Assembly: GCA_000165345.1 (NCBI GenBank)
Contig: CM000436.1
Coordinates: 672,001 to 736,000 of the forward strand
Length of the DNA: 64,000 nucleotides
Direction: 5' to 3'
Made by a program: the position numbers and the translations under genes. How positions within the stretch are numbered: position 1 is the stretch's first letter; every line of letters starts with the position of its first letter. The notes under the pieces are model-generated. The model had not been told where the DNA came from and did no database searches. It saw only the letters and a program-made list of their open reading frames with translations. This document shows positions 1 to 64,000 of this stretch, in pieces.

Positions 1-1326
1 AATATTACATCAACTATTACAGCAAAAAGAAGAAAAGGAGTATTCAGTAAGTGTGTCGAGTTTCATGGCCAAAAAGAAAACTGTGAATCTTCACAAAACT
101 GTTTCTATGATTCAGTCTATGAAATGTGCCTATTTGACTGTACTTTACTAAATAAAAAGGATGCTTGCGAAGAATATTTAGAATGTAGATTTGATTTTGT
201 TGTTCCAAGAAAAGCGTGCGTAAACGATTGTTTCCAAAGTAGGAACTTTGCAAAGCAAGAATTAAATGGGATAATGAGAGGCTGTATGTGGTGCACGCAA
301 GAAGTTATGTGTAATACACTTTCTAGTTTGCAAAGGAAAAAGTTCCCAGATGCATCCCAAAGAGAATTCGACTGTAACTGGCAAATGCAAAATGGTTTAG
401 AAAATAATGATGAAAATGTTGAAAATTCACTCTGTGTCGATAGAAATTTGGGAAGATCAATGACTGATAAGGATTTGATTGCGGCAACATATATTTCGTC
501 CCAAACTAAATTAGTACATGAAGCAGCAGAAAGAATCAAGGTACAAATGGTTAATAGCGGTGAAACTGAAGAGAGTGCAAATTTGCATGTTCAAAACATT
601 AACTTACTTAAAATGAATATTTGTTATCCTCCAAATATTCCTTACTCCCAAGTAAAGCCTGAAAAAAAATACTATTTGAATGATGAAGTTATTGAAGTAG
701 ATTGTGATGATGGATACAAAATTACTGGAGCAAACAATCAACTACGTTGCGAAAATGGCATATTTTCACCAAAAGTATATTGTATTGCTATGAGAGAAAT
801 TGAGAGGCAAAAAAGTTCTATAAGCAAACATTTTAATAAGATCCTTAATTTGTTAATCAACTCAATTACAGGAGGTGGTGAATGGATTAATGTTGGTATT
901 GAAAAGATGAATGAATCTAAAGATCAAGAAAGAGGCGAATTTCCAGATGCTTTAATGGATGAAAGTGAAGAAAAAACTAATGATGAGAATAAAAACACAA
1001 AATCTGAAGAAGATATAGATAAAGCATCTTCCAATGATACTACTACCACTACTAGTACTACTACTTCCACCTCCACTGCTTCTATCAGTGATAAGGATGC
1101 CAAAAGTACTACAAAAGATGAATTAGGTAAAGAATCAGATAATAAAGAAGAAGAGAAAGGAATAAAAGTTAAAGATACAGATCAAGAAGAAAAGAAAAAC
1201 AACGAAACAAACAATGAGAAGGATAGTTTAGAATCATTAGAAGTTTCATCTGAATCTGGTGCAACAGGAAAGAATATTTTATTGGATAGGGTTACAGGAG
1301 CTCCAATTTTAGTGAAAAACAACTAA
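1..1326 (+). CDS. Extracellular cysteine-rich protein with one Sushi/CCP module and a Thr/Ser mucin-like, acidic tail; 5' end cut by the window edge
   Basis: The frame of ORF 124..1326 stays open back to nt 1 (NITSTITAKRRKGVFSKCVEFHGQKENCESSQNCFYDSVYE...), so the ATG at 124 is probably internal. The N-terminal part is Cys-rich with a PSI-like C-x-W-C-x5-C (GCMWCTQEVMC). nt 622-783 encode CYPPNIPYSQV...VDCDDGYKITGANNQLRCENGIFSPKVYC, a four-Cys Sushi spacing with F in place of the usual W. nt ~1027-1092 encode TTTTTSTTTSTSTAS. Confidence 0.75.
   Translation, partial: NITSTITAKRRKGVFSKCVEFHGQKENCESSQNCFYDSVYEMCLFDCTLLNKKDACEEYLECRFDFVVPRKACVNDCFQSRNFAKQELNGIMRGCMWCTQEVMCNTLSSLQRKKFPDASQREFDCNWQMQNGLENNDENVENSLCVDRNLGRSMTDKDLIAATYISSQTKLVHEAAERIKVQMVNSGETEESANLHVQNINLLKMNICYPPNIPYSQVKPEKKYYLNDEVIEVDCDDGYKITGANNQLRCENGIFSPKVYCIAMREIERQKSSISKHFNKILNLLINSITGGGEWINVGIEKMNESKDQERGEFPDALMDESEEKTNDENKNTKSEEDIDKASSNDTTTTTSTTTSTSTASISDKDAKSTTKDELGKESDNKEEEKGIKVKDTDQEEKKNNETNNEKDSLESLEVSSESGATGKNILLDRVTGAPILVKNN
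1036..1080 (+). repeat. Imperfect ACT/ACC/TCC trinucleotide tract encoding a poly-Thr/Ser (mucin-like) stretch
   Basis: Read directly: actactaccactactagtactactacttccacctccactgct. Confidence 0.8.
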
Positions 1327-1534
1327 AACTATAATAACTATTATATTTACTAGCACATTAAAATTGACATTTCTGATTAAAGGGTAATTTTCAGCTCTAA
1401 CTAAAAGAGAATAGGTACTTTTTGAACTGAGTTATTAAATAAACATTGGGATTACTAGAAGAACAATAATATATAATACATGAATAAAGAAACAAAATAT
1501 AATTAAAGCTAAGAATAAATATAGATAGGAAAAT

Positions 1535-2332
1535 TCAATTTAAAGCCTCTATTGCAAATTTTTTCTTACCAGCACGGAGTCTACTACCAATATTATCACC
1601 TTCTAGAACTAAAGCAAGCCTTCCTAGAGAATTTGGATCCGAAGATTCAACTCTTTCCCAGGCTTCAGAAAAAGCTGCAGCAAGAATAGCGACCAATGTT
1701 ACTGGTAGTGGATTATGTGGAACTTCTTGCTTTCCAGGTACATTTCTAATTACAAGAAGTAATTCTCCGCGTATTACTTCAAGTAAAGCCCTCCTTGCTG
1801 CTCTTCTAAGATCAACCAGAGAGAGACTTTCAGGTCTTCTTGTAGAGAATTCATCGGGAAGATCATCCAGAAATCCAATCCACATATCTTCTTCTCTTCT
1901 CCAAGTATCAGCAAGTAACACTTCAGTATTTGATTGTGAAAATTCTAAAAGAACCTGAAGCGATGAAATAGGAGTTCCTGACTGGACAGAGAACAACCAT
2001 GGAGCTGTAACACTTTCTTCTCCTGAAAGTAAAAGGCTGAGCTCATTTTTTAATTCTGGAATATTTTTTTCAAATTCATCCTCTTCTGGAAGTTTATATC
2101 CTAAATCTGTTACAATCTTAATTAAACTTTCTAAAGTCCGTTCAATCCTTGAAACTCTGTATTCAAGCCTTAATCTTTCCTTATCTGAAGATTGCAAATG
2201 GTCATTTAATTCTTTAACTATTGAAAGCAGAGGATCAAATTTTGTGACAATAAAACCTTGAATCTCAGGAGAAAAGGACATGGGAGGGAGTCCCGATCCA
2301 CTTAGTTTTGTCGACGATGAATTACCATCCAT
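1535..2332 (-). CDS. Hypothetical protein (265 aa), family not recognised
   Basis: The ORF 1535..2359 starts at TTG. The first in-frame ATG is at 2332 (MDGNSSSTKLSG...). It is a long ORF rich in R, L, G and P (more than its neighbours) with no repeats. GGCGCC motifs lie in its upstream spacer. Confidence 0.6.
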   Translation of the reverse strand: MDGNSSSTKLSGSGLPPMSFSPEIQGFIVTKFDPLLSIVKELNDHLQSSDKERLRLEYRVSRIERTLESLIKIVTDLGYKLPEEDEFEKNIPELKNELSLLLSGEESVTAPWLFSVQSGTPISSLQVLLEFSQSNTEVLLADTWRREEDMWIGFLDDLPDEFSTRRPESLSLVDLRRAARRALLEVIRGELLLVIRNVPGKQEVPHNPLPVTLVAILAAAFSEAWERVESSDPNSLGRLALVLEGDNIGSRLRAGKKKFAIEALN

Positions 2333-2628
2333 ACTTTTAAATTTGTTGAGATAAGTCAAAGTATTATGATTATTGTTCTAATATTTTTTTTTTATTTTAG
2401 ATCCACTTAATATAAACTAACTGGAATTATTTTATGTTGGGACAAGTTGATAACCTTTTAGATTATAAATAGTATATGCAGCCGGGAATGGCTCGCCCTA
2501 AATAATTAATCTTTTATTTGTTAAATTAGCTTTTCTTGTATTTATACTATATTAGTCTTTAATTTTTTCCTATTATTTAAATTCTAATGGTCCAAGATCA
2601 TCAAAAATGCATGAGAGCGCGTATTATA

Positions 2629-2662
2629 GGCGCCGTAGCCGTTTATGAGTAGATGGCGCCAA
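2629..2662. promoter_or_regulatory. Pair of GGCGCC (E2F-like) motifs 26 nt apart in a divergent promoter
   Basis: Read directly: taGGCGCCgtagccgtttatgagtagaTGGCGCCAAcgg (cores at 2629-2634 and 2655-2660), with TGCATG at 2608-2613. The pair lies between the ATG at 2332 (minus) and the ATG at 2741 (plus). Confidence 0.45.
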
Positions 2663-2740
2663 CGGTACTAGCTGAAAGAGTAAGTATATATTTTAAAATG
2701 AAAGGAAAGGAAAAGGGTTCGTAAGAATGAATGATTGGAG

Positions 2741-5700
2741 ATGATCGATCCATTGGGAATCGGGAAAATAATCAATGATAAGTTTGCTCAAATTGGGGAA
2801 AATGTGTTAGGAACAGTTATTGATCAAATTGTGGACAATTCAAGTGCTCACTTAAGCAGTTTGAATGATTTCCAGTCGGTAAGTTTGTGTGCGATTCATC
2901 GAAATAGCAAAATTTATTATTTTATACTTAGTCCTCAATTATGAAGCTTGTACGTAAAGTTGCAGGGTCAAAGTTTTTAAACAAACAGCCAATAGTTGAA
3001 GTTGAGCCAAATATTTATGCAGTAAGGGACGAACAATCGGGTATATATAAATCTGTTCGTGACTCTAGGAGTTTGGGAGTTCTGACAGTCTCTATTGAGA
3101 GAGCAATTATCTCACCTATGGGATTTGATCGTAATATTCGGAATTTTATTACTAAAGAAAATGCAGAATGGGTTTTTGAATTGGCTTTGCAAGGCCAAAT
3201 GCTTGTAAGCCAACCTGTAAGCACTAAAGACTTTATATTGGAGATTCCAGTTAATAGTCCTATGCTTTTGTCCCCAACTAAGAGCTATGGGAATACTTCT
3301 TTAGCTTTTCTGGATGAGAAGCATGAATCAAGGCCAAGTTTTGGAGTTGAAAGTAGGAACTCAAGCGCAGAGAGAGAAAAGGAAAAGGTTTCTGGAGTAG
3401 GTGCCAGAGAGGTTTTCTTTAATTTCAAAGAATCTTTCCAAGTCACTGATATCTCTTCTGATATGAATTTGGATCTGATTTGTAGAGTTCCAATACAATG
3501 TAAACTTACAATAAATCAAAAATTTAACGAAGAAATTGTGGATGAAGATTGCTACTACTCTAAAAACTCTGGATCTATTTTTGTGAATGAATGTGATGAG
3601 GATTCTTCTCTTGTATCAGAAAACATTACTTCTACTAGCTCAGCCAATGCAGATTCTATTTCAAATTTGGGTTCCAACCCTCCAACAAATTTAAACCATT
3701 CTGTTAGTTTACGAATTAACCAAGAACAGAACAATTCATCTGGGACATCTTTTAAGCAGTATAAGATTATTAGAATTGAAAGAAATAAGCCAAACTGTAA
3801 AGAAATATTTGATAAACCGGATGGCGACAATCGCCCTTCTTCTCAGGAAATCCCCTCTCAAGATCAAGAATGGGAAGTCTTATATGAATGTATCCATTTC
3901 GGAAAGGTTACTATTCCAATTTCCTCTGTTTTTCAAGACAAACTTGCCGAACTACCCGTCTTGGACTATTCATTCTACAAAAATTCAACGTTTTATAAGG
4001 CAAATGAGAATCTAGTTTCTGTGTTTTGGAAATCAAGAAACACCAATTGTACTCAAGGCCATGAGAGTAATCTTTTGAAAAGCAATACTGTGGAAGAATG
4101 GACTTTGATTCATGGCAAAAAGGCGGACTCCTGTGATTCAATTGTTGTTAATAGGCCAAATGATTCAAACTTAAAAGATAGCCGAGCATTTCTAAAAGAT
4201 ATAGATCATGAAAGAGAGCCAAAATTAAGGTCCAGATTCAAAAGTGAGAGTAGAATGCATGATGGTTTAATCTCTTCTGGGAATGAAAAAAATGAAAGCA
4301 ATTTTTGTGAATATCAAAATAGAGTTTATAGTGATGAAAGCTCTCAATTTGAGGTCGGATCGAATTTCAAGCATTTAAATTGGTACCATTTATACCCAAG
4401 AACTAGTGAAATGGTTAAATATGTCAGGCCAGTGCCAGGAATCACAGAATACGGGCTTTCAAATCCAATAAAAACTTTAGGATTTATTCAGATCGGACTA
4501 AATTTTGAGACAGAGTGCTGTTCTAAGATTAGCCTTTTAACTAGCTCCTATTTGAGTATGGTAACTGAGAAGCCTATCACAAGGTGGATCCTTCCTTCAG
4601 GGTTTGAGCCACAGTATTTTCAGATGTATGCTGAAAGTTTAAAAATGTTACTAGAGCATTATCCGAGATGGATACCCAAATTCTTCTTCTTACTGAACTT
4701 CAGAATTCCGAGATCTAGGTTTGATAGGGTAATGATTTCCTTATTTTGGGCAATAATTACGTTTGGAGCTTTCAAGGCTAACAGTTTTTTCTTTTTTTCA
4801 TGGATTTTTATGGTTATCCTCCCATTATTAATCTCTTTAACATATAGATTTGGGTCGCAGATTGCTTCTAGAATCCATCAAGACTTCCTTACCAGAATTA
4901 ATATTGAAGAACAAAAGAGAAAGAGTATAACAAGTGCTCTCTCGCAAAAAGGTAATGCTAATATTAAACAGAAAAGTAATATTAGTCAAAATAATAAGAC
5001 GATGAATCTGATAAACTCTACATCTGGAAATATCTGGAAGATGTTCCAGCCTATACTAAATATTAAATATCACTCATCATTAATGATAGGCGATGGAGAC
5101 TTTATTGAGGAGAATATAGATGTAAAACCATTAAATAATGGCACAGGAAAAGAAAAGAAGGATTCTTCCTTTACCAAAATTGTGGATGAAATCTGTGAAA
5201 AGGACTTTTCTAATCTCATTCCCAAAGAAGTATACTTTGGTGATAAAGTAACAAGCAGAGAATACTGTACACAATACGATCTATCCAATGGGGACGGATA
5301 TATATGTTTGGCTAGAACATTAAATAACTCATTGTTAGGGAATAAGGAGAAAGGTAGAGAGGAAGAACTGAGAAGATTGAATTTATCGAACAATGATGCA
5401 TCAAATTTATCTCCACAGTTTGAAAAGCAAAAGTGGGAAAGAGCCCAAGAACATAAAGAAGATTTGAAAACAGAAAAATCAATGGAAGACAAAAATGATG
5501 AGGCAAGGTTTCGACAAAACCTACAAGGAAGTGGAGGAATTGTAGAGACCCCATTTGGAGAGCTAAGATTGGGTCTCAAAATTCCTTATGATAATAAGGT
5601 TGTATCTATTTTCTTTGATGATCAAGATTTGGAGCCTATTCAAACTCAGCTTTCTAACCTATTGGCAATAGTAGAACTTGTTCAGCAATCATTTGCAAGC

Positions 5701-6894
5701 TTTTCTACGCTTCTGATGAAGCTTAAGAACTCCCTTAATTTCGAGGATCCTCTACTTCCTTTTTTAACTTTGTCAATTCTTGTTATTCTTACTATTATAC
5801 TGAATCTGGGTCTCTATTTATTTAATCTTATCATGGGGAACCAGAAAATGGCATTCTTATTAAGAGGATTTCTTCTTATTAAGTTTATTCGTTGGGTTAT
5901 AATGAAGGATCCATTCAATAACGTTCAACTGGAGATATTCAATAAGAAACAAAGAATCGATCCAGACATTTTTGGTCAAAATCGTATTATTAAACCTCTT
6001 TTTAACAGATACTTCAAGCTAATAAGTTCTGAAGACCAAAACATGCTAATTCTTTTAAGCAGTTTGGAAATATACGACTACTACCCAGATAGATTTGTAC
6101 ATAGACAAGGAAATCTATGTAAGCCTGATGACTTAACAGAAAGAAACAAAGAGAAAAGACGAGGAGTTACTGAACCCATCCGAATTTTATCCATTAATAT
6201 GGAAGAGTATTTATTTTTCTACGTAGTAAAGTTTACATGTATCTATGTGCTCTTACTGGGTTCCTTCATTAATACTCTACAGTACATTTTTACTAGTAAA
6301 TTTTCGGCCACCTTTGCGAGGATATTACTTCTTTGGTGGTATTCTATTCCAGATATTAGAGAAATTCAGCATCGTTGCATCGCATCTACCCAGCTGATAG
6401 GAAATCTTGATGATTTACTCAACGATAATGAAGAAAATCCAATACACTTTAAAGTCATAAACGGAAATAGTTACGGTATTGGAGAGAACAAAAAGGCCGA
6501 AGAAAGCAGACCTGAGGCTTCTGGAACCAAAGCAGATCTCTTTTTGAAACAATTCTATTTTGGAAAGAATTCTAATTATATCAAAAAGAGCACTATCACT
6601 ACAAGTTCGATGAGCCAAGGAGAACAACTGGATCAAGAATCTAGTGCACTGAGTAGATCATTGGGAAGCTTACCTAGTAAAAGCAAATATTCTGAAACAG
6701 GTACACCATCAGCAACCTCTAGCAAAAAAAGCCTAATTGAATATATACTCCCAATTAACAAAGAGCAAAATTCAAATGTGAGGCAGGAATCTGATTCAAA
6801 GAGTGAGAAGAACAACACGCAATCTAGCTATGAGGTACTTGAGAGCTTGTTAGAAGGAATCTACCCAATTAATAAGTCTAAAAAACAAGATTAA
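2741..6894 (+). CDS. Large multi-pass membrane protein (~1360 aa), two exons; function unassigned
   Basis: ORF 2735..2944 (first ATG at 2741) ends its coding sense at a GTAAGT donor and joins ORF 2941..6894 in frame through a 53-nt intron (...NDFQS|SSIMKLVRK...). Hydrophobic segments include AIITFGAFKANSFFFFSWIFMVILPLLISL, LTLSILVILTIILNLGLYLFNLI and FFYVVKFTCIYVLLLGSFINTL. The stretch LSNLLAIVELVQQSFASFSTLLMKLKNSLNFEDPLLPF followed by a hairpin loosely resembles reticulon-homology or PRT_C-type hairpin regions (weak recollection). Confidence 0.7.
2879..2931 (+). other. Intron (53 nt, phase 0)
   Basis: Donor cag tcg|gtaagt at 2879 and acceptor ttatacttag| ending at 2931. Exon 1 (2741-2878) is a whole number of codons, and exon 2 starts at 2932 in the frame of ORF 2941. 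Confidence 0.6.
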
Positions 6895-7162
6895 AAGGAT
6901 TAAATATTAATAAAGATGTTTAAAATTTCTTACTATATAAATTACGCATAACTGCTAAGTTCCAATAGATTAATTATTTGGAATTAAACTAAATATTTAA
7001 TTTTAACAATCGTTTGAATTGTAAAATTTCCTTTCAGTGAACATTTCTGTATAGAAGTAATAATGAGCTCGACCAATTCATAATCAGTGCAAATGAAGGA
7101 AATATTGTTATGAATTTAACTAAAGAAACGGATATTCAGTTAAATAAAATTTGTCTATACTG

Positions 7163-7423
7163 CTAATCATTACAAATTTTTTGATTATATGCCAAATTAG
7201 AAGAGAAAATTGACTTTGAAATCCACCTCCAGTAAATAAAGTAACAAAATACAATTATTAGAGCCATAAAAAGACCTGAAAAATACCATTTCTGCTTTTC
7301 TTCTTCATATGCTAAAAGGAAAAGCAAAGATATATAGATTACACAAGTTATTATGTAAGCCACTGCCACCCAAAATTTACTATATACTGGAATAGTTCCT
7401 TTAAGTTTGAATTGTGAACTCAT
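7163..7423 (-). CDS. Possible small two-TM membrane protein (86 aa)
   Basis: The ORF track starts at TTG (7441). The first ATG at 7423 gives MSSQFKLKGTIPVYSKFWVAVAYIITCVIYISLLFLLAYEEEKQKWYFSGLFMALIIVFCYFIYW... with two clear hydrophobic helices. No recognisable family, and a short ORF could be chance in AT-rich DNA. Confidence 0.35.
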   Translation of the reverse strand: MSSQFKLKGTIPVYSKFWVAVAYIITCVIYISLLFLLAYEEEKQKWYFSGLFMALIIVFCYFIYWRWISKSIFSSNLAYNQKICND

Positions 7424-7566
7424 AACGTTATAATTCTTCAAATTTTACGCAAAGAAAGGTTATTTGGGGCCCTTAATAGTGGAATAGTATGCTTGTAACT
7501 ATTTTCGTGTAACAAACTTCGGTAATGTAATAAATGGAGTAACCAAATTTAGTTTAGAAACCATTC

Positions 7567-7717
7567 AACTCTGATGATGGAATAATCTTTTAGACGTTAC
7601 AGGCTCCTTAACTATAAATTTGTATTAAAAAAAATGAAATAATGTCGAAGTATGATAGATGATTATCTCTAGCCTTGAATTGTTAATTTTTGTTAAAATT
7701 GATTACCTGCTGAAGTT
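7567..7717 (+). ncRNA. Weak box C/D snoRNA-like candidate
   Basis: TGATGA (C-box-like) lies at 7572-7577, one nt after AACT (7567-7570). CTGA (D-box-like) lies at 7710-7713, immediately followed by AGTT (7714-7717), which can pair with AACT. The element sits in a 1.1-kb gene-free interval. Against it: the C box is preceded by C rather than a purine, the length (~150 nt) is high, and no guide or target was identified. Confidence 0.12.
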
Positions 7718-8211
7718 AAATATTTTATTTAAAGTTACTATTCTTTCTGAAAATTTTCTATCCAATAAACTATTTCGCTTACACTCGTTTCAAATAAGCC
7801 AGCGATTTAGATTAAAAAATATATATTCATTAGATATAATTACTTAAGTTTTACAGTAAGTACTCTTAATCTTGTAAGCTTTAATCTCAAATGTAGTTCT
7901 CTTCAAATTTCTATATTAAAGAATAAATTTGCATTTAAATATAGAATAAAAATATATTTATATTTGTTAAAGAAATGTGTGTTCATATATGCAATATTCT
8001 TTTGAAAAAATTGTGCATTTACAACTGGATAAGCTATTTCGATTTAGAAAAGGAAATGCAATTCAATTAATTCAAACGAAAATATGGATCTAAAATTGCA
8101 ACTTATCAGATATAAACTTTACACAGTTGTAACATATACCACCACAATATACTAGTTGCTTTCACTAACAAATTACCAACCACCTTTTCTTTGAAAATAT
8201 TTTATACTTAA

Positions 8212-8220
8212 TTGGCGGGA
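8212..8220 (+). promoter_or_regulatory. E2F-like TTGGCGGGA element upstream of the HRD1-like gene
   Basis: Read directly: aaTTGGCGGGAtgaacTGGCGGtac, about 310 nt upstream of the ATG at 8529. It resembles the canonical E2F core TTTSSCGC and its variants. No functional evidence. Confidence 0.3.
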
Positions 8221-8528
8221 TGAACTGGCGGTACTTTTAATGAATATTTGGATAAAAAGAGTTGAGAGTATTTAGGTTAAAATAAGGCAGTAAGAACAAG
8301 GCTTATCTGATTTTTTTAAAAAAATATTGATATACTAATAAGATTAGACTACGCTTTGGCTGAATTACAGATTAGCCAAAACTCATCAGTTGTGTAATCG
8401 TATTAATTTAAAATAAAGCTGGATCATGAAAAGGCATTGTTAAGGTCTGTATGAAGTTCTTGCTATAAAGATACTATATTTTTAGGAAAGAACACGAATA
8501 GAACATTGAGAGTACGAAAAGAGTGAAA

Positions 8529-10415
8529 ATGTCTCCTATTACATTGAAGCAATATGTTTTGCTTAGTTTCGGGCTACTTTTGGGGCTTTTTGTACATTTA
8601 TTAAGTGTATACGATTTTTACTTTTACCACATAATCATGCACATAACTATAACCAAAGCGTCCACCATGATAATTACAAATGCAGGTTTATTGACTTTAT
8701 ACTTTTTGGGTAAGGTTATTTTGAATATGTTTGTGGGAAGATTAAGAGATATTGAACTGGAAGAAATCATTGATCAAGGGCGAATGTTTTTATTAGATAC
8801 AATCTTTTTTTTGTTATTTAGTAGCCCAACAATAGATAATATAGAAGTTGGAGCAATGGTCCTTTCAAGATACATTACTCTTATTTTGGTTTTAAAGCTT
8901 TTACATTTAATTTCCCATATTCGAATTAACCACATGTTTGAATTAGACAGACCAAAAACTACTGCAATTGTTAGAATGGCAGCTTTGCTTAATATTCTCC
9001 TGATTATTGACATAAGTTTAGTTTTCAAGTATTATGGCCTATTGTCAAAAGATTCTACTCTGAGGTTGTGGGTATTTTTCGAGAGTGTTTCTTTGCTTGT
9101 TTCATGTAGCACTTCTATTGGTAAATACCTCGTTCATGTTGTAGATTTGAAGCTCCAAGCCATTCAATTATTAATGAGACAAGAGGAGGATGGAACCCCT
9201 GAACAAGGAAATACTCATTCTTCGGGAATGCAAGCTCATAACTTTGTATGGTCGAATAAGAATGCTATATTATTTTATTTGGAGGTGTTTGGCGATATAT
9301 GCTCTTTAATTACTTACCTTCTCTTCATTATTCTCTTCCTTGTGCTAAATCCTTCCAGAATTCCATTATATATTATGGGAGATATCTTCCACGTCTTAAA
9401 AGCTTTGTACAGCAAGCTATCATCATTCAGGAGATATAGAAAGCTCACAAAAAATATTGAAACCAGACTTCAGGAAGCTACACTTGAAGAGATTGAGAGA
9501 ATTGATACTTGTATTGTTTGTAGGGACACTTTGTATATTGGCTCAAAAAAGATTCCTTGCGGTCATGTATTCCATCTGGATTGTCTAAAATCTTGGTTTA
9601 TTCAACAGCAAACTTGTCCAATATGTAGGGCTCCCATAACTATCAGAGATGAAGAGCCTGAACATTCAGCAACTACTGCAGAAGAAGATAACAACTCTCC
9701 ACAAATACCAGAGGACCAGGATGAAACTAATGATATTAAAGATCCCACTTCTTCAGACCAAGCGAAACCCAACATCAATTCAGAGCCTACTAGTGCACCA
9801 TCATCTTCAGCGTTTAATTCAAATGAATCCGGGAGCTCAACTGATGTTAGCTCTGACAGTTTTAAGAAAATCTTCAAGAACTGGATAGTAAGTGAGCATA
9901 AAGCTAAACCTGTTGAAGAAACAACATCAACAAGAATGGCGAAGGACTTGAAAGAAACCAAATTTCAGATATCGAAACACCCTTTGTTTAAAAGCAAGCG
10001 TGATGACTTATATAGAAAGGTTTCAAAAGCTGCAAATAGAGGGGATCATATAAATAGCCTTCCTCCTCAGTTACTTTCACTACAACCTCAAATTTTACTA
10101 GAATTAAATAAAAATTTGGAACAGAGAACATTTGGAAGTGAATATGGAAGTCAAGAGTTTTCTGAAATGATGAGCAAAATGTATAAGAAAAATGCAGATA
10201 TTTGGTTGAATATGGTTAGCGAGCTCATCAAAGCTAAAGAACAAAATTGTATCCAACATTCGGTACCAATTGAACGAAAAAGCAGTATTCACATACAAGG
10301 AGAAAGTTTATCTAATATGTATGAAAGTAGTTCTAGGGCAGACCCCTTGAGAAATCTAATGGATGCTGTCAATAATCAGCTTAACGAAACAAAAAATATT
10401 AATAAGGCTGCTTGA
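8529..10415 (+). CDS. HRD1: ERAD E3 ubiquitin ligase, HRD1/synoviolin-like (multi-TM N-terminus plus RING-H2)
   Basis: The N-terminal half has about 6 hydrophobic helices. The RING-H2 at nt 9510-9626 reads CIVCRDTLYIGSKKIPCGHVFHLDCLKSWFIQQQTCPICRAPI, with the spacing and the W/QQ-TCP motif typical of HRD1. The C-terminus is low-complexity. The track start at 8523 is GTG, and the ATG is at 8529. Confidence 0.85.
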   Translation: MSPITLKQYVLLSFGLLLGLFVHLLSVYDFYFYHIIMHITITKASTMIITNAGLLTLYFLGKVILNMFVGRLRDIELEEIIDQGRMFLLDTIFFLLFSSPTIDNIEVGAMVLSRYITLILVLKLLHLISHIRINHMFELDRPKTTAIVRMAALLNILLIIDISLVFKYYGLLSKDSTLRLWVFFESVSLLVSCSTSIGKYLVHVVDLKLQAIQLLMRQEEDGTPEQGNTHSSGMQAHNFVWSNKNAILFYLEVFGDICSLITYLLFIILFLVLNPSRIPLYIMGDIFHVLKALYSKLSSFRRYRKLTKNIETRLQEATLEEIERIDTCIVCRDTLYIGSKKIPCGHVFHLDCLKSWFIQQQTCPICRAPITIRDEEPEHSATTAEEDNNSPQIPEDQDETNDIKDPTSSDQAKPNINSEPTSAPSSSAFNSNESGSSTDVSSDSFKKIFKNWIVSEHKAKPVEETTSTRMAKDLKETKFQISKHPLFKSKRDDLYRKVSKAANRGDHINSLPPQLLSLQPQILLELNKNLEQRTFGSEYGSQEFSEMMSKMYKKNADIWLNMVSELIKAKEQNCIQHSVPIERKSSIHIQGESLSNMYESSSRADPLRNLMDAVNNQLNETKNINKAA

Positions 10416-10508
10416 TTAATTGTAGATGAAAGTTGTGATTAGAATATTGAGATAGAGAGATATAGGTAGTTTATATTATAATATCTGAATAAAGAAGTGT
10501 ATTCATAT

Positions 10509-11726
10509 CTATATAGTTATAACGTAACCGGGGGGAAGTATATCCATTGCAAGATGGATATTACTTCCGATTACTATTGAGACCAATAGGGCAAACCAAT
10601 TAGGGTTTAGCTCAAGAGCCATTGCGAACTTTTCTTTATGTAGAGCAAGGATAAGTGCTTGAATTGCCATCTCTTTCCCTTTTGAAGAGTTATTAAGCTC
10701 AATAAGTCTTCTTGTAAGTACCGGTAATGGCTGATATTTTGCGATTGAAATGATTCCAATAAATGTGGAAGAGCACGGTAGGGTTAGCACCTTAAGAGTA
10801 TCTTGAATGAAAAGAGGAAACTTGGCTAAACTTGGATATAGATTAAATCCAATTACGGACAGATCATTAAAGCATTCTAAATCTGTTGGAGGTGAATCTG
10901 GAGAAAAAATGCTCACGTACTTTTCTGAATAGTAAAAACTATTTATTTCGTTACATATAAAATCCTTGAGAATTTTGTCGGCAGAGCATAGTGGAAGGAG
11001 CGAAACCACCTCAACCTGAGCCTCTGAGAGGTAGACTTTGGATAATCGGTTTTGATCTTGATGATCACCTCCATAATTTAGAAGAAAGTATTTAACTTCT
11101 ACATTAGGGGTTAAACTGCTTTCACTTATATCTTGAAATCTTGGAAATCCACCATTATCCAGCCTTTTGAGGCAACTAGAAGAATCCATGAGCCAGATTA
11201 CAAGTAACTGTCTTTCCTTCCCAATGTTTTGGTGCTCTTCTGTCCAATTTATATTATTTGGTCCTGGAGCACCAAAACTGTTATCAGTTCCATTCTGTAA
11301 TTCAGATCTTTCAATAATAGCACCTTCTTTGAGGAAATCGCTAAAACAATCTGGAATTGGCCTTATTTCTTGTTGATTAATACTATTTTGCACCTCTGAC
11401 TTAATTGGAAAAGAGTCCTGTTCAGTCTTAAGCTCTATATTGCTACTTGTTATTTGCTCCATCAACATATCTATAATCGTAAGCGACGGTACTAATGAAC
11501 AGCTGCCAATTGGATACCAGCTCACCTCCTTAAATCTATGGTTAGCAAAAACTAACTCCCTCTTCATTTCATCCAAGACAAAATAAACAGAAATCAAACA
11601 CTCAGAGTATTCCCTATTAAACTCATCATCTAGAAACAACCGTTTCAGTGCATCTTTGAAATACTCCAGACGCAGAATGGAGTGCTCACTATTAAAATCA
11701 ATGTCAAAAACTATTAAAATCGACAT
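10509..11726 (-). CDS. Hypothetical protein (405 aa); the N-terminus faintly resembles a vWA-like fold
   Basis: The track ORF starts at TTG (11753). The first ATG at 11726 gives MSILIVFDIDFNSEHSILRLEYFKDALKRLF... It is a long clean ORF with TTGGCGCCA 53 nt upstream of the ATG. Confidence 0.6.
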   Translation of the reverse strand: MSILIVFDIDFNSEHSILRLEYFKDALKRLFLDDEFNREYSECLISVYFVLDEMKRELVFANHRFKEVSWYPIGSCSLVPSLTIIDMLMEQITSSNIELKTEQDSFPIKSEVQNSINQQEIRPIPDCFSDFLKEGAIIERSELQNGTDNSFGAPGPNNINWTEEHQNIGKERQLLVIWLMDSSSCLKRLDNGGFPRFQDISESSLTPNVEVKYFLLNYGGDHQDQNRLSKVYLSEAQVEVVSLLPLCSADKILKDFICNEINSFYYSEKYVSIFSPDSPPTDLECFNDLSVIGFNLYPSLAKFPLFIQDTLKVLTLPCSSTFIGIISIAKYQPLPVLTRRLIELNNSSKGKEMAIQALILALHKEKFAMALELNPNWFALLVSIVIGSNIHLAMDILPPGYVITI

Positions 11727-11778
11727 CTTACATAAAACAAACGCTCTTAGCAAGCAAGCTTTACAAAATAAAAACTAC

Positions 11779-11787
11779 TTGGCGCCA
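11779..11787. promoter_or_regulatory. E2F-like TTGGCGCCA motif in a 97-nt tandem-gene spacer
   Basis: Read directly at 11779-11787 (GGCGCC core 11781-11786), between the stop of the SHMT-like gene (11824) and the ATG at 11726. Confidence 0.45.
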
Positions 11788-11823
11788 TTAATACCGACGC
11801 ACTTCCCACATGTAGGTGGTTAG

Positions 11824-13140
11824 CTAATCAAAATAAATAGTCTCCAGCTCACTGATTATTCCCGAAACCCTATCAAATATCAGCTTTAGCTTATTACTTT
11901 TAGTTATTTCTTCGTGAAAGATGTTTTCCCTAGCCTCAATTGGAATATCTAACTTCCCAACTTTGTTGAAAATCTCTACGCCCACATTTATACAATCTGA
12001 GATCAAATTGCCTAAAATTGTCATCTGTGATACAGAACCTTCTCTAAATGTATAGACAAGGGTCCCAAACATTAAGGAGGATCTATTTTCTCCAAACTTT
12101 CTGTATGTGTGCCTGATCTTGCACTCCGTTAAAATTTTAGAAATCAGCTCGCACGGTACTCCGAGCCTTTCGCAATCAACTGAAACAAGATGTGTATCTG
12201 TTCCATCTCCAAGTAGAGGAATTCCTGAGTCAAGCATTGTCTGCGCTAGAACAGCAGAGTTATCAAGTGCTGCTGCTACAAACTCACTAGTTCGAGAAGT
12301 TAACATTCCTTGAATTTGGACAGCAAATGACCCAATTTGATGATTATGAGGGCCTCCTTGGAGGCCTGGAAATACTGCGGAGTTAACTTTCTGAAATAAT
12401 CCAGGATTTTTGCTGTTGTTCAACATCAAGAAGCCACCTTTAGGACCACCCAAACTGCTTTGAGTGTTAGAATAAATGATGTCGCAATATCTGTATGGAT
12501 TGTTGTCCTCCCTTCCATACCTATCAAATGATATCAAAAGTGCAATTTCGCTAATATCAGCGACTAAAAAGATTTTAAATTCATTGCAAATCTCACTAAG
12601 CAGTCTGTAGTCTATGAATAATGTTAATACATCGGATGGAACAAGTAACAACTTGGGCTTTAATATCTTACATTTCTCCCTCAGGTCAACTATATCAAAC
12701 CCCCTACCTTTTTTATCCAAATTATAATATTCAACTTGGTAATAATTTTCCAATACAGTGTCAGAATCACCCCTAATCCTCAAAATTCGATCCCCCTTAT
12801 TCAGTAATCCCATACAGATGGCCAACTCAGCATGGCTTCCACTATAACACTGGATATTAAATAGCCATTCGTCATTGCTTTTTTTGTCTAATTTTAGAAA
12901 TTGTTTTAATCTACTTGCGCAGAGCGTTTCTATCTTATCAATAACGTGTGTTCCACCATAATACCTTGTTCCAGGAAAACCCTCTGAATATTTGTTTGTA
13001 AGGATACTCCCAAGGACTTTTCTCGCAGCATTAATCATAACATTTTCCTTGGGGTGTAAGTTTAAATGAGAATTCTGAAAATCTTTTTCCTTATTAATAA
13101 TATTGAATAACTCTTGATCAGATTCAATTGTTGTATTCAT
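11824..13140 (-). CDS. SHMT-fold paralog lacking the PLP lysine (predicted pseudoenzyme or regulatory subunit)
   Basis: Clear SHMT family signatures are kept: LTNKYSEGFPGTRYYGGTHVIDKIETLC (nt 12952-12999 encode TNKYSEGFPGTRYYGG) and VNSAVFPGLQGGPHNH (FPGLQGGP = nt 12349-12372). The canonical TTTTHKTLRGPRGG is YSNTQSSLGGPKGG (Q227-S228 at nt 12457-12462 replace His-Lys). HGGHLTHG is replaced by RGDSDTVLENY. ADxAH is ADISE. The C-terminal substrate Arg (..G[LV]RLGT..) is ..SLMFGT... Confidence 0.85.
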   Translation of the reverse strand: MNTTIESDQELFNIINKEKDFQNSHLNLHPKENVMINAARKVLGSILTNKYSEGFPGTRYYGGTHVIDKIETLCASRLKQFLKLDKKSNDEWLFNIQCYSGSHAELAICMGLLNKGDRILRIRGDSDTVLENYYQVEYYNLDKKGRGFDIVDLREKCKILKPKLLLVPSDVLTLFIDYRLLSEICNEFKIFLVADISEIALLISFDRYGREDNNPYRYCDIIYSNTQSSLGGPKGGFLMLNNSKNPGLFQKVNSAVFPGLQGGPHNHQIGSFAVQIQGMLTSRTSEFVAAALDNSAVLAQTMLDSGIPLLGDGTDTHLVSVDCERLGVPCELISKILTECKIRHTYRKFGENRSSLMFGTLVYTFREGSVSQMTILGNLISDCINVGVEIFNKVGKLDIPIEARENIFHEEITKSNKLKLIFDRVSGIISELETIYFD

Positions 13141-13398
13141 ACCTAAATGATGACGAAATTAAGTTATTAATATCAAAGATACAGTCTGTTTAGTAATTTA
13201 TTTAAGATTCTTTTTTTTTGTTACTTATTTCTAAAAAAGTGCTCGCCCCCTTTATTTGATTAAATTTTTCCCCACATGCAAGCATGTTTAACAGTGTTAG
13301 TTTCATCGTATTTACATAAATAAAATACTTATATAAATTAATTAAAATAATGAATAATGTGGATGTAAAATAGAACCTCTTATTTTTAATTAATATAA

Positions 13399-14229
13399 TT
13401 AGAAAATGATTCTAAAAATAATTACTAATATTAGAAAAGCAGTTAAATAAAGAACTATTTTAGTTATTCTTCTCCTTCGATCTCTTTCAGAAATTACATT
13501 AATCTCGTGTAGTAGGTGAAAACTGTCTGTATTAATTTCTGTTTCCTTAATTTTATCTTGAAAAGTATCAATAGTAACTTGTTCAGAGGCAATCTCATTT
13601 AATAGAATATTCTGAATACTCATTAACTCTTTCGTGGACTCCTTTAATTTAATTAACTCTGCAAAACAATGATTGGTTAATATTGGGCAATAAATGAGTA
13701 AAATAAAACCAAACCTCTTCGTATAATAATGTCACTTACCTTGGTTTTGTTCAAATAAGAGTTGTTTTTCCAATTCTTTAAAATCTGGTAAAGGCATATA
13801 TTGGGAGGTATGGACGAAAGAAGAAACAGAAGAGACAGAGGTATTTGATAATGAATTCTTTTCTAATTGGTTTCTTAAACAATTATCAACTTCATATCTT
13901 TCTAAGGAGAAAATAGTCTGAAAATGAAATAATAGATTCTCAAATAACAGTTTATAATGAGGATTTATATTGTTTTCCTTTTCCAATAACATAATACAGT
14001 ACTTAAAAAGATGTTGAGTTTCTTTAATTTTGAGATCTCTCTCAATATAACAACTTTCATTGTTTAATGAGTTAATATTTTCTCCAAAGTTTAATTCTTT
14101 CAAGTAATCTATATTTTCCTTAACCTGCTTAAAACATTTGCAAACGATTTCGTCCATTCCTTCTTTAATTAGAGTACTTTTGAAATTTTCAAAGTCACTT
14201 TTCAATGACAAGCAATTACCATAATTCAT
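13399..14229 (-). CDS. Tail-anchored Qc-SNARE (syntaxin-6/8/Tlg1-like), two exons
   Basis: ORFs 13732..14229 and 13399..13623 join through an 81-nt intron to give ...LFEQNQ|ELIKLKESTKELMSIQNILLNEIASEQVTIDTFQDKIKETEINTDS...RRRRITKIVLYLTAFLILVIIFRIIF. E-x3-Q-x3-I-D-x-F-x3-I-x2-T matches the zero-layer region of Qc SNAREs (compare syntaxin 6 ELEEQAVMLEDFSHELEST). There is a single C-terminal TM anchor. Confidence 0.7.
13659..13739 (-). other. Intron (81 nt, phase 1)
   Basis: On the minus strand the donor is caa g|gtaagt (GT at 13739-13738) and the acceptor is ttgttttgcag| (AG at 13660-13659). The splice restores the frame into ORF 13399..13623 (G+AG = Glu, then LIKLKESTKELM). Confidence 0.7.
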
Positions 14230-14520
14230 TTCACAATTTAGATTTAGAGTAGTTCTTTTATTAATTACTTAAAGAATTTATTGCATTTTATTTCTTGTTT
14301 AATTTAATTATGAGTAATATAGCAATCTCTCCAAACATTCAAACTCTCCAATTCTGACTATCAGGTTTAAACACATACAAAATAGCCTGAAGGATTTCTA
14401 AAGTCTAAACTTGAATAACTTATCTAACTTAATCAGATTTTAACTTTTCTGACTTTTTCACTGGCTATCCATGTATTTTGTGAGGTACAGATAAATTTTG
14501 CGAGCTTAGAAAATGATGCT

Positions 14521-14530
14521 TTGGCGCCAA
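14521..14530. promoter_or_regulatory. Perfect palindromic E2F-like site TTGGCGCCAA in a divergent promoter
   Basis: Read directly at 14521-14530, in the 641-nt spacer between the divergent SNARE gene (ATG 14229, minus) and the acidic-protein gene (ATG 14871, plus). Confidence 0.45.
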
Positions 14531-14870
14531 TCGCTTTGCTAATACTGCATTTAGGAGTTGAAAAATTAAATAGTTAAAATTATTTAGACAAGAGCCTGTT
14601 GTTGAAGCTGAAAGGTATTTGATTATCTTAGACCGAATTTTCCTTTTCGTTCCTCTACAAATTACTGGAATAATAAGTCTGCATGCAATTTACATCTTTT
14701 GCGGGAACTGAAAGCAAAATTGTAGAAAAACAAAATTTACTGCTAAAAATAAGAATTAAACAAACTTCTCATTTTAAAGCACTAAAAGAATCAAATAGAG
14801 CGAACTGACCTACATAAATGTGTGTGCTTATTTATGAACCCCGAGTTTGAAAATCTATAAAATTAATCTT

Positions 14871-15290
14871 ATGGAAACAATGCAAAATTGGGAAATTATA
14901 GACGACTACGATATTGAGAAGGAAAATGAAAAGGTTAAAAATAGTGATATCTTATCAGATTTACTAAGTGATTATGAACTTGACAACAGCTTTATGAAAA
15001 AGGATATTAATCAGCAGCTTGAGGAAATTAATATATTGATTAAAGAAGTTAATCAAGAAAAGGTAGAATTATTGAATTCATTTCCATCTTGTTCATTAGC
15101 AATTATTAAGAGCTTAACCAGAGGTGATGAAATTGATGAAGAAAATATGGAGATTGATCAGATGTCACTCTCAAGCAGCGAGATCAACTCTAGCAATGAT
15201 TCACCTTTGTTTGAAACACGAGTAAATATCGACCTGCATCAGAGTCTTACGGACTCTCCAGGAAGCATGAATATATCAGACTTTCTTTAG
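14871..15290 (+). CDS. Small acidic hypothetical protein (139 aa)
   Basis: The track ORF begins at TTG (14847). The first ATG at 14871 gives METMQNWEIIDDYDIEKENEKV... The protein is D/E-rich with a predicted coiled segment. No family recognised. Confidence 0.5.
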   Translation: METMQNWEIIDDYDIEKENEKVKNSDILSDLLSDYELDNSFMKKDINQQLEEINILIKEVNQEKVELLNSFPSCSLAIIKSLTRGDEIDEENMEIDQMSLSSSEINSSNDSPLFETRVNIDLHQSLTDSPGSMNISDFL

Positions 15291-15358
15291 CCATGAAAAA
15301 AATGTAAATATTCAAAAGAAAGAAATTAACAATTCACAAACGAGAGTAAGCAAACGCA

Positions 15359-16696
15359 CTAATACTTATCTACGATAGAAACAAATTCAAACGATGAGGC
15401 AAACTTTCGCACTGTTTGCCTGATATTCTCTATTGCTGGAGAGGCCTTAATATTAGAAACAAACTCTGCAAGAGTCTCCCCATCCTTTTGAATATCTCGA
15501 GCAGTAGTTAAAACTTCTACAATTATCCTTGAAACGAATTTGAAATCATCCAACTCCATCCCTCTGCTCGCAAGGGCTGCAGTTCCAAGTCTGACGCCAC
15601 TGCAATTCATAGTTCTCCCATCACAAGGTAAAGAACTTCTACTTGTTGAAATTTCGCATACTTCTAGTGCTTTCTCAGCCTTAGCCCCAGAAATGTTCAA
15701 TGATCTTGTATCTATTAGAATTTTGTGGGAATCAGTTCCATTTGTAAGAATCTTGATTCCAGACTCCTCGAGCAATTTGCAAAGCAATTGAGAGCTTTCT
15801 AGCACTCTACTTGCATATTTAACCCAAGAAGCAGAAACTACTTGTTTCAGTTGGAAACAAAGGGCTGCAACTTGGTTGAAATGAATACTAGACTGAATTT
15901 CTTTAGAAACTGACTCATCAATCTTAACTCTGATCTTGGACTCTACGTCCTTTCTGTAAAATATTATTGCTGACCTTGGTCCTCTTAATGTCTTGTGAGA
16001 CGTTGTTGTAATGAAATCTGCGTAGTCTTTGGGTGACGGGTACTTCCCTGCAACCACCAAACCAGAGTAGTGAGCGATATCTACCATCAGGTAGGCCTTC
16101 ACTTTGTCGCAGATATCCCTAAACCTCTTAAAGTTGATCATTCTAGGATACCCACTAGCTCCTGCTATTATCATCTTTGGTCTAAATAGTATTGCATTTT
16201 CTTCCAACTTATCGTAATCTATCACTCCTTCTAAATCAGTTACATAAGGGAGTGACTCAAAATAGTGAGATGAACAGTTAACTCTCTTCAAATTTGTATA
16301 GTGTCCGTGAGTCAGGTGGCCTCCATGTTGTAATGACAATCCCATTATTCTATCATTAGGTTTTAATACTGCATTTAATACTGCAAAATTTGCAGGAGAG
16401 CCACTATGAGGCTTTACATTAGCACCCCATACTTCAGGATCTAGTCCATATGCTTTTAAGGCTCTTTCATTTGTGAGCTCTAATAGTTCTTGTGCAGAAG
16501 TTGAGTTTAATTCCATATTTTTATCATTATTAAACATTGAGAATGTACTTGACAAGCTGTCCAAGACTCCCTTCGATACAAAGTTTTCGGATGCTATCAT
16601 TTCTAGTCCATTAATCTGTCTATCATATTCTTCATTGATTAGCTCATACATAATGGGATCCAGCTCTTTTAATGATTTTTCCTGTAAAAATACCAT
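15359..16696 (-). CDS. SHMT: Serine hydroxymethyltransferase (PLP-binding core intact; trans-acting loops degenerate)
   Basis: Family signatures: GLEMIASENF, HSGSPANFAV, LQHGGHLTHG (nt ~16304-16327), MVDIAHYSGL, TTTSHKTLRGPR (Lys235 codon at 15992-15994) and CSGVRLGTAALASRG. However, the NKYSEG-PG-RYYGG loop is replaced by FSMFNNDKNMELNSTS (nt ~16499-16549), and VFPGLQGGPHNH is replaced by VSKEIQSSIHFN (nt ~15869-15913). Confidence 0.9.
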   Translation of the reverse strand: MVFLQEKSLKELDPIMYELINEEYDRQINGLEMIASENFVSKGVLDSLSSTFSMFNNDKNMELNSTSAQELLELTNERALKAYGLDPEVWGANVKPHSGSPANFAVLNAVLKPNDRIMGLSLQHGGHLTHGHYTNLKRVNCSSHYFESLPYVTDLEGVIDYDKLEENAILFRPKMIIAGASGYPRMINFKRFRDICDKVKAYLMVDIAHYSGLVVAGKYPSPKDYADFITTTSHKTLRGPRSAIIFYRKDVESKIRVKIDESVSKEIQSSIHFNQVAALCFQLKQVVSASWVKYASRVLESSQLLCKLLEESGIKILTNGTDSHKILIDTRSLNISGAKAEKALEVCEISTSRSSLPCDGRTMNCSGVRLGTAALASRGMELDDFKFVSRIIVEVLTTARDIQKDGETLAEFVSNIKASPAIENIRQTVRKFASSFEFVSIVDKY

Positions 16697-17104
16697 TTCT
16701 TAAGTGATTATTTATTACAGTTCTGTATTACACGGTCTTTATATTCCTAAATCTTTAGTAGCTTCACAAATTTTTATTTCTAGCGTTTAAACAAAGCTAT
16801 ATTCGAATTTCAACTTTGTTTTTTATATTTTGGTAATTGTGTTCAATTATTAAACTTTTTTGTCCAAATAAAGTACATGCGCCATGTGTGGGTAATTTAT
16901 CAGTAAATCGTTGAATGAATGCTAACCCAGAAATTTTTCTAATTTATAAAAATATTATTCTCTAAAAATTACTATGATCTCTGAATAAATTTCGCTCTTT
17001 AGATTTCTCAAGATAACTAGGACAGTACTAATCTACCAAAGATAGAATTTTATTACAAATCAATTATTATTGTCCTACTAGAAAAACCGGAAATGTATTG
17101 AAAA

Positions 17105-19741
17105 CTAATAGAAATCAATTAAATCGTGTTGATTAATTGAATTTGAAGCTAACCTCGAAAAAATGTGGCAATAACTCTGAACAGGGAATAAGCTAGCCAG
17201 AAATACATCTAACTTAGAAACCAAGTTCAGTTGGTTGCCGCATAAATTGAATAGTAGATTTCTTTGTTGAAATTTACTAGCAATAAAAATCTCCAGCAAT
17301 AGTGAAAGAGTCAAAAGATTTTCCCAGGTAAAATTGTTTTTGTTTAATATATCTTCTAAAATTTCTTGATCAAAAACGGATAGTTCATTAATGTTCTCAA
17401 TTGCAAGTTTAATAAGACCAGAAGTGGGGAAATGAACACTTTCTCGCTCACCTTGAAAGTTGTCTGACTCTATGAAAGATTTAAAAGAGCAAACCAACCC
17501 AAAAACGTTCTTCCATTCTATTAAAGAGTAAATAAGACGCCTAAAACCTGTTAAACTCTCATCTGCTTCTATATTTGGGTTTCCACTATCTAATACAAAC
17601 TCCATAATGTTTAGTGCAGATTTCATTGGCCTAATGTTACTGGAAACAAAGGCTGAAAGTAACTTTACGTCATTGCCAAGAAATGACAATCCAAGCAGAA
17701 TTTCTAAGTGTTCATTATTCTCTTTAAATCTAAAAATCTTATGGTATGAATCTGACTTGCTTTTCATAATTGCTTTTCTAAGAATAGAAATAACCTCTAC
17801 TGATTGGTTAATAGACCATGAATATAATACATTTGAAAAGTTAGTTAAGTTGTTTTTAGCAAATTCAAATAATCGTTTTTCAATTCCATTTTTGGTATAG
17901 ATATCAATAATGTTGAAAAACAAATTTATATCATTTCTATCCAGATTCTGAAAGTCCTGAATAGTTTTAATCGAATTCAATGCAATCCAAAGAGAAGTAG
18001 GTTTTGTAGATTTTGACTCAGGAGGCAATAAAGTGAGCCTCTTTAGTACATGAAGGTGCATTTGAGGAGTTTTCAAAATTGAATGTAAATTATTACTAAG
18101 GTAATTAAACACTCCCTCATACCAACAAGTGTAATTTACTTTAACGATATTCTGGTTTCCATTAGAGTCGCAAGCAAATGTTTTAATTGTGAAAGACATA
18201 CAGCTGTACCAATCATCTGGTAAATTTGTTATATTTTCGTTAGGTTTAATCCCAAGTACAGGAGGAAAAAAAAAGGGGAGACCAAAAAAGATGAATTGGT
18301 CCATATTCCTTAAAATGAAGTTATCTGAAGCCAAATTGCTTTCTTTTTTATATTTCAATACGGTTTTAGAACAACTTTTCTCACTCAAAAATATTGAGTC
18401 TATAATATTTTTGATCAGCTGTTCTTCTTTCTCAATATCTCTTACTTTAAGTGAATCTGAAAATATTCTACTATGTATCTTCAGAATTTCATTAGTTCTT
18501 TGACTTGAAGAGCTGAACTCAGATTCGTCAATATATATTAATGGAGCATCTCCATAAAGTAAGGATGCTAAATCTCTATAATTTGTCTTGTTAGAAAACT
18601 TTTTACCGTAGCTATCATCGCTTAAATGACTACTATAGTTTAAAAAAGACTTTTGAAAACCGTTGAAAAAATTATTAAAAACATTGACATAAATCTGATT
18701 GTTTGATTCCCAAATAACCCCTAACTGTCCATTTTCAAATACTTTGCATGATAGAATATGACAGAGTTTACCAGCATTCCCAATTGTTGATAATTTATCA
18801 AAGTGATATTCGCAAGCTCTTGAATCAATCTTAACTTTTAGCAAAGATAAATTTTTCAAACCAAAATGCTTTTCATCATCCTGTATTATATATATCAACT
18901 CGAATTGATCGCCATTAATTAATGTTTCATAAGATACTAAGTTATTTATCGATAAATTAAGGGATTTATTGCTTCTTTCTTCATCAATATCTAATATATA
19001 TACCTGTTTTAATTGAAAATCAGAAATTCGTTCTTTGTCTCCTTGTGGAAATTCTAGTTTAAAAATTTCATTGAAGCATGAAAAATAGAATCTTCCTAGT
19101 GATGTAACACAGCATTCTCCTAGCTCCCCATCAAAATCAGGTGTTACTTGTTTGTAATACCTCAATTTAAAGTCTGTTTCATTGATATTAAGGTTTTCCA
19201 TTGAATTTTGAGATTCATTTATCTGGCAAATAGCCTCAAAAGAACTATATTGAAAGTTTGAGATCAAGAATATATCTGAATCAGTCATTACTATCACAAT
19301 CAATATGCTGTTGTTCACTTTAAAAGCAGATACTTTTTTAATCAATCTTCCCACAAGAACCATGCAATTAAACAGAAAGCTTTTCCCATCGCAAAGAGAA
19401 TAAATCTCAACCCCACCATCTTTGTCTTCTATGAAAATTAGATCTCCATAATTTATTTCTTCGTTGAAACTTTTATCTTGATTAATATTTCGGTTACGTA
19501 CAAGATTTATATTTCTTACAGACTTAATACCATTTTTAAATGTTTTAATATGCGAATGGCCGCTAAGTGAGTCGTATATTTCCAAATAATGTTCGCTTGA
19601 CAATTCTTTATATTCTTTCAATGTGATGATGTACGCTCCAGATTGAGAATATCTAGAGTACGGTCTTACTAATGAACTGTCTGAAAATGAACCGCTTCCA
19701 AGCGAAGAACCACTGAATTTAGTTTCCTCAAGTCTTAACAT
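17105..19741 (-). CDS. Hypothetical protein (878 aa), family not recognised
   Basis: Uninterrupted 2.6-kb ORF with an ATG at 19741. The N-terminal half alternates short beta-like segments (possibly a beta-propeller) and the C-terminal half looks helical. No diagnostic motif seen. Confidence 0.7.
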   Translation of the reverse strand: MLRLEETKFSGSSLGSGSFSDSSLVRPYSRYSQSGAYIITLKEYKELSSEHYLEIYDSLSGHSHIKTFKNGIKSVRNINLVRNRNINQDKSFNEEINYGDLIFIEDKDGGVEIYSLCDGKSFLFNCMVLVGRLIKKVSAFKVNNSILIVIVMTDSDIFLISNFQYSSFEAICQINESQNSMENLNINETDFKLRYYKQVTPDFDGELGECCVTSLGRFYFSCFNEIFKLEFPQGDKERISDFQLKQVYILDIDEERSNKSLNLSINNLVSYETLINGDQFELIYIIQDDEKHFGLKNLSLLKVKIDSRACEYHFDKLSTIGNAGKLCHILSCKVFENGQLGVIWESNNQIYVNVFNNFFNGFQKSFLNYSSHLSDDSYGKKFSNKTNYRDLASLLYGDAPLIYIDESEFSSSSQRTNEILKIHSRIFSDSLKVRDIEKEEQLIKNIIDSIFLSEKSCSKTVLKYKKESNLASDNFILRNMDQFIFFGLPFFFPPVLGIKPNENITNLPDDWYSCMSFTIKTFACDSNGNQNIVKVNYTCWYEGVFNYLSNNLHSILKTPQMHLHVLKRLTLLPPESKSTKPTSLWIALNSIKTIQDFQNLDRNDINLFFNIIDIYTKNGIEKRLFEFAKNNLTNFSNVLYSWSINQSVEVISILRKAIMKSKSDSYHKIFRFKENNEHLEILLGLSFLGNDVKLLSAFVSSNIRPMKSALNIMEFVLDSGNPNIEADESLTGFRRLIYSLIEWKNVFGLVCSFKSFIESDNFQGERESVHFPTSGLIKLAIENINELSVFDQEILEDILNKNNFTWENLLTLSLLLEIFIASKFQQRNLLFNLCGNQLNLVSKLDVFLASLFPVQSYCHIFSRLASNSINQHDLIDFY

Positions 19742-19977
19742 ATTGTTTTCATCCAGAAAAAGCCGTTAAAACAACAAGGAAGAATAATGACTAAGTATTT
19801 AATTCATCTAAAGCAAAATATTTTTTGAAAATAATTTATACCGGTAAAAATCAGCATACGTATATTACATGAAATATTGGGGAGCTGACAAAATTGTTAA
19901 ATTAATTGAAAAGAAAATCAAAAATAAAGTGTAAAATATTGGTAACAGCTTGATAAAAAGATTTATGTTTTTATTTA

Positions 19978-20706
19978 ATGCAATCTATAACGCATAGATT
20001 AGCAGACCAATTCAGAAGTGTGGTGGGAAACTTTATCCCAATTGACTGTTCCAACTCCAAATTTGAATCTGATGGATTTCTAACTCCTAAAGAATTTGTT
20101 GATTCTGGGGACTATTTGATTCTTCAATTCCCGAACTGGTTTTGGAGAAGCGCTTCTGAAGAATATATTGTGAGGTGGCTTCCTCAAAATAAGCAATATC
20201 TGCATATAGATAACGTACCATGTAGAAAGAGACTTGACTCTTCTAAACTTTGTATTTCAAAAAACTGTCTCGATATTACATCAGATAGTAAAGGAGATGA
20301 ATGGATTTTACCCACAAACGAAAATGTAGAAAAGCTCGGTAACATCAATATAAATGATGATGTCAGATATTATGACATTAGTGTTACATATGACAAATTC
20401 TTTCAAACCCCAAGAATATGGCTTTTTGGATACAATAAGGAGGGATATCCTTTAAGTACTGAGGAAATGGTTGAAGATATCATTAGCGATTACGCAACTA
20501 AAACAATCACACTAGATCCCCATCCATTTACGGGAATATTATGTGTGTCTATTCACCCTTGTAACCACTCAAGCTTGCTTAAAAAAATGGCCAAGAACCA
20601 TCCGCCGCACCTTTCAATAGTTATATTACTGAAATTCATTACTACTGTTATTCCATCAATTGAGTTAGACAATACAATAGATATCGATATTAAGTTTGAT
20701 ACATAG
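19978..20706 (+). CDS. ATG3: Autophagy E2-like enzyme ATG3
   Basis: The N-terminus SKFESDGFLTPKEFVDSGDYLILQFPNWFW, then RYYDISVTYDKFFQTPRIWLFGYNKEGYPLSTEEMVEDIISDYATKTITLDPHP, the catalytic HPC motif SIHPCNHS (Cys codon at 20560-20562) and LLKFITTVIPSIELD all align closely with ATG3 as recalled from yeast and human. Confidence 0.9.
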   Translation: MQSITHRLADQFRSVVGNFIPIDCSNSKFESDGFLTPKEFVDSGDYLILQFPNWFWRSASEEYIVRWLPQNKQYLHIDNVPCRKRLDSSKLCISKNCLDITSDSKGDEWILPTNENVEKLGNININDDVRYYDISVTYDKFFQTPRIWLFGYNKEGYPLSTEEMVEDIISDYATKTITLDPHPFTGILCVSIHPCNHSSLLKKMAKNHPPHLSIVILLKFITTVIPSIELDNTIDIDIKFDT

Positions 20707-20733
20707 TTTATTCTTTAAACTTCAATTATTTCT

Positions 20734-21348
20734 CTAGTCTAATAAATTCTGTATACCTTCTTGAACTTCAGACTTAACTGCAGAATCACACTGAATCTGA
20801 TCAAGAACTTCTTGGTCTCTTTTTAAAAACTTCTTAACTACCAGAAAGTTGCATCCTGCAATCGGACAGATTTTTTTTTTGCTACTACCCAAATACTTAA
20901 GAAGGGCGTCCTTCTCGTAAATATGATTTTTGCACATATTCTCAACCTTTTCTGATGTGTCATATCTGTGTGATACAGGGTCCTTGAAAACATCTCTAGT
21001 CAAGCAACATACTTTAGGAAGAACTTTTCTTGATACTACAGAAACCTGGTCTTTTTCTTTATTTCTTCGTGTATTGCATGTTAACTCTAATCGTGCCATC
21101 AACATTTCTTTGAAATATTCAAACTCCGCACTCGGGGAATTAAAATTCTCAAATTGCTGATCATTTTCTCCATATAAAACACTTTTGATCCACAACTTCA
21201 TTCTTTCAAAGCTTACAAACAACTCATATAATTTTTTTCTTTCATCTTGACTCAAGTTTTCACCCAGCTTATATTTCTCTGATAATGAATCGTATTTTAT
21301 TGAAAGCCCATTCAAGCTATTCAAATAATTCCTAAGAATATCGTCCAT
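20734..21348 (-). CDS. NSE2: SP-RING SUMO E3 ligase, NSE2/MMS21-like (SMC5/6 complex)
   Basis: The C-terminal region (nt ~20854-21039) reads CCLTRDVFKDPVSHRYDTSEKVENMCKNHIYEKDALLKYLGSSKKKICPIAGCNFLV. This fits the SP-RING pattern C-x-[LI]-T...P...C-x-H...(I/Y)...CP-x-x-GC. The size (204 aa) and helical N-terminus also fit NSE2. Confidence 0.7.
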   Translation of the reverse strand: MDDILRNYLNSLNGLSIKYDSLSEKYKLGENLSQDERKKLYELFVSFERMKLWIKSVLYGENDQQFENFNSPSAEFEYFKEMLMARLELTCNTRRNKEKDQVSVVSRKVLPKVCCLTRDVFKDPVSHRYDTSEKVENMCKNHIYEKDALLKYLGSSKKKICPIAGCNFLVVKKFLKRDQEVLDQIQCDSAVKSEVQEGIQNLLD

Positions 21349-21622
21349 ATTTTTCTTAAAATTTCATTTTAGTAATATTCCTATTCTTAATTTCATGTTC
21401 CCACACAAAATATTTTTTTAGTAAAACTTCCAAATTACCGGCATTAACACGTTTCAATACGTCTCATATACCGGTATGCATGTCACATGCAAGAGTACTA
21501 AACAACTAAAAAAAATATATTTATTACTAAACTTTTTAAACATAAACTTAAATTAATAACTAAAAAATATGATTATATTCTAATAACTCCAAATAAATCA
21601 GGCCAACGCTTATCGATACTTT

Positions 21623-24600
21623 TTATGGTTTAAAAGAAATATAGACTAAATTGGCAAGAGCCTTTGCAAAACGGTGCCTGCTTGGAGACTGAGATTGAGC
21701 CACAAAAGTTGATATTTGCTTGCATATGGCAGCAACTAATGACTCTAATGAAAGCAACTTATCAATTGTTGCCATTAACTCCTCATTATCCAAACAGTTT
21801 GAAAGTTGTTCTCCGCTCAAGTGCTCTTCTAAATGAAAATCCGAATCTAGGTTAGAGTTTGTGCCTGAAATGGCGTCAACCTTAGAAATTTCTTTACATG
21901 CCATAAGCATGAACACTTCAGACGTGTATAAATGTTGAAATAGTTCAGTAGAAATGTATTTAATAAAAGTAGAAGCTAAGATGGCAGAAATTCCTTCTAT
22001 CTCTGCATTAATTTCTTCATTATCCTCTTTGTACTTTTCTAAGCTTTTAAATATGCTAGGATACTTTATATATTCAGAAATTAGCTCCATTTTTTTAATG
22101 TTTATTTGTTGTTCCAAACTTTCAGGCAGTCTATCGTCCTTTGGGATGAAGCTCAAAGAAACCGGCGAATTTAAGTCTTTATTTGTATTTTTAGAAGCGT
22201 CTTCCAAAAAGAACTCATTAGAAGAGTTCATATCCATTCTTTCATGACCAGAAGTATCTACTTTTCTAGATTCGAGCTCTTCAATTGTATTCAAAGAATT
22301 TGAACTCGATAAGTTATGCCCTAGCTTTTTTTTGTTAGAACAATTCTTGATATCCGTTGTTTCTTTGGATAACTCTGGCTCTATAGCTAAATCTGTGGCT
22401 TTTGCAACTTTTCTGGGTCCATCAAAGTCATCTTTTATAGCTCCTAATGCCTTATTATTGTTCCATAGAGTATTAAACCTAGATAAAGCTGTCTTTGCGA
22501 AAGTTGGAATTGAAATCATCCCAGAATTTGGAGAGTAGTTGCTAAATGAAAAGTGGTTACTTTGCGAATCAGAATACGGAGAAGAGTTTAAATCTGAAGT
22601 TTCAATATCTTTGTTTAGGAAGCTCTTTTGTCCCAAGACTCCAATCCCAACATTTGAGTCAAAGTAATCATTTACCATCTCGCCAAAAATGTTCCTATTA
22701 AACAGTAAATGCTGAGTCTCTGCCTCCTTTCTTATTCTATCCAGCTCCTTTGGAATTGTTGAAAAAGCTGTTTCTGTTATTTCCCAAACTTCCTTTGGGA
22801 AATAATAACGGCATTTATTCAAATACATATGGCAATCATCTATTTTTCTTCCTAGTTCCTTTAGAGTTAACTTGCTTAGTTTTGTTCCAAATCCTGTGAA
22901 ATCTTTCTCGCTCCTATCATGGCGATCCGAAACAGAAACAATCATATTTTTCCCACTTCCCCTTCTGAAATTTTGGTCAGACCTTTGGTATTCTGGCTTC
23001 AATTTCAAGGATCCATCCCTCAAAATCTCTGAATAAATAATGAAAGGAACTATGCAGTTTAGAAATTGCTGATAACTATTTGTTTCTACTGGATTAAGAA
23101 TAGGCAACAAGTAGTCATTTAATACTTCGCATTCACCTGAATACTTAATCTGGATAAACTTGTTTGAAGGATTGGCTTCACTACTTAAATTCGAATCAGT
23201 GATTCCGTTATGGAATATGTCCATTATTGTGCTAACTCCATCTTTAATTATTGTTTTGGAGATCTTACTATATTTACTTGGTAAAATATATTGATACATA
23301 TCATCGCCAAATAACTCATAAGATAAAGCAATGCTATCAACATTAATTACCTGAATATTATCTGCATTCGGCCTTTCGTCAGTCTGTAACCTACTATCAA
23401 TTCTTCTCAATGAGTCACTACTAGATAACTTTTCTGTATTTATTCCAGAAAGGCTTTTCGAGATCCTGACCTTGTTCATTGATGTGGGGCTCAAATTCGT
23501 GGAGATTGGCGAGCCTATTGAATTTTGATACCCCATTAAAGACAATGAGGAAGAGTTCTGAACAATCAGATCATCAAGAATCATCTTCCTATGGATTTCG
23601 TTAACGACTTTTGACCACTCATGTTCATCCAAAATTATTGACAAAATGAGTTGCACTGACCTCCAAACTGACCTACTCAGCTCTAGAGTAGGACCTTCTA
23701 GCCTAACTAAGAGAGGAATCAAAAGCTTTTTTATGCTAGATCTTAATTGTTCAATTTCTCCCAGAGATGGTTTCATCTTCTCCCAATTCTGCTTTATTAA
23801 AATCAAAATATCTAGCAAAAGGTACATTTTTTGGCTAGTTATATTCATATCCATGTCACTATTTGTGATGAAATCAACAAATATTTCCGGAATTTTATTC
23901 TTACATGTCAGAGCTTTAGAGAGTTCTTCAGATTCAAATACAGCAGTTTGGAAGCTTTCAACTTGTACCTGGCCATCATAAGATTCTCCTTGAGATAAAA
24001 ATAGTAGTTCAATGAATTCTATGTAAAAAGAATCCCCTTCTTCTGTACCAGTTGGAACTCTTTCTTCTTGAACATACTTAAGATATATTGTAGGATGATC
24101 TGGAATAAATTGAAGAGAAAATCCTATACTTATTTTTGAAATTAAGCAAACCAAGTATCTAAGACAAACAAGGCACTCCTTCAAATAATCTGCAAATACT
24201 AATCTATTTCTTGTAGTAATTGGAGTTTCTGTTAAATCAAATTTATCCAAACTCGATTTTCTTCTTCCAAACTCTTCCGGATCAATTTCATTTGAGCTTT
24301 CCCCCCCGCTTAAATCTGTAAATGAATTTGACATAGAATCATTTTCATCAGTATCCTTATTAATTGATTCATCAGAATTTTCTTTTTCATGTTCGCTGAC
24401 TCCTAGTTTAATTCTGTTTCTAAAATCTGCATTATCTTCATCATCAGTTCCATTTCTAGATTTATATTCCTCAAAGGTATCAAAATCTCTAGAGCCATTA
24501 AATTCTTCTCGACTTTCGTTAAGTTCTTGGTAATTTTTTTCTTTCAATCTAAAACCTCTCAGATTTAGATTTCCCCTAGCAGTTTTATTTGTTTCTCTTC

Positions 24601-27600
24601 TAAACAGTGAACTTCCTATCACGTTTGTAAAGCAAATATTTACAAACTTGAGTAGAAAGTCTTTGCTCGGGTATCTTCTTGATTCTAAGCAATACCAAAA
24701 GTACCATTGGAAAAATATAAACCCACTCTTTTTTGAATATGGGTTATTTGAAGTCTTGATAATATTCAAAATGCAATCTAAGAAATCCAAATTATAAATA
24801 TTGTCTGGATTATTCTCGTCAGAAGAGACATGGATTTCCGAGTTCGACTCTTCAGTAGCTTTCTCATAAGGCTTTGTGTATTTCATGAAATCCTTATAGT
24901 AAATGCCTAAAGGAGTTGGGGCAAGTAGAATTAATGCACTCATACTGTAAATTGAATTCACTCTTTTTAAGAAAGGCTTAATAAAAGAGATCATGGATGT
25001 TGTGATGTCTGGGTTATGAATGAATAAATAGCACAAAAGCTTTCCAATAGCATAATCAAATTCGTTTGGCTTTATTAATGATAACTTAAGTTGGTTCGCG
25101 TCAAAGAATGTTAGAATTGCGTCCGAATCATTTAAAGCAAGGAACAATGATCTCAAAGCGTTGCTGCTTTCTAAAGCTCCCATATTGATGTATCCCAATG
25201 TTGAACAGCATCTTAAAAGAATGGTTGAAATAAGCTCTGGAAAATGTCGCTTTGCAAGAATTTTAATTGCTGAATCATTTGTCTGAAGAAGGATATCCAA
25301 AGCAAGAGTACTAGACCGAACATTAATATGTTCACTAGATAATATTGAAAATATTGAAAATGGAAAGAGTAAAGACTTATTTGCCAAAGAGAAGGAACCT
25401 GCTGAAGCAACGCCGCCAGCACTAGCAGCAATCCCCATAGAGAAAGTGCCACTAACTACTATTCCAGTTCCAATAAGATTTGTAACAGAATTATGCGTAG
25501 GAGACATTGCAGTGTTTAAAGGTGCTTGAGTACTAGAGTTAGTGCTTGAAATATTAATATTTGAAGACGAAAGTATTTTAATGCACAATTTCTCATTCAT
25601 CTCAATTATATCCAAGTACTTCTGCTCAGTGTTATTTAGCACGTCCGTAAGGTATCGGAAAGACTCCAACAAAAGGGATTTGTCCTTACCAATATAAGAG
25701 ATGGCTTTTGAGTAGATAGGATCTACTATGCAAATTACATTTATCATATTTTTTAGGCCTCTTACCATCGCTGAGTTTGCTGAGCCTTCTAAAGTATTCG
25801 TATTCGATTTTCCATTTTCCAATGGAATTTCCACTGTTGTCCATTCGCTGCTCAGACCTCCACTGTTATTTGTCAAAGCATCTCCAATGAAATCTCCGCT
25901 CAAAGAGTCATTAGCAACAATATGATTGATATACTTTTGAGGCTGGATACATTTCCTAAATATCTCTGATATAGCTGCCTGGAATTTGAAAGAAACAACA
26001 TTTCTTATGAGCAAATAGACAAAGTGCTGAAGTTCAGAATCTTTAATTGATGATATTTCTTCAAATAAAGATGAGACAATTTTGCAAGCAAATGATTCGC
26101 TTTCTAATATATTCTTGTTTATGGAAAAAAGAACTCTAACAGTCTCCACGCTGGAACGAGCAGTTATCTTATCTGCATCGTGGAATGATGGAAGGATATG
26201 TTGGCACAATGGTCTTAAACAGTACGCTGGAATGCAGCTCGCCAAATTATACAATAAGTCCAGATAAGTGGGCGGAAGAATCAGAGATTGGATATCTGAA
26301 AGTATTTTTTGTTGGTCCCCCGTTGGCTCGCCATTTATTCTTTTTTGATCGTTTTCAGATTCAACTTCCAAGTTATTAGAAAATGAAGCCCAAGACATTC
26401 TGTTATTTGAATACTTAAGGCTATCATCCGCTCCAAAATCAATCACCATTATTTGTGACAAATCAATTTTCTGAGTCCATATACATCTCTTCATACATTC
26501 TTTAATACATTCAAAGGCTATTAAGCGTACATATAGACAGGAATCACATGTTCTACCCAAAACTAGAGCTATACAATGCATCCAAGAAACCCATGTTCCT
26601 TTTGGTGGAACTCCTTCAGAGTTTTTATTATTAAACAAGACAGAATCATTTTCAGGCTTTTGGATGATTTGGGATTGCTGGAATATTTCAACAAGAGGGG
26701 CCTCACACAGCAAGCAATACACAACATGGATGCAAATGCACCTTAATACTGAAGAAGTTGATGTAGCTGCAAGTCCAAGTAGACCCTCAAGAAGATGAGT
26801 TAGTCCTGCCCAAGAAGGCATGTGCGACTTATATATGCTCAGATATAGCCTATCAAGAGATTCAAGTATTTTGAATACTGAAACCTCAGAGCTACTAGAT
26901 GGGACAGAAGAGTCTTCAATAATATTCATCATCTCTTCCAACCTGTATCCTCCATCAATAATATTCAATGAAGGAGTTGGAAGATTGAATGTATCAATAT
27001 TCCTTTTGTAAAATATCGAGAAATCCTCTCTTGTTAAACATCTGAACTGAATCCTAGAAGATACAGTTACCAAAATAGTCAGACAAGAGCTAAGAACCAA
27101 AGGGATATGTTGCGGTAAAAGCGGAGAAGGGAATGATATTAGTGATATAGAAGCATCCAATGCATCTAGCAGAAGCTTATTAAAGACAACCGAATTTGCC
27201 TGGCTGTTTGTATTTCCAGTAGCGGAATTATTGTTACTATTTGATAAATTACCTGAACTAGAGATTAGACCACCACTAGTTCCAGTTGTTGTATTATTTC
27301 CTGTTGTATTTCCGCTTGTTGTATTGACATTTGAATTGTTTCCGGAATTCATTGTGTTAGCAGGGCCTATATTAGCACTCCCAGTAGCTGTGTTGTTTGA
27401 TGTATTAAGGTTAATATTACTCAAGTTCTTGGTTTGACCAGAAGTTCCAAGACTATTGGGGAAAGTATTGGATATTCCAGAAGGCTGTTGAGTTGAAGAT
27501 GATATATTCGAATTAATCTTTGAATCGACAGAAGTAAGTCCGCTTATTTCAGTGGAGCCACTACCCGAAAAAGAGTTAGTTTGTTTAAATGTGTCAGAAA

Positions 27601-30600
27601 GCCTCTTATTTCCATCATGAGAACTTTTTGACAGAGAATTACCATTCTGAATTCCGTTGTAATGGTATCTGGCCAATCCTATTTTAGCTCCGCCTGGTGA
27701 GATTTCAATAGAAGAACAGCTATCTCCAAAAGAACCATTCCTGCTGTTAATCCCCAAGCTATTCTTATTTTTCATATAGCTAAGGTTTGAAATCACATTC
27801 TTTAAGGCAGGGTTTGCAGAGATAGTGCTGCTGCCTAGATTGGGAGACATATCTAAAGATGAGCAGAAAACATCTGAAAAATTAACATTTCCAGAATCTG
27901 AAATCATATGTGGGTTTTCACTTAGAACCGATAAGACAGAAAGAGTCAAATTAAAAGGACCAAACTTTGCATCTTCGCTTTCCGAATATTGATTAGAGCC
28001 ACGTCCTAGCTTTTCTGAAGATGGAATTTCCCCACAAGGAGTATCAAAATCATTTATTGTGTTAATAGTTCCCAAATCTTCATGTGAATACTCCAGACTT
28101 TCAAAACTACCTATGGAAATATCTCTATACTTCACCATGCTTCTAATGTAGGAACCAGAGGGATCTGTGTGAATCCTTTGAGAAGAAATTGAACTAGATG
28201 TGCTGTATGGCATTCCAGATGCAGCCTTGAGCAATAACATAGAGTTTAGGGGAGCAGGTGGGAGTTCGATACTAGCTGAAAATACAATAATGGTGAGCAA
28301 ATATGGGAATATACGATCTCTAAAAGAGCTGAATAGTTCCAAGGAAATGTCTCCACAGTCAAGCCCATAAATACCCTTTTTGAGTTTGGTATTTCCTTCT
28401 CCAGAATGGAATCTACTGAGAACTGAATTAATTCTAGATGACAAAGTAAGCTCTTGATTACTCTCAGAAGAGGACAATGCCTGAAAAGCTACTTGGATTG
28501 CCTTCAATGCGGAGCATTGTAATTGTAATTCTTTCTCCTCCTTTACAGCAGTTTCTAGTACTTGAAGTATTTTTCTTACAGTTTCTGTGGCAGAATTGAA
28601 TAATAGAATTGGTACTTCTCCTATCGAATGACCAAGTGAAAGGATTAGTGTAGATCTGAGTTGTTCTGCTTGTACAACCGCTAATGATTTTCCGAAAAAG
28701 CTAAAAGCCCCAGAGCGCTTGTTCGCTGCATCTGACCTAATTAAATCCAATAGATACTCAGATATATGAACGAAATGGTTCTGGTGACTACTTGCATACC
28801 CAATACCCCTGCCACAGCTTCTTTGCAATATAGTTGAGTTGATTCCAATGGCATGGAAGAAATGTTGAAGATCAGAAAATCGCTTAGAAAGATCTTTGAA
28901 TATTTGAATCTCATTTGAACTTAATAAATCTTTGCTTAGTTCACCGCCGCTTCTACCCTGTGATCCAGCCAAACTCCCTCCAGATGCAGCTGCAACATTA
29001 GTCACGTTAGATTCATTTGAATTAATAATATCAGGAGTTAGTAGTCCATCAAGAATATTTGAAATAAGAGTTTCTCTCAAAAAGTTTAAATTTGTTTCCT
29101 CCGGCTTTTCAGAATCTGAAGATTCATGTGAGCTAATTTCTCTTAATAAAAGCCCTAATAGAGAATACATTCCTGCTCTCTGAAGCTCTGTAGGAGTTTC
29201 AGAACTTTTTTGTAATTTATCAGACCTAATGTCTTTGCAGGCAGAAAACAAAGCTAATAACAGATTGGTCAATGTATCGTTAACAATATCAGAGCTTTTA
29301 ATTCCGGCTTTATGTTCCTTCTCAGCTTCTCCAGTAGATGAATCTGTCTTTTTTGTTAGCAAGTCTTGCCTTTCAACTTGATTTAATGGACTGGATGAAA
29401 CTCCACCACCAGAAATCCCTGAAAATATATAGGAAATGCACTCATCAACAAGTGGAAACCAACAGTCAATATCAATTTTTGACGAGAGGTTAGATATTTC
29501 ACTTGCTTCATGTAATGAATTTGAGAATGTTTGAGCAGAAACGCAATTTTGAGAATCTTTAACTTTTGCGGGAGATATTATTGTGTCAGCTATCTCTATA
29601 AGTGATTGAAGTCGTTGGGAAGGAATACAAGCCCAAATACAGCTTGGAGTGGAAACTACCATTGGAGATATCCATTGAAGGCATTGGAGTGACCAATATG
29701 CGAGTACACCATTATAAATATGAGGATCATGTGCATACATGCAAAGCCAAATAAAAATTTTGAATGGGTCGCTAACTGTTAAATATTTCGTACTTTGAAA
29801 CTTAAATGCTCTGATAAACACCTCCGGTGTTGTCTTTCGATACAGGTTCTGGCAGGATTTAGACAGTGATTCGCAAACGGTAGGCATAGCAGATCCAAGC
29901 TTCAAGTGATTAACAGCGTCAATTAATAATGGCCACAGCAAATCTGGAACTAATGCTGTTAACTCTTCAGATAAAATTAACTGCGCATTACACCTGAGAT
30001 CCCAAAGGCTCGGAGGATAAATCACAGGTATTTTAGTTCCCTCGCACCCCTGAATTGTCTTAAGGTAATCTGCCTTTTGTCTTTGTAAATGTCTTAAGTG
30101 TTCATTCTTAGCTTTTTGTTCAGGAACTGCAAGCAATCTTAGAAAATATGTTAACATTTCTGCTGAAGAAGGGGATGGTGAAATCCAAATATCTTTATTT
30201 CCGCCTTTATTTGTTAAATGAATACCTTCTTGCTCTTCTGATTCATTCGCTCCTTGCTCAGTCTTTGAACTTCCTTTTCCTAAATCTTCAACAATAGAAC
30301 ATTCTGAAGTTGCGCCAATATGCAAAAATCCGTGTTGGGATAGCTCGCAAATTATTCTGCATAATATAAATGCTATCGAATAGTCCAATCCCTGTTCAAG
30401 AGTGGTTCTGGCGAGTCGAAACATAAGGCATCCAAAAGGCGAATTAGAGTTTTCTGCAACTGTAATCTCAGATTCACCGATTCTAGAAACTTTTTCAAAT
30501 GGAATATCTTCAATAACATTACTTAATATGAACATTGTCGAGAGACGATTAGCTGACTTTATATCAATATTTTCAAATAAAAACCTAATTACTGTTTCTC

Positions 30601-32089
30601 GAGTATTGTCTTGTTTAATTAGAGACTTCCAACACAAAATTAGTTCATAATGAGCAGTAATAATTTCTCTTACTGCTTGTATATCCCAGCAAAAGTACTT
30701 AAGTCCATTCTTTGATTCAAAAAGCTCTTTTTCAATTACAACTCCTTCATTTGAAGTATCAGTATAAGCTGTGTGCCCAGGTAATATTGCAGGAGCATAA
30801 AGTCTATGGAAAATAGCGCAATACTGAGTAAGCACATTTAATAGCGAGCTGATCGTATCTTGGTCTTGGAAGACACTACTAAAGATGCAGTGGCATCTAT
30901 CTAGAAAAAGCTTAAATCCTGAAAGAATGGAATAATGTAGTGATACTGCAATTGTTTCAGATTTACTATTTAAAAGTGGTGTGAGAGCTGAAGCCGCAAC
31001 TGCATGGTACTGTCTCCACCTAACAGTATAAATGTTGTTTTGTAGTAGATCTTCACATTTATTATTTTCCTTGAGAGGTTCTGAAAACACGCCGACAAAA
31101 GTTGGAAAATATTTGCTTTTCTTACTCAATAAAGAATTCAAAATTTGAAGATAGACTGAAAGAAGCTTTGGAGCATGTTGCTTTAACTGCTCATCATCAA
31201 TTACTTGAGCAAGGTGGCCAAGAGTCTCCAAAGTTGGAAATGAAAGAAAAAAAGCTTCTTTGTCTTTTTGTATTGCTGGAACCCAATCATTTAGAAGTGC
31301 ATCAAAGGCCGTTCCAATTAACCCAGCAAGCGCTGCCCTCTCTATGCTACTGCTTCTAAGTGCGTCTGCAACATCTGCTAAACAACGAACAAGTTCTACC
31401 TTTGAAATAAAATTGACGGATGTGTTCTTAGATCCAGAATCCCCACTGGCAGCTTTGTGTAAAAGTGAGAGTAACTCCACTATTATATCATGGCCTTTTC
31501 TACAAACTAATTCTGGGAAAATCTTAGAAATTGCAGAAATCGCAACAAGAGCCGAAGATACCCCACCGCTTGAACAATTTGTACGTGACTCTTCAGCAAC
31601 AATAAGAAGAATCTCAATTAGTTTGTCTGGAATTAAAAATACCAAGCTAACAATTACCTGTAGAAGTGCAACTCTTCTTGGATCATTATTCTTCAAAAAT
31701 ATGTATTCGTTCAGCACAAATCTGGTAAGACCCTCAAAAAACTCAATATCTTCTGCTGAAATATCACTGTTAATACTAAAATTTGTAGCATTTATTATCC
31801 CAATCCCTTCCACATCTCCTTCTGCCTGATTTAGAACAGCATCACCGGATATTGCGTAGCTAGAAATGATCAAAGATAGAAGTCTAAGTAAACTTAGTTG
31901 ATGATTTACTGAAGTATGGCTAACTTGTAGAAAAGATGTAATCGCATTTGAGACCAACCCCACACAATTAGATGAAGCTGTAGTACTTTTTGCAAAGTCC
32001 ACAACAGTCGAATAAACAGAAGCTTCGGTCACTAAATCACAGTTATCCAACGAGTCCAACAAGCAGAACAAAATTTCCGCTGAATCCAT
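21623..32089 (-). CDS. Giant (3488 aa) alpha-helical, HEAT/ARM-repeat-like protein with low-complexity inserts; unassigned
   Basis: A single 10.5-kb ORF with an ATG at 32089. The repetitive amphipathic helical character (L/I/S-rich pairs of helices) suggests a solenoid. No kinase, GEF, ATPase or other catalytic motif was recognised. An N/S/T/G-rich insert lies at nt ~27180-27500. Confidence 0.8.
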   Translation of the reverse strand: MDSAEILFCLLDSLDNCDLVTEASVYSTVVDFAKSTTASSNCVGLVSNAITSFLQVSHTSVNHQLSLLRLLSLIISSYAISGDAVLNQAEGDVEGIGIINATNFSINSDISAEDIEFFEGLTRFVLNEYIFLKNNDPRRVALLQVIVSLVFLIPDKLIEILLIVAEESRTNCSSGGVSSALVAISAISKIFPELVCRKGHDIIVELLSLLHKAASGDSGSKNTSVNFISKVELVRCLADVADALRSSSIERAALAGLIGTAFDALLNDWVPAIQKDKEAFFLSFPTLETLGHLAQVIDDEQLKQHAPKLLSVYLQILNSLLSKKSKYFPTFVGVFSEPLKENNKCEDLLQNNIYTVRWRQYHAVAASALTPLLNSKSETIAVSLHYSILSGFKLFLDRCHCIFSSVFQDQDTISSLLNVLTQYCAIFHRLYAPAILPGHTAYTDTSNEGVVIEKELFESKNGLKYFCWDIQAVREIITAHYELILCWKSLIKQDNTRETVIRFLFENIDIKSANRLSTMFILSNVIEDIPFEKVSRIGESEITVAENSNSPFGCLMFRLARTTLEQGLDYSIAFILCRIICELSQHGFLHIGATSECSIVEDLGKGSSKTEQGANESEEQEGIHLTNKGGNKDIWISPSPSSAEMLTYFLRLLAVPEQKAKNEHLRHLQRQKADYLKTIQGCEGTKIPVIYPPSLWDLRCNAQLILSEELTALVPDLLWPLLIDAVNHLKLGSAMPTVCESLSKSCQNLYRKTTPEVFIRAFKFQSTKYLTVSDPFKIFIWLCMYAHDPHIYNGVLAYWSLQCLQWISPMVVSTPSCIWACIPSQRLQSLIEIADTIISPAKVKDSQNCVSAQTFSNSLHEASEISNLSSKIDIDCWFPLVDECISYIFSGISGGGVSSSPLNQVERQDLLTKKTDSSTGEAEKEHKAGIKSSDIVNDTLTNLLLALFSACKDIRSDKLQKSSETPTELQRAGMYSLLGLLLREISSHESSDSEKPEETNLNFLRETLISNILDGLLTPDIINSNESNVTNVAAASGGSLAGSQGRSGGELSKDLLSSNEIQIFKDLSKRFSDLQHFFHAIGINSTILQRSCGRGIGYASSHQNHFVHISEYLLDLIRSDAANKRSGAFSFFGKSLAVVQAEQLRSTLILSLGHSIGEVPILLFNSATETVRKILQVLETAVKEEKELQLQCSALKAIQVAFQALSSSESNQELTLSSRINSVLSRFHSGEGNTKLKKGIYGLDCGDISLELFSSFRDRIFPYLLTIIVFSASIELPPAPLNSMLLLKAASGMPYSTSSSISSQRIHTDPSGSYIRSMVKYRDISIGSFESLEYSHEDLGTINTINDFDTPCGEIPSSEKLGRGSNQYSESEDAKFGPFNLTLSVLSVLSENPHMISDSGNVNFSDVFCSSLDMSPNLGSSTISANPALKNVISNLSYMKNKNSLGINSRNGSFGDSCSSIEISPGGAKIGLARYHYNGIQNGNSLSKSSHDGNKRLSDTFKQTNSFSGSGSTEISGLTSVDSKINSNISSSTQQPSGISNTFPNSLGTSGQTKNLSNINLNTSNNTATGSANIGPANTMNSGNNSNVNTTSGNTTGNNTTTGTSGGLISSSGNLSNSNNNSATGNTNSQANSVVFNKLLLDALDASISLISFPSPLLPQHIPLVLSSCLTILVTVSSRIQFRCLTREDFSIFYKRNIDTFNLPTPSLNIIDGGYRLEEMMNIIEDSSVPSSSSEVSVFKILESLDRLYLSIYKSHMPSWAGLTHLLEGLLGLAATSTSSVLRCICIHVVYCLLCEAPLVEIFQQSQIIQKPENDSVLFNNKNSEGVPPKGTWVSWMHCIALVLGRTCDSCLYVRLIAFECIKECMKRCIWTQKIDLSQIMVIDFGADDSLKYSNNRMSWASFSNNLEVESENDQKRINGEPTGDQQKILSDIQSLILPPTYLDLLYNLASCIPAYCLRPLCQHILPSFHDADKITARSSVETVRVLFSINKNILESESFACKIVSSLFEEISSIKDSELQHFVYLLIRNVVSFKFQAAISEIFRKCIQPQKYINHIVANDSLSGDFIGDALTNNSGGLSSEWTTVEIPLENGKSNTNTLEGSANSAMVRGLKNMINVICIVDPIYSKAISYIGKDKSLLLESFRYLTDVLNNTEQKYLDIIEMNEKLCIKILSSSNINISSTNSSTQAPLNTAMSPTHNSVTNLIGTGIVVSGTFSMGIAASAGGVASAGSFSLANKSLLFPFSIFSILSSEHINVRSSTLALDILLQTNDSAIKILAKRHFPELISTILLRCCSTLGYINMGALESSNALRSLFLALNDSDAILTFFDANQLKLSLIKPNEFDYAIGKLLCYLFIHNPDITTSMISFIKPFLKRVNSIYSMSALILLAPTPLGIYYKDFMKYTKPYEKATEESNSEIHVSSDENNPDNIYNLDFLDCILNIIKTSNNPYSKKSGFIFFQWYFWYCLESRRYPSKDFLLKFVNICFTNVIGSSLFRRETNKTARGNLNLRGFRLKEKNYQELNESREEFNGSRDFDTFEEYKSRNGTDDEDNADFRNRIKLGVSEHEKENSDESINKDTDENDSMSNSFTDLSGGESSNEIDPEEFGRRKSSLDKFDLTETPITTRNRLVFADYLKECLVCLRYLVCLISKISIGFSLQFIPDHPTIYLKYVQEERVPTGTEEGDSFYIEFIELLFLSQGESYDGQVQVESFQTAVFESEELSKALTCKNKIPEIFVDFITNSDMDMNITSQKMYLLLDILILIKQNWEKMKPSLGEIEQLRSSIKKLLIPLLVRLEGPTLELSRSVWRSVQLILSIILDEHEWSKVVNEIHRKMILDDLIVQNSSSLSLMGYQNSIGSPISTNLSPTSMNKVRISKSLSGINTEKLSSSDSLRRIDSRLQTDERPNADNIQVINVDSIALSYELFGDDMYQYILPSKYSKISKTIIKDGVSTIMDIFHNGITDSNLSSEANPSNKFIQIKYSGECEVLNDYLLPILNPVETNSYQQFLNCIVPFIIYSEILRDGSLKLKPEYQRSDQNFRRGSGKNMIVSVSDRHDRSEKDFTGFGTKLSKLTLKELGRKIDDCHMYLNKCRYYFPKEVWEITETAFSTIPKELDRIRKEAETQHLLFNRNIFGEMVNDYFDSNVGIGVLGQKSFLNKDIETSDLNSSPYSDSQSNHFSFSNYSPNSGMISIPTFAKTALSRFNTLWNNNKALGAIKDDFDGPRKVAKATDLAIEPELSKETTDIKNCSNKKKLGHNLSSSNSLNTIEELESRKVDTSGHERMDMNSSNEFFLEDASKNTNKDLNSPVSLSFIPKDDRLPESLEQQINIKKMELISEYIKYPSIFKSLEKYKEDNEEINAEIEGISAILASTFIKYISTELFQHLYTSEVFMLMACKEISKVDAISGTNSNLDSDFHLEEHLSGEQLSNCLDNEELMATIDKLLSLESLVAAICKQISTFVAQSQSPSRHRFAKALANLVYISFKP
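27180..27500 (-). repeat. Low-complexity Asn/Ser/Thr/Gly-rich coding insert in the giant gene
   Basis: The translation reads ...NLSNINLNTSNNTATGSANIGPANTMNSGNNSNVNTTSGNTTGNNTTTGTSGGLISSSGNLSNSNNNSATGNTNSQANS... The opposite strand produces the artefactual ORF 27231..27437. Confidence 0.8.
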
Positions 32090-32291
32090 ACCTATAAATC
32101 AAATTTGCCTTGACTCTCCGCTCGTCAAAATACTGCAAATTTAATCCAGAATATTGTATTTGGCTATTACTTTATATTTTAAATATTCATTAATATGTAT
32201 TTCCAAATGTTCTACTCGAAATGAAAACTATAAATTCCTTTGTATTCGCCTCTTCATATTTGCCCCCCTTTAAATAATTGTATGACATTTG

Positions 32292-32297
32292 GGCGCC
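32292..32297. promoter_or_regulatory. GGCGCC (E2F-like core) in a divergent promoter
   Basis: Read directly (tttGGGCGCCtga), 203 nt upstream of the giant gene ATG (32089, minus) and ~500 nt upstream of the ATG at 32793 (plus). Confidence 0.4.
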
Positions 32298-32792
32298 TGA
32301 ATCTTCAAAATTTCTTTGAATACATGCAAGTAAAAATAGAATTCAAAACTAATGGGATACTATAGTAACACTATCATAAAATATAAAGGTTTAAATTTCA
32401 TGAAAATTTTGAAGAAGTGTCATTTAATTTATGACGACAATCGTCTCATTAACCCAAATGATATTGTTGGATCTTTTTCTCAACTAGTTTAATAATAGAA
32501 TATTCAAGGATTAGCTTAAAAAGCTGAAATTAATTTAAATATTTAAAGCTTAGACTTTATTAGATACAAATTTATTGTTTTTATGCTTAAAACTTGACAT
32601 TATGTTAATGTAGTTTCTGTATTTGATTCTTTAAATCACTAGAAAAAAAAATAAAAATAAATTAATGTCAGATGTGATATGCCGCTTGCGGTATTTTAAA
32701 TTGATTGTAGGATTTTATATAAGTAACTTTCGATATCCAAGTATAAGTGAAAAGGAGTGAAGTATTCACATACAAAACCAAATTATTGTATA

Positions 32793-34079
32793 ATGAGGCA
32801 GTATTCTCCTATAGATATTGCACTAGATGATGACCTATTTTACTCTTTTAGGATATCTATGGGTATATTTGACTCGTTAATTTCCAAAGATGAAGAGGAA
32901 AAGGTCAAACGTATATTTCAGAATAAGAAATCCTTAAAGGTTAATGATATTGACTTATACAGACAAGGTTTTTTGAAGAAAATTGATTTAGGTGAAAATG
33001 ATCTGACTTCTGAGGTGTTTACAGAAACCAATAATTTTCTGTCCTGTATTGGGAAACTTGACGATGAATTTATACATCTTCTATTTCAGTTTAGTGAAAT
33101 AATCATATTGGATAATTCTAGTTCAAAACTAGTGTTGGCTGTGAATGAATCAATTTCATATAATTCAGGTATAGATGAAAGTTGCGAATGCAAAGTTTTA
33201 CCCATAAACTCTTCAATATTTGGTTTTGTAGATTATATTGATACGAGAAATGATACCATAAAAAGTTTTATATCCAAATTTAATAAGAAAATGTTTGACT
33301 CATCCCCATTCTTAGATAATAAACATAAACACAATAAAAATGAATTTATTACATATATTAAACTCCTCCTCAGAGTTTCATTTATAAAATCGATTTGTCT
33401 TTTAAAAATGTACGGGAAAAAACTTCCGATTTATTTGTTTGATGGAAGTCAGCTATTAATTAAAATTGAACCGATATTTAATTCTTTGAATGAGAACTGT
33501 ATGATTTCGTACAAAGTGATTGATGGGCAAATAGATTCATCAATAGTGAAGGTAGATTTAGATTACTACCAATTCAAATGGTTTCATTCATGGAAAAAAA
33601 TGCTTAGGAACTCAAGTGGCTATTTATTCCCTCACAAAAATAGCATGTCTCAATTTCTACCGAATAAAAAACTGTGTTTGCAAAACACCAACAACTTTGA
33701 ACACACTTTAACCCCATTAAGAAAATCCTTATCTAATTTGAATTATGAGGATTCAAATTTTAGTCCTAATAATGAAAAACCAAGTAAAAAAACGTCCAAA
33801 TCTAATCAAGTTCACACGCAAAACAAAGATATTGATACTGAAGAAGAAAATGATAGTTCCTTGAAAACAAATGATGAAAGCAATCCTAATTCTCCATCTT
33901 TGTCCAAGACGACTAATGACGTTATAAACGAATTGCTAAATAAGCCCAACCCTAATATACAATCTTCTAAACAAAAAAAAAAGAGATCTAAACAAAGTGA
34001 ATCTTCAGATATTGAAAATTCCCAAGACTACGTGGATAAATTGATTCAACAACAAACAATGCAGCTCTTTAACCTTTAA
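32793..34079 (+). CDS. Hypothetical protein (428 aa) with a basic, Ser-rich C-terminus
   Basis: The track ORF starts at GTG (32757) and the first ATG is at 32793 (MRQYSPIDIALDDDLFYSF...). Clean ORF, no family recognised. Confidence 0.6.
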   Translation: MRQYSPIDIALDDDLFYSFRISMGIFDSLISKDEEEKVKRIFQNKKSLKVNDIDLYRQGFLKKIDLGENDLTSEVFTETNNFLSCIGKLDDEFIHLLFQFSEIIILDNSSSKLVLAVNESISYNSGIDESCECKVLPINSSIFGFVDYIDTRNDTIKSFISKFNKKMFDSSPFLDNKHKHNKNEFITYIKLLLRVSFIKSICLLKMYGKKLPIYLFDGSQLLIKIEPIFNSLNENCMISYKVIDGQIDSSIVKVDLDYYQFKWFHSWKKMLRNSSGYLFPHKNSMSQFLPNKKLCLQNTNNFEHTLTPLRKSLSNLNYEDSNFSPNNEKPSKKTSKSNQVHTQNKDIDTEEENDSSLKTNDESNPNSPSLSKTTNDVINELLNKPNPNIQSSKQKKKRSKQSESSDIENSQDYVDKLIQQQTMQLFNL

Positions 34080-34323
34080 AATATTTAAAAACTACCAAAA
34101 TACAATCTTAACACTTTTTTGTCAGTTATGTTTAACCAAAATTCCATCTTGATTACTTTAAACTGCATTGTCTTATTGCATGTATTATTAATTAATTTGA
34201 TGCCCCCCATTATGTAAATATTATAACTTATCTCGAACAAAAGTTCAAAGAAGTAGAAATAAATATAATAGATAAACATGATTAATTTACTAGTATTTTC
34301 AAGGTATCTTGTTAAATGTAAAA

Positions 34324-36420
34324 ATGGGTTTTAATATTTTTTTTCTTGGGATTTGTATCTCAATATTAATATTCTCCATAAGCGGCGTAAAATGTAGATT
34401 ATACTATGAAGATAATTTACTTGTTACTGATGAAGAATACGATGTAATTATTATTGGAGCAGGAGTTTCAGGCTGTTCAATGGCTAATGTTTATGCTAAT
34501 AATGGGAAAAAGGTTCTCCTTTTAGAAAGAGGTGGGCCAAGAGAGAAACATCCAAAAACCTTATTGACAAAGGGAGCTCCAGGAGTAATCACAGATGAAT
34601 CTATAAGTGAAGCTATTACGACATCAAACGGAACTCTGATGAATGTTGCAAACATTGTTGGAGGTGGGGCCAGTATTAATGGAGGATTTTATGTTGAACC
34701 ATCTACAGAATTTATGCGCAAAACTATTGAAAGCAGCGGTGCTACGTTTGATCAAGAGAAATACCTAAATGCAAAGGAAATTATTCGTAACTCAGGTATT
34801 TTAAACACCGACAACCGTCTCGAAGATAACACTTTTCCAAAAGCAATGTTTGAGGCTATGAAAAATATTAAAGAGTACTCTGGAAATGTTAGCGAAGTTC
34901 CTATTTATTATCCTGAAGGAAGTAATACATTTGTTACTGTTTCCCAGTTTAACGAAACAAATAGGTCATCAGCAGATATTCTTCTTTCTCATGAAAATAT
35001 AAAAATTTACCCCTATGCAGTTGTAGAATCCATACAGTTTAACACGACGGATGAAAACCGTGATCCGTATAGCTTAAAAAAGAAAGTAACTGCTCAATGC
35101 ATTTTGGGAAGAATGAGGTCCGAAAGTGATGGTTTTGTAAGTGTAAGTTCTGGAATGACACATAGAACTATTTATAACAATAATGGCCCTAAGTTCAAAA
35201 TTTGTCTCAATAAACCTGATTCATTTATCGTTCTTGCTTCAGGTGCTATTTACAGTCCTGCGATACTTATGAAAAGTGGTATTGGCCCAACTGAAGTTCT
35301 TAGAAAGCATGGCATTCCTCCAATTAAAATTCTAGAACAAGTTGGTAAAAATTATCATGATCATTTACAATTCGGTTTGTTTGGAATTTTGAAAGAAAAG
35401 CAGCCTATGTCTATTCAAAAAGTATATAGTTATAGCAATTGTTCAAAATATTATCCAGATCCTCCTAATATTTATGATGAACTCAGTCTATTCCACCATA
35501 AGGAGTCTGAACAAAAAAATGGTAGTTCAACTCTTTCTAAAAATTCGTTTGATTTACTACTAGAACCAATTTTAAGTAACCCCGAATCGCCATTGTTTGT
35601 TCCACCGGAACCAACTGGGCCACAATACGAAGATGGAAATTGCTACTCTACAATACTGAACGAAGTTTCTGGAGAATTGTGGATTCCTTTTGCAATATCT
35701 CAAATAATTTATAGAAAGTCTAAAGTTTTAATGAATCCTCTCTTGAATTATCTTTCTCTTTCACTTAGGACCAAAATTCTTAATGCTTTGGAAAGCAATA
35801 ATACAAGAATTTCTGATGATGGTTTTAATAAAATGTTACAGCCTATGAATGATTGTTTTGAAAATGGATCAGCCGCATTATCCTTCCTTACAATACCAAA
35901 GAGTAGAGGATCAATCACTCTAGACGAGATGGGACTCCCAGAAATTAATAGTTCAGACTTTTCAGATCCCATGGATGTTGAGGCAGCAATTGTTGGAATG
36001 AAACACTTAATTCAAGTAATGACTTCACAAAGTGTCTCCTCAATTCTTGAGAGTGAATTGAACTCATGTATCGCATCTATTAGAAATATTTGGGATTCTT
36101 TCCCATTGTTTGGAGGAATCAACGAGAATAATGTTATTGGATTTTCTTCAAGAGAACAAAATGTACCAGCTCTTATTCCCCCTCTACCGAAGATTATAAA
36201 TGATAAAACAGCATTTGATATGGTTAAGGAGTCTTACTCAACAATTTGGCACCCAACCGGTACCTGTTCATTAGGTTCTGTTGTTGATAGTGATTTTAAC
36301 GTGAGAGGGACTACAAATTTGAAAATAGGTGATGCATCTATTTTCCCCGAAGTTTCAGATGTAAGCCCACTTGGATCAGTATTTCTTTTGGCAACGTATA
36401 TTGCTTTAGTAACATCTTAA
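34324..36420 (+). CDS. GMC-family (glucose-methanol-choline) FAD oxidoreductase with an N-terminal signal or anchor sequence
   Basis: The first ATG at 34324 gives MGFNIFFLGICISILIFSISGVKC (signal-like). YDVIIIGAGVSGCSMANVYANNGKKVLLLERGG is the ADP-binding beta-alpha-beta motif plus the GMC N-terminal signature context. The C-terminal HPTGTCSLGSVVDSDFNVRGTTNLKIGDASIFPE matches the GMC C-terminal substrate and His region. Confidence 0.85.
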   Translation: MGFNIFFLGICISILIFSISGVKCRLYYEDNLLVTDEEYDVIIIGAGVSGCSMANVYANNGKKVLLLERGGPREKHPKTLLTKGAPGVITDESISEAITTSNGTLMNVANIVGGGASINGGFYVEPSTEFMRKTIESSGATFDQEKYLNAKEIIRNSGILNTDNRLEDNTFPKAMFEAMKNIKEYSGNVSEVPIYYPEGSNTFVTVSQFNETNRSSADILLSHENIKIYPYAVVESIQFNTTDENRDPYSLKKKVTAQCILGRMRSESDGFVSVSSGMTHRTIYNNNGPKFKICLNKPDSFIVLASGAIYSPAILMKSGIGPTEVLRKHGIPPIKILEQVGKNYHDHLQFGLFGILKEKQPMSIQKVYSYSNCSKYYPDPPNIYDELSLFHHKESEQKNGSSTLSKNSFDLLLEPILSNPESPLFVPPEPTGPQYEDGNCYSTILNEVSGELWIPFAISQIIYRKSKVLMNPLLNYLSLSLRTKILNALESNNTRISDDGFNKMLQPMNDCFENGSAALSFLTIPKSRGSITLDEMGLPEINSSDFSDPMDVEAAIVGMKHLIQVMTSQSVSSILESELNSCIASIRNIWDSFPLFGGINENNVIGFSSREQNVPALIPPLPKIINDKTAFDMVKESYSTIWHPTGTCSLGSVVDSDFNVRGTTNLKIGDASIFPEVSDVSPLGSVFLLATYIALVTS

Positions 36421-36665
36421 CAAAAAGTTATTCTTGATATATTAGTTAATGCATTGTAATGAAACAAACATATCTTTTATTTAACAAAAATAATTATTGA
36501 TTTCTTCTTTAAGTTTAATTATTTGATTAATAATATTAGATATTTGCTGATGCAAAATTTTGATATTTTTTTGATATTTTAGATCCTTCCCTCGTGCATT
36601 ACTCGAAAAACGCAATTTCAATAACAAAAATATTCCAACAAAACAAAAATTTACTTATTAGAAAA

Positions 36666-37562
36666 ATGAAAAATTTGAAATATAAATTTCTTTTATTTAT
36701 TGCAATTAGTCTTTTGTTTATTTCTAAAGTTAAGAGCAGCCGTATAATCTATTTAGATGAAAATGCAACAAGACTAGAAAGTAATGCAACTGAACCTATA
36801 TCTAACAATAAATTTCCATATCTTCCTAATATTAGTAATGATACTTTTAATAATATGCAAGAGAATATTATTAAAGCAGTTGTCGGATTCGATAGCTTTA
36901 TCTTCGATATTGCTAAAAATATTACAAGCGGAATGAGAATAGCACAATTTTTCATTTTAAACAAGACGAAGACTTTTATTCTTCCATTTGTTATGTTTCC
37001 AGACGAAAAAAGTTTTGAAAATTTTAAAAATTCTACTTCGAATGAGACAGAAGTTGACAATCTCAAGTTAGAGAAACTTTTTCCAATAAATATTAATTTA
37101 CTAAGTCCTAACAAAAGTAATTTCACAAATTCCACTCTTGAAGAAACTTTAATTAAACCTGAAATGCTCATTCCATATCTGAGAGGTAGTCACAAAACGA
37201 TAAGATACAATGACACAACAAATGAAAATTTAAAGAATTTTACAACTGTAAATTCAACGGATGATTCAGAAAAAATAATCAATTCAACATTGATCCGGCT
37301 GAATAAGTACTTATTAACACCAAATAATGGTTCATTGAACATAAATAATCAAACAAGTAGACTTAGATTTCTTCAGTTTACTTCAGCTTATGGATTAGAA
37401 GATATTAGTGATCAGCAATTTGGACAAGATTTAAATTATTTAGATGGAATCCCAAATGTAGGAGGTATTTCTTCATTTGCTCAAGATTATGATCAGTGGA
37501 TACCTTCTAATAATTTCGATTTTTATAATGGTTACGGATTTGACTTTTTGTTCATGGAATGA
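36666..37562 (+). CDS. Secreted protein extremely rich in N-glycosylation sequons (298 aa)
   Basis: The first ATG at 36666 gives the signal peptide MKNLKYKFLLFIAISLLFISKVKS. I counted 17 N-x-S/T sequons: NAT, NAT, NIS, NDT, NIT, NKT, NST, NET, NKS, NFT, NST, NDT, NFT, NST, NST, NGS, NQT. There are no Cys residues after the signal and no TM or obvious GPI tail. Confidence 0.65.
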   Translation: MKNLKYKFLLFIAISLLFISKVKSSRIIYLDENATRLESNATEPISNNKFPYLPNISNDTFNNMQENIIKAVVGFDSFIFDIAKNITSGMRIAQFFILNKTKTFILPFVMFPDEKSFENFKNSTSNETEVDNLKLEKLFPININLLSPNKSNFTNSTLEETLIKPEMLIPYLRGSHKTIRYNDTTNENLKNFTTVNSTDDSEKIINSTLIRLNKYLLTPNNGSLNINNQTSRLRFLQFTSAYGLEDISDQQFGQDLNYLDGIPNVGGISSFAQDYDQWIPSNNFDFYNGYGFDFLFME

Positions 37563-37570
37563 AAATAACG

Positions 37571-38107
37571 TCATCTTCTAAGTGAGATATCACTAACTAT
37601 AGAATCATAGGTGTTTTTATAAGTTTTGAATTCTTCTCCTAAGCTTTCAGCTACTAATTCTGTAAATTCGGCAAATAATTTATCTTTATCTTTGGAATCC
37701 TCATCCATAATAAGTGCCAAAGCTTCCGTTTTATTTTCAGAATGTTCAATAAACTTTATCATTTCCACTAATCTCGGGTTATTTCTTAAAAGAGATGAAA
37801 GTCTTTCGTTAGAATTCAATGCTTCTTTTTCCTTTTCAGTCAAATCGAATTGCTCTGTTTCCTCAATAGCGCTTTCTAATTTCATTTCATTGCATATTTC
37901 TTCAAAATTTTGATCTGATTGAAGTGAGTCACTTATTTGATTACTTTTAAGGCTACATTCTTCTCTTGAGTGAATCTGAAAACATTCCAACGAACAAAAT
38001 TTCCTTAAACAACACTTAAATTTATATTTTCCTATGTTAACTCCACAAATCACACAAATTTTATCATTGATAAGAGATCCTGTCTCAGATCCTTCCATTT
38101 TACTCAT
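37571..38107 (-). CDS. HIT-type zinc-finger protein (ZNHIT3/Hit1-like, box C/D snoRNP assembly family)
   Basis: The N-terminal CVICGVNIGKYKFKCCLRKFCSLECFQIHSREEC matches the zf-HIT pattern (C-x2-C...Y-[KR]-C-x2-C...CS-x2-C-x3-H). The following LSSLLRNNPRLVEMIKFIEHS resembles the ZNHIT3 middle region. Confidence 0.75.
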   Translation of the reverse strand: MSKMEGSETGSLINDKICVICGVNIGKYKFKCCLRKFCSLECFQIHSREECSLKSNQISDSLQSDQNFEEICNEMKLESAIEETEQFDLTEKEKEALNSNERLSSLLRNNPRLVEMIKFIEHSENKTEALALIMDEDSKDKDKLFAEFTELVAESLGEEFKTYKNTYDSIVSDISLRR

Positions 38108-38397
38108 TTTTATTGATGTTTATTACCATTTTTTTAATTATAACTAAAATGAAAAGTATCTTACCATCTTTATTACAAATTTTTAGTTCGGCGGTTTGGA
38201 AATCAAAATATAATTTTGATTTATTGATCCTAAATGTGTTTTATTCTTAACGAAAGATGTTAGTAATAAGGAATTATCCGAACCAAAAGGAAATAAATAT
38301 AAAAGCAGTGATTTACTATCTTATCAAAAATTAAAATAATAAAATATTACAAGCCTTTTTAATATTCAGGGTATTTTTACTTGATTAGCATGTAATT

Positions 38398-38405
38398 TGC
38401 ATGCA
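38398..38405. promoter_or_regulatory. Palindromic TGCATGCA motif in a divergent promoter
   Basis: Read directly: gCATGtaatTTGCATGCAaac (38388-38407), between the zf-HIT gene (ATG 38107, minus) and the monooxygenase gene (ATG 38625, plus). Confidence 0.35.
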
Positions 38406-38624
38406 AACTAATTAGATTTTAATGAAATTAAATTATGATTTTAGAAATAAAACAAGCAAAAAAATAAATTAAAACTTTAAGATTTTAACTTATTCGTATT
38501 TTATTTGAAAAATAAAAATGTTTTGAAGGCGCTGTAATATAATTCAGTTAAAATTAAAACTAAATGAATTTGTAAATAGGTTAATCAAAGAGATAAGATA
38601 TGATTTTGGAGATTGCTCATAAAT

Positions 38625-40712
38625 ATGGGTGTTATAAAAAGAACTCAGGTATTGATTGTTGGGATGGGCCCCGTAGGTATGACATTAAGCAATTTGCTTA
38701 ATTTATATAAAGTCGACAATATTATTGTTGACAAATTGACACAATTTTCGCCTATTCCAAAAGCCCACTACATTTCAAATCGCTCAATGGAGATATTTAG
38801 ATTCTGTAACAACTTAGATCAAGAAATATATAGGCTTCAACAACCTTTAGAATTTTGGAGAAGAATAACTTATCTAACTTATTTTAATAACTGCAAATTT
38901 GGTATTTTAGGAACTAAAGATGAATTCAGTAATTATAAGACAATTAATGGTTACTACTTAGATTTGGATAGCCAATCAGGAGTGGCAAATTATGATCAAA
39001 GCAAACTAAATAATTTATTGTACAAAAATTTGAAACAGTGTAAATATTCGCAGATAATGCTTGGAACATCTTGGAAAGGATATGAATTTGTTTCTAAAAG
39101 TGGAAAAGAAAAGGTAATTTCAAAGTTAGAGAAATCAAATTCAAATTTGGAATTTACTATAGAGAGCGATTTTTTAGTGGGAGCGGATGGAGCAAAGAGC
39201 CAGGTAAGGAAAGCTTTAAATAAAAATTTTAAAGGGCATGAATCTCTTCAAAAACTTCTAAATATTAATTTTATCTCAAAAGATTTGGCAAAAGTTTGTC
39301 TGGAACTCAAGCAAGAAATTATTGATGAGTGTAATAATATTAAATTAGTTCCCACCACAAGTATGTTATACTTTATTCTAAATCCAAGTTTAATAGGCGT
39401 AATGGTACTTCACGATATTAGTCAAGGCAACTTCGTGATCCATATTCCTTTAGTTGGTTCAAGCTCCGAGAAATTTGATTTAGATTTTTTTAAGCATATT
39501 TTCCCAAGTTTAATTAGCCAAGTATGCAAGAAAAACATTAATTTAGAGGTAAAATCTATTGAAACATGGAATATGTCAGCTCAAGTACTTGATTCGTTTG
39601 TTGATGAAAAAACAAATCGAATAGTTTTAATAGGAGATTCTGCTCATAGACTTCCCCCATCTGGAGGATTTGGGATGAATTTAGGAATTCAAGATTCCCT
39701 TAACTTAGCATGGAGATTAGCATTTGTATTAAAAAACAAATACGAAGAAGATATTAAAAAACAATTGAATGAGTTTAACATGGAGAGAATCCAACATGCG
39801 CAATATGCCTGTAATAACTCTATTCGGAATTTTTATAGGTCCCTATTTATTCCTAAAGCTATCGGATTGGACTGGAAAATAATATCTAGTATGCAGAAGT
39901 TAATATCTAATGCCGATAAATATATTCCTAATAAAATTTTAGAAGAGAAACCAGTCATGGATTACATTTATAAGTTAGGAATGTTTAGATTTTCAAAAAT
40001 ACTAAGGAATGAAAATAAAATGGAAAAGATAAAGATGCTTATTCAGGTTAGTTTAGTACTCCAGCTATATTAATATAAAACACTTTTTTAGGGATATATT
40101 AATTCAAGGGAAAATTCTTTATCTATCAACTTCAAAGGTCTTGATCTTGCATATGCATATAACTTTAATGCAGGAAATACAAAAGCATCTTTTGTGGCTC
40201 CAAAATCGCCGTTTAATTATTCCCCAAATACTTTACTAGGAATGAGAATCCCTCATGAATATGTTTATTTTCAAAGCCTAGATAAAATATTCAGAATCTC
40301 AACAGTAGACATTCCAATTGTATTTTCAGAAAGAGAGCCAAAGAATGTAATACTGATGTTTAGTGAAAAAAGGTAAGCAAAAAAAAGTATTACACAAAAA
40401 TTATTTGACTAAAAAATTAGTCTCGATAAAGTTAGAAAAACTTTTCCGAATCACGTTGTTGTATTTTGGACGTTAAAAAATGAAATCAATCAAAGTCAAT
40501 CAAAAATTTACACAAATCTAGAAATTTTGCCAACTGGAAAAATTAATAAAATTTGGACCTCAAAGCAGGTTAGAGAAAAATATTTGGAGAAATTGAATAA
40601 TATAAACAAAAATTCTATAATAAAAAATTATCGAGAACTAAATTTAAAAGATTTAGATAATTTATTTTTTGAAATTAGACCAGATGGTCATATAAAAAAT
40701 ATAGGATGCTAA
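38625..40712 (+). CDS. Class A FAD-dependent aromatic-ring monooxygenase (PHBH fold, FAD_binding_3-like, with a C-terminal RPDG domain); three exons
   Basis: Signatures: VLIVGMGPVGMTLSNLL (GxGxxG), LVGADGAKSQVRKAL (DG motif) and LIGDSAHRLPPSGGFGMNLGIQDSLNLAWRLA (GD motif). ORF 38613..40073 joins ORF 40194..40376 in frame through a 45-nt intron. ORF 40527..40712 carries the family-typical C-terminal motif FFEIRPDGHI, so it belongs to the same gene. The exact second splice junction is unresolved. Confidence 0.75.
40047..40091 (+). other. Intron 1 of the monooxygenase gene (45 nt, phase 0)
   Basis: Donor att cag|gttagt at 40047 and acceptor cacttttttag| ending at 40091. Exon 2 starts at 40092 (GYINSRENSLSINFKGLDLAY...) in the same frame as ORF 40194. 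Confidence 0.7.
40347..40430 (+). other. Intron 2 of the monooxygenase gene; boundaries ambiguous
   Basis: Frame 0 is closed only by TAA at 40374-40376 and reopens immediately. The best-looking donor (aag|gtaagc at 40373, phase 2) and best-looking acceptor (ctaaaaaattag| at 40419) are mutually out of frame. In-frame options are aat|gtaata (40347) with ataaag| (40430), or a weak gtgaaa donor (40363) with the 40419 acceptor. Confidence 0.3.
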
Positions 40713-42316
40713 GCTTCAACATTCTTAGGAGGCATTTTTTTTAGCAAACTTAATATTTCATTACCAAGTGTGAGTGATTTTTGAAGCGCAATATTAAGAT
40801 CTCCTTTACTATTAGTTTCCATCCAACCAGTTTTAAAAATAGGACAGGGAAAACAATTATTTTCAAATGAATAATCTTTATTTCCATTAAAAATATAATC
40901 ATATTTTGGTTTGAATCCCAATGATGTGATCAATAATTGGCAAGGTAAATAATATTTCTCCTTCTCATTTAACTTTGTTTTATCAGTAATTGGTTTAGAA
41001 TCACGAATATTTCTCGCTAATTCTATTCCTTTGATAAACGGGATTGATTTTTTTTTCACATTATTCTCTGGAATATTGACTTCTTCAGTTTTAATATTTA
41101 CAGTAGAGAAGAGGTTTTTAAAATGTATGTTTATTGTTTTATCATTATGGAATATGTTATCATTATTGGCTATGTATTCTTGGTGATTATTAACCATTTC
41201 CTGAAATATAGACTTCATTTTCAAAAATCTTCTTTTTATTTCTGGTCCGCTTCTTTCTAATTCGAATAAGCTAGTTCGGTCCTGTGAAAGCTCAAAATCT
41301 TCTTGAGACATCATTACTCTGATATTCATTCCATTAGTAGAATTGTATTTTGATTTCCTAGACTTATCAATAAATTCCTTTAATAATGGATATTTAAAGG
41401 AATTTTGAATCCAACCTCTCCGTCCAATAATAAATATGTTTTTGAACAAAGGTCGATAGATATCGGAGTTTGAATATTTAGATGATGTGTCAATTAAATT
41501 TAAATAATCAGGATTCAAATATTTGTTTTTTGAAAGTTGTTCATGGGTATAGAAAGATAAAAGTCTAGTAATATCCAATGAAACATTGCCATTTCCAATG
41601 ATAACCGCATTCCTCTCACTGGAGTTTAATATATAATTTCTAAGTATATCAGAACCATATCCATATTTAAAGTCTTCATTTTCGTTTTTAAATGGGACGC
41701 TAATTTCAGTAGAAGATAAAGGACTCTTATATTCAAAAAATTGATTGTTTTTTTTTTTAAGGTAATTCAACTCTATATCCATATCAATTCTCTCATTATC
41801 AATAAGTTTATTATTGATCGAATTAGAGTGTTCATTTTTTGTTGGATATAGCATTTTTTTAAACATTGGGTGGCTATTATAATAAAACACCCAATCTCTA
41901 GAAGAAAATACTCCTCCTATAATTTTATTCTGTAATTCATTATTCATATATTTCACTGGAAGAGTATGGAAACTTTGTAATCCACCAACTGCTAAAACCA
42001 CTACATCGTATTTCCTCTTTAATTCTTCTAATTTAACATCATATCCCAAAGTCACATTTCCATAGAATTTAATATCATCAGAATATTTTTTAAAAAGAGA
42101 GTTATCAATACTAGAAATCGATTTTTTTAGATCATGTCTATCTGGTGCAATTCCATATCTGAGTAGCCCAAATGGTTTATCTAAGGAATCTAATAAATCT
42201 ATTTTGATTGCAATGTTTTCCTTTTTTGATCTTGCCAGCAAATATTTGGCCAAGTAACAACCTGATGGGCCTGCACCAACAATACATAACTTATATATTG
42301 GCTTGTAAGGTCTCAT
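40709..42316 (-). CDS. ARH1: Adrenodoxin (ferredoxin)-NADP+ reductase, ARH1/FDXR-like, with low-complexity insertions
   Basis: The first ATG at 42316 (the track starts upstream at a non-ATG codon) gives MRPYKPIYKLCIVGAGPSGCYLAKYLL...PFGLLRYGIAPDRHDLKKSI...YDVVVLAVGG. This aligns with FDXR ICVVGSGPAGFY...PFGLVRFGVAPDHPEVKNV...YHAVVLSYGA. The C-terminal GWMETNSKGDLNIALQKSL resembles GWVKRGPTGVIATTMTDSF. Confidence 0.85.
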   Translation of the reverse strand: MRPYKPIYKLCIVGAGPSGCYLAKYLLARSKKENIAIKIDLLDSLDKPFGLLRYGIAPDRHDLKKSISSIDNSLFKKYSDDIKFYGNVTLGYDVKLEELKRKYDVVVLAVGGLQSFHTLPVKYMNNELQNKIIGGVFSSRDWVFYYNSHPMFKKMLYPTKNEHSNSINNKLIDNERIDMDIELNYLKKKNNQFFEYKSPLSSTEISVPFKNENEDFKYGYGSDILRNYILNSSERNAVIIGNGNVSLDITRLLSFYTHEQLSKNKYLNPDYLNLIDTSSKYSNSDIYRPLFKNIFIIGRRGWIQNSFKYPLLKEFIDKSRKSKYNSTNGMNIRVMMSQEDFELSQDRTSLFELERSGPEIKRRFLKMKSIFQEMVNNHQEYIANNDNIFHNDKTINIHFKNLFSTVNIKTEEVNIPENNVKKKSIPFIKGIELARNIRDSKPITDKTKLNEKEKYYLPCQLLITSLGFKPKYDYIFNGNKDYSFENNCFPCPIFKTGWMETNSKGDLNIALQKSLTLGNEILSLLKKMPPKNVEA

Positions 42317-42534
42317 TTTTATAAATGATCCAAAAACAAATTCAAATTCATTTCCTAGATTTAATATAATTATTACAACTACTTCACTAATCAAATCAAA
42401 AAGCAAACATATATTTCTGAAAGATTAACAAAATTAATTAGTGATGAAGTTGTCGATATATTTTGAATTTTTATGTTTAGAATGAAGTTAGAAAATTTGT
42501 TAGATTGGAAAACTGCATATTCCCCACATACCGC

Positions 42535-45500
42535 CTAAATTTCAACATTTTTTAGTGTTTCTTTTAAAAATTCAGAGTATGAAATGACACTAAATCTAAA
42601 ATTTGGGTAATCTTTTAGAACTTCCATTGCATCAATAGCAGAATTTTCTCCACCGCAAAGAGCTATGCAACTTGAAGGCATCATATTTGTGGTATTAGGT
42701 AAGAAATGTTTAAGGTACTTGATTGAAACTCTTTTTATATCTTCAACTGTAACTTCAGATATTTTCTTTATAATAAAACTGTCAAACTTTGGAGAAATAC
42801 CAACATTAAGATCAAAATTTAGCTGTTTTGCCCAAGAATTGAATTTTTTGTGCTTTGAAATAAATTTATAAGCAGCGATCCTTTTTGCTTCATCAAGATC
42901 TAGACTGTTATAAAAGCTTTCATAGTAATTAGGTAATTTGTTAGTTTTCTTAATCTCTTCATAAACCTCATTTTCATCCATTGATAACTCTCTGAAAATT
43001 TCCCAAGTCTTGATTAAAGACTGACCAATTGATGTTGATTCATACACACAATTTGAAAACTGACCAGTAGTCATACAAAGATCCAAACTTCCACTATATG
43101 CTAAACCACTGCCCCTAATTGAATCAAAGAGTAGTGAGCAAGGATCCCAAAGATAGTTTGAAAGTACGAGAAGAGCTGGAACATCTGGATTGAAAAAATG
43201 AGATCCTTTTGGGAAGAAAGTACCAAATGTATTTAAATTGATTGACTGAATAAAGCACGCTGTATTTGAGCTTGGAACCTTTAGGTAAATTGAATAGCCA
43301 TATTTTTCAGGTATTCTAAATTTTTGTGAGCTGTTTGAATTAAAGTCTATACCTAGATCCAATGGGAGTGCTCTTGAAAGTATTTCCCATGGAAGTAAAT
43401 TTATGTTGGGGGTGTTCTGTATTTGGTTATTAATTAAGTATTGGCTTTTGTAGTTTTTATTGATAGAAAAATATTTAAATAAATTTATTTTGTTGGCCTC
43501 CTCTTTTCCAATAACAAATAACGAAAACTTTGTGTTACTAGCTGGAATAACTTCTGATTTCCCAAGAGCGAATGGTCTAATAAGAACTGAATGAAGCCTT
43601 TCTAGTTCAACCAAGTAATTTTTTGGTTCTTTTATCAATCTTTTGGAAATATGATCAAAGTTTGGAATATTTGAAATATTAAAAATTGATTGATCGCAGA
43701 AACAAAGAGAGTTCGAAACAGAAGTAATTAAACCTTCTTCACTCAATTTTAGTTCGCTGATTGTTCCTTTGATAGTTCTGGCTATTGTAGAAATTCTTTC
43801 AGCATTCAATCTCATGCCACAAATTCCACTCATAATTAATATTGAGGAAAACTCAGTATATTCTATTGGGGTTGTCCAATTTACTTTAATTTGGTTTGGA
43901 ATTGTATTAGAATCCAAAATCCATCCATCGCTGAATTCTGCATAGTAATCGATACAAAAAGTATTTAAAAGTTTATCAAAATCATCGAAGTTAATTAGTT
44001 CTCCGTCTGACCAATTAACATCAGGTAGGAAGACTTTTGACTCTCTCAATTTTGAATATTTTTCAGAAATTTGTGGGCCAATTAAATTTATAACTTTAAC
44101 AGATGTTTGAAATAATAATTCTACTAGAAGGGATGAAAGTAGTTTTTCAGTGTTAGATAGATTTTCGTTCAAATTAATCCTCAGTTGTGCGTGTACAAAC
44201 TCAGTATTTGAGTTTTCTAAAAAAAAGTACAAACAATTATCTATTGTTTGTGATTCTAAGTCATGGTCCATATTTAACTTTTTAAATATTATGTCGCTCC
44301 CTTCATTAATCTCTGCTAGTTTGGCTTCTGAGTAATTCACATTTGTGGTAATATTTGCTTTATTAAGACCAATACAGTTTAAATCGAAAGATATATTAAA
44401 ATTATTAAGTATTTCGAGACTAATAGCACGTTTTTTATTATTTATTATGGACTCCTCCAACTTCGCCTTACAAATCTGAAAAAAACGTTTACCTTTCTTA
44501 CTTATTCTTTCTTTTCTTTCTTCCTTGAATCTCTTTGTCATTTCTTTTGATAATTTTTTGCTTGGAACAAATTCAAGTATGTTCATTTTTTGTAAACAAA
44601 AGGCTTTGTTAAAAAGCGTTTTCCAATATTCTAATCCCTCTGAAAGTAATTTTTTGAGAATAAAATGCAGATTACAGTATTCGGTGAGATCATCCATATT
44701 ATTAATTCCATAGTTAATAAAACCAGATAGCTGGTTAAATACTGTATCAATTGTCTTATTTTCCAATGAAACAAGGTGTCCGTAGTATAGACCTTCTATC
44801 TTACATTTTAAGTCATTAATATCAAAACTTCGTTCACCATTGTGGAATTCAGAAATTATTCTCTTAAATAAATCCACTATCTTATTAATCTTTGTTGTTT
44901 CTACCCCATGAAGTAAAATTTGGTGGTACCTATTTTTTTCGCAAACATTTGACATGTCTACATCTGAGCAGTAAGATTTACCTTCTACGAGTTCTTTCAT
45001 CAATGGGGAGTCGTTTCCAATACATAAATAATGCAATAATACGGTAATTGATAACATTTCTTTAAAGTTCGAAAATGCTCCAAATCTCCATGAAAAACTA
45101 ATGGTACTTAAATCCTCTTCTTCGCTAGGGAATGGGATCTCTAGATGCCATGGAAAAGATTGTTCTTTTAAATTTTCATTAAAACAAAGCTTTTTATTTA
45201 ATGGTCTTTGGTTTATTGGGGAATCTGAAATTCGAATTTTCTTACAGGTTTTATGATCATTAACAAGTTCTGCTTCGCTAATAAATTTCCCAATTGTTCC
45301 AAAAATATTATTTATATTAATACTTTCATTCCCATGTATGAAGATTAACATATTATCCAAACTATAAAAGTTTGCATGAAATTCCTTTAGTTCATCTAAT
45401 GAAAGTTTTTGAAGTCCAGTTGTTCGACCAGTGCATGAAAATACACTAGATTGGCTTCCATCATATTTTTCAGTGATTTCATCGTAAAGCTCCCATGTAG

Positions 45501-46140
45501 AGTGAAGCTTGATTTTTTTTTTCTCAGTAGGGCTCTCACATAAAGTATGAAACTTAGAAAGAGTTGTGACAACCTCATCATAGTTTCTCTCGAAAGAAGA
45601 AACTTCTGAATAAACTACTCCATGGTACTCTGCATTTTCATTTAAATGTACGATCTCTGTAAGAAATGATTCTTCCGACAAAATTGGATGAAATAAATGA
45701 TCTAGCCAAACTTCCAACATTCGTAAAAGGCTCCATTCTGTTGTACATTCAAATTCAAATGTAGTCGAATCATCTATAGTGAAAGCATTTGTGTATGGAC
45801 AACACAGTCTGTTAGAGATCTTATCAATGCTATCATTATATGGAAAGCGTTTGCTACCATTAAAAATGACATGCTCTAGCGCATGCGGTATCCCTTTATT
45901 GTTGTTTGGCACAGTTGTAAAACTTAATTTACAGTGAGTAAAAGATGGCCCACAAATAGTAAAAGTCTTCATGAATGCTACAATGACTCCCTTTTGGTGC
46001 TGGTAGAGTTCCAATATTCCAACATTTGAGACTTTGATCGATTTAATAAAAGAGAAGTTATATTTTGTTTCATCTCGAATAAATTCCTCTTTATTTAGGT
46101 CTCCAAGTTTAACTTTAAATAAATTAGCCACTTCATTCAT
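42535..46140 (-). CDS. M16-family (pitrilysin/insulinase-like) zinc metallopeptidase, 1201 aa
   Basis: The inverted zinc motif HxxEH is seen in GIPHALEHVIFNGSKRFPYNDS. A downstream Glu lies in AEYHGVVYSEVSS (compare GVVxNEM in M16C). The large four-domain size is consistent with clam-shell M16 enzymes. Confidence 0.85.
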   Translation of the reverse strand: MNEVANLFKVKLGDLNKEEFIRDETKYNFSFIKSIKVSNVGILELYQHQKGVIVAFMKTFTICGPSFTHCKLSFTTVPNNNKGIPHALEHVIFNGSKRFPYNDSIDKISNRLCCPYTNAFTIDDSTTFEFECTTEWSLLRMLEVWLDHLFHPILSEESFLTEIVHLNENAEYHGVVYSEVSSFERNYDEVVTTLSKFHTLCESPTEKKKIKLHSTWELYDEITEKYDGSQSSVFSCTGRTTGLQKLSLDELKEFHANFYSLDNMLIFIHGNESININNIFGTIGKFISEAELVNDHKTCKKIRISDSPINQRPLNKKLCFNENLKEQSFPWHLEIPFPSEEEDLSTISFSWRFGAFSNFKEMLSITVLLHYLCIGNDSPLMKELVEGKSYCSDVDMSNVCEKNRYHQILLHGVETTKINKIVDLFKRIISEFHNGERSFDINDLKCKIEGLYYGHLVSLENKTIDTVFNQLSGFINYGINNMDDLTEYCNLHFILKKLLSEGLEYWKTLFNKAFCLQKMNILEFVPSKKLSKEMTKRFKEERKERISKKGKRFFQICKAKLEESIINNKKRAISLEILNNFNISFDLNCIGLNKANITTNVNYSEAKLAEINEGSDIIFKKLNMDHDLESQTIDNCLYFFLENSNTEFVHAQLRINLNENLSNTEKLLSSLLVELLFQTSVKVINLIGPQISEKYSKLRESKVFLPDVNWSDGELINFDDFDKLLNTFCIDYYAEFSDGWILDSNTIPNQIKVNWTTPIEYTEFSSILIMSGICGMRLNAERISTIARTIKGTISELKLSEEGLITSVSNSLCFCDQSIFNISNIPNFDHISKRLIKEPKNYLVELERLHSVLIRPFALGKSEVIPASNTKFSLFVIGKEEANKINLFKYFSINKNYKSQYLINNQIQNTPNINLLPWEILSRALPLDLGIDFNSNSSQKFRIPEKYGYSIYLKVPSSNTACFIQSINLNTFGTFFPKGSHFFNPDVPALLVLSNYLWDPCSLLFDSIRGSGLAYSGSLDLCMTTGQFSNCVYESTSIGQSLIKTWEIFRELSMDENEVYEEIKKTNKLPNYYESFYNSLDLDEAKRIAAYKFISKHKKFNSWAKQLNFDLNVGISPKFDSFIIKKISEVTVEDIKRVSIKYLKHFLPNTTNMMPSSCIALCGGENSAIDAMEVLKDYPNFRFSVISYSEFLKETLKNVEI

Positions 46141-46222
46141 CGATTATTATTAAACTACAAGAATTTAGGAATAAACTCAAGCAACAAAAATAGTAATTTT
46201 CAAGTCTGTCAAATTGAAATGT

Positions 46223-46228
46223 GGCGCC
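46223..46228. promoter_or_regulatory. GGCGCC (E2F-like core) in a divergent promoter
   Basis: Read directly (aatgtGGCGCCtatt), in the 249-nt spacer between the M16 peptidase ATG (46140, minus) and the SET-gene ATG (46390, plus). A second partial site, aaaGGCGCAcc, lies at ~46329-46336. Confidence 0.45.
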
Positions 46229-46389
46229 TATTAGTTTGGATAAAATACATATTAACGAGTAGATAACAGTGCTGTGAGTAAATAGAGAATTAAATAAACA
46301 TATTTAAAAGTTTCAAACGATGTAGAAAAGGCGCACCTGTTTATCACACAGTATTTGCAGCATAACCAAAGAATACCGTCGTAGAATAA

Positions 46390-49300
46390 ATGACGGTAGA
46401 AAGTGCTAGGAATTCAAAGAGAAAGGGTGCCAATACTAATTTTAGAGACGGGGAACTTGTTGGAGAGAATAAAAAGAGAAGATGCTCTCATTCCTCATCA
46501 AGCAAGAATTCTAATTTGCAATCTAAAAGAAGGGTTCAGTCAAGATCAAGGAAAAATGAAAGCTGCATGAATGTTTTTGTTCAAGCCGATGACAATAATG
46601 AAACTGAATTAGTTAAACTGAATACAATAGAGATAAAAAATTTAAAGGATGGGTTTAAATATGTAGGTTATAGATGTAGAGTTGCTGTATCCAGACAAAA
46701 AACGAAGGAATTAAAAAACAACTCTCCTAATGCATTCAACTGGGTGGAGGGAATAATTAAATTTTGGGATCCAAAATTTAAGTTATTCTTTATACACTTT
46801 TTGCTTTCACCTTCAATAAATTCATTCAGAAACATTAACAATACTCCCAAACATGAATGGAAATACTTGGCTACTCAAAATAATTCTCCCCCAGCAAATA
46901 CTGATATAAGAAATCTTGTACTTTCACCTTTTGCAATTGATAGAGGCTGGTTTGATCCAAATCCAATAACTATGAAATTATATGGGAGTCTTCCTTTAAA
47001 AGATATCTCTTCTATTTCATTTCAAGACAAAGCGGAACTAACTAAATCTGAAAAATTTTCCAGCGAAGTCTGCACAAGATGTAAATTACCAATAGTTGAG
47101 GAAGAAGTAATTTACTCATGTGAGCTTTGTTCCAGGAAGTTTCATCAAAATTGTGTAAATATGAGCAATACAAGTATACAGGATCTAAAAGATTCAGATA
47201 TTACTACATTGAGACAATACAACTCCCCAAATAACTTGGAATTGTTATTAATTGCAAATGAGCATAACCAATATATCCGTGAAAGAAAAAGACTTTGGAA
47301 GCGTAATTATAATGTATCTCACGATTCTGAAGGAAATTTAAGTTTATATAACAAGTGTTTTAATGATGGGCAACTTCCATATGATCTCGTTGACGTAGAA
47401 GAACTGGAGAGAGCTCTGCCAAATGAAGTAAAAAAAATCATTTTGGAAAATTATAATATGTCTCATACTGGTATAAGAAAATTACTCTCCAAATTGCCCG
47501 ATAAAATGGGTTCTATAATTGGTGATCATCAAGTTAAGCTTTTGTGCAGGAATTACAGATATAACAAAAGAAATAAGTCAATTATGCTCACACAGTCATA
47601 TAAGGAAGAAGACTATTCAAGTACAATCACATCATTGGAATCGACACCTTCAAAAATTTGTTCGAGAAACGAGCCTAGTGTTCAAAAAAGTGATTTAATT
47701 GATGATATTGATTCAAAATCGGTTTTTAATAAGGGCGAATATAATTCCGAATCATCTTTTATTGAAACTATGGAATTGGAAAAAACTGATTTCACAAAAG
47801 ATGAAAATAATCCTATTCAAATATCTATAGACGATGCAAAAGACGAGCAGCTAAAAACAAATGAGTACAAATATAGATGTAAGGACTGTATACCCTGTAT
47901 TTATTGTAAAGAGCCACTATTGCGCATTCCGGTGATTCTTAAACCAAACGAATTACCAAATAGATCGTTGGTATATTCACAAATTCCTACAAAGTTGGAG
48001 GAATTTGTTGTTTGTGGAACTTGTGGGATTTGTTACCATGGTAGCTGCGGAAATTCTTTTGTTCCACCATTGTTATTTGGTGGAAATAATTTCAATTGTT
48101 CCAATTGTTGTAAGTGTATACACTGCGGATATAGAGATAATGGTTTCATGGATTATGCTTCTTGGGACTCAACCTTTTCGAGCTGTATTAGGTGCTGTAA
48201 AGGTTTTGAAAGGGGGCAATTCTGTTCAATTTGCAGAAAAATATGGACATCTTCATGGGAAGGAGAATGGCTCCAATGCGACATTTGCAAGTTTTGGGTC
48301 CACTATGATTGCGATAAGGATTTAAATGAGCCAATAGAATTCTATTCAAATGTTAAAAACCTTTATAACTGTCCAGCATGTAGAAGCAATGATAACTCAG
48401 TTAAATATCAAAGGATTCTGGATCATTTTATTTGTTTGGACAAAAACAAAGACTTTGCCTCAACTCCTCTTCCTTCATACCAAAATTATTGGAAAGTGGT
48501 AAAAATTCCAATGGATATTATGACGGTCACAAACAATTTAGAAAGTAAAAAGTATGATTCAGATGAATATTCATTTATTAGGGATATATTCAGAATAATA
48601 TACAATGCCCAAATATCTCATATGCCTAACCATAGGATTTTCAAACTTGCAGCAAATATTTTAAAGAAAATAACCCATTTATTTAAGCTCTTATTTGGGG
48701 AAAATTTATTGTTGAGATTTTTCAACGTTATAAAAAAAGAGGAATCTTCGATGTCAATTTTGGTAGAACAAATAGATACTAATGATCTTAGAAGTAAAAT
48801 AGGCGATGAAATATTTGAAAATACAAATTCAAATATAAATGTTAAGCTTTCCCAAGATTATAGAGCTAACAATTTATCATGTGAGAACAACGTTGAAAAT
48901 GAGCTCGCTATTGATCTAGCCGAAGCTGTGTTAAATCATACAAAGCTGAACTTAGATATTAGCGGTAACTTGAGAAATACAATATCCAGAAAGCAATTTT
49001 CATGCTTAAAGGGCGATAATAATCTGAATTCAGTATTTGGAAAGCTCTTTGCTGAATTTAAGAAGTGCACAATTTGCCAACAAAAAAGTGATGAACTCCT
49101 TCATTGCTTAAAATGCGGAGTAAATATCCACTCTAAGTGTTCAGAAGTAGTAAATGGTTCATTTGTTTGCAACTCATGTACAGCTTGTCATATTTGTTCT
49201 GAGCTAATGGCTGATTCAAGTATACCAGTTATTTCATGTTATACATGCAATAAAAGAGTACATTATACATGTATTTGGCAGGATTATGAGAGGTTTATAG

Positions 49301-52300
49301 AGCAATCAAAATATTCAGACATACCTTCAAGGAATAAGAAAAGAAATGAAGGTGGGTATAATTTTGCTAATTTATCCGGAAATTTGAAAGATAATAGGGA
49401 TTATATCTGTCTTTGGAAAATTATTTCTTCCACTGCATCTCCAAACAAATCTAAAGTTTTGATTAATTCTCCGCTTACAGCAGTTTTTGGCAAAGGGTAT
49501 TATCAATATTTGATCAATGAGATTTATTTATGCACAGAATGCTTTGAAGCAAAGAGATATTTACATTCGAATCTGTTTATGCAGAAGTACGCAAATGAAT
49601 ACAACAGATTCTTATTTACTAAGGTGGTAGAGTTCCAAAAGTTGATTGACGAAATCATTACAAAAGATTTTTCAGAAATATATTTTAGTGAGGGAACAAA
49701 AGAAAGAGAAATAAATAAAATTTTAGAGACAATTTCAAGGGTAGAGTTGAAGCCTTTTGATATGTCTTTCAAAGAAGAAAATATTATCATTTGTAATTTA
49801 TGCTCTGATCGCTTTTATTGCAAAGATTTTGAGGATCTAGTTGAAATTGCGAATGATAACGCTATTTGTTCGGTTTCCCTCAATTACATTTGTAATAACT
49901 GTAATAAATTGTCAAATAAGATTTCAAAAAATCAATACTATAAGAAAAATGTTGAATTACCACAAGCAAACATTATTACAATGGCACAAGAAAGCTTGAA
50001 AGAACCAACATATCCAAACAGTAATTTTCCTTTGATTTTAAATACATTGATTTCTGCATCACAATTCAGAGTAACTTTATCTAAGGACGTTGATCTACTT
50101 CTAAGAGTCATTTTGAGCCCTTTTCTTGATCAATCAATCTCAGTTATAAAGAAGTATGAATTGTACTTAGAAATTGATAAAGAAAATATTAGAAGCGACA
50201 TAATTAATAAGTATTTCAATTCTGTATATTTTGCAAGAATAATAAAACAGACTTTACAATCTTCTTTATTACAATGGTTTCTGTTTTATATCCACCAAAA
50301 TGGCTTATTTGATTTTTCCAACTTGAGAAAAGACTATCTTCAACACTTTTACAAACAAAATAATGTAAGCTTGGATGATTTGATTCAAAACAACACTATA
50401 TCCGTAATTATTGCCTCTATTGAAAAGATGGTCCTTTCTAACGACTTGAATAGTAAAACTAACCAAAATAAATTGATTAAAAATAATCTGTACGATCCAG
50501 ATTACTTGTCTTTTCTAGGATTATATTCAAATTTATTATTTCCAGCAAGTAATTTTCAGATGTTTGGATTAGGGAACTTAAACTTGATGAATTACCAAGC
50601 TATAATTGATACAAAAATGTACCTTGAAATTAATGATTCTTTTAAAGAATATGTATTGAATTACCAAAACTCGCAAAGAAATTCTATTTTAGTTACTAAA
50701 CATAAAGCTTTGAAGGATGAAATAACGCAAGGATTAACTCTAATAAAAGACCAAATAGAAATGGACAAACAAGAATTTAAATTACCTAAATTATCATTTT
50801 TTGTATTAATTTATAGCTTCATTCTAAGCAAATTAAGCAAAATAGATGATAATTTCAGCGGTGTCGATTCTAATAGATGTAAATATTGTGGAAGGAGCCA
50901 AAACTTATTACTTGGGGATCAGTTGATTAATGTTCTTGAAAATGTTGCTCTACACAAAGAATGCGTATTATGGTCTCTCCCATTTGTTTTAGAACCAATT
51001 TTAAATAATTTAGATATGGGTTATGAGTCAAAGTTTGAAACAAATAAAAAAAAAAGTGAGATTTATTCACCTAAGTACCCCACTTTCGGAAGTATTTCTT
51101 GGCCAATTCTCAGGAAACCAATTCACGTAGATATCAATGACATTATAATAACATTGAACGATTTAAACGCTCTTAAATGTTTCTTCTGTGGGAATTCGGG
51201 TGCTACCATCAAATGTTCTGGAAATGATAAATGTTTTAAATATTATCATATTGATTGTATTTTTAAAGGTTTTCAAAAGAATAATTTTGAATATTATTCC
51301 AGTTACCAATTTAATAATATATTTCGAGAGGAAAGCAATAGTAATTTAGATTTGAGTATTAGTACAGATAAGGAATCGATGATTCATATTAGATTAAAAT
51401 ATAGAAGAGTTTGGTGTAATGAGTGCTGGGGAATCTACAAAACAATAATTGAGCCAGAAACTAGTTTTTCAGAGGGATTAACTGGCGGAATCTTAAATAC
51501 ATTTGTTAGTATGTTATTGGTCGATATTAAAATTGTAAATAATTTTGAATTTCAAGAGAGATTACAAATAGTTAATAAAAACACAATTATTGATTCGTTT
51601 ATAGAAAAGATAATTACTGTTTTTAGTACAAAGAAAAAATATAACTCAAAGATAAAGACCCTAATTCAGAAATTAAAAAGAATCCGTGATTCTATTCAAT
51701 ATAGCGATTTAAAATTTGAATCAAATATAGTCAATAATTCAATTATTTTATTGGACCCAGGTGTAATTATTGAAAATAAGGATTTCGTAGATGGGAAAGA
51801 AATAATGATTTTCCTTGTTAACTATAGGGCACTTCGAATTTGGAAGAGTTGCAGAATAATAAATAATATATTTGAAATCGACAATGCTCTTTCTTTATAT
51901 CTCTGTTCAACATTTGAGATTAATGGAAGCGTCAGATTTCAAATAGATTGGATCCCAACTACCCATTTCGAAATGAAGAAAGTGAATGAATGGTTGATTA
52001 CAAATGATTTTAAAGATGATGAATTCTGGAGTAAAATTTACATTAATGGAATTTGCCATAAATTATTCGGCATTCCATTGCTTAGAGATATAAATTTGAA
52101 AAATTTATTTAACAGTTTTTCTGAATTACTATGCTCAGAATCTCTTAAAGATGTAAGCCGTAGTACATTTGAATGCATTATTTATCCAAATTATTTATCA
52201 AGTAATTCTTACTTGGACTACTCTAACACAAAAAAAATGCAATTCGTAAGTGATTGTGATGCAAGATCACAAATATTCTTTGGGTTTAGAGAGGAATTCA

Positions 52301-53124
52301 TTTACAGTTTGGTCAAACGTAAAATAGACAGATTCAGTATAAAAAAGCTCATTTCTGTATTTTACTATAGGAAGATATTCGCTGATATAATGCATCCTGA
52401 GTTATGGACTAGTCACAGGCAATATCCTTACCCTGACAAGTTGTCAAAGTATAAAGGATTCGAATTTGAATACTGTAAACTTGGAAGAAATGAAATGAAA
52501 GGAGGCAGAATAAACGAGGATTTATTTACTATCATACATGCAGGCAATAATAAAGATCCTGATAACGTGGAATTGATGAATTCTATTCACCAAAGTTTCC
52601 AAGAGTCATCTAAAAGAAATAAGATTCTGCTGGAGGATATGGGTCCCACAAAGTTATATAGATATTTAGACTCACTTCCTTATGATAAACGCTTAAATAT
52701 CAAGAAATCAAGTATTCATGGATTTGGGCTCTTTGCAAAAGAACTGATTAAAACAGGAGAGCCAATTATTGAATATGTTGGCGAGCTAATACGTAATAGC
52801 GTTGCAGATAAAAGAGAAAGTCTTTATAAGTCAAACGGAAATCGGGATGGGTCATGCTATATGTTTAGGCTAGATGAATCCAGCGTAATAGATGCGACTA
52901 ATATTGGAAATCATGCCAGATTTATGAATCATTGCTGTGATCCAAATTCAATTTGTAAAGTTATAAGTATTGATTCGCAAAACAAGCATATTGTAATATT
53001 CTCCAAAAAAACAATTAATAAGGATGAAGAGATTACTTATGACTATCAGTTCAATGTTGAGGAGGCTTCAGAGAAAATTATATGCCATTGCGGTGCAAGC
53101 AATTGCCTTGGAAGGATGAACTAA
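46390..53124 (+). CDS. Histone lysine methyltransferase of SET1/MLL (trithorax) type: PHD fingers, bromodomain-like region, extended PHD, SET and post-SET
   Basis: The C-terminus (nt ~52693-53121) reads IHGFGLFAKELIKTGEPIIEYVGELIR...GNHARFMNHCCDPNSICKVI...EEITYDYQFN...CHCGASNCLGRMN*, which is SET plus post-SET with the family-typical terminal N. Multiple Cys4-His-Cys3 PHD fingers lie at nt ~47050-48400 (for example CSICRKIWTSSWEGEWLQCDICKFWVHYDCD). The bromodomain-like stretch is YWKVVKIPMDIMTVTNNLESKKYDSDEYSFIRDIFRIIYNAQ. The ePHD is CKYCGRS...HKECVLWS...CFFCGNSGATIKCSG..CFKYYHIDC. Confidence 0.9.
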   Translation: MTVESARNSKRKGANTNFRDGELVGENKKRRCSHSSSSKNSNLQSKRRVQSRSRKNESCMNVFVQADDNNETELVKLNTIEIKNLKDGFKYVGYRCRVAVSRQKTKELKNNSPNAFNWVEGIIKFWDPKFKLFFIHFLLSPSINSFRNINNTPKHEWKYLATQNNSPPANTDIRNLVLSPFAIDRGWFDPNPITMKLYGSLPLKDISSISFQDKAELTKSEKFSSEVCTRCKLPIVEEEVIYSCELCSRKFHQNCVNMSNTSIQDLKDSDITTLRQYNSPNNLELLLIANEHNQYIRERKRLWKRNYNVSHDSEGNLSLYNKCFNDGQLPYDLVDVEELERALPNEVKKIILENYNMSHTGIRKLLSKLPDKMGSIIGDHQVKLLCRNYRYNKRNKSIMLTQSYKEEDYSSTITSLESTPSKICSRNEPSVQKSDLIDDIDSKSVFNKGEYNSESSFIETMELEKTDFTKDENNPIQISIDDAKDEQLKTNEYKYRCKDCIPCIYCKEPLLRIPVILKPNELPNRSLVYSQIPTKLEEFVVCGTCGICYHGSCGNSFVPPLLFGGNNFNCSNCCKCIHCGYRDNGFMDYASWDSTFSSCIRCCKGFERGQFCSICRKIWTSSWEGEWLQCDICKFWVHYDCDKDLNEPIEFYSNVKNLYNCPACRSNDNSVKYQRILDHFICLDKNKDFASTPLPSYQNYWKVVKIPMDIMTVTNNLESKKYDSDEYSFIRDIFRIIYNAQISHMPNHRIFKLAANILKKITHLFKLLFGENLLLRFFNVIKKEESSMSILVEQIDTNDLRSKIGDEIFENTNSNINVKLSQDYRANNLSCENNVENELAIDLAEAVLNHTKLNLDISGNLRNTISRKQFSCLKGDNNLNSVFGKLFAEFKKCTICQQKSDELLHCLKCGVNIHSKCSEVVNGSFVCNSCTACHICSELMADSSIPVISCYTCNKRVHYTCIWQDYERFIEQSKYSDIPSRNKKRNEGGYNFANLSGNLKDNRDYICLWKIISSTASPNKSKVLINSPLTAVFGKGYYQYLINEIYLCTECFEAKRYLHSNLFMQKYANEYNRFLFTKVVEFQKLIDEIITKDFSEIYFSEGTKEREINKILETISRVELKPFDMSFKEENIIICNLCSDRFYCKDFEDLVEIANDNAICSVSLNYICNNCNKLSNKISKNQYYKKNVELPQANIITMAQESLKEPTYPNSNFPLILNTLISASQFRVTLSKDVDLLLRVILSPFLDQSISVIKKYELYLEIDKENIRSDIINKYFNSVYFARIIKQTLQSSLLQWFLFYIHQNGLFDFSNLRKDYLQHFYKQNNVSLDDLIQNNTISVIIASIEKMVLSNDLNSKTNQNKLIKNNLYDPDYLSFLGLYSNLLFPASNFQMFGLGNLNLMNYQAIIDTKMYLEINDSFKEYVLNYQNSQRNSILVTKHKALKDEITQGLTLIKDQIEMDKQEFKLPKLSFFVLIYSFILSKLSKIDDNFSGVDSNRCKYCGRSQNLLLGDQLINVLENVALHKECVLWSLPFVLEPILNNLDMGYESKFETNKKKSEIYSPKYPTFGSISWPILRKPIHVDINDIIITLNDLNALKCFFCGNSGATIKCSGNDKCFKYYHIDCIFKGFQKNNFEYYSSYQFNNIFREESNSNLDLSISTDKESMIHIRLKYRRVWCNECWGIYKTIIEPETSFSEGLTGGILNTFVSMLLVDIKIVNNFEFQERLQIVNKNTIIDSFIEKIITVFSTKKKYNSKIKTLIQKLKRIRDSIQYSDLKFESNIVNNSIILLDPGVIIENKDFVDGKEIMIFLVNYRALRIWKSCRIINNIFEIDNALSLYLCSTFEINGSVRFQIDWIPTTHFEMKKVNEWLITNDFKDDEFWSKIYINGICHKLFGIPLLRDINLKNLFNSFSELLCSESLKDVSRSTFECIIYPNYLSSNSYLDYSNTKKMQFVSDCDARSQIFFGFREEFIYSLVKRKIDRFSIKKLISVFYYRKIFADIMHPELWTSHRQYPYPDKLSKYKGFEFEYCKLGRNEMKGGRINEDLFTIIHAGNNKDPDNVELMNSIHQSFQESSKRNKILLEDMGPTKLYRYLDSLPYDKRLNIKKSSIHGFGLFAKELIKTGEPIIEYVGELIRNSVADKRESLYKSNGNRDGSCYMFRLDESSVIDATNIGNHARFMNHCCDPNSICKVISIDSQNKHIVIFSKKTINKDEEITYDYQFNVEEASEKIICHCGASNCLGRMN

Positions 53125-53170
53125 ATATGGAAAATATTTATTTCTCATAGATTTTCTCAGATATTCAGAA

Positions 53171-54196
53171 TTAGGTTTGGTTTGCACTAATATTTTCTTT
53201 GATTTCAGTAGATTTTGTGAGTCCTTTGTAGCTTTCAATTAACTTCAAATATTTGTCTTTATCAAGTTTTGCGTCTGAAATAATAGATGAATTATTTCCA
53301 TTAATAACCGTTCCTGCTCTTCTGTATAGTTTATGCATTCTATTTTTATTGATAATTGGTTCAGACTTCTGAGAAATATCTGAGTCAACATCATCTATAT
53401 TGCTATTGTCACTGGAGTCATTTTCAGTTCCATTCATAATTTGTTCACCTCCGATTGCTGATCTTAGGGAAGAATTATCGTTTAGATCGAAGTGATTCAT
53501 TTCTTTATCCGGGCTAGTGTTGCCTTGATAATCTTGAGTCTTTTTAGATGCAGCTAATTCAATAATCTTGTTATTGCTGCTGATATCATGGATCTTTTGC
53601 TCAAAGCTAACTTCAGATTCTATTTGAGATGAACCTTTAAATCCATCATTGACTTTGGACTCACTCTTAACCTTATTTAAATTAAAAAATTCTTCAGTTT
53701 CACTTTCAGAACAATGAAAGTCTGTTTTTTTTTTCAATAACCAATAAATAAAGTCGATTGACTTTTGGATTTTTTTCTTATACTCTATGTTAGGACCAAA
53801 CTTTTTAATATTATTTTCGAAGTTTGAAGTTATAAAAATTTTCAAATTCTCTATTTCTTTATTAATTGAACCTATTTTCTGAAGAAAGTCGACGTCCAAA
53901 GATAAAAACTCATTTATCATTTCTTTAAGCCGATTCAAGTTTAATGGTATGTTCAAGTTGGATGTTTTTATATAAGTTTTAAGTAAATTAATCCTTTTCA
54001 ATAAAATTTGCGAAGGAAATCGATGATAATTTTCTGAATCATCAATAAACTCAGTTCTTTGATATATATAATAGTAACTACCCAAGTTTAGTTTAATAGC
54101 CTCTTCAAATTCCCTATCATTGCTACATTCATCTTTGTGCAATATTATTAAATAATCGTCCTCTTGATAAGTTTTATCATTGTTCGAACAGGACAT
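53171..54196 (-). CDS. Hypothetical protein (341 aa)
   Basis: The track ORF starts at TTG (54223) and the first ATG is at 54196 (MSCSNNDKTYQEDDYLIILHKDE...). No family recognised. Confidence 0.55.
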   Translation of the reverse strand: MSCSNNDKTYQEDDYLIILHKDECSNDREFEEAIKLNLGSYYYIYQRTEFIDDSENYHRFPSQILLKRINLLKTYIKTSNLNIPLNLNRLKEMINEFLSLDVDFLQKIGSINKEIENLKIFITSNFENNIKKFGPNIEYKKKIQKSIDFIYWLLKKKTDFHCSESETEEFFNLNKVKSESKVNDGFKGSSQIESEVSFEQKIHDISSNNKIIELAASKKTQDYQGNTSPDKEMNHFDLNDNSSLRSAIGGEQIMNGTENDSSDNSNIDDVDSDISQKSEPIINKNRMHKLYRRAGTVINGNNSSIISDAKLDKDKYLKLIESYKGLTKSTEIKENISANQT

Positions 54197-54520
54197 TTTA
54201 AATCTATTTGTATTACCCCACAATAGATAATTACAGGAAACGTAAAGGGTTTTCTCTAATTTTGTTTGTCGAATCCTTTGATTTTTTTGTTGACCTTTTA
54301 AGTGGATTAAATGGCCTTTTAATTTTAATAGACATATAACTTTACACTAATTCCAGATTTGTCCACATGAAAATTATTGTCAATAATGCCAATAATAAAT
54401 TTACACAAAGAAAAAATAGATAGCTTTTATATATGCACCGAATTAATTCTTTGATGCCTTATTAATCCTTGAAATGATTTCTACTGATTGAAATGGCTTT
54501 TTGTTTCGAGAAAAAAGTGG

Positions 54521-55468
54521 ATGAACGTGATTTTTGAATTAATTAGAAATGGAATAAGGCTAGTTCGACTAAAAGTTGGGTCCTTTTCAAGGGACAATTT
54601 CGAAGAGTTTACGAGAGTTGTTTATGACGAATATTCAGGATTCCATATAGTTGAAGAATTTGATATTGCTGAAAGTGAGTCTTTTTTAATAGTTTCTAAG
54701 GAATGTTTAATACAAAACTGCGAATTTAAATGTTGTTCTTCTAATTCTTCTGAATATGTCAGGGAAATTAAAAGTGGAGCAAATCAAATAAATTTGGATC
54801 CAAATTGTAAAAGCTTATCAAGACAACAACAATTTCTTGATTTTGAATCCACTAAGATAAATGCGCATGAAAGCGGAAGCGCATTAGCATGCATTACCCC
54901 CACAAAAACGAGTAGCATGGATATAAGTAGGAATAGGAGGGATGATTTTTTAATAAACTCAATATTTGAAGATACAAATGAGCCATATTTTTTAAAAGGT
55001 TTAATAAATTCTGAAAAAGAAAAGTTTGAATTAACTAACTTTGTAGATACACCTATTTTATTTCGAGAAGATTGCGTGACTCCGAAGCTCCCAGATTCAA
55101 AATATAGACAAAATTTAAAAAATGATAAAATTTGTTTTACTCCAGATGGCTTTGATTGCCACTTTGACGATAATACAAAACTAAACGATGATTTTAAAAA
55201 GTCTGATATATTACTGCTTCTGAGATTAAAGAGAAAAAAACTGGCTATGCTCGAAAGCCAGTTAAAAAGAGATGTAAAACTATTAAATATAAACGGTTCT
55301 TCTGAAAATGAAAGCAAACCTGATAACCTCAGCTCAATAGAAAAAATGGTGAGGTGCCCTGCTCAGCTTTATTTCATTAAAAGAAGGATTGAAAATATTA
55401 AGGAAAATATTGAAAATACAGAAAGGGATATTGCTATATTAGAAGAAAAGACTTCTGAAACTTACTAG
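54521..55468 (+). CDS. Hypothetical protein (315 aa) with a C-terminal coiled-coil
   Basis: The track ORF starts at TTG (54488) and the first in-frame ATG is at 54521 (MNVIFELIRNGIRLVRLK...). The C-terminal LKRKKLAMLESQLKRDVKLL...IKRRIENIKENIENTERDIAILEEK is heptad-like. Confidence 0.55.
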   Translation: MNVIFELIRNGIRLVRLKVGSFSRDNFEEFTRVVYDEYSGFHIVEEFDIAESESFLIVSKECLIQNCEFKCCSSNSSEYVREIKSGANQINLDPNCKSLSRQQQFLDFESTKINAHESGSALACITPTKTSSMDISRNRRDDFLINSIFEDTNEPYFLKGLINSEKEKFELTNFVDTPILFREDCVTPKLPDSKYRQNLKNDKICFTPDGFDCHFDDNTKLNDDFKKSDILLLLRLKRKKLAMLESQLKRDVKLLNINGSSENESKPDNLSSIEKMVRCPAQLYFIKRRIENIKENIENTERDIAILEEKTSETY

Positions 55469-55469
55469 G

Positions 55470-56573
55470 TTATTCAGGGCCAAATATGTATGTTAGTATG
55501 CAGTAGGTAACTAATTCTGACTCAAAATTGCGAAAAGTGTACTTATTTTTATTTAAATCAGCTATTACCAGCTTATCGTCAGATAATTCAAGTTCTACTG
55601 ATTTTTTTGTTTTGTTGTTTTGGCAATTAATTTTTATTTTTTCTTTACAGGAGAAGTAAATTATTCCTATTTTACTCCCTGGAATAAAAGATTCTGAATC
55701 TTTTCCTATAATAAACCCGGTATTTGCAGGCTCTATTGATAAAATATAAATAGATTTTGATAAGATATTTAGATTTCTCCCAAGCTTGGCATTCAGCTCG
55801 TTTGGAAGATATTCTATTGCGTTAAAATAAACAAGCATTTCATCTTGAATCTCGTCGCTTTCTAATACAGCATATCTGAAATTTGAACTAAAACTGGATT
55901 TTGAAACTGAATTATTGGTCAATAAACCTTGATAATCCATCTTAATTAAAGCTTTGTTAATTTTATTTCTCATCTCTTCACCGAACCAAGTCGATTTCAT
56001 AGTTATTCCAAATTCATTAAGTTCATATAACATTTGATTGTCAATGATATTCACTATATCTTTAATTATATATGGAGATGCCCACCTAGAAATATCGCAA
56101 GTTTTAGAGCTGTAATTGTTTTTCACTTCATCCATAATTTTATCAACACAGTAGTAAATAATTGATTCTGAAAATACCGTAATCATCAGGTTGTACTCCG
56201 AAATATCTAATTCATTCTCTTTGTAAATATTATTCGATTTTCCAGTACATATTTCCTTGAGAGAATTGTATGCAAGAAATGCCTTTTTGATTATCATAGG
56301 TAATAACATATAAATAAAGTTTTTTTTCAAATATTTATCGATCAAGTTCCCAATTTTGTCTTCTTTTGATCTACTAAAATTTTTTATCCCAATAAAGCCT
56401 TCAATCTTTGAATTACAACTTGAATCTTGATGGTAGGAGCTGCATCTTGTCCCCGTCCTTTTTTGAACTCTCTCCATTATTTTATTTCGGGTTTCACAAC
56501 CGTTAAGCAATTTAACAACCAATTGGAATATCTTCTCAGTTTCCTCATCACTCCATACCATTAATTTATCCAT
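55470..56573 (-). CDS. Hypothetical protein (367 aa); the N-terminus is weakly Myb/SANT-like
   Basis: The ATG at 56573 gives MDKLMVWSDEETEKIFQLVVKLL..., and W-[ST]-x-EE-x2-[LIF] recalls a Myb/SANT first helix. The rest is unassigned. Confidence 0.6.
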   Translation of the reverse strand: MDKLMVWSDEETEKIFQLVVKLLNGCETRNKIMERVQKRTGTRCSSYHQDSSCNSKIEGFIGIKNFSRSKEDKIGNLIDKYLKKNFIYMLLPMIIKKAFLAYNSLKEICTGKSNNIYKENELDISEYNLMITVFSESIIYYCVDKIMDEVKNNYSSKTCDISRWASPYIIKDIVNIIDNQMLYELNEFGITMKSTWFGEEMRNKINKALIKMDYQGLLTNNSVSKSSFSSNFRYAVLESDEIQDEMLVYFNAIEYLPNELNAKLGRNLNILSKSIYILSIEPANTGFIIGKDSESFIPGSKIGIIYFSCKEKIKINCQNNKTKKSVELELSDDKLVIADLNKNKYTFRNFESELVTYCILTYIFGPE

Positions 56574-56869
56574 GATTTTTAACTTAAATAAAATATGTTA
56601 GCATGTGCGAATGTAAGGAAAAATTTGTTAAATTATATTTCAAGACTTCGAATATTAAAAATTTCCCTCATAAGCGCCTGTATTGTTTGCATGCGGACTG
56701 ATTTTTCAACTATATTACATGTAAAATTGAAAATTGTTACTAAGAACCTCATTCATGGGATTTCTAAATAAAAAAAGACTTAAAGAAACAAGCGAAAATG
56801 AGTAAGTAAATTATTTGGATAATTAGTGATTATTATTACTCGTACAGAAAAAGAGGCATTTGTAATAAT

Positions 56870-57785
56870 ATGACTCATATTAAGTCAAAAATAACAGGAA
56901 TGATAATTGAAACTAGTAATCAGGCAGGAAACAACTCACCAATGTCTCTAGAAGATCCAGATGAACCATCTCCTTCACCAATAAATCCAATTACTCTTAA
57001 GCACACTCTTAGACTTGCTTCAAGAGTAAGTATTTCGAATAATGCTAAGGTAAGTCAAAAAAATTTAGTTGACGCGTTTATTTTAATTATTAAAATGATA
57101 AAACTTTTAGATTGAAGAAAAATATTTTGAAGAATATCCTAATTCATCTTTGCTTACAGAACTTGGCGAGACTTTGAAGGCGATTTCAGTCAATGATTTT
57201 TCATTTTCTCCATCTCCAACAAAGTTATCTAAACTACCAGAAGATACAGAAGCTAAATTTATAAAGTCAATATTACCTAAAAGTAATTATAGAGAAAAGG
57301 TAAAGAAGTCTCAAAAGTTGTGCAAAAAAAATAATAGAAGGTCAAAGCTTGAGGAGGAAAAAACAAAGAAACATATCAGAAAAGATTCGCTAAATGAAAA
57401 CATTGAATGTTGCGAAATATTTGATTTAAATGTTCAAGAAACTGCTGGCGAAGTTGAAATCCAAAGTTATGAGAGTATATTGGGTCAAACTATAAATAAA
57501 TCTCAGTCTACCGATGGAAAAGAAACAAATGATTCAGAAATTAAAAAATCCACTCCATTATCATTCGGGAGTAATGAATCATTCAGATATTCGAGATGGA
57601 TAAAAAAAAATAGTATTAAAAATTTCATTAGTAGGTATATACCAAGGTTCTTGATTCCTGCATTTAAGGCAATCGAAAATTTAAGGATAAAATTTGCAAT
57701 TCCAACAAAAATAGTAGAATATCGACGAGAAGTAGGGCAAAAAAAAGAAAAAGTAAAAAAGAAAATAAAGCTCAAGAGGAAATAA
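56870..57785 (+). CDS. Hypothetical basic (Lys-rich) protein, two exons
   Basis: ORF 56870..57115 and ORF 57150..57785 join in frame. The acceptor aaacttttag| ends at 57110, and exon 2 from 57111 reads IEEKYFEEYPNSSLLTELGE... into ORF 57150. Two phase-0 GTAAGT donors are available (57026 or 57050). Confidence 0.55.
57050..57110 (+). other. Intron (61 nt; an alternative donor at 57026 gives 85 nt), phase 0
   Basis: The donors are gct aag|gtaagt (57050) and tca aga|gtaagt (57026), with a shared acceptor ending at 57110. Both keep the reading frame, and I cannot choose between them from sequence alone. Confidence 0.5.
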
Positions 57786-57920
57786 TTTAGGACAAGAACC
57801 CGCCTATAGTTGGAAATCGAAGTCCTTAATAACTGATAATTAGAATAGAAGAGGCTGAAACTATTACATAGTTTGCTGATAGCAAAGAATTCCAACTATT
57901 TAGTTTATCCAGCTTTATGT

Positions 57921-61847
<3,927 letters not shown>

Positions 61848-62053
61848 ATTCACTCACTAGTTAATACCTTTGGTTTTTAGAGAGTCTTTAAGTGCTTTTT
61901 TAATTTTAATATTTTCTTATGTTACTCAGACTAGTAAAATAAACATTGCGCGAATTTTTTTGTTTTCTGTAACTAATGAGGGCCAAAAGCACTGGAGGCT
62001 GAATATAACAAAAGAGTTTAAGATAAAGTAAAAAAATAGAGTGGGTTCAAGTA

Positions 62054-63011
62054 ATGTACCTGGATAAGAAAATACTATATTGGTGTACAATTCCCGTTAC
62101 CATATTAGTTTTTTGTGGAGTTATTTTAAGAACAATTCTTCAAACATCCTCGCAAAAAAAGAAAAAGAAAAGGTTGCCTTTTAAGAATGAGAAAAATTTG
62201 AATGATTGCTTGATGTCCACTCAACGCGTGTCTTTGAGAAATCAAGAGTTCCAAAATCACCTCAATAGGAGTGCATTAATAAGGTCTAGAAGATTTTTAA
62301 TTCCAGAAGATTCATTTTTGAAAAGAAAGCTGTTTTATTGTGAACTAGAGAGTGGATATTTTCATAACTCTCCAGAATCTCCAAGCCCATTGGCTGCACT
62401 CTCAAACCCAGGTATGTTTACGTGCTTAATTCTTATGACTTCATAATTTTTCAACAATTTAGACCACTCTGCACTTACAGATATGATGAAAAACCAATTT
62501 GGGTTTCTGATTTTGAATGGAGGGATGGGATACTTAGTCAACACATTATTTTCGGGATTTCTAGTTGTTTATATTCCTTTCCCACTTTCTTATTCATTTA
62601 AGGGAATGCTTCAAAGAGGAATAGAATCAAATCCAAATATAAGCGCCTCATTTTTGTCAGCTCTATCATTTTATTTCATTGCATTACTCTGTTGTGGAGA
62701 GGTTGTTCATCTTTTCCTTTCTATTATTGGGTTTGAAGGAGTTTCAGGTCCGCAAATTGATCTACCAATGATGAATCAGCAAGGTAAGTAAATCATAAAA
62801 TTTTCTTAAAAAAAAAAATTTGCCGTAGTTTCTCCTCTGGGGAATCAAACAGATTACTCTAAGCTCTTTAAAGAAGAGGTAGAGTCATTACAGATTACTG
62901 TAAGTTTTTGATAGATAATTGCAAGGCATTTTAACTTAAATTTACCTACAGCCAATAGAATGCGCGCTAGACCAAATGGAAGAGATGGCAATAAAACTGC
63001 TAGAAATTTGA
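62054..63011 (+). CDS. EMC3: ER membrane protein complex subunit 3 (EMC3/TMEM111 family), four exons
   Basis: The spliced product aligns along its length with EMC3 as recalled. ALIRSRRFLIPEDSFLKRKLFY..ESGYF resembles VLIRSRVL...IPKQSFLTRKYYF..EDGFF. P|D|MMKNQFGFLILNGGMGYLVNTLFSGFLVVYIPFPLSYSFKGMLQRGIE resembles TDMMKGN...[57 protein letters not shown] resembles [24 protein letters not shown]. The junction residues fit the alignment. The stop TGA is at 63009-63011. Confidence 0.85.
62412..62480 (+). other. EMC3 intron 1 (69 nt, phase 1)
   Basis: Donor cca g|gtatgt at 62412 and acceptor gcacttacag| ending at 62480. G+AT gives Asp, then ATG ATG AAA of ORF 62483. Confidence 0.8.
62784..62828 (+). 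other. EMC3 intron 2 (45 nt, phase 1)
   Basis: Donor caa g|gtaagt at 62784 and acceptor ttgccgtag| ending at 62828. G+TT gives Val, then [23 protein letters not shown]. Confidence 0.7.
62900..62951 (+). other. EMC3 intron 3 (52 nt, phase 0)
   Basis: Donor att act|gtaagt at 62900 and acceptor tttacctacag| ending at 62951. The last exon reads [19 protein letters not shown]. Confidence 0.7.
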
Positions 63012-63176
63012 GTTAACGTGTACACGGATTGAATTGCTCTATTTTTCGTGTGCTAGTTAACGAATTTTTTAATTGCTATAAAATACTAACCTATTTCTGT
63101 TTTAACCCCGTTGAATTTTAAAAGCTTCCAAATAACTTTTGAATTGGTGTTTTTTGGATTCAATTGCATGTATAAT

Positions 63177-63182
63177 GGCGCC
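63177..63182. promoter_or_regulatory. GGCGCC core followed by a C-run (atGGCGCCCCCCaaaa) in an intergenic spacer
   Basis: Read directly, in the ~890-nt spacer between the EMC3 stop (63011) and the next ATG (63902). Confidence 0.3.
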
Positions 63183-63901
63183 CCCCAAAACTAATAATTC
63201 CCAATTGCTAACTAAAATTTTAAAAAATGATTTAGTATTTATATATTTAAATGCATAGCTTACGATATATCTAATTTCTTTCTGCATTTTTCACGGCCCT
63301 ATAGCTATTAGAAATTTGAATTTATTTGAATGTGCCAGTAACAAGGAATTAGTAGAACACTATAAAGATGTAAGGGCTTAGACATGTAATGCACGCAGTT
63401 CTTGTCTTGTCTAACTTAACCACACTTTTTATCGAATAAATTGATAAATAATACCCCATTAACGCCATATCGTGGGATAGTTGGAATATTCCATTTAATT
63501 TGAATTTTTGTTCGTTTTATTCATATTAAAACATATTTTGAGGAGATACAATTTACGCTATTCGAGATTGTACACTTTTTAAAGTGAATTGCCAGATTCT
63601 TACTACATTGAATATTTCTGGATAATTCCGGTGAAAAAGTCTAACAACTTATTTTTCAGAAAGCAGTACATATTCTCTAAACTATTAATAACTTTAATAG
63701 CTTTAAACAATTTTCATCTATTGCTTTTGGCGAATCTTGAAATTTGAATAATTTCTAGATCTAAGAGTTTTGCAGTTTGATATAAAGCGTTCGTTATTAA
63801 TCCAATAAAAATTTCAATTTCTGGTAAACTTGAATATTGTATAAGCTAATATTTATATACAAACTTAAAAATAAAAAAAAATATATTTAAAGCTATTAAC
63901 T

Positions 63902-64000
63902 ATGAGCGACAATTTACAATCAGAAAAAATTAATCAAGACTCCAGCCCGAGAGAGTCTAAATTTACCGAAATAAAAATCAATTCTGGTGAAAACCCAGTA
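63902..64000 (+). CDS. Start of a further protein-coding gene, truncated by the window end
   Basis: The ATG at 63902 opens a frame that runs to nt 64000 (MSDNLQSEKINQDSSPRESKFTEIKINSGENPV). Only 33 codons are visible, so support is weak. Confidence 0.35.
   Translation, partial: MSDNLQSEKINQDSSPRESKFTEIKINSGENPV

Follow-up and report, generated by a model that had tools for sequence, protein, structure and literature searches.

A gene for a flavin monooxygenase and a gene for an adrenodoxin-reductase-type enzyme converge in the genome of Cryptosporidium parvum and end on stop codons that share nucleotides. This raises the question of what such an arrangement reflects, either a selected pairing of two enzymes that work together or the general compaction of the genome, and the answer depends on the gene models, on the identity of the two products, and on what became of the pair in related species. 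The locus was analyzed within a 64,000-nucleotide stretch of DNA, referred to here as the window.

Gene Models and Stop-Codon Overlap

The monooxygenase gene (38625–40712) comprises three exons, all on the plus strand and in one frame. Exon 1 (38625–40046), taken from the list of open reading frames, starts at its ATG (MGVIK...) and spans the FAD-binding and catalytic domains, with GxGxxG at residues 13–18, DG at 188–189, and GD...GGFGMN at 337–352, and equals residues 1–474 of the GenBank protein WRK34025.1. Intron 1 (40047–40091, 45 nt, GTTAGT...TTTTTAG) is in frame and holds a stop codon, and the product spliced across it is that of WRK34025.1. Exon 2 (40092–40372) begins the C-terminal extension and is followed by intron 2 (40373–40420, 48 nt, GTAAGC...AAATTAG), the position of which is kept in relatives. 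Exon 3 (40421–40712), which ends ...LFFEIRPDGHIKNIGC with the TAA at 40710–40712, supplies the C-terminus of WRK34025.1. The spliced three-exon model is identical to this 664-aa C. parvum record, and the adjoining record, WRK34026.1, is the 535-aa reductase. An alternative acceptor for intron 2 at 40435, giving a 63-nt intron, was ruled out, as the deposited 664-aa protein fits the acceptor at 40420.

On the minus strand, the coding sequence of an adrenodoxin-reductase/Arh1-type NADPH:ferredoxin reductase (40709–42316, 535 aa) begins with the ATG at 42316 (MRPYKPIY...), based on the open reading frame and an ortholog alignment. A TTG-initiated minus-strand frame of 565 aa was dropped in favor of this ATG according to the same alignment. 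The reductase stop, TAG at 40711–40709, is the reverse complement of CTA (40709–40711), and the listed frame likewise ends at 40709. The monooxygenase frame ends ...GGA TGC TAA. The bases at 40710 and 40711 are common to both stops (2 nt, within ctaagcttca at 40709–40718), and the coding sequences overlap by 4 nt (40709–40712), read as CTAA on the plus strand and TTAG on the minus strand. Reading of the window and the list of open reading frames both confirmed the shared stop that the initial annotation had proposed for the pair, TAA at 40710–40712 against TAG at 40711–40709. These are convergent genes with an opposite-strand coding overlap of 4 nt, and the two genes are already carried in GenBank with this overlapping layout; the overlap is not new.

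The overlap requires that 40421–40712 of the plus strand be the true last exon of the monooxygenase. Deposited models of 482, 489, 568, and 653 aa ("partial") all stop before the overlap, and three of the four lack the C-terminal exon; the 568-aa annotation (KAL5367005.1) misses intron 2 and terminates at the TAA at 40377–40379. Exon 3 holds a 99-codon open frame before its stop, which has a chance probability of ~2e-5 (0 of 20,000 shuffles stayed open). Its protein is conserved across seven Cryptosporidium species (five intestinal, two gastric), where it closes with ..E[IV]RPDGHI.., and the RPDGH motif is common to the C-termini of the C. andersoni, Vitrella, stramenopile, and plant homologs. 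Between C. parvum and the chipmunk genotype, differences in exon 3 numbered 14, 10, and 23 at codon positions 1, 2, and 3, a third-position excess; of the codons that changed, 19 did so synonymously and 20 non-synonymously. Intron 2 keeps its position genus-wide (chipmunk genotype, C. andersoni, two Logan assemblies, and C. canis, where the donor is GC), and in two species the exons flanking it lie in different frames, so that splicing is required. According to the T2T paper, Iso-Seq and RNA-seq data guided the curation of its C. parvum gene models. We conclude that the third exon is real, though missed by older annotations, and that the overlap of the two coding sequences is real and evolutionarily stable.

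Identity of the Monooxygenase

Exon 1 of the monooxygenase matched Pfam FAD_binding_3 (PF01494) with an E value of 1.8e-56 over profile positions 1–346 of 349, and the protein contains the GxGxxG Rossmann, DG, and GD motifs for FAD and NAD(P)H binding by which class A flavoprotein monooxygenases are recognized. Residues G13, G15, G18, D188-G189, and G337-D338...G347-G348-F349-G350 were invariant in family alignments. Approximately 250 residues follow the GD motif region, partly from exons 2 and 3, and they could be aligned with the homologs from plants, Vitrella, and stramenopiles all the way to the end of these, RPDG motif included. The gene identities given in the initial annotation, a class A FAD monooxygenase carrying an RPDG-type domain at its C-terminus and an adrenodoxin-reductase-type enzyme, were borne out.

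Enzymes of the Coq6/UbiH/UbiF/UbiI kind are shorter than ~510 aa and lack an extension, whereas this product has 664 aa and carries one. No Coq6 or UbiH chain occurred among the best 60 solved relatives listed, the top of which were TfdB-like enzymes, HbpA, RebC, and polyketide hydroxylases. The best of these, the PieE/TfdB-like 6u0p and HbpA, gave E values of 4.6e-25 to 3e-23, and a Foldseek search of the PDB returned full-length fold matches to PieE/HbpA (TM 0.7–0.8), with relatives that were all bacterial. BLASTP to a Sesamum "putative polyketide hydroxylase" (712 aa) gave 30% identity over 627 residues with an E value of 4e-82, and the family profile matched this 712-aa homolog over its full length at 4.7e-156. 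A word-prefiltered search of a 5.8-billion-protein collection with the family profile yielded only candidates already in hand and no named CoqF. The Sesamum protein, the sole named land-plant homolog from an exhaustive search of representatives followed by cluster look-up, served as the plant comparison, and its His and Phe numbering is one off that of AtCoqF. The catalytic histidine of AtCoqF (H88) corresponds to H48 in ..PKAHYISNR.., which is invariant and aligned with Sesamum H89.

PieE (PDB 6u0p) and HbpA (PDB 4cy6, 5brt) are also three-domain group A monooxygenases with a C-terminal thioredoxin-like domain, but their identity to the C. parvum protein is ~18%, and they are bacterial enzymes of secondary metabolism or catabolism. 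The annotation of PieE assigns this monooxygenase to piericidin A1 biosynthesis. Piericidin is a ubiquinone-like molecule.

In the study of Xu et al. (2021), TfdB and HbpA formed the sister cluster of CoqF (cluster I, from plants, algae, and SAR), C. parvum was listed with CoqF, and AtCoqF had a C-terminal extension of ~226 aa that is not in Coq6, UbiH, UbiF, or UbiI (PMC8654299). Judged by search scores and alignments, with no formal tree, the monooxygenase belongs with the CoqF-type ubiquinone hydroxylases of plants and alveolates and is not Coq6-like, and it is a probable ring hydroxylase of ubiquinone biosynthesis. The initial annotation had framed its placement as UbiH/Coq6 versus PheA/TfdB-like. 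The protein is far nearer to the plant and alveolate CoqF-type group (E 4e-82) than to the bacterial TfdB/HbpA enzymes (~1e-25).

The likeness to CoqF of Arabidopsis (At1g24340; PMC8654299) and TgCoqFMO of Toxoplasma (TGGT1_232540; PMC13369981), drawn through the Sesamum homolog, extends to the class A core, the long C-terminal extension with its terminal RPDG-type motif, the conserved catalytic His, and TfdB and HbpA as the nearest bacterial relatives. Presence in Cryptosporidium also tracks ubiquinone synthesis. Two features set the Cryptosporidium proteins apart. Specifically, the column of AtCoqF Phe121 is occupied by Ile81 in C. parvum (WRRITY) and by Ile in C. andersoni (WRRISY) and all Cryptosporidium sequences, whereas the Vitrella, ciliate, stramenopile, and plant homologs have Phe there (Sesamum F122 lies 33 residues past the His, as in AtCoqF from 88 to 121). 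As aligned, this replacement is conservative and hydrophobic, yet a CoqF signature is lost. For AtCoqF Phe283, the likely equivalent is F250 in the MLYF motif, although with the Sesamum offset of +1 the column could be L252. The second feature is at the N-terminus, where the monooxygenase has no mitochondrial presequence: GxGxxG begins after 12 residues, and the upstream frame is closed. The C. andersoni and Vitrella homologs are equally short at this end, and the plant homolog is ~47 residues longer. Any mitosomal location would thus have to rely on other targeting signals.

The lost Phe121 signature of functional CoqF and the absent N-terminal targeting peptide would also suit a TfdB/HbpA/PheA-like xenobiotic or phenol hydroxylase that has no part in ubiquinone synthesis and lies beside the reductase by coincidence, as would the public names of the protein ("phenol 2-monooxygenase like") and the fact that HbpA and a TfdB-like enzyme are its closest solved structures. 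The chance of a ubiquinone or Fe–S gene beside the reductase, a post hoc figure with assumed gene counts, is ~0.4–1%. Such a role is unlikely given how much closer the plant and alveolate CoqF-type group is than the bacterial enzymes, and Xu et al. credit C. parvum with a CoqF and observed no CoqF activity in enzymes of cluster II, the bacterial and fungal TfdB/HbpA cluster (PMC8654299). Moreover, lineages without ubiquinone synthesis have lost the monooxygenase, and an obligate intracellular parasite with minimal metabolism would have no evident need for phenol catabolism. A CoqF-type enzyme, probably a ubiquinone hydroxylase, is the identity that we carry forward.

The Reductase

The 535-aa reductase is identical to WRK34026.1 and UniRef Q8IS94, and public records name it NADPH:ferredoxin oxidoreductase. 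Its best solved relatives were bovine adrenodoxin reductase (1cjc, E 2.2e-22) and FprA of M. tuberculosis (E 5e-22), with a reported stretch that covers the N-terminal 150 residues only. Across Cryptosporidium, yeast, and ciliates, the residues G44, G46, G271-N272-G273-N274, D278, R329-R330, G527-W528, and G535 were invariant, and the protein shows the FAD-binding GxGxxG, the NADP-binding GNGNV(A/S)LD, the GRRG arginines, and the C-terminal GW...G of the adrenodoxin reductase/Arh1/FprA family. In the alignment, the segment of ~50–70 residues that follows the GW helix in yeast Arh1 and ciliates is absent from the intestinal Cryptosporidium reductases, which end ..PKNVEA, and the gastric ones run ~17 residues longer than these. 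We read the short C-terminus as that of a shortened family variant and not as exclusion from the family.

Conservation and Loss in Related Species

Cryptosporidium genomes, including the Logan assemblies SRR18693150, SRR31860986, and SRR31861040, were compared across the locus. The monooxygenase was intact in C. parvum, C. canis, C. andersoni, C. serpentis, and two further assemblies, and it was present in the chipmunk genotype I assembly at 80–88% identity with two frameshifts. It was deleted in C. felis, C. xiaoi, and C. ryanae and reduced to a pseudogene in one further species, with 29 in-frame stops over five aligned segments (two of them overlapping). In C. felis, ~170 nt of exon 3, directly 3' of the reductase stop, are all that is left of it. 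Ubiquinone synthesis and AOX have been reported lost in C. felis, in C. ryanae, and in the C. bovis group (PMC8767354, PMC7371110, PMC5146892). The loss of the monooxygenase matches this published pattern for C. felis and C. ryanae, and C. xiaoi belongs to such a group; no statement on the ubiquinone status of C. canis was found in the literature searched. The reductase was intact in species with a deleted or degraded monooxygenase, and the pairing is therefore not obligatory.

A palindromic TTAA version of the shared-stop layout was found in C. canis and two Logan assemblies, the gap between the stops was 2 nt in two other species, and it was 72–75 nt in the gastric species. The adjacency was absent in the Toxoplasma and Vitrella genomes checked. 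The synteny check suggested in the initial annotation thus gave a divided result, with shared stops or a 2-nt gap in the intestinal-clade species that retain the monooxygenase, and an adjacency that several relatives lost along with that gene and that does not extend to Toxoplasma or Vitrella. Gene order is highly conserved overall in Cryptosporidium, so that retention of the adjacency argues only weakly for selection.

Genome Compaction and Transcript 3' Ends

The stop-to-stop gaps of all seven convergent pairs of open reading frames in the window were 208, 93, 46, 27, 8, 1, and −4 nt, and UTR overlaps are frequent in C. parvum (PMC12179316). The 4-nt overlap is the extreme of a general compaction and is not exceptional for the C. 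parvum genome. The initial annotation had singled it out as notable, which was not borne out, as it forms the tail of the general distribution.

Genome compaction has stripped all 3' intergenic DNA between the two genes. Since none is left, the 3' UTR and the cleavage and polyadenylation site of each transcript should lie inside the last exon of the other gene, and the mature mRNAs would therefore be partly complementary. Only in C. parvum, the chipmunk genotype, and C. canis does an AATAAA occur 39–49 nt past the reductase stop; we do not claim it as a poly(A) signal, since it is unconserved elsewhere and expected fairly often in AT-rich DNA. The want of a 3' spacer and the need for transcripts to end within a neighbor are shared with compacted eukaryotic genomes in general, that of C. 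parvum included (PMC12179316). The present locus differs in that the coding sequences themselves overlap (4 nt), several species retain the stop sharing, and the genes may share a pathway. Overlapping convergent genes or 3' UTRs also occur in microsporidia and nucleomorphs.

The overlapping 3' ends could instead have been selected, with antisense pairing or transcriptional interference leading to coordinated or mutually exclusive expression. Stop sharing (TTAA/CTAA) or a 2-nt gap in all intestinal-clade species that retain the monooxygenase would fit this idea, as would two products plausibly in one pathway, but unrelated convergent pairs in the window are equally tight (gaps of 1, 8, 27, and 46 nt), the gastric species have a spacer of 72–75 nt, and the reductase functions without its partner gene in three species. 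We regard such regulation as quite unlikely. A similarly low probability is given to a selected tail-to-tail unit, in which the last exon of the hydroxylase would double as the 3' UTR and polyadenylation region of the reductase and the obligatory antisense overlap would adjust the amounts of the two enzymes relative to each other. A 3' UTR role of that exon would explain the ~170-nt relic in C. felis, against which stands the restriction of AATAAA to three species. If such a unit were true, the adjacency would provide independent genomic support for a ferredoxin reductase–ferredoxin chain feeding the apicomplexan CoqF-type hydroxylase. Most likely, the overlap is a neutral, tolerated by-product of compaction, like the other tight convergent pairs in the window. 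The sharing of stops shows how far compaction reaches, and no new mechanism is indicated.

That there is no overlap at all, the monooxygenase ending at the TAA at 40377–40379 as in KAL5367005.1 and 40380–40708 being 3' UTR or intergenic, is highly improbable and already contradicted: several deposited models do end at or before that codon (489, 482, and 568 aa), but exon 3 has a long open frame (99 codons, p ~2e-5), a conserved protein with a coding-type substitution pattern, and the RPDGH of the C. andersoni, Vitrella, stramenopile, and plant C-termini, intron 2 is conserved in position and must be spliced in other species to restore the frame, and the newest C. parvum annotation has the 664-aa product. 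On balance, the overlap is ordinary and already present in annotation, and the pairing of the genes is modestly interesting.

A Possible Functional Link

In yeast, Coq6 receives electrons from the ferredoxin reductase Arh1 and the ferredoxin Yah1. The C. parvum pair is alike in that a flavin ubiquinone hydroxylase is possibly fed by a mitochondrial ferredoxin reductase and ferredoxin, and its reductase is an Arh1 homolog; it differs in that the hydroxylase is TfdB/HbpA/CoqF-like rather than Coq6/UbiH, and in that the supply of a CoqF-type enzyme by ferredoxin is only proposed. The yeast COQ6 and ARH1/YAH1 genes are not known to be neighbors. Class A flavin monooxygenases usually use NAD(P)H directly with no ferredoxin chain, which counts against coupling. 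The initial annotation had further taken the phenol-hydroxylase-like architecture as an argument against coupling, and this argument fails, as the TfdB/HbpA-like architecture is that of CoqF (PMC8654299). In a 2026 Toxoplasma paper, proximity labelling with TgCoq5 enriched an Arh1-like protein, and Arh1 and Yah1 homologs were drawn as proposed, though not demonstrated, electron donors of TgCoqFMO (PMC13369981). Taken together, coupling of the reductase and the monooxygenase appears more plausible than earlier thought. The reductase, via a mitosomal ferredoxin, may pass electrons to the CoqF-type hydroxylase, as proposed for TgCoqFMO. It also serves Fe–S cluster assembly, which would explain its survival in species that have no hydroxylase. 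With good confidence, we favor a joint reading in which a CoqF-type probable ubiquinone hydroxylase meets an Arh1-type reductase tail to tail by compaction, with a neutral overlap and a plausible shared pathway.

The main value of the overlap lies in annotation, and modelling or targeting of the enzyme should use the 664-aa product. CoqF-type hydroxylases are not found in the host and have been proposed as apicomplexan drug targets. The abutting Arh1-type gene, together with the joint disappearance of the hydroxylase and ubiquinone synthesis, provides small independent support for placing the gene in the ubiquinone pathway and for the proposed supply of electrons by ferredoxin.

Convergent Genes Share Stop-Codon Bases

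The monooxygenase gene (class A, plus strand) and the adrenodoxin reductase/Arh1-type gene (minus strand) of Cryptosporidium parvum were found to overlap at their stop codons. Direct reading of the window places the monooxygenase stop at 40710–40712 (GGA TGC TAA), and in the ORF list the minus-strand frame ends at 40709, its TAG being the complement of CTA at 40709–40711. The bases common to both stops are 40710–40711, within a coding-sequence overlap of 4 nt. The stop-codon overlap described in the initial annotation is thus right as written, by reading of both strands; it is real, old, and already in the GenBank annotation. From this geometry, each 3′ UTR is predicted to fall within the neighboring gene.

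The window has a G+C content of 32%, and both proteins are 100% identical to C. parvum entries. The reductase gene is a single exon (40709–42316), with an ATG start at 42316 (MRPYKPIY) and a product of 535 aa by ortholog alignment, deposited as WRK34026.1/UniRef Q8IS94, "putative NADPH:ferredoxin oxidoreductase". The TTG start of the mechanical minus-strand ORF was rejected, as the ortholog alignment favors the ATG. The monooxygenase gene comprises three plus-strand pieces in one common frame (38625–40046, 40092–40372, and 40421–40712), separated by introns at 40047–40091 and 40373–40420. Its deposited models vary (482, 489, 568, 653 ("partial"), and 664 aa), and the 664-aa WRK34025.1 matches the spliced model residue for residue. 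We took WRK34025.1 to belong to the T2T assembly, whose paper describes gene models curated with Iso-Seq and stranded RNA-seq.

The 568-aa model, which runs into intron 2, stops at 40379, and would give no overlap, is contradicted by the support for exon 3. This exon is a 99-codon open frame in DNA that should contain a stop roughly once per 10 codons (chance ~2e-5), and the frame was open in 0 of 20,000 shuffles. Using tblastn, exon 3 was present in every relative that has the monooxygenase gene, where it stays open and keeps its ..E[IV]RPDGHI.. terminus, with substitutions favoring third codon positions. The RPDG motif is also reached by homologues from C. andersoni, Vitrella, stramenopiles, and plants. 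Intron 2 is constant in position from C. parvum to C. andersoni, and in some species, where the flanking exons are out of frame with each other, its splicing is required.

At 40680–40712, the GenBank model QOY40027.1 (C. parvum IOWA-ATCC), labeled "partial", ends 11 codons before the stop, just short of the reductase coding sequence, apparently to sidestep the overlap in annotation. In C. canis, intron 2 apparently has a GC donor (GAG|GCAAGT; ~5885–5935 of locus L004), and the deposited protein reads through the intron and ends early, its annotated model being without the last exon.

A simple survey of convergent ORFs of at least 150 codons within the window identified seven pairs, with stop-to-stop gaps of 208, 93, 46, 27, 8, 1, and −4 nt, the last being the monooxygenase/reductase pair once spliced. 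The next closest pairs were 54521–55468 (+)/55470–56573 (−), with 1 nt between stops, and 36666–37562 (+)/37571–38107 (−), with 8 nt. The overlap is therefore the extreme of a general property and no isolated oddity; it is ordinary for the C. parvum genome and no new kind of system.

Identity of the Two Enzymes

The initial identifications of an FAD monooxygenase and an adrenodoxin reductase were borne out by motifs and nearest solved relatives. FAD and NADP motifs place the reductase in the adrenodoxin reductase/Arh1/FprA family, and among solved structures it is closest to bovine adrenodoxin reductase and M. tuberculosis FprA. Alignment also revealed Cryptosporidium-specific insertions. In intestinal species the protein ends right after the helix following the GW motif, lacking the C-terminal tail of yeast and ciliate homologues; gastric species are ~17 residues longer at this end, and the yeast and ciliate proteins ~50–70 longer. 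In the ortholog alignment, the C-terminus (40709–40760) seems to have been trimmed while the two genes converged.

The monooxygenase is a class A flavin enzyme; PieE (named 2,4-dichlorophenol 6-monooxygenase in its deposition) and HbpA are its closest solved relatives in sequence as well as in predicted fold. It is much nearer to eukaryotic proteins of 600–800 residues than to either, including a land-plant "putative polyketide hydroxylase" (E 4e-82, 30% identity, 627 residues). Xu et al. (PMC8654299) defined this eukaryotic group as CoqF, the flavin-dependent enzyme that performs C6 hydroxylation in the ubiquinone pathway of plants, algae, and apicomplexans; they placed TfdB and HbpA in the sister cluster and listed C. 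parvum as a parasite that has CoqF. In Toxoplasma, ubiquinone synthesis requires the group member TgCoqFMO, which probably hydroxylates C5 as well as C6 (Baierna et al., PMC13369981). Of the three CoqF signature residues, the catalytic His is conserved (H48), Phe121 is replaced by Ile81 in every Cryptosporidium sequence, and the Phe283 equivalent is probably F250. No N-terminal presequence was found on the monooxygenase, the upstream frame being closed before the Rossmann motif (38613–38670). The homologues from C. andersoni and Vitrella are just as short at this end, and the plant homologue is ~47 residues longer. Given the group match, the signature residues, and the missing presequence, we label the protein a CoqF-type homologue and probable ubiquinone hydroxylase, not a proven CoqF.

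Conservation and Loss across Cryptosporidium

The order SET/bromodomain gene, M16 peptidase, reductase, monooxygenase, zf-HIT gene, ~290-aa gene, and GMC oxidoreductase is genus-wide. At the junction, C. canis and two Logan Cryptosporidium assemblies have a palindromic TTAA (reductase oriented as plus strand), which gives TAA on both strands, so that the two stops share 2 nt as they do in the window. The stop-to-stop gap is 2 nt in the chipmunk genotype and one further assembly, and 75 and 72 nt in the gastric species C. andersoni and C. serpentis, respectively. These junctions indicate that the tight packing of the two gene ends dates back to early in the intestinal clade.

The reductase is intact in every species compared, and its survival where the monooxygenase is lost fits its part in Fe-S cluster assembly. 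The monooxygenase is intact in C. parvum, C. canis, C. andersoni, C. serpentis, and two further assemblies, and is not at the locus in C. felis, C. ryanae, or C. xiaoi (which is closely related to C. bovis). The SRR18693150 assembly (L009, 5611–7660) holds a pseudogene with several frameshifts, a destroyed GD/GGFGMN motif, and 29 in-frame stops (counted across five aligned segments, two overlapping), next to an intact reductase and a persisting TTAA stop-sharing junction. In chipmunk genotype I the gene is present (80–88% identical) with two frameshifts, reflecting either assembly error or very recent inactivation. One is a 1-nt deletion (~7960–7975 of locus L001, GCA_004936735.2), and the other a 7-nt tandem duplication, ATGCTCT ATGCTCT, within the conserved SMLYF motif (~8930–8955), which the deposited protein bypasses through an artificial intron.

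In C. felis, where the reductase is intact, its stop is followed immediately by a ~170-nt relic of exon 3 (L005, 5589–5756; ..YFLDIRPGGHIKNI), 48% identical as protein and interrupted by a single stop. The remainder of the monooxygenase is missing from this locus and no zf-HIT gene was detectable there. Retention as reductase 3′ UTR would fit the relic; a chance deletion boundary explains it equally.

Published genome comparisons describe the ubiquinone pathway and alternative oxidase as retained in C. parvum, C. hominis, C. meleagridis, chipmunk genotype I, and C. andersoni and as lost in C. felis, C. ryanae, and the C. bovis group, and note that genes lost in C. ubiquitum often leave syntenic remnants (PMC8767354, PMC7371110, PMC5146892). 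Monooxygenase presence agreed fully with published ubiquinone status in the species comparable, which leaves out C. xiaoi (not in the published tables), C. canis, and the Logan assemblies.

A Plausible Functional Link

In yeast, Arh1 and Yah1 are established to pass electrons to Coq6 (restated in PMC13369981). The initial annotation had discounted this parallel since the monooxygenase is not Coq6-like, an objection that does not hold: Toxoplasma is itself without Coq6, and Arh1/Yah1 are still proposed for TgCoqFMO. Proximity labeling with TgCoq5 enriched an Arh1-like protein along with TgCoqFMO, and the Arh1 and Yah1 homologues were modeled as its electron donors (PMC13369981). By that model, the stop-sharing C. 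parvum genes are homologues of a proposed enzyme–reductase pair, and electron coupling of the reductase to the monooxygenase is plausible by analogy.

Adjacency, which was to be checked in relatives, held as conserved synteny across Cryptosporidium and failed in Toxoplasma, in Vitrella, and where the monooxygenase is lost. The chance of a ubiquinone gene lying beside the reductase (either of two neighbors) is ~0.4%, or ~1% with Fe-S assembly genes added, a post hoc estimate that roughly assumes ~8 ubiquinone genes among ~3,900. Against giving the adjacency much weight are its absence from Toxoplasma and Vitrella, a gene order that is conserved across Cryptosporidium anyway, and the retention of the reductase where the hydroxylase is gone. 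In Vitrella (L012, 1–1986 and 10001–13285), a GMC oxidoreductase gene lies ~8 kb upstream of the monooxygenase homologue and shares its strand, an order like that in Cryptosporidium, although the GMC genes are similar only at the family level (E 2e-5). What this locus adds is a correct 664-aa gene model, a CoqF-type assignment with its caveats, and the co-loss of the monooxygenase with ubiquinone synthesis.
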